The notes beneath the pieces were generated by a model. It did no database searches. It was given only the letters and a program-made list of their open reading frames with translations, and was not told the DNA's origin. Source: a virus (Duplodnaviria; Caudoviricetes). Taken from it: DNA of 64,000 nucleotides. Shown here piece by piece: positions 1-64,000 of the stretch; the stretch's first letter is position 1, and every line of letters begins with the position of its first letter. A program made the translations under genes and the position numbers. The stretch covers positions 64,001 through 128,000 of IMG/VR virus record IMGVR_UViG_3300026546_000001; one strand, 5' to 3'.

Positions 1-447
1 TTCTTGCATTGGTCCTTCTATTGTACCTAAATCAGGTGATTTTGCTAATAATCCAGATTTTTTAATAGATTCACTTTTAATTTCATCATTTATAATTTTA
101 TCAGCTATATTATCAGTAGTACTTGTATTAATATTAAAAAACTTTCTATTTAACAAATTAAAATAAAAACGTTTTGCTTCATATTCTTCTACAGCTAATT
201 TATATTTGCCAAAATTTATAATACCAGGCAATAATTTATTTTTATATAATTTTATTGATAATTTAACTGAACTGATATTATCAATATCATCTATTCTATC
301 TGAATTAGAATAAACATAACACGCAATTTTATTATAATCTTTAGTGGATTTAACTTTAAAATTTTGAATGTCAGCATTTTCATTAATTATAATATTTGAC
401 AAATAATATAACATTTCATTCATTGAATTTTTAATTTTGTTATTCAT
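1..447 (-). CDS. hypothetical protein, 5' part only (runs off the window start)
   Basis: ATG at 447 (MNNKIKNSMNEML...), frame stays open to position 1; upstream AAAC-N17-TATAAA motif. Confidence 0.7.
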   Translation of the reverse strand, partial: MNNKIKNSMNEMLYYLSNIIINENADIQNFKVKSTKDYNKIACYVYSNSDRIDDIDNISSVKLSIKLYKNKLLPGIINFGKYKLAVEEYEAKRFYFNLLNRKFFNINTSTTDNIADKIINDEIKSESIKKSGLLAKSPDLGTIEGPMQE

Positions 448-507
448 AATTATTTTTTTTATTTTTATATTAATAAAACAAAAAATGTTTATAATATTAT
501 AAGTAAT

Positions 508-1971
508 ATGAGAAATTTAAAAAAAATATGTGCTGATTACACTGAAGCTGAAATATATTATCATATCGATTTAGATGGTGTTACTAGTGCAATAATTATA
601 CGTGAAATATTAAAAAGATATAATGTTAAAATAGTAGCAGCGCATTCAATTCAATATGGAGATAGAGAATGGGCTATACCTGAACCTAAAAAAAATAGAT
701 TATTAGTTCTTGTAGATTTTGCGCATGGAAAAAGTATGTTTCATATTCATACAGATCATCATGATAGACAAGTTGGTGTAAATACAAAGTATACATTATT
801 TAAAAAAGCTAGAAGTAATGCTGAATCTTTAGATTTTTTATATAATCAATGTTTTCCATCATTAGATTTAGAAATTATAAATACAGTTGATAGTGCTGAT
901 TTTGTTAAACATAAACTTAAACCAAAACAATTAAGAAATTTTATTATCAAAGATAAATTAACAAATAATTCATATAAAAACAGATGGTTATTAGGATTAG
1001 CATGTAATAAATTATTATTAACATATAAAAATAAACCACATTTTTTAGATTTAATTGTATTACATTCAAATCCAAGTTTATTAAGTATTTATATTCATGC
1101 AAGATTTTTACAAAAACGATTTGGATTTCCATCTTTAGAAGAAACACAATTAAATAGTAATTTGTATAAAAATAGAATGAAAGAATACGAATATTTAGAA
1201 TATAATGCAATTTATAAAATTGTTAGACAATTTGGTGGTGGATTTATGTTTGATTCAGGAAGTTATGATAGATATATTGTATTTGAAAATCATCCAAGAG
1301 CAGATTTTTTAATTATAATTTGGCCAATGGGTTTGTTACAAGTGTCATTTAATCCATTTAAAAAGAAACAACTTGAAAATGTAAATTTAGGTGAAATAAC
1401 AGATTATATACTAGATAAACACAAAAAACAATTACAAAATATATTAATTGATTTATTTAGTATAAAAATGGAAAATGAAAAAAGAATTTTAAAGGAACGT
1501 AGAAAAGCTTTAAAAAATGGATATGTTGATGTAGAAAGGGTTGGATTTAAAACTAATGATTTATTAGTATTATATAAAGATAATATTATTATAAATAAAG
1601 ATAATAAATTAATAAAATTTGATTATAATAAACATTATAAATTTATTGAAAAATTATCTTATATTTTAGATAAAAGAGTATATGAAATAACTAATAATGA
1701 GGCAGATAAATTACGTCATATTTATATATCAGCATATGATTTAATTAAAAATAATTCTGGTGGACATTCAGCTATTACTAATATTTCAGGTTTTAATTAT
1801 ATGGATTGGAATAAAAAAGGAATATATCAAGAATATGGTGTAAATTCATTTGAAGAAGTTATGAAAATAATGTCACAAGATTTCTATGAAATATTAAAAG
1901 ATAAAATAATAAAAAACGCAAAAAAGAAAAAGGCAAAAGTTGATTTAAATTGGTCTTTATATTCAATATAA
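508..1971 (+). CDS. DHH/DHHA1-family phosphoesterase
   Basis: Motifs HIDLDG, VDF, TDHH and C-terminal SGGH. Confidence 0.75.
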   Translation: MRNLKKICADYTEAEIYYHIDLDGVTSAIIIREILKRYNVKIVAAHSIQYGDREWAIPEPKKNRLLVLVDFAHGKSMFHIHTDHHDRQVGVNTKYTLFKKARSNAESLDFLYNQCFPSLDLEIINTVDSADFVKHKLKPKQLRNFIIKDKLTNNSYKNRWLLGLACNKLLLTYKNKPHFLDLIVLHSNPSLLSIYIHARFLQKRFGFPSLEETQLNSNLYKNRMKEYEYLEYNAIYKIVRQFGGGFMFDSGSYDRYIVFENHPRADFLIIIWPMGLLQVSFNPFKKKQLENVNLGEITDYILDKHKKQLQNILIDLFSIKMENEKRILKERRKALKNGYVDVERVGFKTNDLLVLYKDNIIINKDNKLIKFDYNKHYKFIEKLSYILDKRVYEITNNEADKLRHIYISAYDLIKNNSGGHSAITNISGFNYMDWNKKGIYQEYGVNSFEEVMKIMSQDFYEILKDKIIKNAKKKKAKVDLNWSLYSI

Positions 1972-1990
1972 CTCTTATATATAATTTGTT

Positions 1991-2542
1991 ATGGAAAAGA
2001 ATAAATTAGAAATAATATTTGATTACGCTCATCAAAATTATGATGAATTAACGATAACTGTGACTGATCAAGATATAATAAAATATACTATATTTATAAA
2101 TGATTTTAATAATACAAATGAATTATTTAATGAATCAGGTATTCCAATATCTTTATGTTATGATAGAAAATTAGACTTACATTATATTGAATGTTGTTCA
2201 ATTAAAACATATTTACAAAAAGATATATTTTTAACATATAAAAATGTGTTTATGATTAAATATTATACATTATTAAATGAAGAAAAAACTGCAAATATGA
2301 TTCAATTAAATAAATTATATGATAAAATTAAAGAAAAAAATGAAGAAAAAAATAGAAATGCATTATCAGAAATTATTAGAAATCACACATATCAATTTTA
2401 TAATATCGATGCAGAAGCAGAATTAACTAGAATTTTACGTGATGAAATACAACAAAATTTTAGAAATAATATGTTAAATACATATGGATTTAATGAAGAT
2501 GATTTTAATACTGAAATTGATGCAGATGATATTAATTTGTAA
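1991..2542 (+). CDS. hypothetical protein
   Basis: 183-aa ORF directly downstream of the DHH gene. Confidence 0.6.
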   Translation: MEKNKLEIIFDYAHQNYDELTITVTDQDIIKYTIFINDFNNTNELFNESGIPISLCYDRKLDLHYIECCSIKTYLQKDIFLTYKNVFMIKYYTLLNEEKTANMIQLNKLYDKIKEKNEEKNRNALSEIIRNHTYQFYNIDAEAELTRILRDEIQQNFRNNMLNTYGFNEDDFNTEIDADDINL

Positions 2543-3110
2543 CTTTTATTTTTAAATTTTTTACATTATTTAATATTTTTAATAATTCATCTAAATCTAA
2601 TATTTTTTTAAATATATTTGTTTTATCACGAGTGTTTTGAAGTTCCCAATTTTTACCACCATTATATGTTACATAAATATAAGTTTTACCACTATTTTTA
2701 TCAGTAACTTTAATTATTTTATTAGTTAGTTTATTAAAAAATTGTTTTAAATTCTTTGTTACATCAAATAATCTAATTTTATCTGAACTTTCTTCTTGTA
2801 ATAAAATATATTTAGTTTTTTGCATTTTATTTTTTGGATTATCATTTATAACATTTAATAATACATATTTAAAATCTTTATCTGCTAATGTTGCAAAATC
2901 CTTCGTGTCTTTAATATCTGTTGCAACTAAATCATTTTCATTTAATTCTTTTAAAAACTTTGGATTTTCTAATAAATGATCTAAGTCTGTGTCAAATGTA
3001 TTAAACACTGATTCAAAATCTAATTCAATTAATTTTGAATTTTTAATTAATTCATTTAAATCTATATGTAAATCATTATGATATTGTTCAAATGTTTTTA
3101 TTATATTCAT
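2532..3110 (-). CDS. hypothetical protein with capsid-targeting-like N-terminus
   Basis: Likely start MNIIKTFEQY at 3110, just downstream of the palindromic promoter. Confidence 0.65.
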   Translation of the reverse strand: MNIIKTFEQYHNDLHIDLNELIKNSKLIELDFESVFNTFDTDLDHLLENPKFLKELNENDLVATDIKDTKDFATLADKDFKYVLLNVINDNPKNKMQKTKYILLQEESSDKIRLFDVTKNLKQFFNKLTNKIIKVTDKNSGKTYIYVTYNGGKNWELQNTRDKTNIFKKILDLDELLKILNNVKNLKIKVTN

Positions 3111-3123
3111 ATAATATAACAAT

Positions 3124-3145
3124 ACTTTTAATATATATTAAAAGT
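3124..3145. promoter_or_regulatory. perfect 22-bp palindrome carrying back-to-back TAATATATA late-type promoter motifs
   Basis: ACTTTTAATATATATTAAAAGT lies between two divergent ORFs. Confidence 0.6.
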
Positions 3146-3157
3146 GATATATAATTT

Positions 3158-4279
3158 ATGAAAAAACTAACTGATGTAATTTTAGAAAAAAAATATATTG
3201 AAAATACTGATATTATATTAGGTTTAGCATTAGTTAATCCATCATTATTAGATTTTGTAATAGATATAAGAAATAAGTATATTGTAAAATGGAATGTGTT
3301 ACAAAGTATGATGAAATATACTGTTATGAAATATGGTGATAAATTAAAGTGGGAAATACCAAATACAATTAATAATATTGAATTAGATATTGAAAAAAAT
3401 TGGAATATGCTTAAAAAAATTAAACAAAAGGCTGATATATTAAGAAATAAATATGAAGAAATTAAAAATGTTACATTTACAAAAAATGGTTTAATTATAA
3501 ATAATGATGATAAAATATTTTTCAATGATACTAAAAAATATACATCTAAAAAAATATTTGACACATTATTTGGAATAAATGATAGTTTAATATATTCGCA
3601 AGAACAAAAATTAGATACATTAGTTAGATATTGGTTAAAATTAGTGTTTATGCATGCATCTCCTGAAACTAGAAATTATATTGAAAATTTTATATTTGAT
3701 AATGTAATAAATCAAGTTACATTTAAAGAATATTTTAAAATAACTGCAAATGAAGATTATAAATATTTAGGTGTTAGAATTAAAAGTTTAGATAAAAATT
3801 TTAAAAAATTACATCAGTTATTAGCAGTATTATATAAAAATCCAGCATATTGGATAGATTATAAAGGGTTTAGAGAAAAATGGCAATATATTAAAAATAC
3901 AATATTAAATAAACAAATTATATTACCAATTTTAAATGAACAAGTTGATAATAAAAAATTAAAAAATAATGTATTACATTTTTTAGCTGATCACTTTAAT
4001 ATTAAAGATGATTCGTATACTGATATAAATACATTACAACAATTACCAAGCAAAAATCAATTTTTAAATACTAAAGTTAAATTAGTAATATCATATTGGA
4101 ATAATGAACAATTTGATTTTGTTTATATTATTAAATGCTTAACATTAGATGATAAAGAATTAGGATCTATAGAAATAGAAATCGGATGGCCATCTGGCAC
4201 ACCCGAATATCGTTTATCGGCAAAAGCTAAATTACATAAATTAAATGTAAAAAATATTATAGAGAATATATCCACTTAG
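3158..4279 (+). CDS. hypothetical protein
   Basis: 373-aa ORF, N-terminus MKKLTDVILE. Confidence 0.7.
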   Translation: MKKLTDVILEKKYIENTDIILGLALVNPSLLDFVIDIRNKYIVKWNVLQSMMKYTVMKYGDKLKWEIPNTINNIELDIEKNWNMLKKIKQKADILRNKYEEIKNVTFTKNGLIINNDDKIFFNDTKKYTSKKIFDTLFGINDSLIYSQEQKLDTLVRYWLKLVFMHASPETRNYIENFIFDNVINQVTFKEYFKITANEDYKYLGVRIKSLDKNFKKLHQLLAVLYKNPAYWIDYKGFREKWQYIKNTILNKQIILPILNEQVDNKKLKNNVLHFLADHFNIKDDSYTDINTLQQLPSKNQFLNTKVKLVISYWNNEQFDFVYIIKCLTLDDKELGSIEIEIGWPSGTPEYRLSAKAKLHKLNVKNIIENIST

Positions 4280-6104
4280 AATTACCTGCATTATAACATC
4301 TATAATATCCTAATTCTAACATTATATCATGTTCAGATTTGTTTTTATCGTATCCTAATTGTATTAATCTATGTTTTGTCCAATTGTATCTATGTTCACG
4401 AATATTATTTATTACATAATAATAGCCTACTTTAGTATATTTTTCAAATTTCATACCAAGTTTTGAATATACTTCACCATCACCCCATTCTAAATTTGCA
4501 TATGATATAACATATGTTATATCATATAAATTAATTATATGCTTAAATAATTTTGAAATTCCTCCTATAACATTATAATTTATTTTACTACAAAAACGTA
4601 ATAATTCATAATTTTTATTTAATTTATAACCTAATGATTTTCTAGTTTTTCCAATGCCCATAGCTGAAACTAATTCTCCATTATAAAATAATCCATATTT
4701 ATATTGAGATGGTATATATCCTTGTAAATGATTATTTTCTAAAAATATTTTATATTCTTTATTAGTTAATTTTTTTATATTACATTTACGTGCGTATATT
4801 TTATATTCAATTTTATTTAAAATATTTTTTAATCTAGATTTAACTATATCTTGTTTGTTTTTCCAATCATCTTCCCATATTTGAATTAATTTTATTTCTT
4901 TATCTTTACATTTTAAATATTTATTTTTATGATAATTTATATCTCCTTTTTGTAATTCACTATGCCAATATATTCCATTAACTTCAATTGCAATATTATA
5001 ATCAGGTAATACAATATCTAATTCCAATGGATTTATTATATTTCTATCATTTTGTATAATATTAGTTATATTAATAGATTTTAAAAAATTTATTACTTCA
5101 TTTTCAAATGACGACTGAGAATATCTTGGATTGCATATTAAACATGGATCTAAATTACCTAAAGTGTAACGTTGATAATAAAAATAAAATGATAATTCTG
5201 ATATATTATTACATTTATTACATTTGTATATAATTGTTCTATTTGTGAAATTTACATCTATTACATTTTTATTTTCACTTAATATTTTATTTTTATAATT
5301 TGTTTGATTTGTTTGCTTAACTTTTTCATGAAATTCTTTTAATGATGTAACTTCCTCAACACCATAACGATTTAAATTTGTTTGTCGACGTTTTTCATGA
5401 ATTATGTTTGATGATAATGATTCTTCAACACCATATTTTTCTAAATTTGTTTGTTTTCTTTTTTCTCTTATACAATCAGCAGATAGTACTTCTTCAACAC
5501 CATATTTTTTCAAATTTGTTTGTCGACGTTTTTCAATATTTTGATTAATTATTTTTTTAACAGATTTAGATATTTTTTTCTTAATTTCATCATTTTGAGT
5601 TGGAATTTCAACACCATATCGTTCTAAATTAGTTTGTTTTCTTTTTTCTTTAATTTCATTAGAATCCATTGGCGTTTCAACACCATATTTATTTTTTAAT
5701 GTTTGTTTTCTTTTTTCTTTAATATCTGTTCTTTGAAATGTATATTCTACACCATATTTTTTTAAATTGTTTTCTTTTTTAAGATTTTTAATTAATTTAG
5801 AACTATTAGCACATTTTTTACTACAAAATAATTTATATCCTTTTACTTTATTAACAAATTTAACATTGTTATTACAATTTTCATTTTTACATTTAGGTAT
5901 TGAATTAATATCATTTAATGCATGATACATTTTTTGTTTAAATGGTAAATTATTTAAATTGTATTTTTTACAATAATTAATAATATAATTATATTCATCA
6001 ATAAAATGATCTTTAAGATATTTTTCATTTGCATATTTAGCAGCAGATTTACCTTTTACATTTTTCAAAAATAATAAATTATTATTAAATGAATTCAATT
6101 CCAT
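4257..6104 (-). CDS. Hef-like putative homing endonuclease: Zn finger, 6 x 23-aa repeats, Zn ribbon, PD-(D/E)XK-like nuclease, GNAT/Mom-like C-terminus
   Basis: CKNENC..FCSKKC; YGVE repeats; CNKC..CLICNP; ELDI..IAIEVNGIYWHSE..IQIWEDDW; YELLRF..ISYAN. Confidence 0.75.
   Translation of the reverse strand: MELNSFNNNLLFLKNVKGKSAAKYANEKYLKDHFIDEYNYIINYCKKYNLNNLPFKQKMYHALNDINSIPKCKNENCNNNVKFVNKVKGYKLFCSKKCANSSKLIKNLKKENNLKKYGVEYTFQRTDIKEKRKQTLKNKYGVETPMDSNEIKEKRKQTNLERYGVEIPTQNDEIKKKISKSVKKIINQNIEKRRQTNLKKYGVEEVLSADCIREKRKQTNLEKYGVEESLSSNIIHEKRRQTNLNRYGVEEVTSLKEFHEKVKQTNQTNYKNKILSENKNVIDVNFTNRTIIYKCNKCNNISELSFYFYYQRYTLGNLDPCLICNPRYSQSSFENEVINFLKSINITNIIQNDRNIINPLELDIVLPDYNIAIEVNGIYWHSELQKGDINYHKNKYLKCKDKEIKLIQIWEDDWKNKQDIVKSRLKNILNKIEYKIYARKCNIKKLTNKEYKIFLENNHLQGYIPSQYKYGLFYNGELVSAMGIGKTRKSLGYKLNKNYELLRFCSKINYNVIGGISKLFKHIINLYDITYVISYANLEWGDGEVYSKLGMKFEKYTKVGYYYVINNIREHRYNWTKHRLIQLGYDKNKSEHDIMLELGYYRCYNAGNSKWIYSL
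5310..5790 (-). repeat. coding 69-bp (23-aa) repeats, 6 copies with one spacer insertion; boundaries approximate
   Basis: KQTNL(E/K)(R/K)YGVE units. Confidence 0.8.
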
Positions 6105-6750
6105 CTATTTTACTTATATTATATTTTGTAGATAATTCTTTTACTATTTTAGTTCCCCATTTTTGATCAAGTAATTTGAACATGTTAAGTTCATTTTCTG
6201 AAAAATAGTATGAAAGTTCTATGAAAACTTCACTATGTGAATATATTGACATATCTAAATTTTCCATTAATAATTCATAATATAAATTAAAATCATTTCT
6301 TCCAGGTTTGCGTCTATTAGCTTTTAAATTTATATCTGTTTTAGATGTTATTATATTATAAATATCTTGTTTTAGATTTTTTAATCTTACATATTCTTCA
6401 AATTCATATGTAGCATTCCATTCGCTACTACCTCTATCAATTTCAAACCCTTCTGTTCTATGTGAAATAGTATATTCATTTGTATCTTCTTCTTCATCTT
6501 GTTTACCTTTAAATATTGAATCATATTTTAATTTATGTTTACCAGGTATTTTATGTTTATTTTGCCATCTATTCCAACCACGTTTAGGTTTTTCAGCTGG
6601 CTTTTCTTCAACTTGTTCTGACTTTTGTTCTGTTGTAGTATTTTCAGATTCTTTATTTATATTTTCGTTTATAACATTATCAGAATTTGTTGTATCATTT
6701 ACATTTTTTTGTTGTTCATTATTTTCTGTATTAAGTGTTTTTTTGTCCAT
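6085..6750 (-). CDS. hypothetical protein
   Basis: 221-aa ORF between the helicase and the endonuclease gene. Confidence 0.7.
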   Translation of the reverse strand: MDKKTLNTENNEQQKNVNDTTNSDNVINENINKESENTTTEQKSEQVEEKPAEKPKRGWNRWQNKHKIPGKHKLKYDSIFKGKQDEEEDTNEYTISHRTEGFEIDRGSSEWNATYEFEEYVRLKNLKQDIYNIITSKTDINLKANRRKPGRNDFNLYYELLMENLDMSIYSHSEVFIELSYYFSENELNMFKLLDQKWGTKIVKELSTKYNISKIDGIEFI

Positions 6751-6767
6751 GTTTATATTAATATTTT

Positions 6768-8117
6768 TTATTCTTCTATTATATTTTCTTCTTCTAAGAT
6801 TAAGTATTTTTTATTTAATTTAAATCTAGCTTTTATCCATTTAAATTCTCCATCGCGTAATTTAATAGCTTTTATGTGATACACACTTTCTTTTTGCATT
6901 TCTGGTGTTCTAATAATACCAAATAATGTATCAGCAGTTTCTAATATTGCTTTAGATTCACTAATATCTTTAGCTGTTATATCATTTGCATCGAATGCAT
7001 CCTTAGCAACTTGCATTGCAGATATAGTAACTAGATTATATTTTTGAGCAATTGCACGTAAACCTTCTGCTAATACTTTACCATTCATATATAATGAATT
7101 ATTATTTTTTATATTTGAATTCATTATCGTTAAATAGTCAACTATTAATACATCAATATTTATACCAGTTCTTTCTTGATATTTTTTAATATAATCATCT
7201 ATATCATATATAGTTGCTGTACCTGATGGATATTCTTTTATATTTATTTTGCCAATTTTATTTTCAAACATATCAGATCCTTTAGCGAATCCATGTTTTA
7301 ATTCAATTAGCTTTTGTTTTATAAAATTATGATCTTTACTTAATTCATCATATTCATATATTGGTATACGTAATCTAGCAGAACCAATACGTTTCATTAC
7401 TTTCTTTTCACTCATTTCTAATGTTATAATCATTACATTTTTTCCAGCATTTGCTGCATTAACTGCGCAATTACCTAACCATAATGATTTTCCAACATTA
7501 GATGGTGCCATAAATATATTTAATGTTTTTCTATCCCAACCACCATTTAATAAATTATCAAAATTAGTCCATCCACTTGATATTTTATTAGCTATTGTAT
7601 CTTGTTCATGATCTTCTGGTTCATCAAAATCTAAACCTAAATCATCATTGTCATATGTTATTAAACTAGTATCACCAACAATATCTTTAATTTCATGATA
7701 AACTTCAAGTGCTGTATCATAATCAATATTTGTATCATCTAAGTTTCTTAGTTTATCAATAGATTGAATCATTTTATCGCGAATTCCTTTTTCTATAATC
7801 CAACCTTTTATTTTTTGAGTTAACCATAAATCATCAGCACTATCTTGATATTCACCTACATCTGTTTTTAAAATAGTTTTAAGTAATTCATCTGATATTT
7901 TTTCTTTTGTTCTATCTTCTAATCTAACTAATTCAACAATTTTTTTAGGAGATGGAATAATTCTATTTTTTTGTGATAAGTAATGTTTTTTAACAACTGA
8001 ATATACAAATTTAACATATTCATTATCAAAATAATGTTCAGATACTTTTTCAAAAAAACTAGGATTTTCAAGTATGTAAGCAAAAAATACTCGTTCTAAA
8101 TTTGGTGTTACTGGCAT
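6768..8117 (-). CDS. replicative DNA helicase, DnaB/T4 gp41-like
   Basis: Walker A APSNVGKS, TLEMSE, IVDYL, DISES. Confidence 0.9.
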   Translation of the reverse strand: MPVTPNLERVFFAYILENPSFFEKVSEHYFDNEYVKFVYSVVKKHYLSQKNRIIPSPKKIVELVRLEDRTKEKISDELLKTILKTDVGEYQDSADDLWLTQKIKGWIIEKGIRDKMIQSIDKLRNLDDTNIDYDTALEVYHEIKDIVGDTSLITYDNDDLGLDFDEPEDHEQDTIANKISSGWTNFDNLLNGGWDRKTLNIFMAPSNVGKSLWLGNCAVNAANAGKNVMIITLEMSEKKVMKRIGSARLRIPIYEYDELSKDHNFIKQKLIELKHGFAKGSDMFENKIGKINIKEYPSGTATIYDIDDYIKKYQERTGINIDVLIVDYLTIMNSNIKNNNSLYMNGKVLAEGLRAIAQKYNLVTISAMQVAKDAFDANDITAKDISESKAILETADTLFGIIRTPEMQKESVYHIKAIKLRDGEFKWIKARFKLNKKYLILEEENIIEE

Positions 8118-8226
8118 ATATTAACTTTTAAATAATTAATTTAATATTTATAATAAAATACGTATATTTGTTTATACTTTTTAAAATTACTTTTTTATAT
8201 ATAATAAAAAGAATAAAGGTTTAGTT

Positions 8227-8643
8227 GTGATTAAAAACTGGAATGAATATATTAAAATATTAGAAGATACTAATACAGTTCAACCTGATACTTCAGTTGA
8301 ACAAGAATTAACAAATAGAAACACTGATTTAACAGCTGTTAAAAATGATGTAGCAAATATAACTAACATTGCAACTCAATTAAATGGATCTACAAATATT
8401 GAAGAAATAACTAAAAAAGTTGAAGATGCAATTAATTCTTATAATGATCGTAAAGATTCATATATAACATTAGCATTAACATATCTTAAAACTATTGCAG
8501 ATAAACGTGTAATAGAATTAAAATTGGAACAATATAAAACTCAAATACCTGAACTTCAAAATGAATTAAAAACTAAAATTGAAGAATTAAATGCTGAAAT
8601 ACAAAAAGGTCAAGAAGCAAGTTCTTCAGAGATAACAACTTAA
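8227..8643 (+). CDS. coiled-coil hypothetical protein with capsid-targeting-like N-terminus
   Basis: MIKNWNEYIKILE; upstream TTATATATAATAAAAA. Confidence 0.65.
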   Translation: MIKNWNEYIKILEDTNTVQPDTSVEQELTNRNTDLTAVKNDVANITNIATQLNGSTNIEEITKKVEDAINSYNDRKDSYITLALTYLKTIADKRVIELKLEQYKTQIPELQNELKTKIEELNAEIQKGQEASSSEITT

Positions 8644-8718
8644 TAGTTTTTAATAATATTTTTATTATTTTTATTCACTTTTTTTATATAAATGTTTTCA
8701 TATATTAAACTTTTGTAT

Positions 8719-8726
8719 TATATTTG
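8719..8726 (+). promoter_or_regulatory. Bacteroidota primary-sigma -7 element (TAnnTTTG)
   Basis: TATATTTG upstream of clpC; same box at 10962, 18606 and 58098 (+) and at 22471, 42225 and 55923 (-). Confidence 0.65.
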
Positions 8727-8768
8727 CATATAAATCTTAAGTAAAATTTAAAAACAGACTAAATTTTA

Positions 8769-10904
8769 ATGTATATGGAAAACGAAAACAAAAAAAGAAA
8801 TTTATATCGAAATAATCGATATGATATTCAAAACAATTTTGATTCATCAGCGAGTTTTGAAGATGAACCAGCAGATGCTGAAGGTATGAATCCAGTTAGT
8901 AGTAAACCTACTAAAGATAATGCGAGTAAAAGTGACACACCTGCATTAGATAGTTTTGGACGTGATTTAACTAAACTTGCAACTGAAGGTAAAATTGATC
9001 CTATTATAGGTAGAGATCGTGAAATTAGCCGAGTTGCACAAATTCTTGGACGTAGAAAGAAAAACAATGTATTACTTATTGGTGATGCTGGTGTTGGTAA
9101 AACTGCAATTGGTGAAGGTTTAGCACTTAAAATTTCACAGAAAAAAGTTTCACGAACATTATTTGATAAACGTATTGTTTCACTTGATCTTGGATCAATT
9201 GTTGCTGGAACAAAATATCGTGGTCAATTTGAAGAAAGAATGAAAGTTATTATGCAAGAACTTGCAGATAACCCAAATATCATTCTATTTATTGATGAAA
9301 TTCATACAATTGTTGGTGCTGGTGGAAGTAGTGGTTCATTAGATGCTGCTAATATGTTTAAACCTGCACTTGCAAGAGGTGAAATTCAATGTATTGGCGC
9401 CACAACACTTGATGAATATCGTGAAAATATTGAAAAAGATGGTGCACTTGATCGTAGATTTCAACGTGTAATGGTTGATCCAACTACTGTTGAAGAAACT
9501 AAAGAAATACTTGATAATATTAAGGTATTTTACGAAGATTTTCATAGAGTTGAATATACAGATGAAGCAATTGACCAATGCGTTAAATTAGCTGAACGTT
9601 ATATTACTGATAGAGCTTTTCCTGATAAAGCTATTGATATAATGGATGAAGCAGGATCAAGAGTTCACATTGATAATATTCAAGTTCCTAATACAATTGT
9701 TAAATTGGAAGAAGAAATTGAAGAAGTAATTGAAGAAAAAAATGATGTTGTAAAAGCACAACAATATGAAGCAGCTGCTAAACTTCGTGATAAAGAAGTT
9801 GAATTGAAAGAAGAGCTTGAAAAAGCTAAACTTGATTGGGAAGAAGAATTAAAATTGCACCGTGAAACTGTAACTGGCGATAATATCGCAGATGTTGTTT
9901 CAATTATGACTGGTATTCCAGTTAGTAAAGTTGGTGAAGATGAAGCGACAAAAATTCTTAATCTTGAAAAATCACTTAAAAAAGTAGTTGTTGGACAAGA
10001 TAAAGCAATTGAAAAAATTAGTAAAGCAATACGTAGAAGTAGAGTTGGCTTGAAAAGAAAAACTAAACCAATTGGTTCATTTATTTTCTTAGGCCCAACT
10101 GGTGTTGGTAAAACATATCTTGCAAAAATGCTTGCAAAACAATTGTTTGATGATGAAGACAATATTATACGAGTTGATATGTCTGAATACCAAGAAAAAT
10201 TTAGTATCAGTCGTATGGTTGGAGCACCTCCGGGATATGTTGGATATGAAAAAGGTGGTTCTGATTTCTCTGAAAAAGTAAGAAGAAAGCCTTATTCAGT
10301 TGTACTTCTTGATGAAATTGAAAAAGCGCACCCAGATGTATTTAATGTATTACTTCAAGTACTTGACGAAGGACACTTAACTGATTCGCTTGGACGTAAA
10401 GTAAACTTTAAAAACACAGTTCTTATTATGACAAGCAATATTGGAGTAAAAGAACTTGCACAACGTGGTACTTCATTTGGATTTACAGCTGGAAATAAGG
10501 AAGAACAAGAAAATGAAGAACAAAAAGCATTCTTGAAAAAGAAACTTAAAAACCATTTTTCTCCTGAATTTTTAAATCGTGTAGATGATGTAATTTTATT
10601 CAATTCATTACGTAAAAAACAACTTCACGATATCGTTGAACTTAGTATGAAAGATCTTAAAGATCGAGTTAACGAACTTGGATTTTCAGTTGAATTAACT
10701 GAAGACGCTAAAGACTTTATTTTAAATAAAGGATATGATAAAGAATACGGTGCACGTCCTTTGAACAGAGCAATTGAGAAATATATTGAAGATGTTCTTG
10801 CAGAAGAAATGCTCGTTGGTAACATACCTCAAAACTCTAAAGTTGTATTGGATGTATCTAAAGATAAAAAATCTTTGGAAGTATCTGAAGTCAAAAAAGA
10901 GTAG
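8769..10904 (+). CDS. clpC: ATP-dependent Clp protease ATPase subunit (ClpC-like) lacking the N-terminal Clp-repeat domain
   Basis: Two AAA+ modules (GDAGVGKT/IDEIH and GPTGVGKT/LLDEIEK), UVR coil, GARPL, SFGF loop. Confidence 0.9.
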   Translation: MYMENENKKRNLYRNNRYDIQNNFDSSASFEDEPADAEGMNPVSSKPTKDNASKSDTPALDSFGRDLTKLATEGKIDPIIGRDREISRVAQILGRRKKNNVLLIGDAGVGKTAIGEGLALKISQKKVSRTLFDKRIVSLDLGSIVAGTKYRGQFEERMKVIMQELADNPNIILFIDEIHTIVGAGGSSGSLDAANMFKPALARGEIQCIGATTLDEYRENIEKDGALDRRFQRVMVDPTTVEETKEILDNIKVFYEDFHRVEYTDEAIDQCVKLAERYITDRAFPDKAIDIMDEAGSRVHIDNIQVPNTIVKLEEEIEEVIEEKNDVVKAQQYEAAAKLRDKEVELKEELEKAKLDWEEELKLHRETVTGDNIADVVSIMTGIPVSKVGEDEATKILNLEKSLKKVVVGQDKAIEKISKAIRRSRVGLKRKTKPIGSFIFLGPTGVGKTYLAKMLAKQLFDDEDNIIRVDMSEYQEKFSISRMVGAPPGYVGYEKGGSDFSEKVRRKPYSVVLLDEIEKAHPDVFNVLLQVLDEGHLTDSLGRKVNFKNTVLIMTSNIGVKELAQRGTSFGFTAGNKEEQENEEQKAFLKKKLKNHFSPEFLNRVDDVILFNSLRKKQLHDIVELSMKDLKDRVNELGFSVELTEDAKDFILNKGYDKEYGARPLNRAIEKYIEDVLAEEMLVGNIPQNSKVVLDVSKDKKSLEVSEVKKE

Positions 10905-10925
10905 TTCATAGTCTGTTTGTAAATT

Positions 10926-10962
10926 AAATGCTTCATAATTTTTATTATGAAGCATTTTTTTT
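10926..10962 (+). terminator. intrinsic terminator after clpC
   Basis: AAATGCTTCATAAT-tttt-ATTATGAAGCATTT followed by a T run. Confidence 0.75.
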
Positions 10963-10973
10963 ATATTTGTAAT

Positions 10974-11840
10974 ATGAAAGTAAATGATATAGTAAATCCA
11001 TATGGTAGAATAACTAGAATTTCAGATTATTATGTTTGGTTTGGAAAAAAACGTTATTCAAAGAAAACAATATCTGAATTTCCAATTATATACGCTAAAA
11101 GTCCAAATGTTAAAATAGATTGGACTAATGAAAAAGAAGTTGACGAATATTATAAATCATTTAATGAATGGAGTGTTCCAATTAGAATGGGTGATAATAG
11201 AAATTATGAAATATTTAAAATAAAAAATAATAAAGTATATAAAAATGGTGAATATTATCTTCCATTAAAGTTTGAAAATTCAATTCCAAGTAAAGTAAAA
11301 TATGAAGATGGGTATGCATATGGATTTTGTATTACTAAAAAAAATGCATGGTATGATAATATGGATGCTGAATATGTTAATATCTATATGGTAAATAAGT
11401 TATTAACAGATGAATTTATTGAAAAACGAAAATTAAAAATGTTTCTTAGAAATGAATTTATAAGTAATACTGAATATATTAAATATTTAGATTATAATCA
11501 TTTAGATGAATACGATTTACATTTAATTAAACAAAATTTTACTGAAATACTTAAAGATTATTTACCATATAAATATAAAGATGTTTTTATTGATTATGGA
11601 CAATTTTACAACGTAGTTGTGAAATATGAATCAATGATTGGTTATTTAACTATTGATAATAGTTATCATGGACAGCAGCCGTATGGAGAAGATTACGGAT
11701 TAATAATAAAAATTAATCCATTTTTTACAAATGAAATGAAATATTATATACAAGTTGATAATATAAAAAAATTAAATAAACAAGTGCTTAATGCTATTGC
11801 AAAAGAATTAATTAAAAAATGGTCAAAATATAAATATTAA
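10974..11840 (+). CDS. hypothetical protein
   Basis: Start moved to MKVND, just after the TATATTTG box. Confidence 0.65.
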   Translation: MKVNDIVNPYGRITRISDYYVWFGKKRYSKKTISEFPIIYAKSPNVKIDWTNEKEVDEYYKSFNEWSVPIRMGDNRNYEIFKIKNNKVYKNGEYYLPLKFENSIPSKVKYEDGYAYGFCITKKNAWYDNMDAEYVNIYMVNKLLTDEFIEKRKLKMFLRNEFISNTEYIKYLDYNHLDEYDLHLIKQNFTEILKDYLPYKYKDVFIDYGQFYNVVVKYESMIGYLTIDNSYHGQQPYGEDYGLIIKINPFFTNEMKYYIQVDNIKKLNKQVLNAIAKELIKKWSKYKY

Positions 11841-11879
11841 TTTTTAAAATTAATATATAATAAAAAATAATACATTTAA

Positions 11880-12098
11880 ATGGACAAGTTTTCTAAAATT
11901 TTAGAAAGAGGCGGATTAGGACATAATTTTGATATTTCTGCTGATGTTGTAATGAAAAATAATCAAAAATTTAAAGTATCATTTGTTGTTAATTCGTTAA
12001 ATGAAAAAACTGCAATTAAAGATGCTTATAAATTATTAGAAGAAGCAGATTATATTTCATCTGTTAAAAAAATGTATGAACCTAAAAAAATATTATAA
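11880..12098 (+). CDS. small hypothetical protein
   Basis: MDKFSKILE; upstream TAATATATAATAAAAA. Confidence 0.6.
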   Translation: MDKFSKILERGGLGHNFDISADVVMKNNQKFKVSFVVNSLNEKTAIKDAYKLLEEADYISSVKKMYEPKKIL

Positions 12099-12104
12099 TA
12101 TACT

Positions 12105-12416
12105 ATGAAAAAATTAACAGATCTATTTAATAATAACGAAACTAAAATAAATACAAGTACAAATCCAATAAAAAACATTTTAGAAGATAAATTGGTTGTT
12201 GAAAGTGTAAATGAAGATTTAACTAATCACAATATAAATATTGTTGGAATTGATGAAGCAGTTAACGAATTAGAAAAAGAATTTGCAATTAGACTAATAA
12301 AAGAACAAATCAAAATGTGTTCAAATATTTATAATAATTTTAGAGTTGGACAATTTGAGTATTTAGATAAATTAACTGAATCATTACATAATACATTAAA
12401 TAAACTTCAAGCATAA
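12105..12416 (+). CDS. hypothetical protein
   Basis: 103-aa ORF in tandem with the previous gene. Confidence 0.6.
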   Translation: MKKLTDLFNNNETKINTSTNPIKNILEDKLVVESVNEDLTNHNINIVGIDEAVNELEKEFAIRLIKEQIKMCSNIYNNFRVGQFEYLDKLTESLHNTLNKLQA

Positions 12417-12460
12417 AACAATTTTAAATTTTATTCATATATAAAATAAAATAAAATGAT

Positions 12461-12991
12461 ATGAATAAAAGTTCTTATAATGAAATTGTTAGATTAATTA
12501 AACAAATTTGGGATAAAGCTTTAACTGATTTAGATGATATATCTATGCATATTGCGTTATATACACCAAACGCATTATATCCAGTGTTAGAAGAACATCA
12601 AAGTGTTTACGAATATACAATAACATTTTTAAATCCATTATTATATAGAGATTTATATGCATATGCTAGTAAAATAGATTCATTAACGTATTGGTATAAT
12701 ATTGAAATGTTTTCAATGTATAAAGAAACATTTGAAAATATTGATGTTTTTTATTTAAAATGGGGTTCATTTATTGAAATAAATATATCTGAAGAAGAAT
12801 TTAATAAATGGAAACAAATATTTATTAAAAATATGAGAGCTGTTTCATATAAATCAACAATATCAAAAGATAATTTAAAAATATTAAGATATTTAAATCA
12901 ATATATTTATAATAATATGGATTCAATAGATAATATAAATGAAATACTTGATAATGAAACAGAAGAAACAGAAGAAACAAAAGAAAATTAA
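12461..12991 (+). CDS. hypothetical protein
   Basis: 176-aa ORF with an upstream AAAC-N18-TATATA motif. Confidence 0.6.
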   Translation: MNKSSYNEIVRLIKQIWDKALTDLDDISMHIALYTPNALYPVLEEHQSVYEYTITFLNPLLYRDLYAYASKIDSLTYWYNIEMFSMYKETFENIDVFYLKWGSFIEINISEEEFNKWKQIFIKNMRAVSYKSTISKDNLKILRYLNQYIYNNMDSIDNINEILDNETEETEETKEN

Positions 12992-13130
12992 ATTAAAAAA
13001 CATAAAAAAATTTAAAGAATTTAAAAATAAATCTGAAGAAGAAGAATATTATACTGGAACATCAACTCCATATTTTGCGCAAAATTATCCATCGTATTTA
13101 AAAAATTTAAAAAATCACTCAAAAGAGTGA
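12954..13130 (+). CDS. small hypothetical protein, start uncertain
   Basis: Contains KNIKKFKEF..E; overlaps the previous ORF. Confidence 0.35.
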   Translation: MKQKKQKKQKKIKLKNIKKFKEFKNKSEEEEYYTGTSTPYFAQNYPSYLKNLKNHSKE

Positions 13131-13137
13131 TTTTTTT
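13111..13137 (+). terminator. intrinsic terminator
   Basis: AAAATCACTC-aaaa-GAGTGATTTT followed by T run. Confidence 0.75.
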
Positions 13138-13207
13138 ATTAAAACAAATTAAGAGACATATATATATCTGATAAATAAACAATAATAAAAAATAAATTTA
13201 AATAATT

Positions 13208-13525
13208 ATGAATGATAATGATATTTTATATGCAATAGGATATAATAACAGAATAAGCGATAATTTAGTTGTTTACATTACACCATATGGATATTGGAAA
13301 AAAAATAAAGATATAGCATATGAATATGATGATGAAATGTATGATACTATATATGAAATGACTAATCATGTAAATTTAATTCAATTAATGGAAGGTGTAT
13401 ATGAAACATCTGATCCATATATTGAATTAGAAGAATTAGAAAGTGAATTGATAAATGCTGGATTTATAAAAGATGAAGAATTTATAAATTTTATTGAAGA
13501 AACTGAATTTACTGAAACTGTTTAA
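13208..13525 (+). CDS. acidic hypothetical protein
   Basis: 105 aa, very rich in Glu and Asp. Confidence 0.6.
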   Translation: MNDNDILYAIGYNNRISDNLVVYITPYGYWKKNKDIAYEYDDEMYDTIYEMTNHVNLIQLMEGVYETSDPYIELEELESELINAGFIKDEEFINFIEETEFTETV

Positions 13526-13573
13526 TAAACATTTTTAAAATTATTAATATATTAAATAAATTCACATTAATTA

Positions 13574-14683
13574 ATGGATAATATTACAATAACCCATAAA
13601 GCTGGAGCTAAAGTTGAAATAAAAGGTAATAGTAACAAACAATATCATATACAATTTATTGATGATGATACAAATGAATTAATAAATGAAGGTACTATAA
13701 ATGTAAATAGGTCAATTTCAGCAAAACCAGAATATTATATAAAATGGAGAATAATAATTTCTACTAATAATAAAGTAATATCTGATACTGTTTTAAATTT
13801 AGAAGGTAAAAATGTATTAATATCATTTGAATCATCTGCATTAGGTGACACTATATCTTGGATACCATATGTTTTAGAATTTAAACGTAAACATAAATGT
13901 AATGTGTATTGTGCAACATTTAAAAATAAATTATTTGAAAAAGAATACCCAGAAATAAATTTTATAACAAGAAGCACTGTTGTACCAGATGTAATGACTG
14001 TTTATAGAATTGGTTGGTTTGGAAGAGGTGAAAAAAATCACAGAAATAAAATTGATTGTAGAACAATTCCATTACAACAATTAGTATGTGAAACTTTAGG
14101 TTTAGAATATAAAGAAATTAGACCAAAAATAACATTTGATAAACGTGCTCCATTAGTTAATAATTCAAATTATGTTGCAATTAGTACAGATTCAACTGCT
14201 CAAGCAAAATATTGGAATAGAAAAGGCGCGTGGCAAGAATTAGTGAATTGGTTAAATGATCGTGGATATACTGTAGTTAACATGAGTAAACAACAAAATA
14301 ATTTAAAAAATGTCGTTGATAAAACTGGTATAGCACCTTTAGAAAATTTAGTTAATATTGCACAGTATGCAAAATTTTATATTGGTTTAAGTTCAGGATT
14401 AGCATGGATGTCGTGGGCATTAGGTAAAAAAGTTGTAATGATAGCAGGATTTACTGCAAAATGGTTTGAATTTCAAGAAAATAATTATAGAGTTCGCAAT
14501 GATTCAGTTTGTAACTCGTGTTTTACAGATACAAGATATTGGTTCAACAGAGGAGATTGGATGTGGTGTCCTGTACATAAAGGAACACCAAAACATTTTA
14601 TATGTCATAAGTCTATTACACCTGAAATGGTAGAGGAAAAAATTATTCAACTTGAACAAGATTTAGAAAAAGAAAAAGCATAG
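13574..14683 (+). CDS. AAH/TibC-like (autotransporter heptosyltransferase-type, GT-B) glycosyltransferase
   Basis: ALGDTISW, IGLSSGLAW, and C-terminal CNSC...WCPVH...C iron-finger pattern. Confidence 0.75.
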   Translation: MDNITITHKAGAKVEIKGNSNKQYHIQFIDDDTNELINEGTINVNRSISAKPEYYIKWRIIISTNNKVISDTVLNLEGKNVLISFESSALGDTISWIPYVLEFKRKHKCNVYCATFKNKLFEKEYPEINFITRSTVVPDVMTVYRIGWFGRGEKNHRNKIDCRTIPLQQLVCETLGLEYKEIRPKITFDKRAPLVNNSNYVAISTDSTAQAKYWNRKGAWQELVNWLNDRGYTVVNMSKQQNNLKNVVDKTGIAPLENLVNIAQYAKFYIGLSSGLAWMSWALGKKVVMIAGFTAKWFEFQENNYRVRNDSVCNSCFTDTRYWFNRGDWMWCPVHKGTPKHFICHKSITPEMVEEKIIQLEQDLEKEKA

Positions 14684-14685
14684 TT

Positions 14686-15009
14686 ATGGCTGATAATATA
14701 CATCCATTTGACAAATTGCCAGAAGATACAGCTATTAATAAAATTATAGATGAATTTGATTTTGAATTAGTTAGATCATATATGATGATTAATAATTGGA
14801 AAGTTGCAACTGCGCATGATTATGATTTAGTTATACCAACTATAGATGATTTAAAAAAAACTGCTCGTGATATATTAGAAAGCGCCGAAGCAATAGAAAA
14901 TAATCCTTCATTTGTGTATACTGCAGGATTAATGGCAACAAAATGGGGTGATGAGTTATCATTATATTTTATAATAGAAAATAAAACGGAAATAAGAAAA
15001 TTTGAATAA
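14686..15009 (+). CDS. hypothetical protein
   Basis: Operonic 107-aa ORF. Confidence 0.6.
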   Translation: MADNIHPFDKLPEDTAINKIIDEFDFELVRSYMMINNWKVATAHDYDLVIPTIDDLKKTARDILESAEAIENNPSFVYTAGLMATKWGDELSLYFIIENKTEIRKFE

Positions 15010-15012
15010 ATT

Positions 15013-15696
15013 ATGAAAATATGGATTACAATACCAACGTGGAATAGGAAAAAAACTGCAGAAACAATTATTCCAATTACATATAAACATAAAAAAGATC
15101 ATTTTTTACATATTACAGATGATTATTCAACTGAATATAACGCATTTGAATTATTTAAAAATCATGCTGATCAAATTGAACGGCCACCTAAAAAATTAGG
15201 AGTTCAATTATTAAGATGTTGGGAATTTAGAAAGTTTTTAGAAACAGATTATGATCTTATTTATATGACTGATTCTGATGCATTACATGATCCTAATTTT
15301 ACTGATAGATTATTGGAATTATATGATGTAACAAAACATCCAGTTTGTATATACAATACAAACTGGCATATACGCGCAACAATAAATTACAATGAAAAAT
15401 ATAATTTTTATTGGCGTCGAACAATGCCAGGTGTTAGTCAATTATATGATAGAAGTATGGTTGAAAAGATAGTTAAAGAATTAGATAAACGAGGTGATCC
15501 AGTGTATGCATGGGATTATAGAGTTTTAGAATACTTAGGAATGAAAAGTGCAACTAGTAAAACTTCATACATGCAACATTTTGGAGGACCTGGAAGTATA
15601 CATAATAAAACTTTAACTAGTGATACTGCGCTTGAACCAACTGAATATTTAAAAAGTATGTGGAATCCAATATTAAAACAAATTACAAAAAGATGA
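15013..15696 (+). CDS. GT-A/GT2-like glycosyltransferase
   Basis: IPTWNR, DDYSTE, DxD motif TDSD. Confidence 0.7.
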   Translation: MKIWITIPTWNRKKTAETIIPITYKHKKDHFLHITDDYSTEYNAFELFKNHADQIERPPKKLGVQLLRCWEFRKFLETDYDLIYMTDSDALHDPNFTDRLLELYDVTKHPVCIYNTNWHIRATINYNEKYNFYWRRTMPGVSQLYDRSMVEKIVKELDKRGDPVYAWDYRVLEYLGMKSATSKTSYMQHFGGPGSIHNKTLTSDTALEPTEYLKSMWNPILKQITKR

Positions 15697-15998
15697 AAGA
15701 CGGTGAAGAATTTCTACAATCAAAAAAAATATTTCATCATCCATGGGTTTATTCAACAAATGAAAAAACTGGATATGAAATAGCGTCGTTATTAGATGAA
15801 TATGCAGATTATGTTTTAAAAGAACATAAAATAAAGTCAGTTAGCGAACGATTTGATGATGACAAATTTATATTCAATGTCTGTCTTAGTTATCGTCACG
15901 ATTTTGGACTATTAACAGATAAACAACAAAAAGAAATAATTTTTGAATGTAAAGAGTGGATGAGAGCTATAAAAAATAATGAACCATATAATTTATAA
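15693..15998 (+). CDS. hypothetical protein
   Basis: ATGA overlap with the upstream stop gives start MKDGEE. Confidence 0.55.
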   Translation: MKDGEEFLQSKKIFHHPWVYSTNEKTGYEIASLLDEYADYVLKEHKIKSVSERFDDDKFIFNVCLSYRHDFGLLTDKQQKEIIFECKEWMRAIKNNEPYNL

Positions 15999-16001
15999 AT
16001 T

Positions 16002-16847
16002 ATGCATTTTGAATTACAATACTTAAATTTAATAGATACTATTTTAAAAAATGGCATTTTAAAGGAAAATAGAACAGGTGTTAGTGCATACACAATTGCA
16101 CATACAATGCTTCAACATGATATGCAAAATGGATTTCCATTATTAACTACTAAAAAAATGGGAATAAAAAGTATATCCGCAGAACTTGAATTTTTCATAA
16201 AGGGGTTAACTGATAAACAATGGTTAAAGGATAGAAAATGTTCAATCTGGAATGAATGGTGTAATCCTAAAAAAATACCTAATGATTTAACAGATGATGA
16301 AAGAAAAGCTTATCAACTCACTGAAAATGACTTAGGGCCTATATATGGGTACCAGTGGAGAAACTTTAATAGTAGTGGATATGATCAACTTAAACATATA
16401 GTAAATACTCTTAAAACGAATCCAAATGATCGTAGAATGGTATGTTCAAGTTGGAATCCTCTTGAAATGGATAGTATGGCATTACCGCCGTGTCATGTTT
16501 TATGGCATGTTACAGTTATTGGTAATAAATTAAATTTAAGTTGGTTTCAAAGATCTTGTGATGTAGGAGCAGGTATTCCATATAATATGGCATCATACGC
16601 CATATTATTAAAATTGTTAGCTAAAGAATCTAATTTAGAAGAAGGTATAATAACTGGATTTTTATCTGATGTTCATATTTATGAAAATCATGTTGATCAA
16701 CTGAAAGAGCAAATAACTAGAACAAATTATGATGAACCACAATTAGAAATTTTAAATTTTACAAATATATTTAATTGGAAATATACAGATTTAAAACTTC
16801 ATAATTACAATTATCATCCTAAAATATATTTACCAATAGCGGTATGA
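16002..16847 (+). CDS. thyA: thymidylate synthase
   Basis: RTG, GPIYGYQWR, MALPPCH, QRSCD..GIPYN, HIYENH. Confidence 0.95.
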   Translation: MHFELQYLNLIDTILKNGILKENRTGVSAYTIAHTMLQHDMQNGFPLLTTKKMGIKSISAELEFFIKGLTDKQWLKDRKCSIWNEWCNPKKIPNDLTDDERKAYQLTENDLGPIYGYQWRNFNSSGYDQLKHIVNTLKTNPNDRRMVCSSWNPLEMDSMALPPCHVLWHVTVIGNKLNLSWFQRSCDVGAGIPYNMASYAILLKLLAKESNLEEGIITGFLSDVHIYENHVDQLKEQITRTNYDEPQLEILNFTNIFNWKYTDLKLHNYNYHPKIYLPIAV

Positions 16848-17572
16848 AAATAAGAATTGATGTTCCGTGTTATAATAGAAAAAATATAACTGAATTAGTA
16901 TTAAATCAGTTATATAAATTTAAAACTAATAATGCTGATATTAGAATTTATAATGATAATTCAACTGAATATGATAATAAATGGTTAGAACAATGGGGTG
17001 ATGTTATAACATATGAAATGCCTAAACAAGACAAATGGAAAAATATTCACACTATTCGATATAAGGCGTATTTAGATTTTTTAGATGAAGATTATGATTT
17101 TTTATACATGACTGATAATGACGCATTTCATGATCCAAATTATATAAATGTATTATTAGATTTATATTCAAAAACTAAATTACCAGTATGTGGTTATAAA
17201 TCATATTTTATGAGCACTTTTTCTCCACAATATCGTCGCGCAATAAGACTAAATAAAGAATATCATATTATGAAAAATACTAATGGTGGAATTAGTGTTT
17301 TTTTATCTAAACGTTTAGTTGAAAAATTAATGAAATATTATAATAAAAATACTATAATGTGGGATTGTGATACTTGGAAATATTTAGGTAATACATATGC
17401 TCTTCCTAAAAATAGTATATTAGATCATTATGGTAAAGGAGGATTACATAATAAAGATTGGAATTTTGATTACGCACTATATCCAACAGAATATTTAGCA
17501 AAAGTTAGACCATATATAATAAAATATTTAGAAGGTGAAATAACTAAAGAAAATATTGATAATATTATTTAA
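16844..17572 (+). CDS. GT-A/GT2-like glycosyltransferase, paralog of 15013..15696
   Basis: VPCYNR, NDNSTEY, YMTDND, shared PTEYL tail. Confidence 0.7.
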   Translation: MKIRIDVPCYNRKNITELVLNQLYKFKTNNADIRIYNDNSTEYDNKWLEQWGDVITYEMPKQDKWKNIHTIRYKAYLDFLDEDYDFLYMTDNDAFHDPNYINVLLDLYSKTKLPVCGYKSYFMSTFSPQYRRAIRLNKEYHIMKNTNGGISVFLSKRLVEKLMKYYNKNTIMWDCDTWKYLGNTYALPKNSILDHYGKGGLHNKDWNFDYALYPTEYLAKVRPYIIKYLEGEITKENIDNII

Positions 17573-17829
17573 TTATTTTTATTATGTATCATTTTTAAAA
17601 GTATAGATTGAATCATTTCTTGTGAATATACTGATTTATCATTTAATTCTTCAACATATTTTATAAATGTTGAACAAAATTCATCATATGAATATTTTTT
17701 TGATTCATCTGTTGATATGCTAATAGCTTCATTAGTATTTTTTATGATATTTTTCCAAAAATCATAATCATTTACAAAACTATTTGTTAAATTATCAATA
17801 ATTTTGTTATATTTGTCATTATTATTCAT
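17569..17829 (-). CDS. hypothetical protein
   Basis: 86-aa ORF with TAATATATA directly upstream. Confidence 0.55.
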   Translation of the reverse strand: MNNNDKYNKIIDNLTNSFVNDYDFWKNIIKNTNEAISISTDESKKYSYDEFCSTFIKYVEELNDKSVYSQEMIQSILLKMIHNKNN

Positions 17830-17855
17830 AATTTATATATTAAAATTTTATTATT

Positions 17856-18581
17856 ATGCAAAAAATAATTTTTATAATTTCAATAATAAGTGTTATATTA
17901 TTATCAATTTTTATAACTACAGTTATACCACATTTTTTTAATGTAAGTTCAACTATTTATAATATAGTTGCATTAATATTAACGATTTATGTGTTGTTAT
18001 ATTTATTAAGAATTATAAAAGTTAAACATTTTGAACATTATCATATTTTAGATAAAAAAATGACTAAGAACATTTTAACTTTTACATTTTTATTATTTTT
18101 AATATTTATTACTATTGAATATTTTTATGATACAATTTTAGTTGCTAATATAGTTATATCATTAATGATTGGATTTTATGCAGGTGATATTAATAGAAAA
18201 ATTGAAAGGTATTATACTAATAAAAAAAATAAACGAAATGATATAATTGCAGAAAAATATTATAATATGATAAGTGATTATATGAATAGAAATGGTTACT
18301 ATATGATTGGCGATATAAATAAAAACGATATATATCAAATTAAAATAAATTTTCATGTTAAACACGCAGATAAAATTGTTAATTTTTTACAGTATTTAGT
18401 TTCAAATCCAAATAAAGCATATTTAACAAATCAAATATTTAATCATATTGACATTAGTGACGATGGATCAGTAATGTTAGATGGTGAAGTTATAACAAAT
18501 CCGTCTAAATTAGGTTTATTTATTTTACAAAAAATAGATGAAAAAAATTATGATGTAACAGTTAATTTAACTGATGCTTAA
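17856..18581 (+). CDS. membrane protein (about 4 N-terminal TM helices)
   Basis: Four hydrophobic segments followed by a soluble C-terminal domain. Confidence 0.65.
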   Translation: MQKIIFIISIISVILLSIFITTVIPHFFNVSSTIYNIVALILTIYVLLYLLRIIKVKHFEHYHILDKKMTKNILTFTFLLFLIFITIEYFYDTILVANIVISLMIGFYAGDINRKIERYYTNKKNKRNDIIAEKYYNMISDYMNRNGYYMIGDINKNDIYQIKINFHVKHADKIVNFLQYLVSNPNKAYLTNQIFNHIDISDDGSVMLDGEVITNPSKLGLFILQKIDEKNYDVTVNLTDA

Positions 18582-18640
18582 TTTTTTTAATTAAATATTT
18601 TTTGTTATATTTGTATCGAATTTTAAAAAACAAAACAATT

Positions 18641-19948
18641 ATGAAAAAAGTTATTGAAGAACTACAATGGAGAGGATTGTTACATCAAACAACACCTGAA
18701 TTAATTAACAAAAATTCAAAAAAAATTACTGTTTATGCTGGATTTGATCCAACTGCAGATTCACTACATATTGGAAATCTTGCGCCAATAATGTTACTTA
18801 AACATTTACAAAACGCAGGTGCAAATATTATAGCTCTTGTTGGCGGAGCAACTGGTATGATTGGTGATCCATCTGGAAAAAAATCAGAAAGAAAATTTTT
18901 AGATGAAAAAACATTAGATAAAAATTTTGATGCAATTCGCAATCAAATACATGAATTACTTCCTAAAAATAATTCAGATGCTAATATACCAAAAATGGTT
19001 AATAACTATAATTGGTATAAAGATATGAATATTCTTTTCTTTTTGCGTAACGTTGGTAAATATATTACTGTTAATACTATGATGTCTAAAGATTCTGTTA
19101 AAAATAGAATTAATGGTGAAAATAATGCTGGAATTAGTTTTACTGAATTTACATATCAATTAATTCAAGCTCAGGATTTTAGGCACTTAAATAATAAATA
19201 TGGTTGTAATTTACAGGTTGGTGGTTCTGATCAATGGGGTAATATGACTGCAGGAATTGAATTGCTTCGTAAAGCTGATAGCGTAGAAGTTGATGCATTA
19301 ACATGTCCATTAATAACAAAAACAGATGGTTCAAAATTTGGTAAAAGTGAAAATGGAAATGTTTGGTTAGATGCAAATAAAACATCACCATATAATTTTT
19401 ATCAATTTTGGTTTAATCAAACTGATGAAGATGCTGCAAAATTTATTAAAATATTTACATTTTTGACAAAATCAGAAATTGATAATATTATTAATGAACA
19501 CAACGCAGCACCACACAAACGTTTATTACAAAAAAGATTAGCAGAAGAAGTAACTAAAATGATACATGGTGAAGAAGGATTACAAGAAGCATTAGTTGCT
19601 ACTGATTTTCTTTTTTCAAAAAAGAATGTTGATATTAATTCATTAGAAAGAATATCAGATACTTCATTTGAAAGAATATTTTCATCTGTTCCAAATACAC
19701 ATATTAATAAAATAATATTTGATTCTGCAACAGACATTTATGATTTATTAAGCGAAAAAACAAATTTTGAAATTTTTAAATCTAAAGGAGATATTCGCAG
19801 ATTAATAAAAAATAATGGTTTGTCAATAAATCTTTCAAAAATTAAAAATGATACAAATTTGACAGATCTTAAAACAATTCATTCAAAATATATTATAATA
19901 CAAAAAGGAAAGAAAAATTTTCACTTATTAAAAATAGTAAATGAATGA
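18641..19948 (+). CDS. tyrS: tyrosyl-tRNA synthetase
   Basis: GFDPTADSLHIGN, QVGGSDQWGN, KFGKS, C-terminal S4-like domain; start moved to MKKVIEE. Confidence 0.95.
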   Translation: MKKVIEELQWRGLLHQTTPELINKNSKKITVYAGFDPTADSLHIGNLAPIMLLKHLQNAGANIIALVGGATGMIGDPSGKKSERKFLDEKTLDKNFDAIRNQIHELLPKNNSDANIPKMVNNYNWYKDMNILFFLRNVGKYITVNTMMSKDSVKNRINGENNAGISFTEFTYQLIQAQDFRHLNNKYGCNLQVGGSDQWGNMTAGIELLRKADSVEVDALTCPLITKTDGSKFGKSENGNVWLDANKTSPYNFYQFWFNQTDEDAAKFIKIFTFLTKSEIDNIINEHNAAPHKRLLQKRLAEEVTKMIHGEEGLQEALVATDFLFSKKNVDINSLERISDTSFERIFSSVPNTHINKIIFDSATDIYDLLSEKTNFEIFKSKGDIRRLIKNNGLSINLSKIKNDTNLTDLKTIHSKYIIIQKGKKNFHLLKIVNE

Positions 19949-20618
19949 TACAGCAACATTATTATCAAATTTAACACATGATATGAAATCATATCTGTCT
20001 GTTATAGATGCAATTATATCTAATTTAAAAAATACAAAATTAACAGACGAACAACAATCATTGTTAAATTTGTTGAAACATACTAAAAACTCAATGTGTT
20101 CGATGGTTAATAACACATTGAGTTTTTCTAAATTAGAAAATAAACAACTAACTCTTAAAAATACTATATTTGATATTAACGAATTATTAAATATAACATA
20201 TTCAATGTTATTATATACTGCTAGTAATAATAATGTTAAACTTATAAAAGATTTTAATCATACTATTAAAAATGTTAGGGGTGATAAGATAAGATTTCAA
20301 CAAATTTTAATGAACATTTTATCAAATGCTGTTAAATTTACTGCAAATGGTACTATATCAATAAAAACTTCATCAAAAATCGTTAATAACAATATTGTTT
20401 TTAACTGTGAAATTTCAGACACTGGAATTGGAATTGAAGAATATAAATTAAATAATATTTTTAATAAAAATGTTACATATGATCCAGTTGATGGCACAGG
20501 ATTAGGTCTTTATATTACAAAAGAATTAATTGAATTAATGGATGGTGAAATAACTATTATATCTGAAGTTAATGAAGGAACTACTTTTAAGTTTAATGTT
20601 AAATTTGAATTAATATAA
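19941..20618 (+). CDS. minimal histidine kinase (HisKA + HATPase only)
   Basis: H-box LTHDMK, N-box NILSNAVKFT, DTGIGI, GTGLGL. Confidence 0.85.
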   Translation: MNDTATLLSNLTHDMKSYLSVIDAIISNLKNTKLTDEQQSLLNLLKHTKNSMCSMVNNTLSFSKLENKQLTLKNTIFDINELLNITYSMLLYTASNNNVKLIKDFNHTIKNVRGDKIRFQQILMNILSNAVKFTANGTISIKTSSKIVNNNIVFNCEISDTGIGIEEYKLNNIFNKNVTYDPVDGTGLGLYITKELIELMDGEITIISEVNEGTTFKFNVKFELI

Positions 20619-20918
20619 ATCATTTATATTGTGAATAATTTCTTCATTTTTTAAATTATTTAAATCATATTTTTTTATAACTTTATTAATATCAGTAAAA
20701 ATTGATGTTTTATTATGATATTCAAGATAACACTCCTCTTCATTATTTGAATAATCTTTAGAAAATTCGCTATAATAAACAGTATAAAAATTATCTTCAT
20801 TATATTTAACTATTTTAATATAATATACTGTATCATCGTTATTATATTTAATATATTCATAATCTTCTTCGTGTGAATGATGCACGTTTTTATTTTTTGT
20901 CCAAATTCCTTTAGTCAT
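20610..20918 (-). CDS. array protein 6 (C-terminal YDLNN..INDLY)
   Basis: Starts MTKGIW, overlapping the upstream stop. Confidence 0.7.
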   Translation of the reverse strand: MTKGIWTKNKNVHHSHEEDYEYIKYNNDDTVYYIKIVKYNEDNFYTVYYSEFSKDYSNNEEECYLEYHNKTSIFTDINKVIKKYDLNNLKNEEIIHNINDLY

Positions 20919-21222
20919 ATAAATCATTTATATCGTGAATTATTTCTTTATTTTTTAAATTATTTAAATCATATAATTCAATTGCGTCTTTTAATGTGTA
21001 TACTATATGATCAATATTAGCTGTTTCAATATATTGTTTCTCACCATATTTAAAGCCTATAAATGAAAATTTACTGAAAAATACACTATAATATTTATGA
21101 TGTGGATATTTAACAACTCTAACTCTATCAACTGTATTATCTTTACTAACATAGCGTTCATAAATATAGTCTTCAAATCCAGTAGATTCAACGTTTTTTT
21201 TGTACCATATATCTTTAGTCAT
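20911..21222 (-). CDS. array protein 5
   Basis: MTKDIW...YDLNN..INDLYD. Confidence 0.7.
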   Translation of the reverse strand: MTKDIWYKKNVESTGFEDYIYERYVSKDNTVDRVRVVKYPHHKYYSVFFSKFSFIGFKYGEKQYIETANIDHIVYTLKDAIELYDLNNLKNKEIIHDINDLYD

Positions 21223-21508
21223 ATAAGTCGTTAATATTATTTATAGTCGATTTATTAATATTATATTTATTTTTTATTTCATCATCAGTTAAAAATTCTT
21301 GCAAAGTTTCTCCAGTAAAAAATGTTGTATTATTTCTATCAACTGGAATTAATTCAGTATAATATACTTCTCTTAATTTAATTTTATTATCTTTATTTTT
21401 TGTTACTTTTAAAAAATATAATTTATTATTATATTCTTTATAATATTCTTTTATAATAGAGCCATCGTCTTTATAAATTCTTGATAATTCAAATTGATTA
21501 TTCATCAT
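21215..21508 (-). CDS. array protein 4
   Basis: ...YNIN..INNINDLYD. Confidence 0.7.
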   Translation of the reverse strand: MMNNQFELSRIYKDDGSIIKEYYKEYNNKLYFLKVTKNKDNKIKLREVYYTELIPVDRNNTTFFTGETLQEFLTDDEIKNKYNINKSTINNINDLYD

Positions 21509-21818
21509 ATAAATCGTGTATATTATTTATTAAATCACTTTTAGTATTGTTTAAATCATATTTTTCATTTAAAATGTTAATTATTTTATTTAAACTAATA
21601 TTTGCATATGTTATTTTATTAACGGTATTTATAAAGTTTTTATTGTCTTTATTAAATTTAAAATATTCAACATCATATTCAATTGATTTGCTAATTATAT
21701 ATCTTTTTATTATAAGTTTTTCGTTTGATCCATCAGAATTATTTCTTATCCAGCATTTATAACAATCGTATATTTTACCAAATTTCGTTTTATCATACCA
21801 TATATCTTTAGTAATCAT
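21498..21818 (-). CDS. array protein 3
   Basis: MITKDIW...YDLNN..INNIHDLYDE. Confidence 0.7.
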   Translation of the reverse strand: MITKDIWYDKTKFGKIYDCYKCWIRNNSDGSNEKLIIKRYIISKSIEYDVEYFKFNKDNKNFINTVNKITYANISLNKIINILNEKYDLNNTKSDLINNIHDLYDE

Positions 21819-22137
21819 ATAAATCATTTATATTATTAATAAATTTAATTTTTTGATTATTTAAATCATATTTTTTATTTAAAATATCAATTATTTTATT
21901 TATATGAATATTTATGTAAGTATAACGTACAGATGTATGAGGCATACATCTGTACGTATGTTCATTTTTAATAAATTTAAAATAATTAACCATATATTCA
22001 ATATTTTTATTTTTAAATGTTTTTTTAATAGTAATTTTTTCATATGATAAATCATCATTTAATTTTAACCAATATTTATAATATTTAAATTTTTTTTGAA
22101 AAATGTCGTGATGAATCCAAATGTTTTTAGTCGCCAT
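21808..22137 (-). CDS. array protein 2
   Basis: MATKNIW...YDLNN..INNINDLYDY. Confidence 0.7.
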   Translation of the reverse strand: MATKNIWIHHDIFQKKFKYYKYWLKLNDDLSYEKITIKKTFKNKNIEYMVNYFKFIKNEHTYRCMPHTSVRYTYINIHINKIIDILNKKYDLNNQKIKFINNINDLYDY

Positions 22138-22447
22138 AAATATCACTTATATTATTAATAATTGTTTTTTTATTGTTTAAATCAAATTTATTAATAATTT
22201 CATCGTATGTTTTAAATTTATATTTTTTAACTTCTAATAAGTTGAAAATATCACCTTTAACTCTTTTATAAATTTGTAAATTAACATTATATTCATTAAG
22301 GTGCGTGAAATTATCAATGTATAATAATTTTAAAATATCATTACTTTGATATTTAGTGTAAACAACGCTTGTAAATTTAGAATTTTTTTTAATTCTATTA
22401 ACTGATTTAATCCAATATGATTTATATTTAGTTTTATTAACAAGCAT
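22127..22447 (-). CDS. array protein 1
   Basis: ...FDLNN..INNISDIYGD; host-type promoter box at 22471. Confidence 0.7.
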   Translation of the reverse strand: MLVNKTKYKSYWIKSVNRIKKNSKFTSVVYTKYQSNDILKLLYIDNFTHLNEYNVNLQIYKRVKGDIFNLLEVKKYKFKTYDEIINKFDLNNKKTIINNISDIYGD

Positions 22448-22563
22448 AAATATTATTTGTATATTAATAACAAAAATAATAATAATTTTTTAAAATAGGA
22501 AATAGTTTCATATAAACTTTTAAGTTATTATTATTATAAATACTAATAGTTAAATTATTTAAT

Positions 22564-24345
22564 ATGAAATATAAAGGAAAAGAAGTTAAAATTACACCTC
22601 AAGAAATAAATTCAAAATTAGATGAATTAATTGCTAAAGATACATTTGGTGAAGATTTTATATTTAGACCGAATCAACGTAAAACAGTAGTTAAAATAGC
22701 ATTTTTATACTTAAACCAACTATGTGATAATGTAATTTTAGACGCTCCAACTGGAAGTGGTAAGTCTATTATAGCTATAGTGACATCTAAGCTTCTTAGA
22801 GAATGGAAAAAAGAAGGTTATATAATAACATCTAATTTAGAATTACAAGCTCAATATGAGCGTGATGTGAATAAAATGAATTTACAATGGGGTAGTATAA
22901 AAGGAATGGCTAATTATAATTGTGACGTAAATGGTAAATCTTTTCCACAAGGAGAATGTAAAGTTAGAGGTTTTTCAAATGAAAAAATACAAAAATTAGC
23001 GTGTTATAATACATGTAATTATTATATGAGTCGTCTTAAAGCAATTCATTCAAGTATTTCAATATTAAATTATTCTTATTATTTATTACAAAGAAATTAT
23101 GTTGCAGAACGTCAAAAATATGCAAATGAAACAATTGCATTTAAGGAACGCGATTTTGTGTTTTTTGATGAAGCACATAAAATAGACGATATAGTTCAAA
23201 ATCATTTTAGAGTTCGTTTTTCGCAACAAACTCTTGAAAGATTAACTGAACTTATGGAATTATTAGAGGATGAAGGCTTATTAAAATCTGAAATTGATAC
23301 AACTAATTTAATGTTAGATTATTCAGCAATTATGGATGAAGAAGATTTTGATGAAAATATGCAAGCATTACGTAATATTAGAAAAGTTTTAAAATCACTA
23401 GTAGATACAACGCCTGATATTAGATCAAAAATTAATAAAGATCATCCATTAAATTTAAAAAACAAAAAAGATATACCAAAAGTATATACAAAAATACTAT
23501 CTGGATTAGAGCTTATAAAAGACATAAACTGTAAAATAGAAGATTATGTTGAAATAGTTGAAAAAAATGAAAATACATATGTAAAAACTTTATTTAAAGA
23601 TAAAGAAGAAGTTGTTTATAATTTACTTGAAGATGTTGAATTAATTAAAATGAAATTACATTCTCATGTTAAATTTGGAATTTTTATGTCTGCTACATTT
23701 GGTAATCCAGATGTATGGGCTAATTTAACAGGCACTGAAAATTATGAAGTTATTCAACTTGATACAACTTGGGATTACAGCAAAAGCCCAATTGTTATAA
23801 TGCATACACCAAAATTAACATGGAAAAATAAAGAAAAAAGTTGGCCAACTATTGTAAAAAGATTTGATGAAATATTAAATAAACATAATGATGAACGTGG
23901 TATTGTTCATACTGGAAATTTTTCATTTATGACTAGAATTTTAAAAGATTCAAAACATAAAAAACGTTTGTTTACATATACAAATACAAAGGAAAAAATG
24001 ATAGTAATGCCAAAATTTAAAAAATCTAAAAATGGTGTTTTAATTGGTCCAAGTTTATTAGAAGGTATTGATTTACCAAATGAATTATCACGCTTTCAAA
24101 TATTTTTAAAAGTACCGTATCGTCAAATTACTGATAATTTTACTCAACAAAAAATGCGATACAATTCAAAATGGTATAGTTGGAAAACTGCAATTTCTAT
24201 AACTCAAGGTATAGGACGAAGTATTAGAAATGATGGTGATTATGCAGTAACTTATTTATTAGATGGAAGTTTTAAAGATTTTATAACTTATAATTCAAAT
24301 ATGCTAGAAAAATTTATTGTTGATAGAATGCATTATGAAAGTTAA
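22564..24345 (+). CDS. DinG/XPD-like SF2 helicase
   Basis: APTGSGKS, four Cys of the Fe-S region, DEAH, EGID, QGIGRSIR. Confidence 0.85.
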   Translation: MKYKGKEVKITPQEINSKLDELIAKDTFGEDFIFRPNQRKTVVKIAFLYLNQLCDNVILDAPTGSGKSIIAIVTSKLLREWKKEGYIITSNLELQAQYERDVNKMNLQWGSIKGMANYNCDVNGKSFPQGECKVRGFSNEKIQKLACYNTCNYYMSRLKAIHSSISILNYSYYLLQRNYVAERQKYANETIAFKERDFVFFDEAHKIDDIVQNHFRVRFSQQTLERLTELMELLEDEGLLKSEIDTTNLMLDYSAIMDEEDFDENMQALRNIRKVLKSLVDTTPDIRSKINKDHPLNLKNKKDIPKVYTKILSGLELIKDINCKIEDYVEIVEKNENTYVKTLFKDKEEVVYNLLEDVELIKMKLHSHVKFGIFMSATFGNPDVWANLTGTENYEVIQLDTTWDYSKSPIVIMHTPKLTWKNKEKSWPTIVKRFDEILNKHNDERGIVHTGNFSFMTRILKDSKHKKRLFTYTNTKEKMIVMPKFKKSKNGVLIGPSLLEGIDLPNELSRFQIFLKVPYRQITDNFTQQKMRYNSKWYSWKTAISITQGIGRSIRNDGDYAVTYLLDGSFKDFITYNSNMLEKFIVDRMHYES

Positions 24346-24677
24346 AATAACGTAGAATTATTATAAATAGTTTTAAAATTATTTTCTATCATATTACATT
24401 TTTCAAGAAATGTATTTATATGTTCTTCATTTAAATTATACCATTCACCATCAATTGATTGATCATTATATATACGTTTTAGTGTAGATTCAACTTTAAA
24501 TGGCCAATTAGATTCAAATTCATATAATATTACTAAATCATTAGGATTTGATGTTTTATGTTGTTTTAAACGTTTTTTAGGATTTTTACTAACACCAATT
24601 TTATATTGTGTAATATTATTATAATATGATTCTATTAAATACACTTTTCTTGGTTCTTGAGGTTCAAAATATTTCAT
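24342..24677 (-). CDS. GIY-YIG-superfamily (T5orf172-like) protein
   Basis: VYLI..YKIG..PKKRL..GEWY. Confidence 0.7.
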   Translation of the reverse strand: MKYFEPQEPRKVYLIESYYNNITQYKIGVSKNPKKRLKQHKTSNPNDLVILYEFESNWPFKVESTLKRIYNDQSIDGEWYNLNEEHINTFLEKCNMIENNFKTIYNNSTLF

Positions 24678-24738
24678 AAATTATATAGGAAATATTTTTA
24701 ATTACGTCTATATAATTTATGAAATATTTTTTAAAAAA

Positions 24739-27700
24739 TTATCGTTCATCAAAATGTAATAACCAATCTAATGATCGACCAATTAAATTAACTGCGTCAT
24801 CTTCCAGTAATGTGTCATCTCCATATCCAAAAAACACTCTACGTTCAGGTAATGGTATAGAATTTAAATCATCTTCATCTTTTGCCCATGTTAATAATAT
24901 AGATTTATTTGATTCTAATTGTATCGTACCTAAAACATGTGAATCACTTTCATTTAACGTTGTATAATTATATGTTCGTCCATATTTTGTTAATCTAACT
25001 ATTTGATCTTCGTTATAACCATTTGTTATATAATGACCATTATCTGTTATTTGAATAAAATATTGATAATTTATAGAACTATACTGATCACTTGTTATTA
25101 AATTCATATATGATAATACTTCAACTCTATTAATAAAAATTCCAATTGGAGCTGAATTTAATTTATCTTGTATTCTACTATCTCTTGCATTAGATGAAAT
25201 ATAAATTAAATCATAACCAATCCATGAAGTATTTGTTACGTGAATATCTTTTAATAAAGTTGGTATAAATGATTTAGATTGCATCACATTTATAACTTCT
25301 TTATCAGTTGTATCTAGTCTATTATAATTTTCAGTGTTAACGATATATAATACTCTATATGATTTACCAATATTTTTTGTTACATCTACAAATTGTGAAC
25401 TTGATTGACCTGATAATGCTTGTAAAAAATGATGTTCAATATTAACAATTGAAATATCTCCATCATGTGTATCATCTGAATCAGTTGCATCTCGTGTAAT
25501 ATTAATACCAAGTGAAGTATCAGCTCCAATGACTTCTAATTTTGATGAATGTCTAATTGTCATTATATTAGATACATCTATTGGTATAAAATAAGATTGT
25601 ACAACATTACTTGATGATGGTGCAACATGTGTATTTGTAATTTCACCAATTCTATTATCATAAGCTGGAGCGTCACTTTTATTGGTATATACTTGCATAC
25701 CATCTTGTACAATTGCAGCTCTAATTCTAAATTTAAAATTACCACCATTAGAAGAATTAGTTGTAACTTTTAAAATAAACATTAATGGACTACTTGTATC
25801 AGTAATAGTTGGAAAATTTATAACATAATTAAATGTTGTTTTTTGTCCATTTGGCATAGTATTTAAAGGTCTTGCTATATAAAATTCTTGATCTGCCCAA
25901 TATCCTACACTCGTTCCATTGTCATCAATTGGAGTTTGTTGTAATATAGATACATCAAAACCTGGTATAATATTCCATATTCTAGCTGTTCCAAAATGTT
26001 CTCTGAATCCATCTTCACGATATGCAGTAGTATTAAACATTATACCAACTCTATCAATTGCAGTTTTAGTAGTAAATGCTTTAATAACTCTAATACGTGC
26101 CCAATAATGTTCCTTACCATCATCATATATTGGCGCGTGCGCTCTAAACCACATATCCCTAGCAAAACTATCTATGCGAACATTTTCATATAAAAATTTA
26201 AAAAATCTATTTTTACCAGCAGATGAATATGGATTATGTCCATCAGTTACCATATTATTGATAGAGTTCCAAACTTGATTTTCACCATCATATATTTCAA
26301 GTATTAATTCACCTCCATCATTATGATCTAACGGAGATGCAACATCCATCGTAAATGTATGCCATAATATTGGAACATTATTTAATACACTATCACTTGT
26401 GAAATATAAACAATTATCAACTAATGTCGTATCAAATTCAAATTGTTCATCATTATATACAGTTTGTAAACCATCTGTTCCAGCATCCATAGCTGGTCCA
26501 ATTATTAATAATGTGTTTCTATAATCAGCTGCACCATTACCAACACATACTTTACTTCCATGTAAAGAATTACCAACTAAAACATCATTAAAAAAATAAT
26601 TACCCATTCCAACTGTGTTGAATGTAACGTTAAAATTAGCCCAGTTAATAATATCAACATTAACAATTTTAGTTATGTCAAGAGTTGCTGATGCAACAGT
26701 CATTGAACTATTAAACGATAATAATTGAAATTCTGAAACTTTAGTATCTCGTGAATTTAAATTATTAATTGTTATTGAACTATTATTTCCGGTATTAGGT
26801 ATTTGTAATGTTATATTTTTAGTTTCAATTGTAGTATTAGGAATATTAATTTCTGACATTTCATTACATTTATATGCAATATTAATATTTTGTGCATCTA
26901 TAACATCACCTAACACCGAAGATTGATTATCTGCGTATATAATTATACCAGTATTAAATACATATCCAGTTTTTAATAACACAAACGCCCAATTTGCGGT
27001 TACACACGCAATATCTTGTGTTTCATTAAATATTCCAGCGTTATCAATTAAAAAATTTGACATTGATATAAATGAATTATTCTTTGCATCAATAACTATT
27101 GGATTATTATATGCTTTAACTTCATCAAATTGAATATTCATATTTTGTCCGTCTGATAATATACAAATATCATTATTTTCAAAATATGAATTTTTAATAA
27201 ACGCATAAATTTTATCGTCAATTTGAGTAGTGTTAATATTAATTGCATTTTGAAAGGATACAAAATCACAATTGTAAATATTATACGCTCCCATGTTTTG
27301 TAAATCTATAGCAGTAATATTTTTTGACGTTCCATTTGTACCAGATGTTGTATTTATTCCAACATTTTTTAATTGATCTAAAATTTCATTAGTAAATTTT
27401 TTACTTCGTTTATATGGTAAAATGTATTCATTATTATGTAAAGTATAAATATTATCAATATTAAAATCATCAATATTGCCATAAAAACCAATGTTTAATA
27501 TATCACTACCAACATTTTGTGTAGTTGAACTTAATGATAGAATTGGTTCATCAATATTTTTAGGTAATACTAGTGTTGTAGATGATCCTGATCCAGATAT
27601 ATTAATATATTCATTATCAATAATAAGTGGATTTTCTTCTACAAATATACCTGGTAAAATATCAATTTTAACTGGATGAGAACTTGTTGCTATATTTTTT

Positions 27701-28506
27701 GAATATTCTATTGCTGCTTTAATTGTTCTAAATGGAGAAAACATATTAGGATTCATTGTATCGTCGTTACCATTAATTGATACAACAATTGTTTCAACAG
27801 GTGTTCTATTAAATGCACCAATTTCATATAAATTCCAACCAACTTCATTATTTGTATATACTAATTCATATAATCTATTTTTATAATCTTCAGAATCTAT
27901 AACATAAGTTGATTCTCCGCCATCTATCGGAATATTATTATCTGCAATAAATGTAATTGAATGTGTTACATCTTCAATTAATATTCTATTTCTATCACCT
28001 AATAACGGAGTTGTTAAATGAAATTCAATACTATTATTACTAGCGTTTAATAAATAATATTCACCTGGAGTAGAATTATAAACAGCTTCTGATACTTCTA
28101 TATAACTATCTACTAAATCATCTGTTCTATTTTTTAATATGTCTAATGCTTCTTTAACTGATAACATAACATATCCTGCAGTTCCAGATGTACTATATGC
28201 GTCAGCTCCTGTTGAAAAAGTTTCATAATACATATCTGTTGCATTACCTTCAGGATATGTTACAATTACTTCTTCAGGAATATCCCATTTAGATTTGTCA
28301 TGATTTATTAATATATTATGTAATTCATTTTCTTCATCTTGTGTTAATGGATCTGAAAAATGCCACTTAACAATATTTGGTTTAATAAAGTCAATCCATA
28401 AAAATTGACTATTAAATGGATATGATTGAACAATATTCATTGTTTCTTCATTCAATCCATCTACACTTATTTCAGATTTATCTCTATAATCAATATATTC
28501 TACCAT
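24739..28506 (-). CDS. large virion protein with a probable beta-helix (tailspike-like)
   Basis: VSINGND..PFRTIKAAI..I.PGIF start of a pectin-lyase-like helix, Asn/Ile-rich strands, last gene of the fibre cluster. Confidence 0.55.
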   Translation of the reverse strand: MVEYIDYRDKSEISVDGLNEETMNIVQSYPFNSQFLWIDFIKPNIVKWHFSDPLTQDEENELHNILINHDKSKWDIPEEVIVTYPEGNATDMYYETFSTGADAYSTSGTAGYVMLSVKEALDILKNRTDDLVDSYIEVSEAVYNSTPGEYYLLNASNNSIEFHLTTPLLGDRNRILIEDVTHSITFIADNNIPIDGGESTYVIDSEDYKNRLYELVYTNNEVGWNLYEIGAFNRTPVETIVVSINGNDDTMNPNMFSPFRTIKAAIEYSKNIATSSHPVKIDILPGIFVEENPLIIDNEYINISGSGSSTTLVLPKNIDEPILSLSSTTQNVGSDILNIGFYGNIDDFNIDNIYTLHNNEYILPYKRSKKFTNEILDQLKNVGINTTSGTNGTSKNITAIDLQNMGAYNIYNCDFVSFQNAININTTQIDDKIYAFIKNSYFENNDICILSDGQNMNIQFDEVKAYNNPIVIDAKNNSFISMSNFLIDNAGIFNETQDIACVTANWAFVLLKTGYVFNTGIIIYADNQSSVLGDVIDAQNINIAYKCNEMSEINIPNTTIETKNITLQIPNTGNNSSITINNLNSRDTKVSEFQLLSFNSSMTVASATLDITKIVNVDIINWANFNVTFNTVGMGNYFFNDVLVGNSLHGSKVCVGNGAADYRNTLLIIGPAMDAGTDGLQTVYNDEQFEFDTTLVDNCLYFTSDSVLNNVPILWHTFTMDVASPLDHNDGGELILEIYDGENQVWNSINNMVTDGHNPYSSAGKNRFFKFLYENVRIDSFARDMWFRAHAPIYDDGKEHYWARIRVIKAFTTKTAIDRVGIMFNTTAYREDGFREHFGTARIWNIIPGFDVSILQQTPIDDNGTSVGYWADQEFYIARPLNTMPNGQKTTFNYVINFPTITDTSSPLMFILKVTTNSSNGGNFKFRIRAAIVQDGMQVYTNKSDAPAYDNRIGEITNTHVAPSSSNVVQSYFIPIDVSNIMTIRHSSKLEVIGADTSLGINITRDATDSDDTHDGDISIVNIEHHFLQALSGQSSSQFVDVTKNIGKSYRVLYIVNTENYNRLDTTDKEVINVMQSKSFIPTLLKDIHVTNTSWIGYDLIYISSNARDSRIQDKLNSAPIGIFINRVEVLSYMNLITSDQYSSINYQYFIQITDNGHYITNGYNEDQIVRLTKYGRTYNYTTLNESDSHVLGTIQLESNKSILLTWAKDEDDLNSIPLPERRVFFGYGDDTLLEDDAVNLIGRSLDWLLHFDER

Positions 28507-28524
28507 ATATTTTTTAATTTTTTT

Positions 28525-31500
28525 TTATAATTTTAAAATTGATAAACTACTTCCGTTATCTACAGTTTCAAGAGCTCTACCATCAATAACTCTAACATAT
28601 ATAACAACTTTATCATTTGCATTTAATGATATAATAATACTTTTACTAATTGTTCCATATCCATCAGAACTATTTCTATGATAACCAGCTGAAAAAGATC
28701 CATCAATAACATTACTATTTACTTGAATTTCTGCTCCAGATGAAGTTCTACTTGATGTAGTTCCATTTAATGTTATATTATAACCAATTAAATATGTTCC
28801 AGCTGTATTTACTGTTATTTCTGTATCACCTGATGAGAATGTAAAATTAGATCCAACATGTGTTAAACCATCCCACGGAATTGGAGTATTATTTCCATTT
28901 CTAGGAATAGATGTTGTGATTGTATCTTGAAATAATTCTATGTAATTATCTTCTATTTTAGTAACTACCCAATTAGAACCATCCCAATTTAATTTATTAC
29001 CAACCGACGGTGTTACAGTTGTAGTATCTACATCTGCTAATTCATCAATTGACAACGTATTTATATATGATAATACTCTTACATCTGTATAATAAAGATT
29101 ATTTGAACCTTCAGATATATCATCTGTGTCTAATATAACTGTTCCAGTTTCACCATTAACAGAATCAACAGTGTTAACTTCAGCACCATCTTCAATTCCA
29201 GCTAGTTTAGTTCTTTCGGTGTCCGTTATAATTTGGCCACTTCCAGAATCTGTTACGTCATTTAATTCTGTGACTGAATGTGATGAAAGATCAGTTAAAT
29301 CTGTTGGTTTATTTAGTATAAATGCGTCACTACTTGAACTTGTTTCATTCCAATCAGATTGAATGTTAACTTCTGCACCATCTTCAATTCCATCTAATTT
29401 AGTTCTTTCAGTATCAGTGATAATTTTACCTGATCCAGAATCTGTTACGTCATTTAATTCAGTAACTGAATGTGATGAAAGATCTGTAATATCAGTTGGA
29501 ACATTATAAAAATTGTTAAAATCAAATGCATCATCTTCAATATTAGTTGGATCATATACTGATTTTAACATATCTCCATTATTAGTTGATATAGTTGCAG
29601 GTTTCCACATGCTACCATCATATTGTAAAACATTATCAGTAGTTACTCCTGTTGTATCTACATCACTTAAATCATCTAAATTAGTAGGAACTGTTGGTTT
29701 ATTTAATATAAATGCATCACTAGTTGAATTTGTTTCATTCCAATCAGATTGAACATTAACTTCAGCGCCATCCTCAATTCCAGTTAGTTTAGTTCTTTCA
29801 GTATCAGTAATAATTTTACCTGATCCAGCATCAGTTATGTCATTTAATTCAGTAACTGAATGTGATGAAAGATCTGTAATATCAGTTGGTTTATTTAGTA
29901 TTTCTGAATCTCCACTAGTAGAGTTCCAATCTGCATTTACATTAACTTCAGCGCCATCCTCAATTCCAGTTAGTTTAGTTCTTTCAGTATCAGTAATAAT
30001 TTTACCTGATCCAGCATCAGTTATGTCATTTAATTCAGTAACTGAATGTGATGAAAGATCAGTTAAATCTGTTGGTTTATTTAATATAAATGCATCACTA
30101 CTTGAACTAGATTCATTCCAATCAGATTGAATATTAACTTCAGCACCATCTTCAATTCCAGCTAATTTAGTTCTTTCAATATCAGTAATAATTTGGCCAC
30201 TTCCAGAATCTGTGACGTCATTTAATTCAGTAACTGAATGAGATGAAAGATCTGTAATATCAGTTGGTTTATTTAGTATTTCTGAATCTCCACTAGTAGA
30301 GTTCCAATCTGCATTTACATTAACTTCCGCGCCATCTTCAATTCCATCTAATTTAGTTCTTTCAGTATTAGTAATAATTTGGCCTGATCCTGCATCTGTT
30401 ATATTATCTAGTTCTGTTTTATTATTATGTGTGTGTCTTGCATTTGTATTAGCAGATACATCTGAATTTGTTGATACTCTTGTATCTGTATAATAAAGAT
30501 TATTTGAACCTTCAGATATATCATCTGTATCTAATATCACAATTCCAGTTTTACTATTAACAGAATCAACAGTGTTAACTTGCGCGCCATCTTCAATTCC
30601 ATCTAATTTAGTTCTTTCAGTATCGGTGATAATTTTACCTGATCCAGCATTAGTTACGTCATTTAATTCTGTGACTGAATGTGATGAAAGGTCAGTTAAA
30701 TCTGTTGGTTTATTTAGTATTTCTGAATCTCCACTAGTAGAATTCCAGTTTGCATTTACATTAACTTCTGCGCCATCTTCAATTCCATCCAATTTAGTTC
30801 TTTCAATATCAGTGATAATTTTACCTGATCCAGAATCTGTTACGTCATTTAATTCAGTAACTGAATGTGATGAAAGATCTGTAATATCAGTTGGAATATT
30901 ATAAAAATTATTAAAATTAAATACATCATCTTCAATATTAGTTGGATCGTAAACAGATTTTAACATGTCTCCAGCTGTTGAATAATTATCTACTGAAGGT
31001 ACCCAATTAGAACCGTCCCATTTTAAAACATCACCAATACCTGGTGTTATTAAAGTTGTATTTACATCACTTAATTCATTTATTGATGTATTAGATATAA
31101 CAGTTGAAACTCTAGTATCTGTGTAATATAAATTATTTGTCCCTTCTGGTAAATCATCTGTTGTTTGCGGAATATTTATGTTATTTAAATCATTGTTTAA
31201 TTCATCTATAGCAGTTTGAACATCTGTAGAACTTAAACCACTTGTTGAATTATCATATGTTATTAAATCTGCTGAATAATCTCCACTTTCTGCTATAATG
31301 TCTCCAGTTCTTGTGAATACACTTGTCACAAGTGATTCAGGTACGTCTGATGCAACCCAATTAGTTCCATTATATTTCAAGTATTGATCAACTAATACAC
31401 CAACAGTATCAACATTATTTAAATCTTCAATATTAGCTAATGATATTCTAATGTCAACTCTTTCATCTGTGTAATATAGTCCATTTGTTCCTTCAAAAAT

Positions 31501-32610
31501 ATCATTAGTTGTTAAAATAACATCACCAACTTTATTATTAACTGAATCAACTGTGTTTACTTGTGCACCGTCTTCAATGCCTTCTAATTTAGTTCTTTCA
31601 GTATCAGTAATAATTTTACCACTTCCAGCATTAGATACATTATTTAATTCAATAACTGAATGAGATGAAAGATCTGTAATATCAGTTGGAACATTATAAA
31701 AATTGTTATAATCAAATGCATCTGCTTCTATTAAAGTAGGATCATATACAGATTTTAACATATCACCAGAAGTTGAATTTCCTGTTTCATCAATGGATGG
31801 TGTCCAATTTGTTCCGTCCCATTTTAAAATATGACCAACTGAAGGAGAAATTGTAGATGTATCTACGTCACTTAATTCATTAATTGATGATATATTTAAG
31901 TCAGCTAAAAAATATGATCTTTTGTAATATTTGTTAGATGATCCTTCTGGTAAATTATCTGTTGATTTATTAACAAATCTATTATCAAACCGTTGATCAG
32001 TCCAATATAAGTTGCTTCCTTCATCTATATCTGATGTATTTAGAACAACATCACCAACCTTATTATTAATAGAATCAACAGTGTTTACTTGTGCTCCTTC
32101 TTCAATACCTTCTAATTTAGTTCTTTCAGCGCTTGTAATTATTTGACCACTTCCAGCATCTGTAATGGAATCTAATACATTTTTATTATCATGCGTATGT
32201 CTTGCTGTAGTGTTAGCAGAAACATCAGAATTTAAAGATACTCGTGCGTCTTGATAATATAAATTATTTGATCCTTCATCTATATTATCTGTAATAAGAA
32301 CTACATCGCCAGTTTTTGTATTTACACTAGTTACTGGTGCAGGTGGACGATGCTGAAATGTTAAATTACCTGAACCATCTGTAGTTAAAACATCACCATC
32401 ATCACCGTCTGAATTAGGATATTTTAAATTATTAATTGTTATATTTGTTGCAGATATATTTATATTAGTTCCAGATATAGCTAATGAATCTCCTGATAAA
32501 GTAAATGTATTATAATTTACTAAACTTAAATTGTATATGTTTAATCCGTCAATTGCTGTGTGTGTAATTAAACCTCCACCGCCAATTACATTAAATGGTG
32601 AATTTGCCAT
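28525..32610 (-). CDS. long repeat-built tail fibre with C1q/BclA-like C-terminal head
   Basis: 10 x SG(K/Q)IITxxERTKLxGIExGAxVN, 3 x GDMLKSVYDPT, 2 x HTH motif, AGTYLI head. Confidence 0.7.
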   Translation of the reverse strand: MANSPFNVIGGGGLITHTAIDGLNIYNLSLVNYNTFTLSGDSLAISGTNINISATNITINNLKYPNSDGDDGDVLTTDGSGNLTFQHRPPAPVTSVNTKTGDVVLITDNIDEGSNNLYYQDARVSLNSDVSANTTARHTHDNKNVLDSITDAGSGQIITSAERTKLEGIEEGAQVNTVDSINNKVGDVVLNTSDIDEGSNLYWTDQRFDNRFVNKSTDNLPEGSSNKYYKRSYFLADLNISSINELSDVDTSTISPSVGHILKWDGTNWTPSIDETGNSTSGDMLKSVYDPTLIEADAFDYNNFYNVPTDITDLSSHSVIELNNVSNAGSGKIITDTERTKLEGIEDGAQVNTVDSVNNKVGDVILTTNDIFEGTNGLYYTDERVDIRISLANIEDLNNVDTVGVLVDQYLKYNGTNWVASDVPESLVTSVFTRTGDIIAESGDYSADLITYDNSTSGLSSTDVQTAIDELNNDLNNINIPQTTDDLPEGTNNLYYTDTRVSTVISNTSINELSDVNTTLITPGIGDVLKWDGSNWVPSVDNYSTAGDMLKSVYDPTNIEDDVFNFNNFYNIPTDITDLSSHSVTELNDVTDSGSGKIITDIERTKLDGIEDGAEVNVNANWNSTSGDSEILNKPTDLTDLSSHSVTELNDVTNAGSGKIITDTERTKLDGIEDGAQVNTVDSVNSKTGIVILDTDDISEGSNNLYYTDTRVSTNSDVSANTNARHTHNNKTELDNITDAGSGQIITNTERTKLDGIEDGAEVNVNADWNSTSGDSEILNKPTDITDLSSHSVTELNDVTDSGSGQIITDIERTKLAGIEDGAEVNIQSDWNESSSSSDAFILNKPTDLTDLSSHSVTELNDITDAGSGKIITDTERTKLTGIEDGAEVNVNADWNSTSGDSEILNKPTDITDLSSHSVTELNDITDAGSGKIITDTERTKLTGIEDGAEVNVQSDWNETNSTSDAFILNKPTVPTNLDDLSDVDTTGVTTDNVLQYDGSMWKPATISTNNGDMLKSVYDPTNIEDDAFDFNNFYNVPTDITDLSSHSVTELNDVTDSGSGKIITDTERTKLDGIEDGAEVNIQSDWNETSSSSDAFILNKPTDLTDLSSHSVTELNDVTDSGSGQIITDTERTKLAGIEDGAEVNTVDSVNGETGTVILDTDDISEGSNNLYYTDVRVLSYINTLSIDELADVDTTTVTPSVGNKLNWDGSNWVVTKIEDNYIELFQDTITTSIPRNGNNTPIPWDGLTHVGSNFTFSSGDTEITVNTAGTYLIGYNITLNGTTSSRTSSGAEIQVNSNVIDGSFSAGYHRNSSDGYGTISKSIIISLNANDKVVIYVRVIDGRALETVDNGSSLSILKL
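29100..32300 (-). repeat. mosaic coding repeats (186/192-bp units in the central part); boundaries approximate
   Basis: About 118 identical bp starting at 29755 and 29941. Confidence 0.85.
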
Positions 32611-32668
32611 GTATATAAAACAAATTTTTATTATATATTATAATTTATAAACTATATTAAAATTATTA

Positions 32669-33004
32669 ATGAAATATTATAAAGCAATTGTAAATTTACC
32701 TGGTCATAAGATAAATGATATATTGATAGAAACAAATGGTTTTTATATGTGGGAAAATGCTCCACATTATTCTTTTCCAGCAGAAGTAGTTGAAAACAAT
32801 AAAGAACATTTTGAAAGAATAGTCATAAATTATAATGAAGGAGAAAATATTTGGTATTTATCATTAAATGGTTTAATTATTGCAGATAAATTTAATATTT
32901 CAAAACATAGTAGTTTAGATGATTTTGGAAACTTATTTAAATCAGAAGAATCTGCAAAATCTGCTCAAAATGAAATAAAAGAAATTTTTAAAAAATATAA
33001 TTAA
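32669..33004 (+). CDS. hypothetical protein
   Basis: Opposite-strand gene in the tail cluster with its own AAAC-N17-TATAAT motif. Confidence 0.6.
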   Translation: MKYYKAIVNLPGHKINDILIETNGFYMWENAPHYSFPAEVVENNKEHFERIVINYNEGENIWYLSLNGLIIADKFNISKHSSLDDFGNLFKSEESAKSAQNEIKEIFKKYN

Positions 33005-35232
33005 AGTTTTGATAATAATTTATCAATTAATTCTTGCTGTTTATTGATAGTTTCTTGTTGTTTATCTACAATTTCTTTTAATTCTGATATTGCTTTATAT
33101 AATGGTGCAACCATTTTAGAATAATTTATTGCTTTAGTAATTTCTTCTGATTCAGCATCCTTTGTTTCAAATACAAATTCTGGATAAATATCTTCAATAT
33201 CTTGAGCTATAAAACCAAGCTGTTTTCTTTTATCTTTATCTGATTTTAAATTATATTCAACTGCTAATTTACCAGTTTCAACTACTTTATCTAATTCAGA
33301 ATTTAAATATTTTATATTTTCTTTTAACTTTCTATCTGATGTTGCAACCCAATCTGTTGCAGTTCCAGTACCAGACCAAGTTAGATCACCATCAGATTCC
33401 AAAGTAAATGTATGTTTATTAGACCAACTATCCCAATTATTAGTTGGAACATACATAAAAATACCACTTTCTCCTCCAACATAAACTGATTCTGCTGATA
33501 ATGAAACATTAGATTCAATTTGATATCTTGATTCACCGGCACCTAATATTAAACAATCATCTGCACCAATGCCAAGACCTCCATTTGCAGTATATCTTTT
33601 TATAGCATCTTTTGAATCTAATTTTAATATTGTTCCTGTATCAGGTGTATATGTTAACGTACCTGAAAAATAATCAGCTGCATCACTTCTAATAAACGAA
33701 CCAGCTTGAATACCATCAACTGTATCTGCATCTAATCCTGATCCAGACCCATCATTACCAGAATGCCAAACTTCTCTATAAACACCATTATAATATAACA
33801 TTAATTTTAAAGGAACAGATTGAGATTGACTATTATTGTCAGCTGGATATATTCTATGCTCATATGTTGCATCATCATAATATGATTTTGACATTCCGTC
33901 TGCGCCATCTTGTAAATGTATAGTACTATTTAAATATATACTAGTTCCCTTTATACTTCCATTTACATCTAATTTTTGACTTGGTGATGTAGTTCCTATA
34001 CCTAATCCACTATTATTAATAGTCATATAAGTTGTTGTACTATCTCCGTTTGTAAAACTTAAACCATTTGTTGTACTTCTTATTTGACCACCTTTTGCAT
34101 TATCATTATCTTGTGTTATTCTTAAAAACGCTGGATTTCCAATTCTATCTAAAATAATTCCACCATTTGCGTGACTTACAACAAATGCATATGTACCAGA
34201 AAATCCAGATAATGTAGAACCAATGTTAATTGTATCATCTACTTGTAAATCTGTAGTTATTCGAGCGTTTCCTGTTACGTCTAAATTATATGCAGGTGAA
34301 GTATTATAAATTCCAAATCTTTTATTAGCTCCATCAAAAGTAAAAATGTCACTCCCTACTGTTGCATAATCTCCATTTGTTTTACGTCCATATTTTAATT
34401 TAAAATAGGTATTATCATTAACAAAAGTCCAATTATTAGAGTAACTACCACCGTCCCATCTTGAAGTATGAAAATTTAAAGAATTAATATATGACCTATG
34501 ATTTTGATCTGTTCCATATTGTGTATCTATAGACCAAAAACCATTACCTGTAAAATCAGATGACTCAGATACAATTGTTCCTGTTTTTACATGTAATTTA
34601 TAATATGGATCAATTGTTCCTATACCAACATTTCCGTCTCCTCTCCATGACATTATATTATTTGACCATACATCTGTTGCTAATACTAATTTATTACCAG
34701 TGTTACCTGAGCCAGCAAAATAGCCTTTAAATACAAATTCATTTGTATCACCTTCAGAAAAACTTAATAAATTTGTATTATCTCCAGTTATATTACTAAT
34801 AGAAATCATTGCAGTTGGTGTTTTAGTGTTGATTCCAATTTTACTAGCAAAATATGCACTACCATCAGTTCGTAATATTAAATTTTCAGGATCATTAGTA
34901 CCATGAATAGAAACATAATCATCAATAGAACTATCATCTGATGGACAAATATGTATCACCCCCTTATTTGCATCATCTCCTGCAGCAGTTTCATGTACTA
35001 TAAATCCTGGATCACTTGAACCAGTTGCAGCAGTAAAATAAATTATATTTTGGTGTGTTGTTGTATTTGCAAAATGTGACGATAATCTAGATGCATCAAT
35101 AGATTTTATAGATATCATGCCATCTGCAATACTTAGTTCAGATCCAATTAATGTAGTATTACTATTATTAAAATTTCCAGAATGAAAAACTAAATGTCCG
35201 CCTATTGTTGTTCCAGCTTTTAAATTAGCCAT
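33001..35232 (-). CDS. tail fibre with C-terminal peptidase S74 intramolecular chaperone
   Basis: G(I/V)GTxxP repeats, SGLDADTVDG, TSDRKLKENI, GFIAQD, terminal coiled coil. Confidence 0.85.
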   Translation of the reverse strand: MANLKAGTTIGGHLVFHSGNFNNSNTTLIGSELSIADGMISIKSIDASRLSSHFANTTTHQNIIYFTAATGSSDPGFIVHETAAGDDANKGVIHICPSDDSSIDDYVSIHGTNDPENLILRTDGSAYFASKIGINTKTPTAMISISNITGDNTNLLSFSEGDTNEFVFKGYFAGSGNTGNKLVLATDVWSNNIMSWRGDGNVGIGTIDPYYKLHVKTGTIVSESSDFTGNGFWSIDTQYGTDQNHRSYINSLNFHTSRWDGGSYSNNWTFVNDNTYFKLKYGRKTNGDYATVGSDIFTFDGANKRFGIYNTSPAYNLDVTGNARITTDLQVDDTINIGSTLSGFSGTYAFVVSHANGGIILDRIGNPAFLRITQDNDNAKGGQIRSTTNGLSFTNGDSTTTYMTINNSGLGIGTTSPSQKLDVNGSIKGTSIYLNSTIHLQDGADGMSKSYYDDATYEHRIYPADNNSQSQSVPLKLMLYYNGVYREVWHSGNDGSGSGLDADTVDGIQAGSFIRSDAADYFSGTLTYTPDTGTILKLDSKDAIKRYTANGGLGIGADDCLILGAGESRYQIESNVSLSAESVYVGGESGIFMYVPTNNWDSWSNKHTFTLESDGDLTWSGTGTATDWVATSDRKLKENIKYLNSELDKVVETGKLAVEYNLKSDKDKRKQLGFIAQDIEDIYPEFVFETKDAESEEITKAINYSKMVAPLYKAISELKEIVDKQQETINKQQELIDKLLSKL

Positions 35233-35240
35233 ATATTTAT

Positions 35241-35289
35241 AATGATTTTATTATATATTAAAATACAATGATTTTATTATATATTAAAA
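35241..35289 (-). repeat. 23-bp direct repeat, each copy carrying the late-type promoter motif
   Basis: AATGATTTTATTATATATTAAAA at 35241 and 35267. Confidence 0.8.
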
Positions 35290-38151
35290 ATCAGATAAAT
35301 CACCACACTGAAATGTTCCATCACCTATCATTTTTATTTCTGTTGGTGTTGCTTCTCTAAATGAAATGTTTCTCCATTTTAATGTTCCAGAACCATCATA
35401 TCCAACTCTCATTGGATATATTAAACATCTTAAATTTCCAGTTGATCCAGCTTGCGCAATTGACCATCCATAAAACCATTTTTCATATGGTGAATTAGAA
35501 AATGTACTACTTCTAATTTCATTTCCTGATTCTTCGTGCTCTATTACACATGGATAATAATCAAAAGTGTTTCCTAATGATTGCCAAAACCAACCACTAA
35601 ATACATAATATTTACCACTTATTGTTGTAATATCAAATCCTTTATATACACCATCAGTATCTGTAAATGTAGTTTGATGATATTCACCTAATTCATCATT
35701 TTGATATGTTACTGTTCCATGACCACTTACAGTGTAAGAAATACTAGTACTTAATTCAGTTAATGGCCATAAATTTTCTCCTAATTCATTTATTTGTTTA
35801 ACTAAAAAAATTCCAGATTTTTTAATACTACCTTTAGTTTTTAATAATTGCTCAATTTCAGTTGTAGTTAAAACTTCATCATAAATATTAATATCATAAT
35901 GTGTTCCATTCCATATTGGTTGTGTACCAAATATCAATTTATTAATTTCTGTATTATTTATATCTATTGTAAATGAATGTTCAGTTTTATATACAGAATC
36001 TTGAATGATTTGAAATGAGAAAGAAGTAGATGTTTTTTTTGCAATCCAAATTATTTCTTTGTTTGAATCTATTGTATAATATTCATGAATATTAGACCAA
36101 CCATCTATCCAATCTCTAGCTGCTATAAATGGAACAGATTCACCATAATGATCACTATTAGTATCACCATTAACATAATATCTATAATCAACTAAATTGT
36201 TATTAACTTCATCTTTAAATCCAATTAATACTGAATTATTTGCACTATTAGAATACGTTGGATCATTTGTAAAAGCAGTTCTTGGTAAAAATTTACCCAT
36301 AATAGTTCCATATTTAAAATGACCTGGTATATGTAAATATAAAAATGTATCAAGTTTATATTTTTCTGTAAATTCACATACTCTAGGATATTCAGTTTGT
36401 TTTATTAGTTGTGATCCATATAATCTAACTTCGCATGTTGCAGGTGTATAATCATACATTTGAATTGCCATATGATCTGTTGCAGATTGAGTTGTAAATG
36501 TTCCCCAAATTCTATACCAACCATTTTCCATTGTTTCATAATATATTGCTTCACCGTGTTCGCGTAATTGATTACCACTTGAATCATATTCACGTATATA
36601 AATATTATTTACTGATGATATTGGAGCTGTAATACCTTTTACATTCTTTTTAAATATTGATACTGTATATACTGTACTTGAACTAATTCCATATACTGTA
36701 TCTGACGCTGCTAATCGCATTCCTAAATCACTTCCATCTGAAGACTCCCAACTCACAAATACTGCTTTAGTTGTTCCAGTTGGAGTAGATTCATCTTCAA
36801 CATACCCATATTGAATATTAGTTGCACTTCCCCATCCATATGCATATGGCCATATTCCAAGTGCCCCATGCGTTGTATTAACTAAATTTATAAATTGACT
36901 TTCAACTGGTAAACCTGTTTCAACTTTAGAACAATTTCCATTAAATTCAGTTAAGTTTATTATATGTCCAATTGATGTTTCATAATATGTACCTTCTAAA
37001 TTAGAATCAAATACTTTATACCAATAATCACCATTTTTACTAATGCTACGTATATTATCAATATAATATCTAGTATCACCATAATAATGCCATACAGTAA
37101 ATTTATGAATTGGATATATTTTACCCATATCTACTTGAGCATATATATCAACTGCATTTGTAACATATGCATAGCCAGCAGTTGCAATACTACCGTCTGT
37201 AATTTTTTCAGGAAGTGATATTGTTTGATTACCTGTGACAGATTTTTGATAACATAAATTATCTGTAACTGAAAATGGTTTCCATTCTGGTTTTTTATAT
37301 GCTTGAATTTCAACCCAATGATTATTAGCATTAACAGAATTACCAGATATTTGATCTCTAATATATCTTACATTACTGGGTTTATTTAATGCTTCAATAT
37401 ATATACTTAATTGATAAAATATAAAATATTTAAATCGTGTATTAAAATATATTGAACTAAACGTTCCAGCTTGATCATGTATTAATGATCCTCCTAATCC
37501 ATTATTTGGTTCATATATAAATCCCATTGTCGCATTTTCATCAATATCACTATGATAATAAAGTTGTTTTGCACCATAATTTAAATTTGATGCATAATAA
37601 TTTGGATCTGTACCAAGTGAACCAATAGATTCACCATGTCTTGTTTTAGTAATATGAGATACATTATATGATGTTATTGCTAAATGTGTATCTTCATTAG
37701 ATATAGAAACAGCTGTGAAAAATAGATTTGTTAATGTGTCATTTCCTGATGTTACAACAACTAAACCTTCATCTGCGCATTCTTTTGCTTTTGTCATTGA
37801 ACTACTTTGAACAGCCCAAACGTACATGTCTACAACAACTATATCATATGAAGATTTTAATGTACTTGCTGATTGTGCTTGAAAATCAGATTGAGACATT
37901 GGATTAGATATAGTTGCACCATACTCTAGTAATTTAGCGATTATATATTTTTTTGATGTATCATTTACATCATATGCAACCCATAGTACATTTAATCCTT
38001 TAAAACTATATACTTCAGGTTTTAAACTACCATGTTGTAATGAATATCTTAATCTTAAATTAGCAGTTCTGGTAAAAAATTTTTCTTCAATTTCACCATC
38101 TGTTATTTTTAATAATTCACTTTTGTATATTTTTAACGGTGTTGTCGCCAT
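35284..38151 (-). CDS. tail-associated protein with probable carbohydrate-binding beta-sandwich domains
   Basis: Discoidin-like VDMGKIY..VWHY segment, CBM-like NGWYRIWGTFT, position in the fibre cluster. Confidence 0.55.
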   Translation of the reverse strand: MATTPLKIYKSELLKITDGEIEEKFFTRTANLRLRYSLQHGSLKPEVYSFKGLNVLWVAYDVNDTSKKYIIAKLLEYGATISNPMSQSDFQAQSASTLKSSYDIVVVDMYVWAVQSSSMTKAKECADEGLVVVTSGNDTLTNLFFTAVSISNEDTHLAITSYNVSHITKTRHGESIGSLGTDPNYYASNLNYGAKQLYYHSDIDENATMGFIYEPNNGLGGSLIHDQAGTFSSIYFNTRFKYFIFYQLSIYIEALNKPSNVRYIRDQISGNSVNANNHWVEIQAYKKPEWKPFSVTDNLCYQKSVTGNQTISLPEKITDGSIATAGYAYVTNAVDIYAQVDMGKIYPIHKFTVWHYYGDTRYYIDNIRSISKNGDYWYKVFDSNLEGTYYETSIGHIINLTEFNGNCSKVETGLPVESQFINLVNTTHGALGIWPYAYGWGSATNIQYGYVEDESTPTGTTKAVFVSWESSDGSDLGMRLAASDTVYGISSSTVYTVSIFKKNVKGITAPISSVNNIYIREYDSSGNQLREHGEAIYYETMENGWYRIWGTFTTQSATDHMAIQMYDYTPATCEVRLYGSQLIKQTEYPRVCEFTEKYKLDTFLYLHIPGHFKYGTIMGKFLPRTAFTNDPTYSNSANNSVLIGFKDEVNNNLVDYRYYVNGDTNSDHYGESVPFIAARDWIDGWSNIHEYYTIDSNKEIIWIAKKTSTSFSFQIIQDSVYKTEHSFTIDINNTEINKLIFGTQPIWNGTHYDINIYDEVLTTTEIEQLLKTKGSIKKSGIFLVKQINELGENLWPLTELSTSISYTVSGHGTVTYQNDELGEYHQTTFTDTDGVYKGFDITTISGKYYVFSGWFWQSLGNTFDYYPCVIEHEESGNEIRSSTFSNSPYEKWFYGWSIAQAGSTGNLRCLIYPMRVGYDGSGTLKWRNISFREATPTEIKMIGDGTFQCGDLSDF

Positions 38152-38152
38152 A

Positions 38153-41002
38153 TTAATTAATTATAAAATCTATTGATTTGTCTGTATCATTCCATTGCAT
38201 TTTAAATCCAGATGTACCTGCAGTATTTAATACTTCAACATAATCACGAGCTTGTACGCGACCTTCAACTTTAGCATTTCCAGATGCAACATGTAGTTTT
38301 TCAACTGGACTAAATGTATTTATTCCAATATTTTTATTATCTAACAACGTTAATTGACTATTTCCTTCATCATCAATAAAATAATGATTCGCATATGATT
38401 CACGACCAGATAAATAAATTAAACCACGTAATGTTCCAGCATTACCATATAAATGTCCATACCAGTCGAATGTTATTTGTGATTCATATGTATGGTTCCA
38501 TGGTATATATGTATGTTTAAAAAACAAAGATTCTACATAATTATTAATATTTTCAATTTGTATGTTACCACCATATATTGATAATATTTCAGATGGATTT
38601 GTTGTTCCAATACCAACTTTTCCAGTTACATCAACTGATATTCTATTAATATTATTTGTTTTTATATGTACTTTATCATTAGTAATAGTACCAAAATAAA
38701 CATCATTTAAATTATAATCACCTTTACCTATAAACCAATGATATGAATCATTATTATAACCAACTATAGTTCCAGATGTATTTGCATCATATGATAATGC
38801 TAACATTCCAGTATTACCAGTTATTTTAAGTTGAGAATTAATGTCATTCCAATTTACGTTTGTAGTAGTTGTAAGTTTATTACTACCATTAGATATAACC
38901 ATATCTCCTGTGTTTCCATTACCACTTGTAGATGTTTCCCAACGCGTATTATCAGTAGATTCGTTTAAATATAATTTGCTCCAGTTTATAATTTCTATTA
39001 CTTCTCCAGCTGTGTTATATGCGTTTCTTAATTTTATAGTTGCTAATATAAACGATTCTTCACCAGTATCTGTATGACTATATCCATAATCTACTCCAGA
39101 GCCAGCTCCTGATCCATAATCAGCATATACATACATTACTGAATATCTATCAGCTGTATCATTAATATATTGCGTTTGAGATATTGTTGATGAAACTGTT
39201 CTTTTTTTATGTACATACGTTGTGCCACTTAAACCATAACCATAATATATTGTATATGATCCATTATCAGGTACAATTTCAGCAGTTATGCTAACTACAT
39301 CAGAAGAAACATCTGAAATAGTTACGTTTACAGTATATGTTCCAACGACATATGGAAAATGTATTGGTGTTAAACCAGTTAAATCTTTTCTTATTGTTGG
39401 TATATCTGCAGTTCCAACTTCACCCGTAGTATTAATAGTTGCCATTTTTATTTTAGTTGATGACAAATTAGATAGCTTTAACGTACCACTAATAGTTGCA
39501 TTACTATCTACAGATAACGTACCACTCATTGTTACATTACCTGATAAAGTACTTGTGCCACCAACTGATAAATTAGATGTAACAGATAAATCAGACGAAA
39601 TAGTAACATCATCATATAACTTAATGATTTTGTTTCCACCTCCTGAATTGTTACCTAATATCATCAATGCTTTATAATTTGAACTATCATTTATAATACC
39701 TGCACCTCCACCTGTATTTACAATATCATCAGGATCATAATTGTCGTATTGATTAAAATTAATAAATCCAGTTCTTAATCCCTCATTAAACGTTATTGTT
39801 TGTCCAGCAGTTCCTTCAGAATTTGTTTGTAAAAAATCGCTTGCGTGTTTACCATCTAAATAATCACTATTTAAATTAGTTACTAATGTTGTAGATGTGA
39901 CAATCATAGGTGCAGTTCCACTTGCTTTACTTAATGTTAATTGATCTGAAAATTTACCTGTTCCTGTAACATCTAAAATATATCCTGGAGAATTATTTCC
40001 AATACCAATTTTACCATTTGTATGCGCATAAAAAATATAATTTCCAGACGTATTTCTAAATCCAAATGCAGAATCATTAAACATTATATCACCCATGTAA
40101 GTATTTGAATTACCATGTAATTTTATACCTACTGCAGCAGAAGAAGATCTTAATGATAATGCTTCATTACTTCCATCACCAAATTTACCAGTTCCATTAA
40201 CATCTAGTTTTGCGCCTGGTGTAGTAACACCAATACCAACGTTTCCATCTTTATCAATATGTATTGCAGTTGTAGATCCTACATTTATATCAATTATTGG
40301 ATTAGTTCCTAAACTACTTATTACTGATTTACTAGACGTTGATTCAAATTTAAATGATAATGTATTACTAGTATCTTTACCAACATAAATTAATCTATCT
40401 GTTGTATCAAATACTGCTAAATTTCCTCCTTTAACACTTAATTTTTGAGATGGAGCAGTGTCAGATACGCCAACATTACCGTCTGTTGCTTCATATAATA
40501 CACTTTTAGTAATGTCTGTTGCACTACTATATTTTACAATATAATTATTTGTTCCACCTAAATCTTTTTGAATCCAATTTGATCCATCAAATCTTAAAAA
40601 ATTTCCTGTTACAGGTGTTCCAAGTGTTACATCACTTAAATCACCTAATGACGCGTTTGATATTCTAGCATCTACTCTATTATCAGTATAATATAAATTT
40701 GTTGATCCTTCAGATATATTATCTGTATTTAAGACAACATCTCCTGTTAATGTATTAACACTTGTAACTGGTGCAGATGGCGGTACAGCAAATTGTAAAT
40801 TTCCTTGTCCATCTGTTACTAATACGTTTCCATATGCACCATCAGTTCCTGGATATTTTATATCATTTATGTATACATCGTTTCCTTGTAATTTTAAAGA
40901 ATTAAAGTTAATTAATTCTAAGTTATGCGTATTTAATCCATCTACACTAGTGTTACCAATTAATCCACCACCACCAATAACATTTAAATTTTTTACAGAC
41001 AT
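38153..41002 (-). CDS. tail fibre protein
   Basis: GNVGIGxxxP repeats, NLNSDYLDG, N-terminus shared with 28525..32610. Confidence 0.75.
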   Translation of the reverse strand: MSVKNLNVIGGGGLIGNTSVDGLNTHNLELINFNSLKLQGNDVYINDIKYPGTDGAYGNVLVTDGQGNLQFAVPPSAPVTSVNTLTGDVVLNTDNISEGSTNLYYTDNRVDARISNASLGDLSDVTLGTPVTGNFLRFDGSNWIQKDLGGTNNYIVKYSSATDITKSVLYEATDGNVGVSDTAPSQKLSVKGGNLAVFDTTDRLIYVGKDTSNTLSFKFESTSSKSVISSLGTNPIIDINVGSTTAIHIDKDGNVGIGVTTPGAKLDVNGTGKFGDGSNEALSLRSSSAAVGIKLHGNSNTYMGDIMFNDSAFGFRNTSGNYIFYAHTNGKIGIGNNSPGYILDVTGTGKFSDQLTLSKASGTAPMIVTSTTLVTNLNSDYLDGKHASDFLQTNSEGTAGQTITFNEGLRTGFINFNQYDNYDPDDIVNTGGGAGIINDSSNYKALMILGNNSGGGNKIIKLYDDVTISSDLSVTSNLSVGGTSTLSGNVTMSGTLSVDSNATISGTLKLSNLSSTKIKMATINTTGEVGTADIPTIRKDLTGLTPIHFPYVVGTYTVNVTISDVSSDVVSITAEIVPDNGSYTIYYGYGLSGTTYVHKKRTVSSTISQTQYINDTADRYSVMYVYADYGSGAGSGVDYGYSHTDTGEESFILATIKLRNAYNTAGEVIEIINWSKLYLNESTDNTRWETSTSGNGNTGDMVISNGSNKLTTTTNVNWNDINSQLKITGNTGMLALSYDANTSGTIVGYNNDSYHWFIGKGDYNLNDVYFGTITNDKVHIKTNNINRISVDVTGKVGIGTTNPSEILSIYGGNIQIENINNYVESLFFKHTYIPWNHTYESQITFDWYGHLYGNAGTLRGLIYLSGRESYANHYFIDDEGNSQLTLLDNKNIGINTFSPVEKLHVASGNAKVEGRVQARDYVEVLNTAGTSGFKMQWNDTDKSIDFIIN

Positions 41003-41052
41003 TAAATAATAATATTATTTTTTATTATATATTATTATTTTAATATAATTAT

Positions 41053-41086
41053 AAAAAAAAATCCCAATATAAAAATATTGGGATTT
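41053..41086 (-). terminator. intrinsic terminator after the M28 peptidase gene
   Basis: AAATCCCAATAT/ATATTGGGATTT stem with an A run on the + strand. Confidence 0.7.
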
Positions 41087-41113
41087 AATTTTTTTTTATT
41101 AAATAATAAAAAG

Positions 41114-42196
41114 TTACATTTCTTCTATTGAAAAATTTGGTTGTTCATTTCTAATTATTGGAACTACCACTTCTTCACAAAATTCTTTCATATCATTAAA
41201 ATTTACAATAGACATATTATCTTTAGTTGAATGACATAACTGTAATAATTTATAATTTAATTTACCATCTGGTAATCTTGGAAGCGGATTTATAACAATA
41301 CTATCTACACCATATTTTCTTAAAATTATACCATCATGAAATGGTGTAAATAATGTTTCTACACCTGGAAATAATCTTTCTATTCGTTGATATAAATTAG
41401 ATTGTTTATAATCTTCAATGAAGAAATTTTTACCACCAACTGCAGTAAGTTCAAAATTTAAAACAAAATCAATATTACCAAAATATCCTTCATTAATTTT
41501 TTCAGCTGTTCGTTTTGCGCCAATACCACCAATTTCTTCACCATCTGTTAATACAACATTAATTTCAGGCATTAATGTTTTACATGCAATTGCATTAATA
41601 ACTGATGCAGAATTGTCATTACAATTTTCAGATGCGATATTCATAACATCATGATGTGCCATTATCATTTTATCAGAAGATCCCTTAATATAAATATTAA
41701 AAAATGTTCCAGTTGGTTGCTCGCTTAATTTATTCGTTTCTTTTTTAAATTTTATTAACATATTAAGAATACTTTTTTCACGTTTAGATGCATTTCTATT
41801 TTCAGCATTTCTTAACATATGTTTTAACATATTAATATCTAAATCAAACAAATCAAATGCGCGTTTTAATAATCTTTTTTCGTTTTCTTTAAATTGAGGC
41901 GGTATTCTATCATTTTTATCAATTTCTTCATCAACATTATCTTTAGAAAAACCTAAAAAATCACCTAATGTTTTTCTTACAACTCTTCTATCTGTCCACG
42001 TATCTAATTCATATTCAATATTTAATGAATTTAATAAATTCATAATAAATTGAACTCTTGGAGTTGGCTCATCTCCACCGCCACCAGCTTTTGCATTATT
42101 TTTTGTTGCACAGAAATTTCGCAATATTTCATAATTAAAATTATTATGAATAGATTCTGTTAAATAATTATCGAATGTTTTAATTATTTTAGACAT
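41114..42196 (-). CDS. M28-family metallopeptidase
   Basis: AHHD, NDNSAS, DGEEIG, C-terminal H..D. Confidence 0.75.
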   Translation of the reverse strand: MSKIIKTFDNYLTESIHNNFNYEILRNFCATKNNAKAGGGGDEPTPRVQFIMNLLNSLNIEYELDTWTDRRVVRKTLGDFLGFSKDNVDEEIDKNDRIPPQFKENEKRLLKRAFDLFDLDINMLKHMLRNAENRNASKREKSILNMLIKFKKETNKLSEQPTGTFFNIYIKGSSDKMIMAHHDVMNIASENCNDNSASVINAIACKTLMPEINVVLTDGEEIGGIGAKRTAEKINEGYFGNIDFVLNFELTAVGGKNFFIEDYKQSNLYQRIERLFPGVETLFTPFHDGIILRKYGVDSIVINPLPRLPDGKLNYKLLQLCHSTKDNMSIVNFNDMKEFCEEVVVPIIRNEQPNFSIEEM

Positions 42197-42269
42197 AATT
42201 TATTTTTTTAATGTTTTGATATTACAAATATAATAATATTTTATTAATTATAAAAATAATTAAATAAAA

Positions 42270-42412
42270 AAAGAAACTGGACAGCCGATAAGTCTCATGC
42301 CTTTTAAAACACTTTTGGGACCTTTCGTTGTGCGTCTATGTTATTCAAAATATTATAGAGGCGTGTTGTCCTTGAAGTTTGAGTTCCATCTTCAAGTTAG
42401 TCCAGTTTCTTT
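42270..42412. ncRNA. putative structured ncRNA (6S-like architecture), strand unresolved
   Basis: 13-bp terminal inverted repeat AAAGAAACTGGAC/GTCCAGTTTCTTT, two internal hairpins, GC well above background. Confidence 0.55.
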
Positions 42413-42441
42413 ATTAAATTATATATTTATATGTTATTATA

Positions 42442-42714
42442 TCAAATTTCTTCTAATTCTAATTCTTTTTCTTTTACTAATTTTAATACTTCTTCTTTAG
42501 TTACTGCAAATCTTGATAACGCAAACCAACTCCATGGAAATAAATCACTATTATCAATTTCTTCCAATTGACAACCATAAATTCCTTGTTGTGTCATATA
42601 TGCTATTTTAATAATAGTATATTCTTGGCCTTTTTTAATCCATCTTGAAGTTGGAATTTCATTAGGTCTATTTTTGTCATCAATACATATTACTTTCATA
42701 ATATTAAATTCCAT
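42442..42714 (-). CDS. hypothetical protein
   Basis: MKVICID.. ORF overlapping the endonuclease stop; true start probably 42699. Confidence 0.6.
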   Translation of the reverse strand: MEFNIMKVICIDDKNRPNEIPTSRWIKKGQEYTIIKIAYMTQQGIYGCQLEEIDNSDLFPWSWFALSRFAVTKEEVLKLVKEKELELEEI

Positions 42715-44828
42715 TTTAAATTACCTGAATTATATATTCTATAATATCCACGTTCTAACATTATTTCGTGTTCTGTTTTGTTTTTATCAAAACCTTCTTT
42801 TATAAGTTGATCTTTTCTATATTTGAACCTATTTTCACGTATTTCATTTACAACATAAAAATAACCTGGATCAGTTATTTTTTCTAATTTAAAATCTAAC
42901 TTTTCATATAAATTACTATAACCCCAATCTAAATCTTGATACGTAATAATTTTAGCTGGTTTATAATTATAAACAAAATATTTGAATAGTTTATTTAAAC
43001 CACCAACTACATGATATTTTTCTACAAAACGATATAATTCATATTCATGTTCTTTAGATTTTTGATTCATTGACTTTCTTAAATTACCAAATCCAATAAC
43101 AGAAACTAATTCATCATTATAAAATAAACCTAATTTAATTTTAGTTACAATTGAACCTTGTAAATGATATGTATTTAAAAATTCCTTGTATTCTTTAAAG
43201 TTTAGTTCTTTAATTTTACATTTTCTAGCATATAAAACTTTTTCTTTATTAAATATTATTTTAAGTCTGTGTTTAATAATATTTTGTTTTAAATTCCAGT
43301 CATCTTCCCATATTTGTATTAATCGAACTCCTTTTTCATATGCTAAATTCAATTTATTTTGATGATAAAATTTATCCTTGAATAATTCACTATGCCAATA
43401 TATTCCATTCACTTCAATTGCTATATTATATCTTGGAATATAAATGTCTAGTTCTAAAGGTGAAATTATACTTCTATCATTTTTAATATATTTAATATTT
43501 AGTTCATCTAAAAATTCACAAATTTTATTATGAAAACTAGAATACGAATTTATTGGATTACAATTAGTACATAATTCAATATTAAATTTGTTTCGTTGAT
43601 AAGCAAAATAAGAATTCAAAGTGTATTTTTTATTACATTTATTACATTTAAAAGTTATTTCATGATTATCGTAATCTAAATTAACAATATTATATTTTTT
43701 AAAACGACTTAATTGTTTGTTTTCCCATTCAATTTTTTGTTTTTCTTTATATTCATTTGATTGATTATAATGTTCAATACCATAACGTTCTAAATTAGTT
43801 TGTCTAATTTTATTTTGTATTTCTTTAGATTGTAATGGATACTCAACGCCATATCTATCTAAATTAGTTCGCTTTATTTTATCTTGTATTTCTTTAGATT
43901 GATATACATTTTCAACTCCATAACGTTCTAAATTAGTTTGTTTAATTTTATCTTGAAATTCTTTAAGTTGTAACGGATGTTCAACTCCATAACGTTCTAA
44001 ATTAGTTTGTTTAATTTTCTTTTTTATTAATTCTGATTGATATACATTTTCAACACCATAACGTTCTAAATTAGTTTGCTTGTTTTTTTCTTGTATTTCT
44101 TTAGATTGTAATGGATGTTCAACTTCATAACGTTCTAAATTAGTTTGTCTAATTTTATCTTTTATATTTGGATTTAATAATGGATGTGAATAACCAGTAT
44201 TTTTTTTGTACGTGTTGAATGTTTTTTGGTGTATATCTTTATTTTTCCATGGATGTTCAGTTCCATGTCTTTCTAAACTTGTCTTTTTATATGTTTTTTT
44301 ATATTGATCTATATTTTTTTTAAATGATTTAACACGTTTTTCTAATAAAATTTTACTTTTTGCTGGATTATCAACACCATAATGTTTTATCAATGTTTGT
44401 TTACGTTTTTCCTTAATTTTTTCTTTTTCATCATTTGGTTTATTATTAATTGTTTGGCGCTGTTTATTTTTTATTTCATCTAATTTTTGTGGTATTTCAA
44501 CACCATATCGTTTTAAACTAGTTTGTTTACGTTTTTCCTTAGTATATTTTGAACTACTTTGACATTTATTTGAACAAAATGATAAATATCCTAATGTTCT
44601 ATTTTGAAATTTGACAATATTATTACAATTTTCATTTTTACATATTGGAACACTTGTGACATTATTAATCGTATGCCATACTTTTTGACTAAATTTTAAA
44701 TCTTGTAAATTATAAGTGTTACAAAATTCTATAATACTTTGATATATTTCAGGATAATGTTTTTTTAAATATTTTTCTTTTGATAACATACCAGATGGAT
44801 CTGGTTTATTAAATATTGAATAATCCAT
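42696..44828 (-). CDS. Hef-like putative homing endonuclease with 10 x 23-aa repeats and GNAT/Mom-like C-terminus
   Basis: Same domain order as 4257..6104. Confidence 0.75.
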   Translation of the reverse strand: MDYSIFNKPDPSGMLSKEKYLKKHYPEIYQSIIEFCNTYNLQDLKFSQKVWHTINNVTSVPICKNENCNNIVKFQNRTLGYLSFCSNKCQSSSKYTKEKRKQTSLKRYGVEIPQKLDEIKNKQRQTINNKPNDEKEKIKEKRKQTLIKHYGVDNPAKSKILLEKRVKSFKKNIDQYKKTYKKTSLERHGTEHPWKNKDIHQKTFNTYKKNTGYSHPLLNPNIKDKIRQTNLERYEVEHPLQSKEIQEKNKQTNLERYGVENVYQSELIKKKIKQTNLERYGVEHPLQLKEFQDKIKQTNLERYGVENVYQSKEIQDKIKRTNLDRYGVEYPLQSKEIQNKIRQTNLERYGIEHYNQSNEYKEKQKIEWENKQLSRFKKYNIVNLDYDNHEITFKCNKCNKKYTLNSYFAYQRNKFNIELCTNCNPINSYSSFHNKICEFLDELNIKYIKNDRSIISPLELDIYIPRYNIAIEVNGIYWHSELFKDKFYHQNKLNLAYEKGVRLIQIWEDDWNLKQNIIKHRLKIIFNKEKVLYARKCKIKELNFKEYKEFLNTYHLQGSIVTKIKLGLFYNDELVSVIGFGNLRKSMNQKSKEHEYELYRFVEKYHVVGGLNKLFKYFVYNYKPAKIITYQDLDWGYSNLYEKLDFKLEKITDPGYFYVVNEIRENRFKYRKDQLIKEGFDKNKTEHEIMLERGYYRIYNSGNLKWNLIL
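43750..44530 (-). repeat. coding 69-bp repeats; boundaries approximate
   Basis: CGTTCTAAATTAGTTTG at 43786, 43924, 43993, 44062 and 44131 (69-bp period). Confidence 0.9.
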
Positions 44829-44861
44829 AAAATATGTTTTAAAGTATTTGTTAAATTTAAC

Positions 44862-44899
44862 AAAAAAAGTCGAAAAGTTTTAACTTTTCGACTTTTTTT
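44862..44899. terminator. bidirectional intrinsic terminator after the tail sheath gene
   Basis: AAAAAAAGTCGAAAAGTT/AACTTTTCGACTTTTTTT. Confidence 0.8.
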
Positions 44900-44916
44900 A
44901 ACATTTTATTTTTCTT

Positions 44917-47900
44917 TTATTGTTGTAATGTAAAACCACCACTTTGAATTGTACCTGTTCTAAGAATTGTTATGTTATTCACTATTATTCCCATTCCTTT
45001 AATAGGTTCAACATACGTGTCAATAACACCAATTCCAGCATCAATTACATCAGGCGTATTATTTGTTTCATCCATTACGTTTAAATAATCATATAAACCA
45101 TCTTGTGCAACAAATCTAGCACAAATCGCATCTGCTCGTTGTTTTATTTCTGATCTAACTTCAGCAGTGTTAAATCTCCATTGGTATGTTAATAACATGT
45201 TATACATTTCATTTTCAAGTTCAATTAATACTTCACGAACATGAATATTAGATAATGCTGATTTAGGAACTATTGACGCTGTATTATTAGTTTCAATATT
45301 ATAACCTCTATTAAGTTTAAATGTGATTGGATTAGCTCCCATTTCATTTAATTCTGAAATATCATCTCCATCAATATCAACTTCAGTCGCACCAAATCCA
45401 GTTACTAAACCATTTGTAACACCTGCTGCAATAGTCCATGGATAAACGTCTCCTCTACGAGAATTATGTTTATTCATAAATGTATTTGCAACAAACATTG
45501 CTGGTGGAACATTTAATGTTCTTCCATTATCATAAATACTTACATATGGGAAGAAATAAGCAACATTACTTTGTCCTTGACCTTGTCCAAATGTATATCT
45601 AAATGCTGGATTAGATTGTGGATTTCCACCAAGTTTAATGTATTCATAATTTAATGTTCCATCATTATTAATAAATGTTGGATTTGTTGAATGTTTAAAC
45701 GCTTTAGCAGATGGCATATTTAATAATCCAAGTGCATTTAATCTAGCACCGCATAAATCAACCATTTGTTGTTTACTATTATTAGTTAAGCCCAATCCCC
45801 ATGAATCAATTAAATATCTCCATGAAATTTGATTTCTATTAGTTAATCCTTTAAATAATGGTGTACCAGGCGCAAATAAATTTAATATTTCATTTTGACG
45901 TTTTTCAGTTCCATCAGGCATACTATCAAGTCTCATTGTAAATCCATCAAATACTAATGCTTGTAATGTATTTACATAATTATCTACAGAATTTCTACGA
46001 ACAACTTGAATGTCAATATTTGTACTAGGATCTGCATCAAAATATGCTACAGCTGCATCAGTGCTTATTACGGCTAAACTAGGATCAGCTTCCCATATTT
46101 GTCTACTATTAATTCGTGTTAATTTTTTAGGTACATATCCAATTGGTAAATCATTAGGAATTGCTGCTTCTAGAAAATCGCCAACCACTATTTCTCCATA
46201 TCTATTTGCATCAATTAAAAATTGATTTTGTTCAAGAACTGCTTCTATTTCAACAGTTTGTGCAAAATTAGATCTATCAGAAAATACCCATATTGTTTTA
46301 TTATTTTCAGGATCAATTCTTTGTTCACCTGCTGTTTCTAAATCAGGACTATTTACAAAATCAACATATAATTCACTTTGAATACTATACATTTTTAAGT
46401 ATACATATTGATCAGGATTACCATCAAATATATGTACTAATTTATTATATTGAACATATTCATTTACTGCTTCATTAACAATGAATGTTGCTTTATAATC
46501 ATACGTTACACCTAATTTAGTATATTGTCCCATTTCATACGCTACACTTAATAGTGTATATGTTCCTGTATTATTATCAACATCTTGAACATAAATTTTA
46601 TCTCCACCTTGAGCGTCTAATTCAGGAATATTTGATAATGGTCCACTATATTCTCCATCAGGTGCACCATCTCTTGTATACATTACAATAATTGATTGTC
46701 CTAAATCATCTTTAGTAAATTCTATTGCATTAATACCTGAACCATTTGGTATAATATTTTGTAAAAAATAATCACCAGATTTAATTATTCCATCATAATA
46801 ATGTTGATAAAATGTTGATGATTTACTTACAATTCCATAATCAGGAACATTTTCAACAGCTCTCATTCCTATTTCACCAAGTGTAAATGCATCATTTGCA
46901 TAATATAATTCAAAATTGTCTGCAATAACATTTGTAGTAGGAACAGTGATTTTTATATCTTTATTTAGATTATTATCTGTTGTATAACTTACATCAATTA
47001 TTTCAGCTAATGTTCCATCTAATAATTTTACAACTGTTTTTCCAACTGCTACATTAGATCGTATATCATTAAACATTTTTAATGCTCTAAATTTAGTGTA
47101 ATTATTATCAGCATCAGATACGCGTGTATTATTAAATGTTACTAAAACTTCATAACTAGATATGTAATCAACTAATATATCAACTTCTTCAGATCCAGCA
47201 GTACCATGATCTCCACTAGATACAATTTTCCATGTTAAATTATCTAAAAATTCAATATCATTAACATCTGTTACACCTAAGTATAATTCATCTGTTGCAG
47301 TTGATTGTGTTCTTTGTGTTCCAACTTTAACAATTGCTATTGGATATAATACATCAGAAATTGATAATGTAGGTACAACTTCCCATTCAGTCCAATCACT
47401 AACTTCTACACCTGTCATTACGCCAAGTTGTCCTTTTGAATCAATATAAATAGTATCCTTTCTTATTCTATTTTCAGATACATCAGGTATTCCAATTTCT
47501 TGGCCAGACGCAATGTGTAGATCTGATCCATTTAAAACTATTCTTGCTTCATTAGTTAATGTTATTAAACTAACTTTATTTTGTGCTGGATCACTTGATG
47601 GTAAAACATCAAATATTGGACTTACAATCCAAGTTGTTTCAAAAAATCCATTATGTTGAACTTCATTATTATATTCTATTGTTGTATTAAATGCTAATGT
47701 ATTACCAGGACTAACTAATGCTTTTTGTTCAAACGAAACAGTTTCGGTTATAACTTCATTATATGACATAAAATTAATATGATCAGTTTCATTTCCAACT
47801 AATGTATGTCCAATTAAATCAATTAAACCGTTTGGATTATCAGTTTCTAATGCATCTACATCATATGTTACAAATAATCCTGTATAATCTGTATCATTAT

Positions 47901-48738
47901 TAATTACAGTTTCAACATAATAATCAGTGCCATTTTGATCTCTAAAATATGGTATAAGAGATACAGTATAATTTTTCAATGTGTTTACAGATGGATCATT
48001 GACAAAATTATTAAGTTGATCTTTAATTAAACCTTTAGAATTAAAATATCTACTCCATTTAGGATCTACTGATAATGATTTATAATCATTCCAATATCCA
48101 CTTACCACAACAACATCAATCATATAATCACTAATAAGATCATCAAAATACATCCACGATGGAACTTTATCTCTTCCACCATACCAGTCTTCTGCTTTAA
48201 TATCAAAACCAGATATATCAGATTTATAAATAAAAACACTTATTGGTTTATCTGACATATTTGTAAAACTAAGAATCTTAGTTTTTTCTGTTGGTTGTGT
48301 TTTATCAACATTAAATTGAAATGCTTCTGTGTCTCTTAACCAAAATTCATTTTTATCAAAAAAACTTGAATAAGGATCAGAAAAAATTGATGAATTTTCA
48401 ACAGAAGAAGATAATGAAACCGATTGCCATTGTAATAAATCAAGTTCATCATCAGTTTTTAATAAATTTAATGCCCATATAGGTGATTGATTTATAACTT
48501 GTTGTATTGTTCTATGAAAATAATTACCCTTTTTTTCCAATGTTCTATCTATATCACCAAATATAGATACAAATTCTTGATATGAATTTACAAGTACAGG
48601 TCTGTTTATAGGTCCTTTCTTACTAAATCCAATAACCAAGTTTATAAGAGTGTCTTGTACTGGAGTTATTTGTGTTGTTTTGTTTATTTCTTGAATATAA
48701 ATTCCAGGACGTCTAAATTTAGATATTTGAATTGCCAT
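44917..48738 (-). CDS. contractile tail sheath protein (T4 gp18-like), enlarged
   Basis: RPGIYIQEI..IGFSKKGPIN N-terminus; ALSNIHVRE, FNT, DETNNTPDVID..VEP C-terminus. Confidence 0.9.
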   Translation of the reverse strand: MAIQISKFRRPGIYIQEINKTTQITPVQDTLINLVIGFSKKGPINRPVLVNSYQEFVSIFGDIDRTLEKKGNYFHRTIQQVINQSPIWALNLLKTDDELDLLQWQSVSLSSSVENSSIFSDPYSSFFDKNEFWLRDTEAFQFNVDKTQPTEKTKILSFTNMSDKPISVFIYKSDISGFDIKAEDWYGGRDKVPSWMYFDDLISDYMIDVVVVSGYWNDYKSLSVDPKWSRYFNSKGLIKDQLNNFVNDPSVNTLKNYTVSLIPYFRDQNGTDYYVETVINNDTDYTGLFVTYDVDALETDNPNGLIDLIGHTLVGNETDHINFMSYNEVITETVSFEQKALVSPGNTLAFNTTIEYNNEVQHNGFFETTWIVSPIFDVLPSSDPAQNKVSLITLTNEARIVLNGSDLHIASGQEIGIPDVSENRIRKDTIYIDSKGQLGVMTGVEVSDWTEWEVVPTLSISDVLYPIAIVKVGTQRTQSTATDELYLGVTDVNDIEFLDNLTWKIVSSGDHGTAGSEEVDILVDYISSYEVLVTFNNTRVSDADNNYTKFRALKMFNDIRSNVAVGKTVVKLLDGTLAEIIDVSYTTDNNLNKDIKITVPTTNVIADNFELYYANDAFTLGEIGMRAVENVPDYGIVSKSSTFYQHYYDGIIKSGDYFLQNIIPNGSGINAIEFTKDDLGQSIIVMYTRDGAPDGEYSGPLSNIPELDAQGGDKIYVQDVDNNTGTYTLLSVAYEMGQYTKLGVTYDYKATFIVNEAVNEYVQYNKLVHIFDGNPDQYVYLKMYSIQSELYVDFVNSPDLETAGEQRIDPENNKTIWVFSDRSNFAQTVEIEAVLEQNQFLIDANRYGEIVVGDFLEAAIPNDLPIGYVPKKLTRINSRQIWEADPSLAVISTDAAVAYFDADPSTNIDIQVVRRNSVDNYVNTLQALVFDGFTMRLDSMPDGTEKRQNEILNLFAPGTPLFKGLTNRNQISWRYLIDSWGLGLTNNSKQQMVDLCGARLNALGLLNMPSAKAFKHSTNPTFINNDGTLNYEYIKLGGNPQSNPAFRYTFGQGQGQSNVAYFFPYVSIYDNGRTLNVPPAMFVANTFMNKHNSRRGDVYPWTIAAGVTNGLVTGFGATEVDIDGDDISELNEMGANPITFKLNRGYNIETNNTASIVPKSALSNIHVREVLIELENEMYNMLLTYQWRFNTAEVRSEIKQRADAICARFVAQDGLYDYLNVMDETNNTPDVIDAGIGVIDTYVEPIKGMGIIVNNITILRTGTIQSGGFTLQQ

Positions 48739-48804
48739 CTGTAATTAATTAATTTTATTATATATATTTATTTTTTTAAAGATTTTTGTACATATTTATA
48801 TAGT

Positions 48805-51033
48805 TTATATTATTTTATGAATTTTACTAAAATATGTATTAAATAAATCTTTTCCGCTTTCTGTTTTTGTTAAAATTTTATATATTGAATGCTTTAATAA
48901 TATATTATGAATTGTAGCATTATATGTATAAGTTGTTTTAACTGTATTAGATAAATAAGCATCTGTTAATTTTTCATACATAAATGCATTAACTTCTTCA
49001 GGTCTATTTATATTTTCTGAATAACGCGTTCCAATTAATTTAGTCAATCTATTTTTACAATATTCTAATATATTTTTAACTAAATTTATATATTTTAATT
49101 CATTTTCATTTGAAATCTCATCACTAAACGCTATATCAGTTATAAATTGTACTTCCTTATCCCAATTATTATCTTTTATTAATTTTAATCCATAATCTTT
49201 TCGATACAAATAAATTAAATCTGCAGTAGCTTTAAACATAATTGGTAAAGATACAGTATGTTCTATATTTAAATATCGTATATATATTAAATTGTTTTTA
49301 TTAGAATTATAATATACATTTAATAATTCAGTTTTAAAATTATTTACTGATGATATTGCAACATTTGCATCATATGAACCTGGTATTTCTTTTATAAATA
49401 AACCATCACCATATGACTGTATTATGTAATTTTCAAGTTCTTTATTATTTAATAAATTTTTATTTTTAAGATCTAATATTATAAAAATTAAACGTTTTGG
49501 TAATAACATATTTACCATATTTCTACTTTTAATTACATCATATTTTGGAGATGTGAAAAATTCTTTTGCTATATTTAATATTTCAGGCGTCGTATGTTCT
49601 TGTATTAATAAAATTGGTAACATTAATAAAAAATTATCAATTGATTTAGAACTAAATTCATAAATTTCATTAACTAATTCATTATTTCTTAATATAACAG
49701 TGTAATTACCTCGTACTATTTTATTATAAACATTTAATATATTTTTAATGAAATTATTAACAATTATATCATTTTTATTTTCAATTGCTTTAACATATGA
49801 TGTTTTTTCATTTATATTATTAATATTTAAAAAAATTAATATTTTATTTAATGTTATATTATTAACATCAAATGCTGAAATTTTTAAATTAAAAATACTA
49901 CGAACTAAAATATCTATACTAGATATTTCAAAATTATGTTTTACTAATGTTGCAACGTTTTCATTTGCATCATTAAATGCGTCAATTTCAACTTTTTCAA
50001 TACTAGAATCTAATATTTTATTTAATGATATATTATTACTTTGTGGATATGTTGTAACGCCAAATCTATAAATTGGATCAGTTATTAAATTATTAGGACT
50101 AACGTAAGGTTTTAATGTTGAAGTGTAATGTGGATTAGTCCAATTTATTGGTACTATAGCATCGTATGGAGATATTAATTTATCTTTAGGTATTTCTTTT
50201 TCGTTAGGATTTTCTTCTCTTAATTGTTTAATTTTGTTTAACACATCTTCTTTAGATAATCCATCAAAATTAAATTCAGTATGTTTAAAAACTGGATCAA
50301 TTCTTTTTGATGCTCGTCGTTTTATTTCATTGAAAATATCTTTTTTAATAAAAATGTATTGTATATTATCATCATCACCTAAATGTTTTTCAAAATAATT
50401 AAAAGATTTTATACACCAAATTGGTGAAATCCAATGTAATATTGCATTCATGTCAGGTACCCATAGATCTTTATCTTTATCATATTTTGCAGCTATAATT
50501 ATATTATATCCAAGAGTATTTAATATTTTTCTTAATTTTTGTAATAATTTTTTTTTCTCTTCAATTGATATATTATAAAACATGTCATTTTTTTGTTTTG
50601 AAAATGTTACATATTCAATAATATTATCATTTAAAATATCAATACCAGGTATTTCATTAACATATGGTAATGATGTAATAGTTAATAATGATTTTAAATA
50701 ATCTATAGGTTTACGATTAATATTTTTATCAATATTAACTATTATATTTTGTCTTTTTAATATTGATAAATAATTTAATATTGGTAATACATAATCATTA
50801 ATATATTCTTCAACATTTTGAAATTTGTCTATTTCATCATAATAATGCTTAATAAAATAATATGCATAATTTACATTTTTACCTAATGAATTTATTATTT
50901 TTTGATAATCAGAATTTGGATCAGTTCTATTAAAATTGCTAGGTAATTTACCTTGTTTTTTTAAATTTTCAATATATGTTTTAGCTGCACTTATATTTTC
51001 ATTTACAGATTTTAAAAACATTTCATTTTTCAC
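48805..51033 (-). CDS. large hypothetical protein
   Basis: 742-aa ORF, late-type promoter motif, N-terminal FLKSVNE. Confidence 0.7.
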   Translation of the reverse strand: MKNEMFLKSVNENISAAKTYIENLKKQGKLPSNFNRTDPNSDYQKIINSLGKNVNYAYYFIKHYYDEIDKFQNVEEYINDYVLPILNYLSILKRQNIIVNIDKNINRKPIDYLKSLLTITSLPYVNEIPGIDILNDNIIEYVTFSKQKNDMFYNISIEEKKKLLQKLRKILNTLGYNIIIAAKYDKDKDLWVPDMNAILHWISPIWCIKSFNYFEKHLGDDDNIQYIFIKKDIFNEIKRRASKRIDPVFKHTEFNFDGLSKEDVLNKIKQLREENPNEKEIPKDKLISPYDAIVPINWTNPHYTSTLKPYVSPNNLITDPIYRFGVTTYPQSNNISLNKILDSSIEKVEIDAFNDANENVATLVKHNFEISSIDILVRSIFNLKISAFDVNNITLNKILIFLNINNINEKTSYVKAIENKNDIIVNNFIKNILNVYNKIVRGNYTVILRNNELVNEIYEFSSKSIDNFLLMLPILLIQEHTTPEILNIAKEFFTSPKYDVIKSRNMVNMLLPKRLIFIILDLKNKNLLNNKELENYIIQSYGDGLFIKEIPGSYDANVAISSVNNFKTELLNVYYNSNKNNLIYIRYLNIEHTVSLPIMFKATADLIYLYRKDYGLKLIKDNNWDKEVQFITDIAFSDEISNENELKYINLVKNILEYCKNRLTKLIGTRYSENINRPEEVNAFMYEKLTDAYLSNTVKTTYTYNATIHNILLKHSIYKILTKTESGKDLFNTYFSKIHKII

Positions 51034-51086
51034 TATTAGTAATAAATTAAATTTTAATTATATATTAAACTATTTTAATATTAATA

Positions 51087-53264
51087 TTATATCATTCCAC
51101 CACGGCTTAATTCATGCATTTTAATATTTGCATGTGTGTATAATTCTTCAGTTAGTTCCATTTTCTTTTTAGCTGACCATAAAATATTATAATCTATACC
51201 AGTTGGATATTCAACATCATCTAATCGTTTTTCAATAAATTTAATATAATTATCATCAATTTCTGTTTCTATGTAATAATCTATTAAATCTTTAAAACTT
51301 TGGTTATTATACAATGATGCAATTGCAACTAAAGACATAACACAATCATCGTGTCCTGTTTCAGATTCAAAATGATCTTGACTACTTCTATGATTTTCAA
51401 CTCTTACAAATGTAGTCATTTCTCTAATTGTTGTTTCTTCATGTGGAAAAATATAATTATTGTTAATTCTATGTTGATATTCTTTAACTAACATTCCTTT
51501 ATTATTTCTAATTTTTAACCCAATTTTTCCAAATAATGCATCAGCTCTATGTTTATATCTTGCAAATATATGTGAACTATAATTATTATTTCCTTGATAT
51601 AATCCTGGCATGTGTGCTAATAATTCAGCTCCATATGTATTATATTCTAATGCAATTTTTATTTTATTTTCATCTAAAATATGAAATGCTAATACATATA
51701 TCATTTCAGTTAATCTTTTAACACTTGTATTATTACTATGAAATATTCCAACTTGTTCTAATTTAAAAAAATCATATACACTTTCTATTCTAGCATCTTT
51801 TAATTCTTCTTTTGATTTAGGTAAAATTCTAAATAAATTTATTACAGAATAATCTTGTCCTAATCCTTCTGCAATATCAATACCAATTGCATACCAATAT
51901 TTTTTACGATCTTCCCAATTAAATATATCTTCTCGATCTTTTATCCACTTAAAATCTCTATAATCTATGTGATTTAAATTTTCGTATTCTGGAATTTCAT
52001 GCCAAACAAATTCTGCTTCATTATCAGATATTTCAGCTAATTTATCTTCAGAAAATGTTAAATTACTTGCAGCATAAAATTGTAATCCATATTCTTGATT
52101 AAACGCTTCTTCAGATCCAATATCCTTAATTGTTTCTTCTTTCCATGATGTAACTTGCGCAATATTATTAATACTTATTGACATATTTTCTACACGTTCA
52201 CCAAACGCTTCATCAAAAATATCAGATTTAATAATTAATTGTCTTATATCATCATTTTTTAATTCTGAACTGTTTTTAATATGTATAACCCACCTAAAAT
52301 CTTCGTTATTATATTTCATTTTAATATCATCATCTGCAATATTAAAATGTTGTTTAATATAATTAAATACTAATTCTTTAGTTAATCCATATTCATCTAA
52401 TTTATTTTGATTTAATCTAATATATGTAACATTTCTACCTGGAACTTGCCACCAATATACTCTAAGTGCTTTAAAATTATTTTTTCTAGGATCACCGTCT
52501 GGTCTTTCAGCTGCATCAAGTATTTTCCAAAATAAGTTTCTTCCATTTGGTGTAGATGTAATCACAATTTTAGAATTTTCAATACTTGATACTGTTGGAT
52601 ATGCAGATCTATAAAAACTTTCTATTATAGTTCTTGGAATATGTGCGAATTCGTCAAAATATAAAAAATCTATCGTAAAACCAATTGCCGGTTCTTTTGT
52701 TCTAGCAGATGTCATAATTCTACATCCTGTATCTTTAAATACAATACTACGTTGTGCCCAACTGCTAACTCCAGGTTTTAAAAAGAAAGGTAAATGTTTA
52801 TAAATACTTTTTATTTTGTCAAGTATTTCAGTTGTTGTAGATAATTTATTTGCCATTATCATAACATTTTTATCTACATTAAATATTACATAATGTAAAA
52901 TTGATACAGCAACTGAAACAGTTTTACCAATTTGACGCGATGCCATTAAAATACTAAATCTATTATTTGATATAAGATCAATAATTTTTCGTTGATATTT
53001 TCTTCCTTTATATGTAAAATTTCCTATTGATCCATCTGAAGTTTTAACTTTACAATATTTTTGTGCAAAATAATGCACATTCATTTTACATTTAACATAT
53101 TCAACTTGTTCTTCTTTTGTCCATCCAAATGCTAAACCAGCTCTTCTAACATCAGGTTCACCAGATAAAAATGGATTTTCATGTCGTTTTGGTATATAAC
53201 CTTCGTTTATTTTATGTTTAAATTCTTCTACATATTTTGTGGTGAATATCATGTTATTTGACAT
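51087..53264 (-). CDS. terL: terminase large subunit (T4 gp17-like)
   Basis: SRQIGKT, YFDEFAH, TSTPNG, GIDIAEG..DYS, HDDCVM. Confidence 0.92.
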   Translation of the reverse strand: MSNNMIFTTKYVEEFKHKINEGYIPKRHENPFLSGEPDVRRAGLAFGWTKEEQVEYVKCKMNVHYFAQKYCKVKTSDGSIGNFTYKGRKYQRKIIDLISNNRFSILMASRQIGKTVSVAVSILHYVIFNVDKNVMIMANKLSTTTEILDKIKSIYKHLPFFLKPGVSSWAQRSIVFKDTGCRIMTSARTKEPAIGFTIDFLYFDEFAHIPRTIIESFYRSAYPTVSSIENSKIVITSTPNGRNLFWKILDAAERPDGDPRKNNFKALRVYWWQVPGRNVTYIRLNQNKLDEYGLTKELVFNYIKQHFNIADDDIKMKYNNEDFRWVIHIKNSSELKNDDIRQLIIKSDIFDEAFGERVENMSISINNIAQVTSWKEETIKDIGSEEAFNQEYGLQFYAASNLTFSEDKLAEISDNEAEFVWHEIPEYENLNHIDYRDFKWIKDREDIFNWEDRKKYWYAIGIDIAEGLGQDYSVINLFRILPKSKEELKDARIESVYDFFKLEQVGIFHSNNTSVKRLTEMIYVLAFHILDENKIKIALEYNTYGAELLAHMPGLYQGNNNYSSHIFARYKHRADALFGKIGLKIRNNKGMLVKEYQHRINNNYIFPHEETTIREMTTFVRVENHRSSQDHFESETGHDDCVMSLVAIASLYNNQSFKDLIDYYIETEIDDNYIKFIEKRLDDVEYPTGIDYNILWSAKKKMELTEELYTHANIKMHELSRGGMI

Positions 53265-53266
53265 AA

Positions 53267-53312
53267 AAAAGACATATAATTTAATTATATATCAATTAAT
53301 TATATGTCTTTT
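53267..53312 (-). promoter_or_regulatory. 15-bp hairpin abutting the terL start, with a late-type promoter motif in its loop
   Basis: AAAAGACATATAATT/AATTATATGTCTTTT arms; loop reads GATATATAATT on the - strand. Confidence 0.6.
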
Positions 53313-53348
53313 AATAAAATGTGTAAAAAAACAATAAAATAGGTGAAT

Positions 53349-55364
53349 TTATTGTTTTTTATATATCCATTTTAAATTTCCTGAATTATAAATTTTATAG
53401 TAACCTCTTTCGATCATTATTTCGTGTTCCGTTTTATTTTTATTAAAACCTTCTTTTATAAGTTGATCTTTTCTATATTTGAACCTATTTTCACGTATTT
53501 CATCTTTAAAATATGAATATCCTGGATCAGTTATTTTTTCTAATTCAAAATTTAGTTTTTCATATAAGTTTGAATATCCCCAATCTAAATCTTGGTAAGT
53601 AATAATTTTAGTTGGATTGTATTGTTTAATAAAATGTTTAAATAATTTTGCAAGTCCACCAACGATATGATATTTTTCCGCAAAACGATAAAGTTCAAAT
53701 TCATTTTCTATACTATGTTGATTCATAGATTTTCTTAAACTTCCAAATCCAATAACAGACATTAATTCGTTGTTATAAAATAATCCTAATTTAACTTTTG
53801 TTGCAATATAACCTTGAAGATGGTATTTATTTAAAAATTCTTTGTATTCTTTAGAATTTAGTTCTTTAATTTTACATTTTCTTGCATATAATATATTTTC
53901 TTTATTGAGTATTATTTTAAGTCTATGTTTAATTATGTCCTGTTTAAATTTCCAATCATCTTCCCATATTTGAATTAAACGAACTCCTTTTTCATAAGTT
54001 GAATTTAGTTTATTTTGATGATAGAATTTATCTTTATATAATTCACTATGCCAGTAAATTCCGTTTGCTTCAATTGCTATATTATAATCTGGGATATGAA
54101 TGTCTAATTCTTTAGGACTAATTATATTTCTATCATTTTTAATGTATTTAATATTTAATTCATCCAAAAATTCACATATTTCATTATGAAAATTTGATGT
54201 ATAATTTACAAATGGATTACAATATATACAAACATCTCTATTACTTTTATTTCTATAATACGCAAGCCGCCAATTTATTGTATATGTTTTATTACATTTA
54301 CTACATTTTAATGTAATAGTTTTTTCATCATAGTTAAACGAAATAATATTATAATTATTAAATCGTTTTTGTTGTGTTTGTGTCCAATTTTTAATTATTT
54401 TTTCTTTATATTCATTTGATTGATTGTAATATTCAACACCATAACGTTTTAAATTAGTTTGTTTTATTTTTTCTTTTACTTCTTTAGATTGATAAACGTT
54501 TTCAACACCATATCGTTCTAAATTAGTTTGTTTTGTTTTTTCTTGTACTTCTTTTGATTGTGTTGGATATTCAGTTCCGTATTTAGTTAAATTAGTTTGT
54601 TTTGTTTTTTCTTTAAATTCTCCACATTGTACTGGATATTTGACACCGTATCGTTCTAAATTAGTTTGTTTTGTTTTATATTGTATTTCTTTAGATTGTA
54701 CTGGATATTCAACACCATATCGTTCTAAATTAGTTTGTTTTATTTTCTCCTTTATTTTTTCTGATTGATAAACATTTTCAACACCATATCGTTCTAAATT
54801 AGTTTGTTTAACTTTTTCCTGTATATTTTTATTTTGTAATGGTGCTGTTACATTATATCGTTTTAAATTAGTTTCTTTTATTTTCTTTTTTATTGATGGA
54901 TCTTGTGCTGGATTTGAATAGCCAGTTTTTTCTTTATATGTATCAAATGATTTTTGGTGTATATCTTTGTTTTTCCATGGGTGTTCAGTTCCATATCGTT
55001 TTAAACATGTTTTTTTATACGTTTCTTTATATTGATCTATATTTTTTTTAAATGATTTTACACGTTTTTCTATTGATTTTTTTGAAGATCTTGCGCATTT
55101 AGTAGAACAATATTGTCTATATCCTTTATTTCTATTAATGAAAATGGAATCATTATTACAATTTTCATTTTCACATGTTGGAATATTTGGTATATTATTG
55201 ATAGCATGCCAAATTTTTTGTGAAAATTTTAAATTTTGTAAATTATGTTTATTCGCAAAATTTATAATATTATTATATATTTCTGGATAATTTTTTTTAA
55301 TATAAAATTCTTTTGAATATAATCCAGATTTATCTTCTTTGTAAAAAATGCTATAATCAATCAC
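53349..55364 (-). CDS. Hef-like putative homing endonuclease with 9 x 23-aa repeats and GNAT/Mom-like C-terminus
   Basis: Close paralog of 42696..44828. Confidence 0.75.
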   Translation of the reverse strand: MIDYSIFYKEDKSGLYSKEFYIKKNYPEIYNNIINFANKHNLQNLKFSQKIWHAINNIPNIPTCENENCNNDSIFINRNKGYRQYCSTKCARSSKKSIEKRVKSFKKNIDQYKETYKKTCLKRYGTEHPWKNKDIHQKSFDTYKEKTGYSNPAQDPSIKKKIKETNLKRYNVTAPLQNKNIQEKVKQTNLERYGVENVYQSEKIKEKIKQTNLERYGVEYPVQSKEIQYKTKQTNLERYGVKYPVQCGEFKEKTKQTNLTKYGTEYPTQSKEVQEKTKQTNLERYGVENVYQSKEVKEKIKQTNLKRYGVEYYNQSNEYKEKIIKNWTQTQQKRFNNYNIISFNYDEKTITLKCSKCNKTYTINWRLAYYRNKSNRDVCIYCNPFVNYTSNFHNEICEFLDELNIKYIKNDRNIISPKELDIHIPDYNIAIEANGIYWHSELYKDKFYHQNKLNSTYEKGVRLIQIWEDDWKFKQDIIKHRLKIILNKENILYARKCKIKELNSKEYKEFLNKYHLQGYIATKVKLGLFYNNELMSVIGFGSLRKSMNQHSIENEFELYRFAEKYHIVGGLAKLFKHFIKQYNPTKIITYQDLDWGYSNLYEKLNFELEKITDPGYSYFKDEIRENRFKYRKDQLIKEGFNKNKTEHEIMIERGYYKIYNSGNLKWIYKKQ
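54410..55010 (-). repeat. coding 69-bp repeats; boundaries approximate
   Basis: CGTT(C/T)TAAATTAGTTT at 54445, 54514, 54652, 54721, 54790 and 54859. Confidence 0.9.
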
Positions 55365-55593
55365 GTTTTTTGTTTTTTATTTTGTCAATAGCAGATTTAA
55401 CATTATCAGCGTCATTACCAATTTCTATTATTTCTATTTTTTTATAATTATTATATTCTTTAAATTTTGTTCCACCTTTAGTTGTAAACATAATTTCAGA
55501 ATCTCCTAATTCAATGACTTCATCCATTTCAATATGTTCTTCATAGAATAATTCACCCCATTCAGAACCATCAAGTTCATTTTTATTTTTCAT
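55357..55593 (-). CDS. hypothetical protein
   Basis: Operonic 78-aa ORF. Confidence 0.55.
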   Translation of the reverse strand: MKNKNELDGSEWGELFYEEHIEMDEVIELGDSEIMFTTKGGTKFKEYNNYKKIEIIEIGNDADNVKSAIDKIKNKKRD

Positions 55594-55918
55594 TTGTATC
55601 AGTATTTTTAAATATTTTTGTTATTATATCTGAATCTATTGATTTTGACAATTTATTAATCGCGTCGTCAATCCAACTTGAACCTTTTTGTGTTATATTG
55701 TTAGCTGTTTCTTTATTGTAATAATGTACAATGTTTTCGGTATTAAATGTCGTATCTGGTATAATATGTAATGACGAACATGAACTAAATATTGTAGAAT
55801 ATTCAGTTACTAAACCAACTTCAAAACATGGATTTTTATCTCCAATATAGTATACACCTGAATACTTTGGATTATGCGAATAAAAAAAATCAATTGTATC
55901 TTTACTAAAATCTACCAT
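55583..55918 (-). CDS. hypothetical protein
   Basis: Start moved to MVDFSK, just after the TATATTTG box. Confidence 0.55.
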   Translation of the reverse strand: MVDFSKDTIDFFYSHNPKYSGVYYIGDKNPCFEVGLVTEYSTIFSSCSSLHIIPDTTFNTENIVHYYNKETANNITQKGSSWIDDAINKLSKSIDSDIITKIFKNTDTNEK

Positions 55919-55940
55919 AATACAAATATAATAAAAAAAA

Positions 55941-56297
55941 TTAAACAAATAAACGTTTTTGTAAAATTGTTATTTCATTTTTCCAATTATAAAAATCATT
56001 ACTTTTTATTATAAAAGTACTAAATTCTTTATTGTTATTTGATATTTGTGCAAATTGTTTATTTTTAAAATTATAAATTTTAATTTTATAATCTTCATTT
56101 TCCGAATCTACAATAATTGTTCGTTTTATTATTGGATTTAATCCAGTTGCAATTTGTTCAAATACTAATAATGAATCTGATCCATGCAATTCATCAATTA
56201 CAATCATTTTATCAGCTTCAATATTAAAAATTCTTTCTAACAGCTTTTGTATTTTTATATCTAAATATAATCCAGTTTCTAATTCTATTAATTCCAT
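55941..56297 (-). CDS. hypothetical protein
   Basis: 118-aa ORF. Confidence 0.55.
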   Translation of the reverse strand: MELIELETGLYLDIKIQKLLERIFNIEADKMIVIDELHGSDSLLVFEQIATGLNPIIKRTIIVDSENEDYKIKIYNFKNKQFAQISNNNKEFSTFIIKSNDFYNWKNEITILQKRLFV

Positions 56298-56347
56298 TTT
56301 TAATGAATTTACTTTTTTAAATATATAATAAAAATATATTGTTTATT

Positions 56348-56989
56348 ATGGCACGACCAAGTAAGGCGGAAAAAGAAAAAATGAAACAAGAATTAGAAGA
56401 TTTAGAAAAAAATATATCTAGTCAAATTAATAATTTAAATCCTGATGAATTATTTATGGAACCAAATGAATTACCTGCATTATCAGAACATTCAATTGAA
56501 CAACTTGATTATAATAAACAATTAGGTGAAATACGACACGAATCCGAACAAATTATTAATAATTTAGCTGAACTGTATTTAGGAAATGAAGCATTATTAA
56601 CGCATCCATATATTGAAGCAAAACGAAAAAAAGATGCTGATTATTATTCAAGACTTGAATTTTTAGTAAGTGCTTCAGAAAAAACATTAATGACAGTAAT
56701 GCGTGAAATTGAAAGTGGTAATTCTAATACTAGAATGTTTGAAGTTCAATCGATGTTACAACGCGAAATGAGAGACAATATAAAATTATCATTACGTTCA
56801 TTAGCAGATATTGAAAAATTTTATAAAACTATACGTGAAGATTTAGGTGTAGTAAATACACCATCAATAAAACCTGAAGAGGAAGAAGAAACTACAAATT
56901 TAAATATGAAAGAATTTAATAGTCAATTAGAAGAAATGATGAAAAATGGACAATTAGATTTTGATGTTGATGATGAGTTTGATAATTAA
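56348..56989 (+). CDS. possible terminase small subunit (gp16-like)
   Basis: Helical protein with ES..xRMFEV, similar to the PRAYEV motif of T4-like TerS; late-type promoter motif; about 3 kb from terL. Confidence 0.4.
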   Translation: MARPSKAEKEKMKQELEDLEKNISSQINNLNPDELFMEPNELPALSEHSIEQLDYNKQLGEIRHESEQIINNLAELYLGNEALLTHPYIEAKRKKDADYYSRLEFLVSASEKTLMTVMREIESGNSNTRMFEVQSMLQREMRDNIKLSLRSLADIEKFYKTIREDLGVVNTPSIKPEEEEETTNLNMKEFNSQLEEMMKNGQLDFDVDDEFDN

Positions 56990-57405
56990 ATTTTATCTAA
57001 TAACAGTCTATATCTCCAAAAAATGTAATCTTTAGCACTATATTTATCAAAAAATAATGCCATATCAACTTCACTTTTTTGTAAATTATTAGATGGTAAT
57101 ACTTCTTCTTTTAATCCAATTTCTTTTAATGAATTTATTCGTAATGTATAAATATATGCTTTTTTAAAAATATATCCCTTTTTTGTTGTATAATTAAAAA
57201 TTCTTGCATCTGATTTTATCATTTCAGGTTTAATAATTATACCAACTTCTTCATTTGTTTCTCTTATTGCTGCATCAAGTAGTGATTCATCCTTTTCAAT
57301 TTTACCTTTTGGAACAGACCATGTTCCAAAAATAGGTGTTTTAGTAGGATGAATTAATAATATTTTATTTTTATAATATATTGCAATACCAGCAGAAACG
57401 TCCAT
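56986..57405 (-). CDS. NUDIX hydrolase
   Basis: GKIEKDESLLDAAIRETNEEVG Nudix box. Confidence 0.9.
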   Translation of the reverse strand: MDVSAGIAIYYKNKILLIHPTKTPIFGTWSVPKGKIEKDESLLDAAIRETNEEVGIIIKPEMIKSDARIFNYTTKKGYIFKKAYIYTLRINSLKEIGLKEEVLPSNNLQKSEVDMALFFDKYSAKDYIFWRYRLLLDKI

Positions 57406-57451
57406 CTTAATTAAGTATTTATTATATAATATTTAATATTAACAAAAAGTT

Positions 57452-58048
57452 TTAAGTATTTAATTTAAATACTATTTTAAATCTATTAATATTAGGATCC
57501 CAATACAATTTAATAACATCAGGATTATATGTGGTTGTTCCATCTAATTGTGGAATTATTCCCCAAAATCCATAATTTTGTTTTTCTTCAATTGTTAAAT
57601 TATTCAAATCTGATGGTCCAATATATTTATCAACTAACATTTTAGCTGCATTTTTATTTGTATTTTCAGGTAAATATACAATTAATTCTCCATCAACAGT
57701 TACATCCAATGTTTTATTTTCAATTGGATTTATATCAGCTGAATCTCCATTTGGATATGTTATTTTATTAGACCAAATTGCATATTTAGTTCCATCTACA
57801 CCACCACTTCGACCACTACCATTATCATTTACAATTGAATTATTATGAATTGGGTTTGTAAGTTTTATATTAGTTATTTCAGTTAAATTATTAAAATCTA
57901 AATTATCATCATTAATCATTTTGATAATATTTTCAGCTTTTAATAATTGTTCATCAACATACTGTTCTAATTCATTTATTAATTTTTTTAAATACTTTTC
58001 GTTATTTAAGTTTGCATATTTTGATACAAAATCATATCTTTTTAACAT
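57452..58048 (-). CDS. hypothetical protein
   Basis: 198-aa ORF. Confidence 0.6.
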   Translation of the reverse strand: MLKRYDFVSKYANLNNEKYLKKLINELEQYVDEQLLKAENIIKMINDDNLDFNNLTEITNIKLTNPIHNNSIVNDNGSGRSGGVDGTKYAIWSNKITYPNGDSADINPIENKTLDVTVDGELIVYLPENTNKNAAKMLVDKYIGPSDLNNLTIEEKQNYGFWGIIPQLDGTTTYNPDVIKLYWDPNINRFKIVFKLNT

Positions 58049-58133
58049 AAATATAATATTTTTTTATTATTTATTTTTTTATTTAAATTGTTTTTATTAT
58101 ATTTGTATTAACAAACAAATTAAAACAAGTATC

Positions 58134-58934
58134 ATGAAAAAATTAAGTATTTTATTCGTATTAATATTAGTAAATATTAATTTATTTGCTAATGAAAGTT
58201 TTTATGTTAAAGGTATTAAATTTAACATTAGCTTTGAAAAAATTCCTTATCCTAAATCAGTATCTAAATTAACGCTTAAATCATTGTCTAAATCAGATTC
58301 TAAATATGAAATTTCATATTTAGACGATGATGATATAAATGATAATAAAGAAAATGTAATACAAAAATTAACACAAGAACTTAAAAAATACCCACATAAT
58401 GTATTACAAAAATATATTCCTAAAACATTTATTATTGTACATGATATTTATAATAAAAAATCACACCAATTTATTGATGGATTATGGTCGTATGGTGATA
58501 ATATAATATACTCAGTAACAGTGTTTGAAGGTATGAATGAATATTGGTTAAGAGTTATTCATCATGAAATTTTTCATAGTATTGAAAAAGCTAATGGACC
58601 TGAATTTTATGAAACTACAATAAAATTAAATAATGTATTAGGTCGTGATTATAATAATAAATCTTATTTAGAAGAAGATAACTGTTTACATTTTCAAGAA
58701 CCATTTATTACTGCATATCATCCAAATGCAACTGAAGTCGGTGCTGAAATATTTTCATTATTAATGCATAATAATTTTAGACATAATTCAGCTATTATAG
58801 ATTGGTATGTTTCAGATAAATCTAAATTAAATCCTAAATTAAAAGAAAGTATAAAAATTATTATTGATTTTACAAGTTTAATTTCAAATGGAGAAATGGA
58901 TACTGAATATTATTTTAATATTATTAATCGATAA
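58134..58934 (+). CDS. secreted zincin-like metalloprotease
   Basis: Signal peptide MKKLSILFVLILVNINLFA, HHEIFH and a downstream Glu; start moved from 57921. Confidence 0.7.
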   Translation: MKKLSILFVLILVNINLFANESFYVKGIKFNISFEKIPYPKSVSKLTLKSLSKSDSKYEISYLDDDDINDNKENVIQKLTQELKKYPHNVLQKYIPKTFIIVHDIYNKKSHQFIDGLWSYGDNIIYSVTVFEGMNEYWLRVIHHEIFHSIEKANGPEFYETTIKLNNVLGRDYNNKSYLEEDNCLHFQEPFITAYHPNATEVGAEIFSLLMHNNFRHNSAIIDWYVSDKSKLNPKLKESIKIIIDFTSLISNGEMDTEYYFNIINR

Positions 58935-58984
58935 TATTAATAATATTTTTTAAATTAATTTATTTTTATTAAAAACAAATAATC

Positions 58985-59743
58985 ATGAAAAAAGTAATAA
59001 TTTTAATAATATTTGTTATATTTAGTAATTTAATTTTTGCTTCAAGTATAACAGTAAAAGGTGTAACATTTACAATAAAATATTTAACAATATATCCAGA
59101 ATATATTAAAAATTATAGAGTTACATATTTAACAAACGATCTTTCTAACATTAAAAATAATGTAGAAATTAAACTTACACGAGAATTAAATAAATATCCA
59201 AAACAAGTTTTATTAAATTATGTTTCTAAAACTTTTAATATTGTTAAAAGTTTATTAAATTTAAAAACAGATGAATTAGTTGATGGTTTATGGTATAATA
59301 ACAACAATGGTGGTGGTATTATATTAATGTATTCAGTTTTTAATAGTATTGATGATTATGATTTACATGTATTGCATCATGAAATTTTTCATTCTATATA
59401 TGCAAAGGGTGGTGAAAATAGTTATAATTTATTAAAAACTTTAAATAATTTTTGTAATTATTCTAAAGATTATAATTTAGAATCAACAAATTGTTTAGAA
59501 TTTAAATCTGAATTCTTAACAACTTATCATCCTAATGGTATAGAAGTATCATGTGAAACATTTTCATTATTAATGCAAAATGATTCAAGTTATGACTCAA
59601 CTGTTATAGATTGGTATTTATCTAATAAATCAAACAATAATAAAAAATTAAAAGAAAATATAAAAGCTGTTATAAGTTTTACTGATAAAATTTCTAATGG
59701 TGTTATGAACGAAGTATATTATTTTACTATAAGTGATAAATAG
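58985..59743 (+). CDS. secreted zincin-like metalloprotease, paralog of the previous gene
   Basis: Signal peptide, DGLW, HHEIFHSI, YHPN..E(I/T)FSLLM. Confidence 0.7.
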   Translation: MKKVIILIIFVIFSNLIFASSITVKGVTFTIKYLTIYPEYIKNYRVTYLTNDLSNIKNNVEIKLTRELNKYPKQVLLNYVSKTFNIVKSLLNLKTDELVDGLWYNNNNGGGIILMYSVFNSIDDYDLHVLHHEIFHSIYAKGGENSYNLLKTLNNFCNYSKDYNLESTNCLEFKSEFLTTYHPNGIEVSCETFSLLMQNDSSYDSTVIDWYLSNKSNNNKKLKENIKAVISFTDKISNGVMNEVYYFTISDK

Positions 59744-61592
59744 TATTATTAAAATCCTTATATTTTGTAATAACTGCTTCTGTTGTAGGTAATTCTTTAT
59801 CTCCTTCAGAAGTAGTTTCATTTTTTATTAATTCTTCAGCTTTTTCAGTCATTTTTATATTAATTTTAGTCATTAATTCTGAAAATTTATCATAATTAAT
59901 ATTAAAACCATAAATATCTTTATTTTTCAAAAATATTGACATTGCAGACATAAAATATTCTTCTCCAGTTATTGTTCGTGCATCTAAAATTCCATTTTCT
60001 TCAATATTACCAAATTCTTTATTTCCACTATATTCAGGAAATTTATTTAAAAATATTTGTAATATTTTAATACCCTCATCATTTAATTCATCTTTTTCAA
60101 TTTGTTTTCTAGTTGTTTTTGGAACTAAATCACTCACAGATTTAAGCGCTTCAATAAATAAACTATGAATATCTTTATCTTCATTTAAATCTATTAATCC
60201 AAGCATTTCTAATAAACTATTAAATAATTCTTTAGCTTTATCAGAATATATTAACATACCTGCAGCAAATTCTTTTTTAACAAATCTTTTAATACTTCTT
60301 AAAATTCTTGTTGATCTTAATAGTGCTTTTCCACTTGTTTTTTTAACTGCTTCTTTTGAACCTTTTTTAACTGTTTCTTTTGCAACTTTTTTAGTAATAT
60401 CAGTCATACGCATTGAAGTTTTAAGTCTATTAGATATTATTTTTGTATTAACTGACAATTTATTTACAAGTTTTTCTAATTCTTTTTTAGGTATTTTATT
60501 ACCTAATTTTTTACTATATTTTTCTGCAACTTCAGATGCAATTTTTTTAGTTACTTTAGTTGCTTCTTTACCACTTAATTTTGCAGTTTCTTTAAGAACA
60601 CGTTCTTGCGTTTCTTTTATCATTGATTGAACTACTTTTTTATCAGCAGCTTTTAAACTATATTTACTAAATTCTTTAAATGCTATTTCTGATTCATTTT
60701 TTAAAAATTCTTTAGCAGTTTTTGTAGATACAGTTTTTCCAAATGTACCTTTTGTTGCCTTTCCAATCGGAACTTCTAATTTTTCTGCTAATTCAATAAT
60801 TTGTTTATCATGAGATAATTCATTAACTATTTTACTTGATTTTTTTTCAAAAAATGTCATTAATCTATCTAATCCAGATTTTTCAACTATAAATTTACCT
60901 ATTGATGTATTTTTAAAACTTTTAACTAAATTTTTTAATTTTGTTGTTAATTTTCCAGTTTGATTTAATATTAAATCTAACCCTCTTTTAAGAAGATTTC
61001 TTGATGCAGGTGATTTTGTTACGGTTTTTATTACACCACTTGCGCCATTTTTACCAGCTCTAGATAATATTTTTTTAATTACCATGTTACCAATATTTCC
61101 ACCAGTTGGTAGTGTTGCTGATGCAATAGTTATAATACCCATTATAATATATTCTATACGTTTGTTACTATTATCAACCATATAACCAAATGCAGACGCA
61201 ATATAGTACAATCCATGTAATACATCTATAAATGCACTAATTCCAAAACCAACACCAGTTGCATCAAGTATCGCTGATATACCATCAACACCTAAATGAA
61301 TCCAATCTTCAGGTCTATCAGGTGCTAATTCTTTAATGAAATTAGCAGTTTTATCCCATGCATTAGAAAGCCAATTACCATTTTCATCAATTAAATAACC
61401 ATGTTTAGAATATATTGTATTATCATTTTCAATTTTTTTCAAACTTTCATTTACTGCAATTAATTTATTAATTTTATTATTATAATATTCTAATAATTCA
61501 TCATTTTTAATATATTTTAATTGTTCAAGATCAAAAAGCTTATTTAATTTAGAATTAAAATATATTTTTCTTTGCGTATCTACTATATACAT
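59727..61592 (-). CDS. putative virion/ejection protein with a Gly-rich hydrophobic hairpin
   Basis: WIHLGVDGISAILDATGVG..IDVLHGLYY, basic middle region, degenerate PG-binding-like segment. Confidence 0.5.
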   Translation of the reverse strand: MYIVDTQRKIYFNSKLNKLFDLEQLKYIKNDELLEYYNNKINKLIAVNESLKKIENDNTIYSKHGYLIDENGNWLSNAWDKTANFIKELAPDRPEDWIHLGVDGISAILDATGVGFGISAFIDVLHGLYYIASAFGYMVDNSNKRIEYIIMGIITIASATLPTGGNIGNMVIKKILSRAGKNGASGVIKTVTKSPASRNLLKRGLDLILNQTGKLTTKLKNLVKSFKNTSIGKFIVEKSGLDRLMTFFEKKSSKIVNELSHDKQIIELAEKLEVPIGKATKGTFGKTVSTKTAKEFLKNESEIAFKEFSKYSLKAADKKVVQSMIKETQERVLKETAKLSGKEATKVTKKIASEVAEKYSKKLGNKIPKKELEKLVNKLSVNTKIISNRLKTSMRMTDITKKVAKETVKKGSKEAVKKTSGKALLRSTRILRSIKRFVKKEFAAGMLIYSDKAKELFNSLLEMLGLIDLNEDKDIHSLFIEALKSVSDLVPKTTRKQIEKDELNDEGIKILQIFLNKFPEYSGNKEFGNIEENGILDARTITGEEYFMSAMSIFLKNKDIYGFNINYDKFSELMTKINIKMTEKAEELIKNETTSEGDKELPTTEAVITKYKDFNNTIYHL

Positions 61593-61613
61593 GTTTTTAA
61601 TATAATTTTTTTA

Positions 61614-62609
61614 TTATAATTGTAACCATTTTTTTAATCTAGCTAATAGATCACTTTCTGGTGATGGATTAGACATACCATTTTTTGGATGATAAATATT
61701 AAAATTATTTTTATCAAATTCAACTTTCATCAATGTTAATATTTTTTTCCATGTGTCTATATCTACTTCACCAGTTGTTGGTAAATTATTTTTTTCCTGA
61801 AATTTTAATAATGCGGTCTTTGTTTTTTTACTAAAATTTCCATCTTCTGGGCCTGAATCTAATTCAAGTTTGTTTAACATATATTGTATAAATTTAACAA
61901 TATTTAAACTTTCATCAGCTAATGATGTATTTAATAATGGTGCTCTATATTTAGTTATTTTATATTTAAATGTATTTTTAACTTCTAAATAATGTTGTTT
62001 AATTTCATTCCATAATTCATCAGGTTTTATTCCTAACTTATTAGAAGATAAACTTGTTACTTCTCCATGTGTAGCTTGTGATATTTCTTCATCACTTATA
62101 TTACTTTCATCTTCAGCTTTTTTAAATTCTTCTTCAACTTTTTTAAGAACATCTTCCTGTTTTAATTGTTTTAAAAAACGTTCTATTATTTTATTATCAT
62201 TTGAATTTTTTCTAATTTCTTTAATTAATAAATCAATTATATTATAATCATGTTCATAATTACTAATTTTTTTAGAATTTTTATTTTCATCTTGGTTTTT
62301 TAATCCATTAATTATAGTTTTAATATCTGATTTTACTTTTTTACATGCCTTTATTTTAAGACGTTTTTCAATATTTCTATTATTAAATCTATTTGCAAGT
62401 TTTTCAATTCTATGACGTTTTTTATCTATTCGATGAGTTATTCTTTTTGATTTTTTTTCTTTACCTTTTTCATCAGATTTTTTTTTACGCGCTTTCAATT
62501 TATCAATTTTACGCGTTTTTCGTTCTGCGCGTTTAAGTTTTCTTTCATCTTTTTCACGTTTTTCATTTAGCGCTTCATAATTAGAATAACTTTTAATATA
62601 ATCAATCAT
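61614..62609 (-). CDS. peptidoglycan-binding domain (PG_binding_1-like) protein
   Basis: VKFIQYML..DGNFSKKTKTALLKFQ..GEVDIDTW. Confidence 0.75.
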   Translation of the reverse strand: MIDYIKSYSNYEALNEKREKDERKLKRAERKTRKIDKLKARKKKSDEKGKEKKSKRITHRIDKKRHRIEKLANRFNNRNIEKRLKIKACKKVKSDIKTIINGLKNQDENKNSKKISNYEHDYNIIDLLIKEIRKNSNDNKIIERFLKQLKQEDVLKKVEEEFKKAEDESNISDEEISQATHGEVTSLSSNKLGIKPDELWNEIKQHYLEVKNTFKYKITKYRAPLLNTSLADESLNIVKFIQYMLNKLELDSGPEDGNFSKKTKTALLKFQEKNNLPTTGEVDIDTWKKILTLMKVEFDKNNFNIYHPKNGMSNPSPESDLLARLKKWLQL

Positions 62610-62650
62610 TAATTAATATACTAATTTTTTTTATATATTAATATATTATT

Positions 62651-63430
62651 TTATAAATTATTGAGATGCGCTTTTAAAATATTTCTATAATCCTTTGCTT
62701 GTATTAAAATAATATCTTCATTTTCGGGTGGAATCCAACAAATAAAACTTGGGCCAGTTTCAATACCGTGTTCTTCTAACATTAATCTATATAAACTAAC
62801 TTGAATACTAAATCTATTATGTTCATTATCTTTTTCATTGCTGAATGGACCTACTAAATATTTGTTATAATTATAATCTTCATCAGTTGTAAATTTTTTA
62901 TTTGTTTTCCAATCACCTACAATTAATTTATTTTTATACCAAAATAATGTATCAATAGTTCCTGCTAATTTATATTTTAATGACCAGATACGTAATTCTT
63001 GTGCTACTGGTGTCATTTTACTAAGCTTATCGGTATATAATTGAAACCATTTATTAATTCTTCGTTCAATTATTGTATTTATTTCATCTTTTGAATATGG
63101 ACCAATATTATAATTTATTTTTGGTATTTCAGGATTTAAATTATTTAAAAAATCTTCAATCCATTTATGAACTATAGATCCAATAGTAGTACCTTTATCT
63201 GATTTATATTTCCAATCTTCAAGTAATTCTTCAACTGTAATTCCTAATTCTTCAGCTTTACGATTAGACCAATATTCAGTGTCAAATTTTTCATAAAATT
63301 TAGAATAAAATGTAGTAACTGAAGTTAATTCGTCTTTTTTATAGTAATATTTATGAACATCTTCGTAAAATTTAAAATATTCTGGTGGATTTAAAAATTT
63401 ATCTAATTTTTTAATTATTTCATTATTCAT
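62651..63430 (-). CDS. PD-(D/E)XK (RecB/Cas4-like) exonuclease
   Basis: GSIVH, AGTID, DWKT, QVSLY; start MNNEII chosen from the promoter position. Confidence 0.8.
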   Translation of the reverse strand: MNNEIIKKLDKFLNPPEYFKFYEDVHKYYYKKDELTSVTTFYSKFYEKFDTEYWSNRKAEELGITVEELLEDWKYKSDKGTTIGSIVHKWIEDFLNNLNPEIPKINYNIGPYSKDEINTIIERRINKWFQLYTDKLSKMTPVAQELRIWSLKYKLAGTIDTLFWYKNKLIVGDWKTNKKFTTDEDYNYNKYLVGPFSNEKDNEHNRFSIQVSLYRLMLEEHGIETGPSFICWIPPENEDIILIQAKDYRNILKAHLNNL

Positions 63431-63467
63431 ATAATTTATATTCATTTTATATAAAATGTTTTATATG

Positions 63468-63496
63468 AAAAAAGCGCTACTATTAAGTAGCGCTTT
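63468..63496 (-). terminator. intrinsic terminator
   Basis: AAAGCGCTACT/AGTAGCGCTTT. Confidence 0.8.
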
Positions 63497-63517
63497 GAAA
63501 TGTTAAACAATAAAAGC

Positions 63518-64000
63518 TTATTTAAATTCTTTAATTATTTCAGGTTCTATTTGTTTAATATAATATGATAGAGAAGTAAATAATGCTTCAACATGATTAA
63601 CGTATGAATATTCAAATAATTCGTCATCATACATTTTTAATTCGTCAAAAATTTCAGTGTATGTTGGAGTTATTCTTCTATCATCAATTTTATCTGACAT
63701 TACGTCTGGTAAAATTTTTAATATATTACGAGCAGTTTGCTTTAAAAATTCAGTATTGGTTGTGTCATTATTTTTCTTTTTATCTAAAGTATTTTTAATG
63801 AACTCTATTTCATCCAACCAACCTTGTTCACGCATAATTTGCTCTCCATATTCTTTATCGTGAGTATACAAGTAATTTGCAATTAATTTAAATAATTTAC
63901 TTCTTGTTACTTGAGAACCTGGACCTTCAATTTCTTGATACAGCTGACCAGTTTTAAACACAATTATCATTGCTCGTTTAAGGTCAATATTAGATTTTGG
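63518..64000 (-). CDS. hypothetical protein, probably 5'-truncated by the window end
   Basis: Frame stays open upstream of the ATG at 63970 to the window edge. Confidence 0.6.
   Translation of the reverse strand, partial: PKSNIDLKRAMIIVFKTGQLYQEIEGPGSQVTRSKLFKLIANYLYTHDKEYGEQIMREQGWLDEIEFIKNTLDKKKNNDTTNTEFLKQTARNILKILPDVMSDKIDDRRITPTYTEIFDELKMYDDELFEYSYVNHVEALFTSLSYYIKQIEPEIIKEFK

Follow-up and report, generated by a model that had tools for sequence, protein, structure and literature searches.

Organization of the paralogous genes

Three paralogous open reading frames (ORFs), encoding predicted proteins of 615, 710 and 671 amino acids (copies c1, c2 and c3; Table 1), lie on the minus strand of the window, the whole stretch of 64,000 nucleotides that was analysed. 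Two extra paralogs (c4 and c5) were found outside the window on the same 158-kb huge-phage contig, both on the plus strand (contig positions 153514–155223 and 155229–157067), and a sixth on an overlapping contig (L048:17882–19486); these three had been missed by the first-pass annotation. The common domain order which that annotation described for c1–c3 was confirmed by ORF calls, a motif scan and a repeat HMM, and extends to all copies: an N-terminal domain, a Zn finger, an array of basic 23-residue repeats, a Zn ribbon, a Vsr-like nuclease and a C-terminal domain of ∼180 residues. The motifs common to c1–c3 are C-x4-C...C-x3-C (Zn finger), CxxC...CxxC (Zn ribbon) and ELDI, AIE.NG.YWHSE and IQIWEDDW. 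The reading frames of c1–c5 are intact, and all nuclease motifs and the two Zn motifs are retained in each (motif scan).

Table 1. Positions within the window of the three genes, their domains and an adjacent hairpin.
Feature	Position	Strand	Residues	Basis or remarks
c2, Hef-type homing endonuclease gene (probable), protein P0001, 710 aa	42696..44828	-		ORF; PHROG 3339; DUF7487
c2 N-terminal Zn finger, C-x4-C...C-x3-C	44562..44642	-	63–89	motif scan; kept in 5/5 paralogs
c2 repeat array	43737..44528	-	101–364	9 clean 23-aa DUF7487 units and one degenerate
c2 Zn ribbon, CxxC...CxxC	43560..43646	-	395–423	motif scan; beta-hairpins at model residues 6–21
c2 Vsr-like / EDxHD nuclease	43236..43538	-	431–531	phmmer and Foldseek to 3r3p; ELD, VNG, YWH intact
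c2 Mom-like GNAT domain	42699..43235	-	532–710	Foldseek, VIA, hhalign
c3, 671 aa, GTG start, architecture as c2	53349..55364	-		ORF; PHROG 3339; DUF7487; motifs
c3 array	54396..55016	-	117–323	
c3 nuclease	53892..54194	-		
c3 Mom-like domain	53352..53891	-		
c1, 615 aa, architecture as c2	4257..6104	-		ORF; PHROG 3339; DUF7487; motifs
c1 array	5319..5777	-	110–262	
c1 nuclease	4800..5111	-		
c1 Mom-like domain	4260..4799	-		
Terminator-like hairpin and T-run, tail sheath stop to c2 start	44860..44905	-		GTCGAAAAGT...ACTTTTCGAC then T7, read directly

Family identity and genomic setting

All parts of these proteins belong to catalogued families. PHROG 3339 ('homing endonuclease') matched over the full length, including the C-terminal domain, with E values of 1e-130 to 1e-143 (4e-143 for c2). 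Searches with tblastn matched 438 phage records, among them genes annotated as hef or homing endonuclease in RaK2, K64-1 and Campylobacter phages; the annotated hef genes cover 75–93% of the protein, and identity to any deposited phage copy was at most 44%. The copies occupy intergenic slots beside genes for a DnaB-like helicase, the tail sheath and the large terminase (TerL), and the sixth copy adjoins gp23 and the prohead protease, as expected from the earlier suggestion that these are Hef-like free-standing endonucleases located beside essential genes. Hef-like genes of phage LIMEstone1 likewise adjoin such genes (PMC3296691), and U5 Hef cuts nrdB near its own locus (PMC2988022). The genes described here resemble known Hef and Hef-like genes (U5 Hef; LIMEstone1 F-LimIII, VII, VIII and X; hef of RaK2, K64-1 and Campylobacter phages) in their full-length PHROG 3339 match, free-standing organization and position beside essential or structural genes, but differ in their low identity, their arrays of up to 9–10 repeats and the presence of at least six paralogs in one genome.

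Nuclease domain

The nuclease domain was related to I-Bth0305I, the EDxHD prototype (PDB 3r3p), by both sequence (phmmer E 1.1e-5 for c2) and predicted structure (AF2 model pLDDT 95; Foldseek TM 0.79–0.80 by target, 26% identity), with Vsr (1cw0) also matched. All five paralogs retain equivalents of the I-Bth0305I residues D196, N208 and H213, as ELD, (V/T/A)NG and YWH; the equivalent of D222 could not be placed with confidence. I-Bth0305I shares with these proteins the nuclease fold, the active-site residues and a DNA-binding region N-terminal to the nuclease; it differs in being intron-encoded, in carrying two NUMOD/HTH motifs in place of DUF7487 repeats, and in lacking a Mom-like domain.

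Mom-like C-terminal domain

A resemblance of the C-terminal domain to Mom-type GNAT enzymes had been proposed from the sequence, and this held on closer comparison. The domain has a GNAT fold with a Mom-type extension, and its top Foldseek match was phage Mu Mom (8bv8; E 1.2e-6). The VIA comparison to Mom gave a Z score of 13.0 over 154 residues; other GNATs reached the same Z, but the Mom alignment was the longest. A comparison with hhalign against a Mom-family profile gave a probability of 91.6% (E 8e-7, 126 columns). A search of the window's proteins with Pfam Mom (PF25680) returned no match at E≤10, the gathering score not being reached; relatives with 54% identity pass the cutoff of 27.1 (P0010, 37.5 bits; P0005, 46.8 bits). 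On these profile and model comparisons, the C-terminal domain is genuinely related to Mu Mom, a Gly-tRNA-dependent adenine-N6 modifier.

Equivalents of Mom H58, E108, R111 and Y159 are invariant. The domain differs from Mu Mom in that it is fused behind a nuclease, Y59 is replaced, S124 corresponds to N, A, S, A and S in c2, c3, c1, c4 and c5, respectively, and the R151 position aligns to Asp, with no Arg there or adjacent in any of the five copies. In the wider family, equivalents of S124, D149 and the neighbouring Arg are present in 65–76% of sequences. Both S124A and R151A inactivate Mu Mom (PMC13219725). Self-protective modification is therefore doubtful in these copies, since S124 and R151 are not conserved, and because residues required by Mom are missing, a role in DNA binding, base handling or assembly appears more likely than Mom-type adenine modification. 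Given purifying selection (dN/dS about 0.2) and the retention of R111, H58 and Y159, an altered catalytic activity is conceivable, and the domain may have one.

Repeat array

The 23-residue repeats matched DUF7487 (PF24308), a Pfam entry to which neither function nor structure is assigned, at E values of 1e-26 to 1e-59 (1.5e-55 for c2) and with scores of 188.9, 200.9 and 92 bits against a gathering cutoff of 27; Pfam E values of 1e-55 to 1e-59 place the repeat far beyond chance. In c1–c3 the units follow a strict 23-residue spacing. Array lengths previously counted as 6, 10 and 9 agree with the repeat HMM, which found 6, 9 and 8 clean units in c1, c2 and c3, plus one degenerate unit in each of the latter two; the last six units of c2 are contiguous. 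The arrays are basic, with pI of 9.6–10.1 and net charge of +12 to +27. A confident AF2 model of c2 residues 222–372, built without DNA (pLDDT 92), predicts that each unit comprises one helix of 15 residues together with a loop and a short turn, and that the array forms a zig-zag of single helices.

The STPR domain of Bombyx FMBP-1 (PDB 5d23) is similar in its strict 23-residue spacing, basic character and zig-zag of single helices; as it follows the major groove of DNA with 4 bp to each repeat, it serves as a working analogy for possible DNA binding by the array. The two structures match poorly (Z 3.1, rmsd 6.0 Å over 54 residues), the STPR having a 21-residue helix and 2-residue linker versus a 15-residue helix and 8-residue loop and turn here, and no sequence relationship between the two was detected.

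Divergence of the two halves

Among c2–c5, the halves comprising the nuclease and Mom-like domains are 67–85% identical with dN/dS of 0.1–0.4, versus 38–67% and 0.4–0.8 for the N-terminal half; these ratios are rough, given AT-rich DNA, dS of 0.3–1.2 and an ambiguous repeat alignment. Copies c3 and c2 share 82–85% identity across the nuclease and Mom-like domains and 67% over their N-terminal halves. The N-terminal domain of c5 differs from that of the other copies, and relatives with >50% identity in the C-terminal half bear either DUF7487 arrays or DUF723/DUF4379 Zn-ribbon arrays. By these alignments, the array evolves fast, through helix substitutions and whole-repeat gain and loss, while the nuclease–Mom half is conserved. 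The weaker form of the first-pass proposal, in which the array is a variable, target-setting module that gains and loses whole repeats, fits these data.

Proposed function and alternative readings

We consider it probable that these are paralogous free-standing Hef / EDxHD (Vsr-like) homing endonuclease genes, of which an uncultured T4-like huge phage carries at least six. The Zn finger and basic DUF7487 array would anchor the enzyme along an extended segment of DNA and probably choose the bound site; the Zn ribbon and Vsr-like nuclease would cut nearby, as the intact catalytic motifs and the relatives I-Bth0305I and U5 Hef suggest; and carrier-genome repair would then spread the gene and its flanks. 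The Mom-like domain would more likely serve in one of the roles named above than in Mom-type modification.

A more specific proposal was a TALE-like code, in which each 23-residue repeat reads a fixed number of bases through the triplet following YGVE, the order of repeats spells the target and the Mom-like domain protects the carrier by modifying the target. TALE repeats are two-helix units of 33–35 residues, nearly identical except at two residues. Like TAL effectors and TALENs, the proteins here combine tandem repeats of variable number with a nuclease (in this case a natural fusion), and the array is real and basic, with positions 12–14 among the more variable within the phage's own repeats and whole repeats gained or lost between paralogs with 82–85% identity in their catalytic halves; the 23-residue helical STPR, which spans 4 bp of major groove with each repeat (PMC4856987), offers a further precedent. 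The triplet 'words' do read as originally listed, but variation is not confined to them, nor is the scaffold around them invariant. In 490 repeats from 158 other proteins, entropy exceeded 2.6 bits at positions 2, 12–14, 16–18, 21 and 23, so that six other positions (2, 16, 17, 18, 21 and 23) were as variable as the triplet, with about ten variable positions overall. The triplet took 229 distinct forms (the commonest at 4.5%), no more discrete than other triplets, and accounted for 17% of the differences among 245 nearest-neighbour repeat pairs versus 13% if uniform, positions 17, 18, 21 and 2 changing most. Recurrence of words reflects paralogy and common descent, since DNA identity is 85% between repeats that carry the same word and 65% otherwise (mean between units 65%), and 'HYN/YYN' marks a terminal capping repeat that is conserved across the family. 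Triplet positions covary with hydrophobic positions conserved in the repeat; 13 and 14 covary with 16, 19, 23 and 4 (z 9.6 to 19) and sit, in the AF2 model, in the short turn before the helix. In that model, built without DNA, the units have one helix rather than two; the Foldseek and VIA-wide matches to it included no TALE, and its fold resembled no solved repeat protein. Nothing here supports a TALE-like code carried by a single small patch of hypervariable residues on a fixed scaffold, and we regard that reading as very improbable.

The fusion of Mom to a nuclease, and its reading as a system that cuts and protects, have already been published (Iyer, Anantharaman, Krishnan, Burroughs and Aravind 2021; PMC7824862). 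The jumbo-phage Mom–REase fusions of that study are similar in the fusion itself, the kind of genome and the several copies per phage, and were predicted to have a restriction/protection role: a one-chain weapon whose Mom domain 'momylates' the phage's own adenines while the nuclease attacks host or superinfecting phage DNA. Homology to Mom, purifying selection on the domain and the frequent retention of the Ser, Asp and Arg equivalents in the wider family agree with that prediction. The copies here instead have the look of homing genes whose Mom domain is of doubtful catalytic competence. Three of the five carry Asn or Ala in place of S124 and none has the Arg, and either change kills Mu Mom; a set of six genes with divergent DNA-binding arms, each lodged next to a conserved essential gene, is typical of selfish homing genes and not of a protective modifier that acts across the genome; and the characterised member, Hef, acts as a homing endonuclease. 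For these copies we feel a weapon is unlikely. Homing endonuclease genes often degenerate once fixed, and the copies could be domesticated or decaying, no longer moving or cutting and persisting as DNA-binding regulators or neutral passengers. No close HEG-less relative was seen in IMG/VR or JGI metagenomes, where TerL relatives were at most 44% identical, and I-TevI doubles as a repressor (PMC10448857). Against decay stand the five intact frames, the complete nuclease and Zn motifs and the low dN/dS of the nuclease (0.1–0.4), and this alternative, too, seems to us very unlikely.

A different combination of these features is also improbable as a whole: DUF7487 arrays might be an undescribed modular DNA-reading scaffold with helices in the major groove, as in STPR, reading ∼3–4 bp per repeat via helix positions 17, 18, 21, 2 and 6 instead of the post-YGVE triplet; the homing site would be set by repeat order; and in members that retain both Ser and Arg, modification of an adenine in that site by the Mom-like domain would immunise the carrier genome. 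The homing endonuclease reading is the one we favor. These genes would then be copies of a very common selfish DNA-cutting gene of phages, the Hef-type homing endonuclease, with the array as its half that diverges fast and probably sets the target.

Gene copies and genomic setting

The three open reading frames that the first-pass annotation had described as paralogous repeat-array nucleases (c1–c3) were recovered at the same positions and with the same features by ORF calling, motif inspection and a repeat HMM. The window covers bases 64,001–128,000 of a 158,295-bp IMG/VR viral contig with a CheckV completeness of 34%, and the phage is therefore probably huge. A search of the whole contig revealed two additional full-length paralogs (c4 and c5) arranged in tandem, head to tail, just past the window end. 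A sixth was located on another ENA contig, which overlaps the first and comes from the same phage; there it is flanked by the prohead protease and by a further gene adjoining gp23. A Cys4 Zn finger, 23-residue repeats, a CxxC...CxxC Zn ribbon, the motifs ELDI, AIE.NG.YWHSE and IQIWEDDW, and a C-terminal domain of about 180 aa were present in all five contig copies. The repeat arrays are basic (pI 9.6–10.1).

Table. Locations of the family members and of other features of the locus (window positions unless stated otherwise; units are clean repeats at strict 23-residue spacing in the repeat HMM)
Feature	Location	Strand	Length	Units	Remark
c1	4257-6104	minus	615 aa	6	
c2	42696-44828	minus	710 aa	9	
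c3	53349-55364	minus	671 aa	8	
c4	contig 153514-155223		570 aa	5	beyond window
c5	contig 155229-157067		613 aa	8	beyond window; N-terminal domain differs
Sixth paralog	L048:17882-19486		534 aa		overlapping ENA contig
Hairpin and T-run	44860-44905	minus			between sheath stop and c2 start
Hairpin and T-run	53268-53315	minus			between c3 stop and terL start
Short ORF	42442-42714	minus	90 aa		start 19 nt ahead of c2 stop
Long ORF	48805-51033	minus	742 aa		between terminase and tail sheath

The genes adjoining the window copies encode a DnaB-like helicase, the tail sheath and the large terminase, and the Hef-like genes of LIMEstone1 likewise adjoin structural genes (PMC3296691). Hef of phage U5 is reported to cleave nrdB, which adjoins the Hef locus (PMC2988022). 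TerL was used to look for close relatives lacking any of these genes in IMG/VR and JGI metagenomes, and none was found: identity to the TerL relatives there did not exceed 44%, and a look-up by exact protein returned solely the overlapping contig of the same phage.

Several smaller features were also recorded. Both hairpins are terminator-like, and the one downstream of c3 reaches exactly to the terL ATG. The stop codon of the upstream gene is overlapped by 20 nt in c1 and by 8 nt in c3. The short ORF, without a family match, overlaps the 3' end of the region coding for the c2 Mom-like domain, and the long ORF had no PHROG match at E≤1e-5.

Family identity and the nuclease domain

Over their entire length the proteins matched PHROG 3339 ("homing endonuclease"), with E values of 1e-130 to 1e-143. 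Relatives were identified by tblastn in 438 phage records, including annotated hef or homing endonuclease genes of Klebsiella phages RaK2 and K64-1 and of Campylobacter phages, as well as 13 matching places in each of the Lak megaphages. A search with the nuclease-Mom half recovered more than 2,000 proteins. The nuclease was related by sequence to the catalytic domain of I-Bth0305I (PDB 3r3p; E 1e-5), and its structural model (pLDDT 95) matched the same fold with a TM of 0.8, with Vsr also matched. The equivalents of I-Bth0305I D196, N208 and H213 are kept in every copy. According to the I-Bth0305I paper, the "EDxHD" family already takes in Hef-type endonucleases. The copies are new representatives of a kind that is both known and very common, and their annotation is secure. 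Among deposited sequences, c2 was most similar (43.7% identity by tblastn) to a gene of LR756500.1, a 462-kb uncultured phage in which 16 places match the family, a larger expansion than that in the present phage.

Structure of the repeat array and the proposed recognition code

The repeats correspond to the Pfam family DUF7487 (E 1e-26 to 1e-59), which was the only Pfam match to the array alone at E≤10, with neither NUMOD3 nor STPR recovered. A model of six contiguous repeats was locally confident (pLDDT 92) and elongated (pTM 0.52). In the model each unit has one helix of 15 residues, which starts at position 17 and ends at position 8 of the following unit; a G-V-E-x loop and a three-residue turn at positions 13–15 come next, so that the triplet following YGVE (positions 12–14) forms the loop end and the turn preceding the helix. 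Fold searches with the array gave no Foldseek match at E≤0.001 and a maximum Z of 3.3 in the VIA-wide search, mostly to coiled coils with rmsd >30 Å; TALE, PUF and NUMOD structures were absent from the matches listed. A phmmer search of the array against the PDB matched engineered OspA repeats alone, at a noise-level E of 0.06. The STPR domain of silkworm FMBP-1, which like the array is a strict 23-residue basic repeat, appeared as a weak row in the fold search. STPR helices follow the major groove in a zig-zag, with 4 bp to each repeat, and recognise mainly the shape of the DNA (PMC4856987); since STPR has no detectable sequence relationship to the array, it offers no more than an analogy for how the array might bind.

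From the recurrence of discrete triplet "words", the first-pass annotation had proposed a TALE-like code in which shuffleable repeats specify the target. This was evaluated on 526 repeats from 163 proteins, 36 of them from the present phage and 490 from other proteins. Positions 12–14 rank with the most variable ones of the phage's own 36 repeats; across the 490 others they are equalled by positions 2, 16, 17, 18, 21 and 23, the scaffold being limited to K1, T3, L5, K/R7, Y8, G9, I19 and K22. In the 490 repeats the triplet took 229 different forms, of which the most frequent made up 4.5%, and it was not more discrete than arbitrary other triplets. Among 245 nearest-neighbour repeat pairs, the triplet accounted for 17% of the differences versus 13% if uniform, with positions 17, 21, 18 and 2 changing most. 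Within the present phage, repeats sharing a word were 85% identical in DNA over the whole unit versus 65% for other pairs, and same-word matches follow one order in c2 and c3, so the recurrence of words reflects paralogy and duplication. Strong covariation links positions 13 and 14 to 16, 19, 23 and 4, a pattern that marks structural repeat subtypes rather than free specificity residues, and "HYN/YYN" is a terminal capping repeat conserved across the family. In variability, words, pairs, identity and covariation alike, none of the features that define a TALE-like code was found.

The TALE-like reading thus finds no support here; what the data do bear out is modularity in a weaker sense. Among c2–c5 the N-terminal half is 38–67% identical, whereas the nuclease and Mom-like domains are 67–85% identical; the c2 array differs from that of c3 by entire repeat units; and some relatives sharing the C-terminal half carry Zn-ribbon arrays in place of DUF7487. 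This rapid N-terminal divergence, the whole-repeat differences, the distinct N-terminal domain of c5 and the alternative arrays of relatives mark the array as the likely target-setting module. A variable module of this type is usual among phage homing endonucleases.

The Mom-like C-terminal domain

The suggestion that the C-terminal domain resembles Mom-type GNAT enzymes proved right in fold as well as in homology. Among solved structures, the domain model matched the crystal structure of phage Mu Mom best (8bv8; Foldseek E 1.2e-6), with ordinary GNATs next, and the VIA alignment to 8bv8 (Z 13.0 over 154 residues) was the longest listed. The window proteins themselves had no match to the Pfam Mom model; relatives 54% identical to them exceeded its gathering score. 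A profile of the nuclease and Mom alignment searched against PDB sequences reached only 3r3p and not Mom; recognition of Mom homology needed profile-profile and fold comparison. Alignment of a profile of 51 C-domains to one of 34 Mom proteins gave a probability of 91.6% (E 8e-7), replacing an hhalign run against the single Mu Mom sequence that was weak (probability 33%). A homodimer prediction for the Zn ribbon, nuclease and Mom module scored 0.00 and carries no weight either way on dimerisation.

The C-domain is very widespread: at E≤0.001 a search with it recovered 15,523 cluster representatives, mostly at the C-terminus of 450–650 aa proteins, and a few copies stand alone. A related 1179-aa metagenome protein in ENA (P0005) looks like a tandem double unit, with two matches to Vsr/MTES nucleases, two Mom stretches and a Ros/MucR Zn finger; its C-terminal part also passes the ordinary GNAT models Acetyltransf_1 and Acetyltransf_7.

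Mu Mom moves glycine from Gly-tRNA onto adenine N6, and its R111A, S124A and R151A mutants are inactive (PMC13219725). Following Mom numbering, H58, E108, R111 and Y159 are invariant across the Hef C-domain alignment. S124 is Ser in about 75% of the wider Hef family, and here is N in c2, A in c3 and c4, and S in c1 and c5; D149 is Asp in about 76%, and here is N in c1 and D in c2–c5. Most of the wider family carries the R151 equivalent one position earlier, and all five contig copies have Arg at neither position ("DLDW" or "NLEW"). Judged by these residues, the domains of the present phage look catalytically compromised. Their dN/dS of about 0.2 among c2–c5 indicates purifying selection, from which we infer a function, more likely in DNA binding, base handling or assembly than in Mom-type catalysis. 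The Mom-nuclease fusion is not new: a cut/protect role was predicted for such proteins in jumbo phages by Iyer et al. (PMC7824862), so the single-chain cut/modify system proposed in the first-pass annotation was already in print, and the residue losses weaken it for the present copies.

Implications

For the window, the main yield is a clean annotation together with a caution, namely that the apparent "code words" are a by-product of paralogy. The family is very large. Should its DUF7487 arm prove to read DNA in a regular register, it would constitute a compact natural DNA-targeting module already joined to a nuclease; should the Mom-like tail prove active in some members, these would represent the first homing endonuclease that marks DNA chemically.
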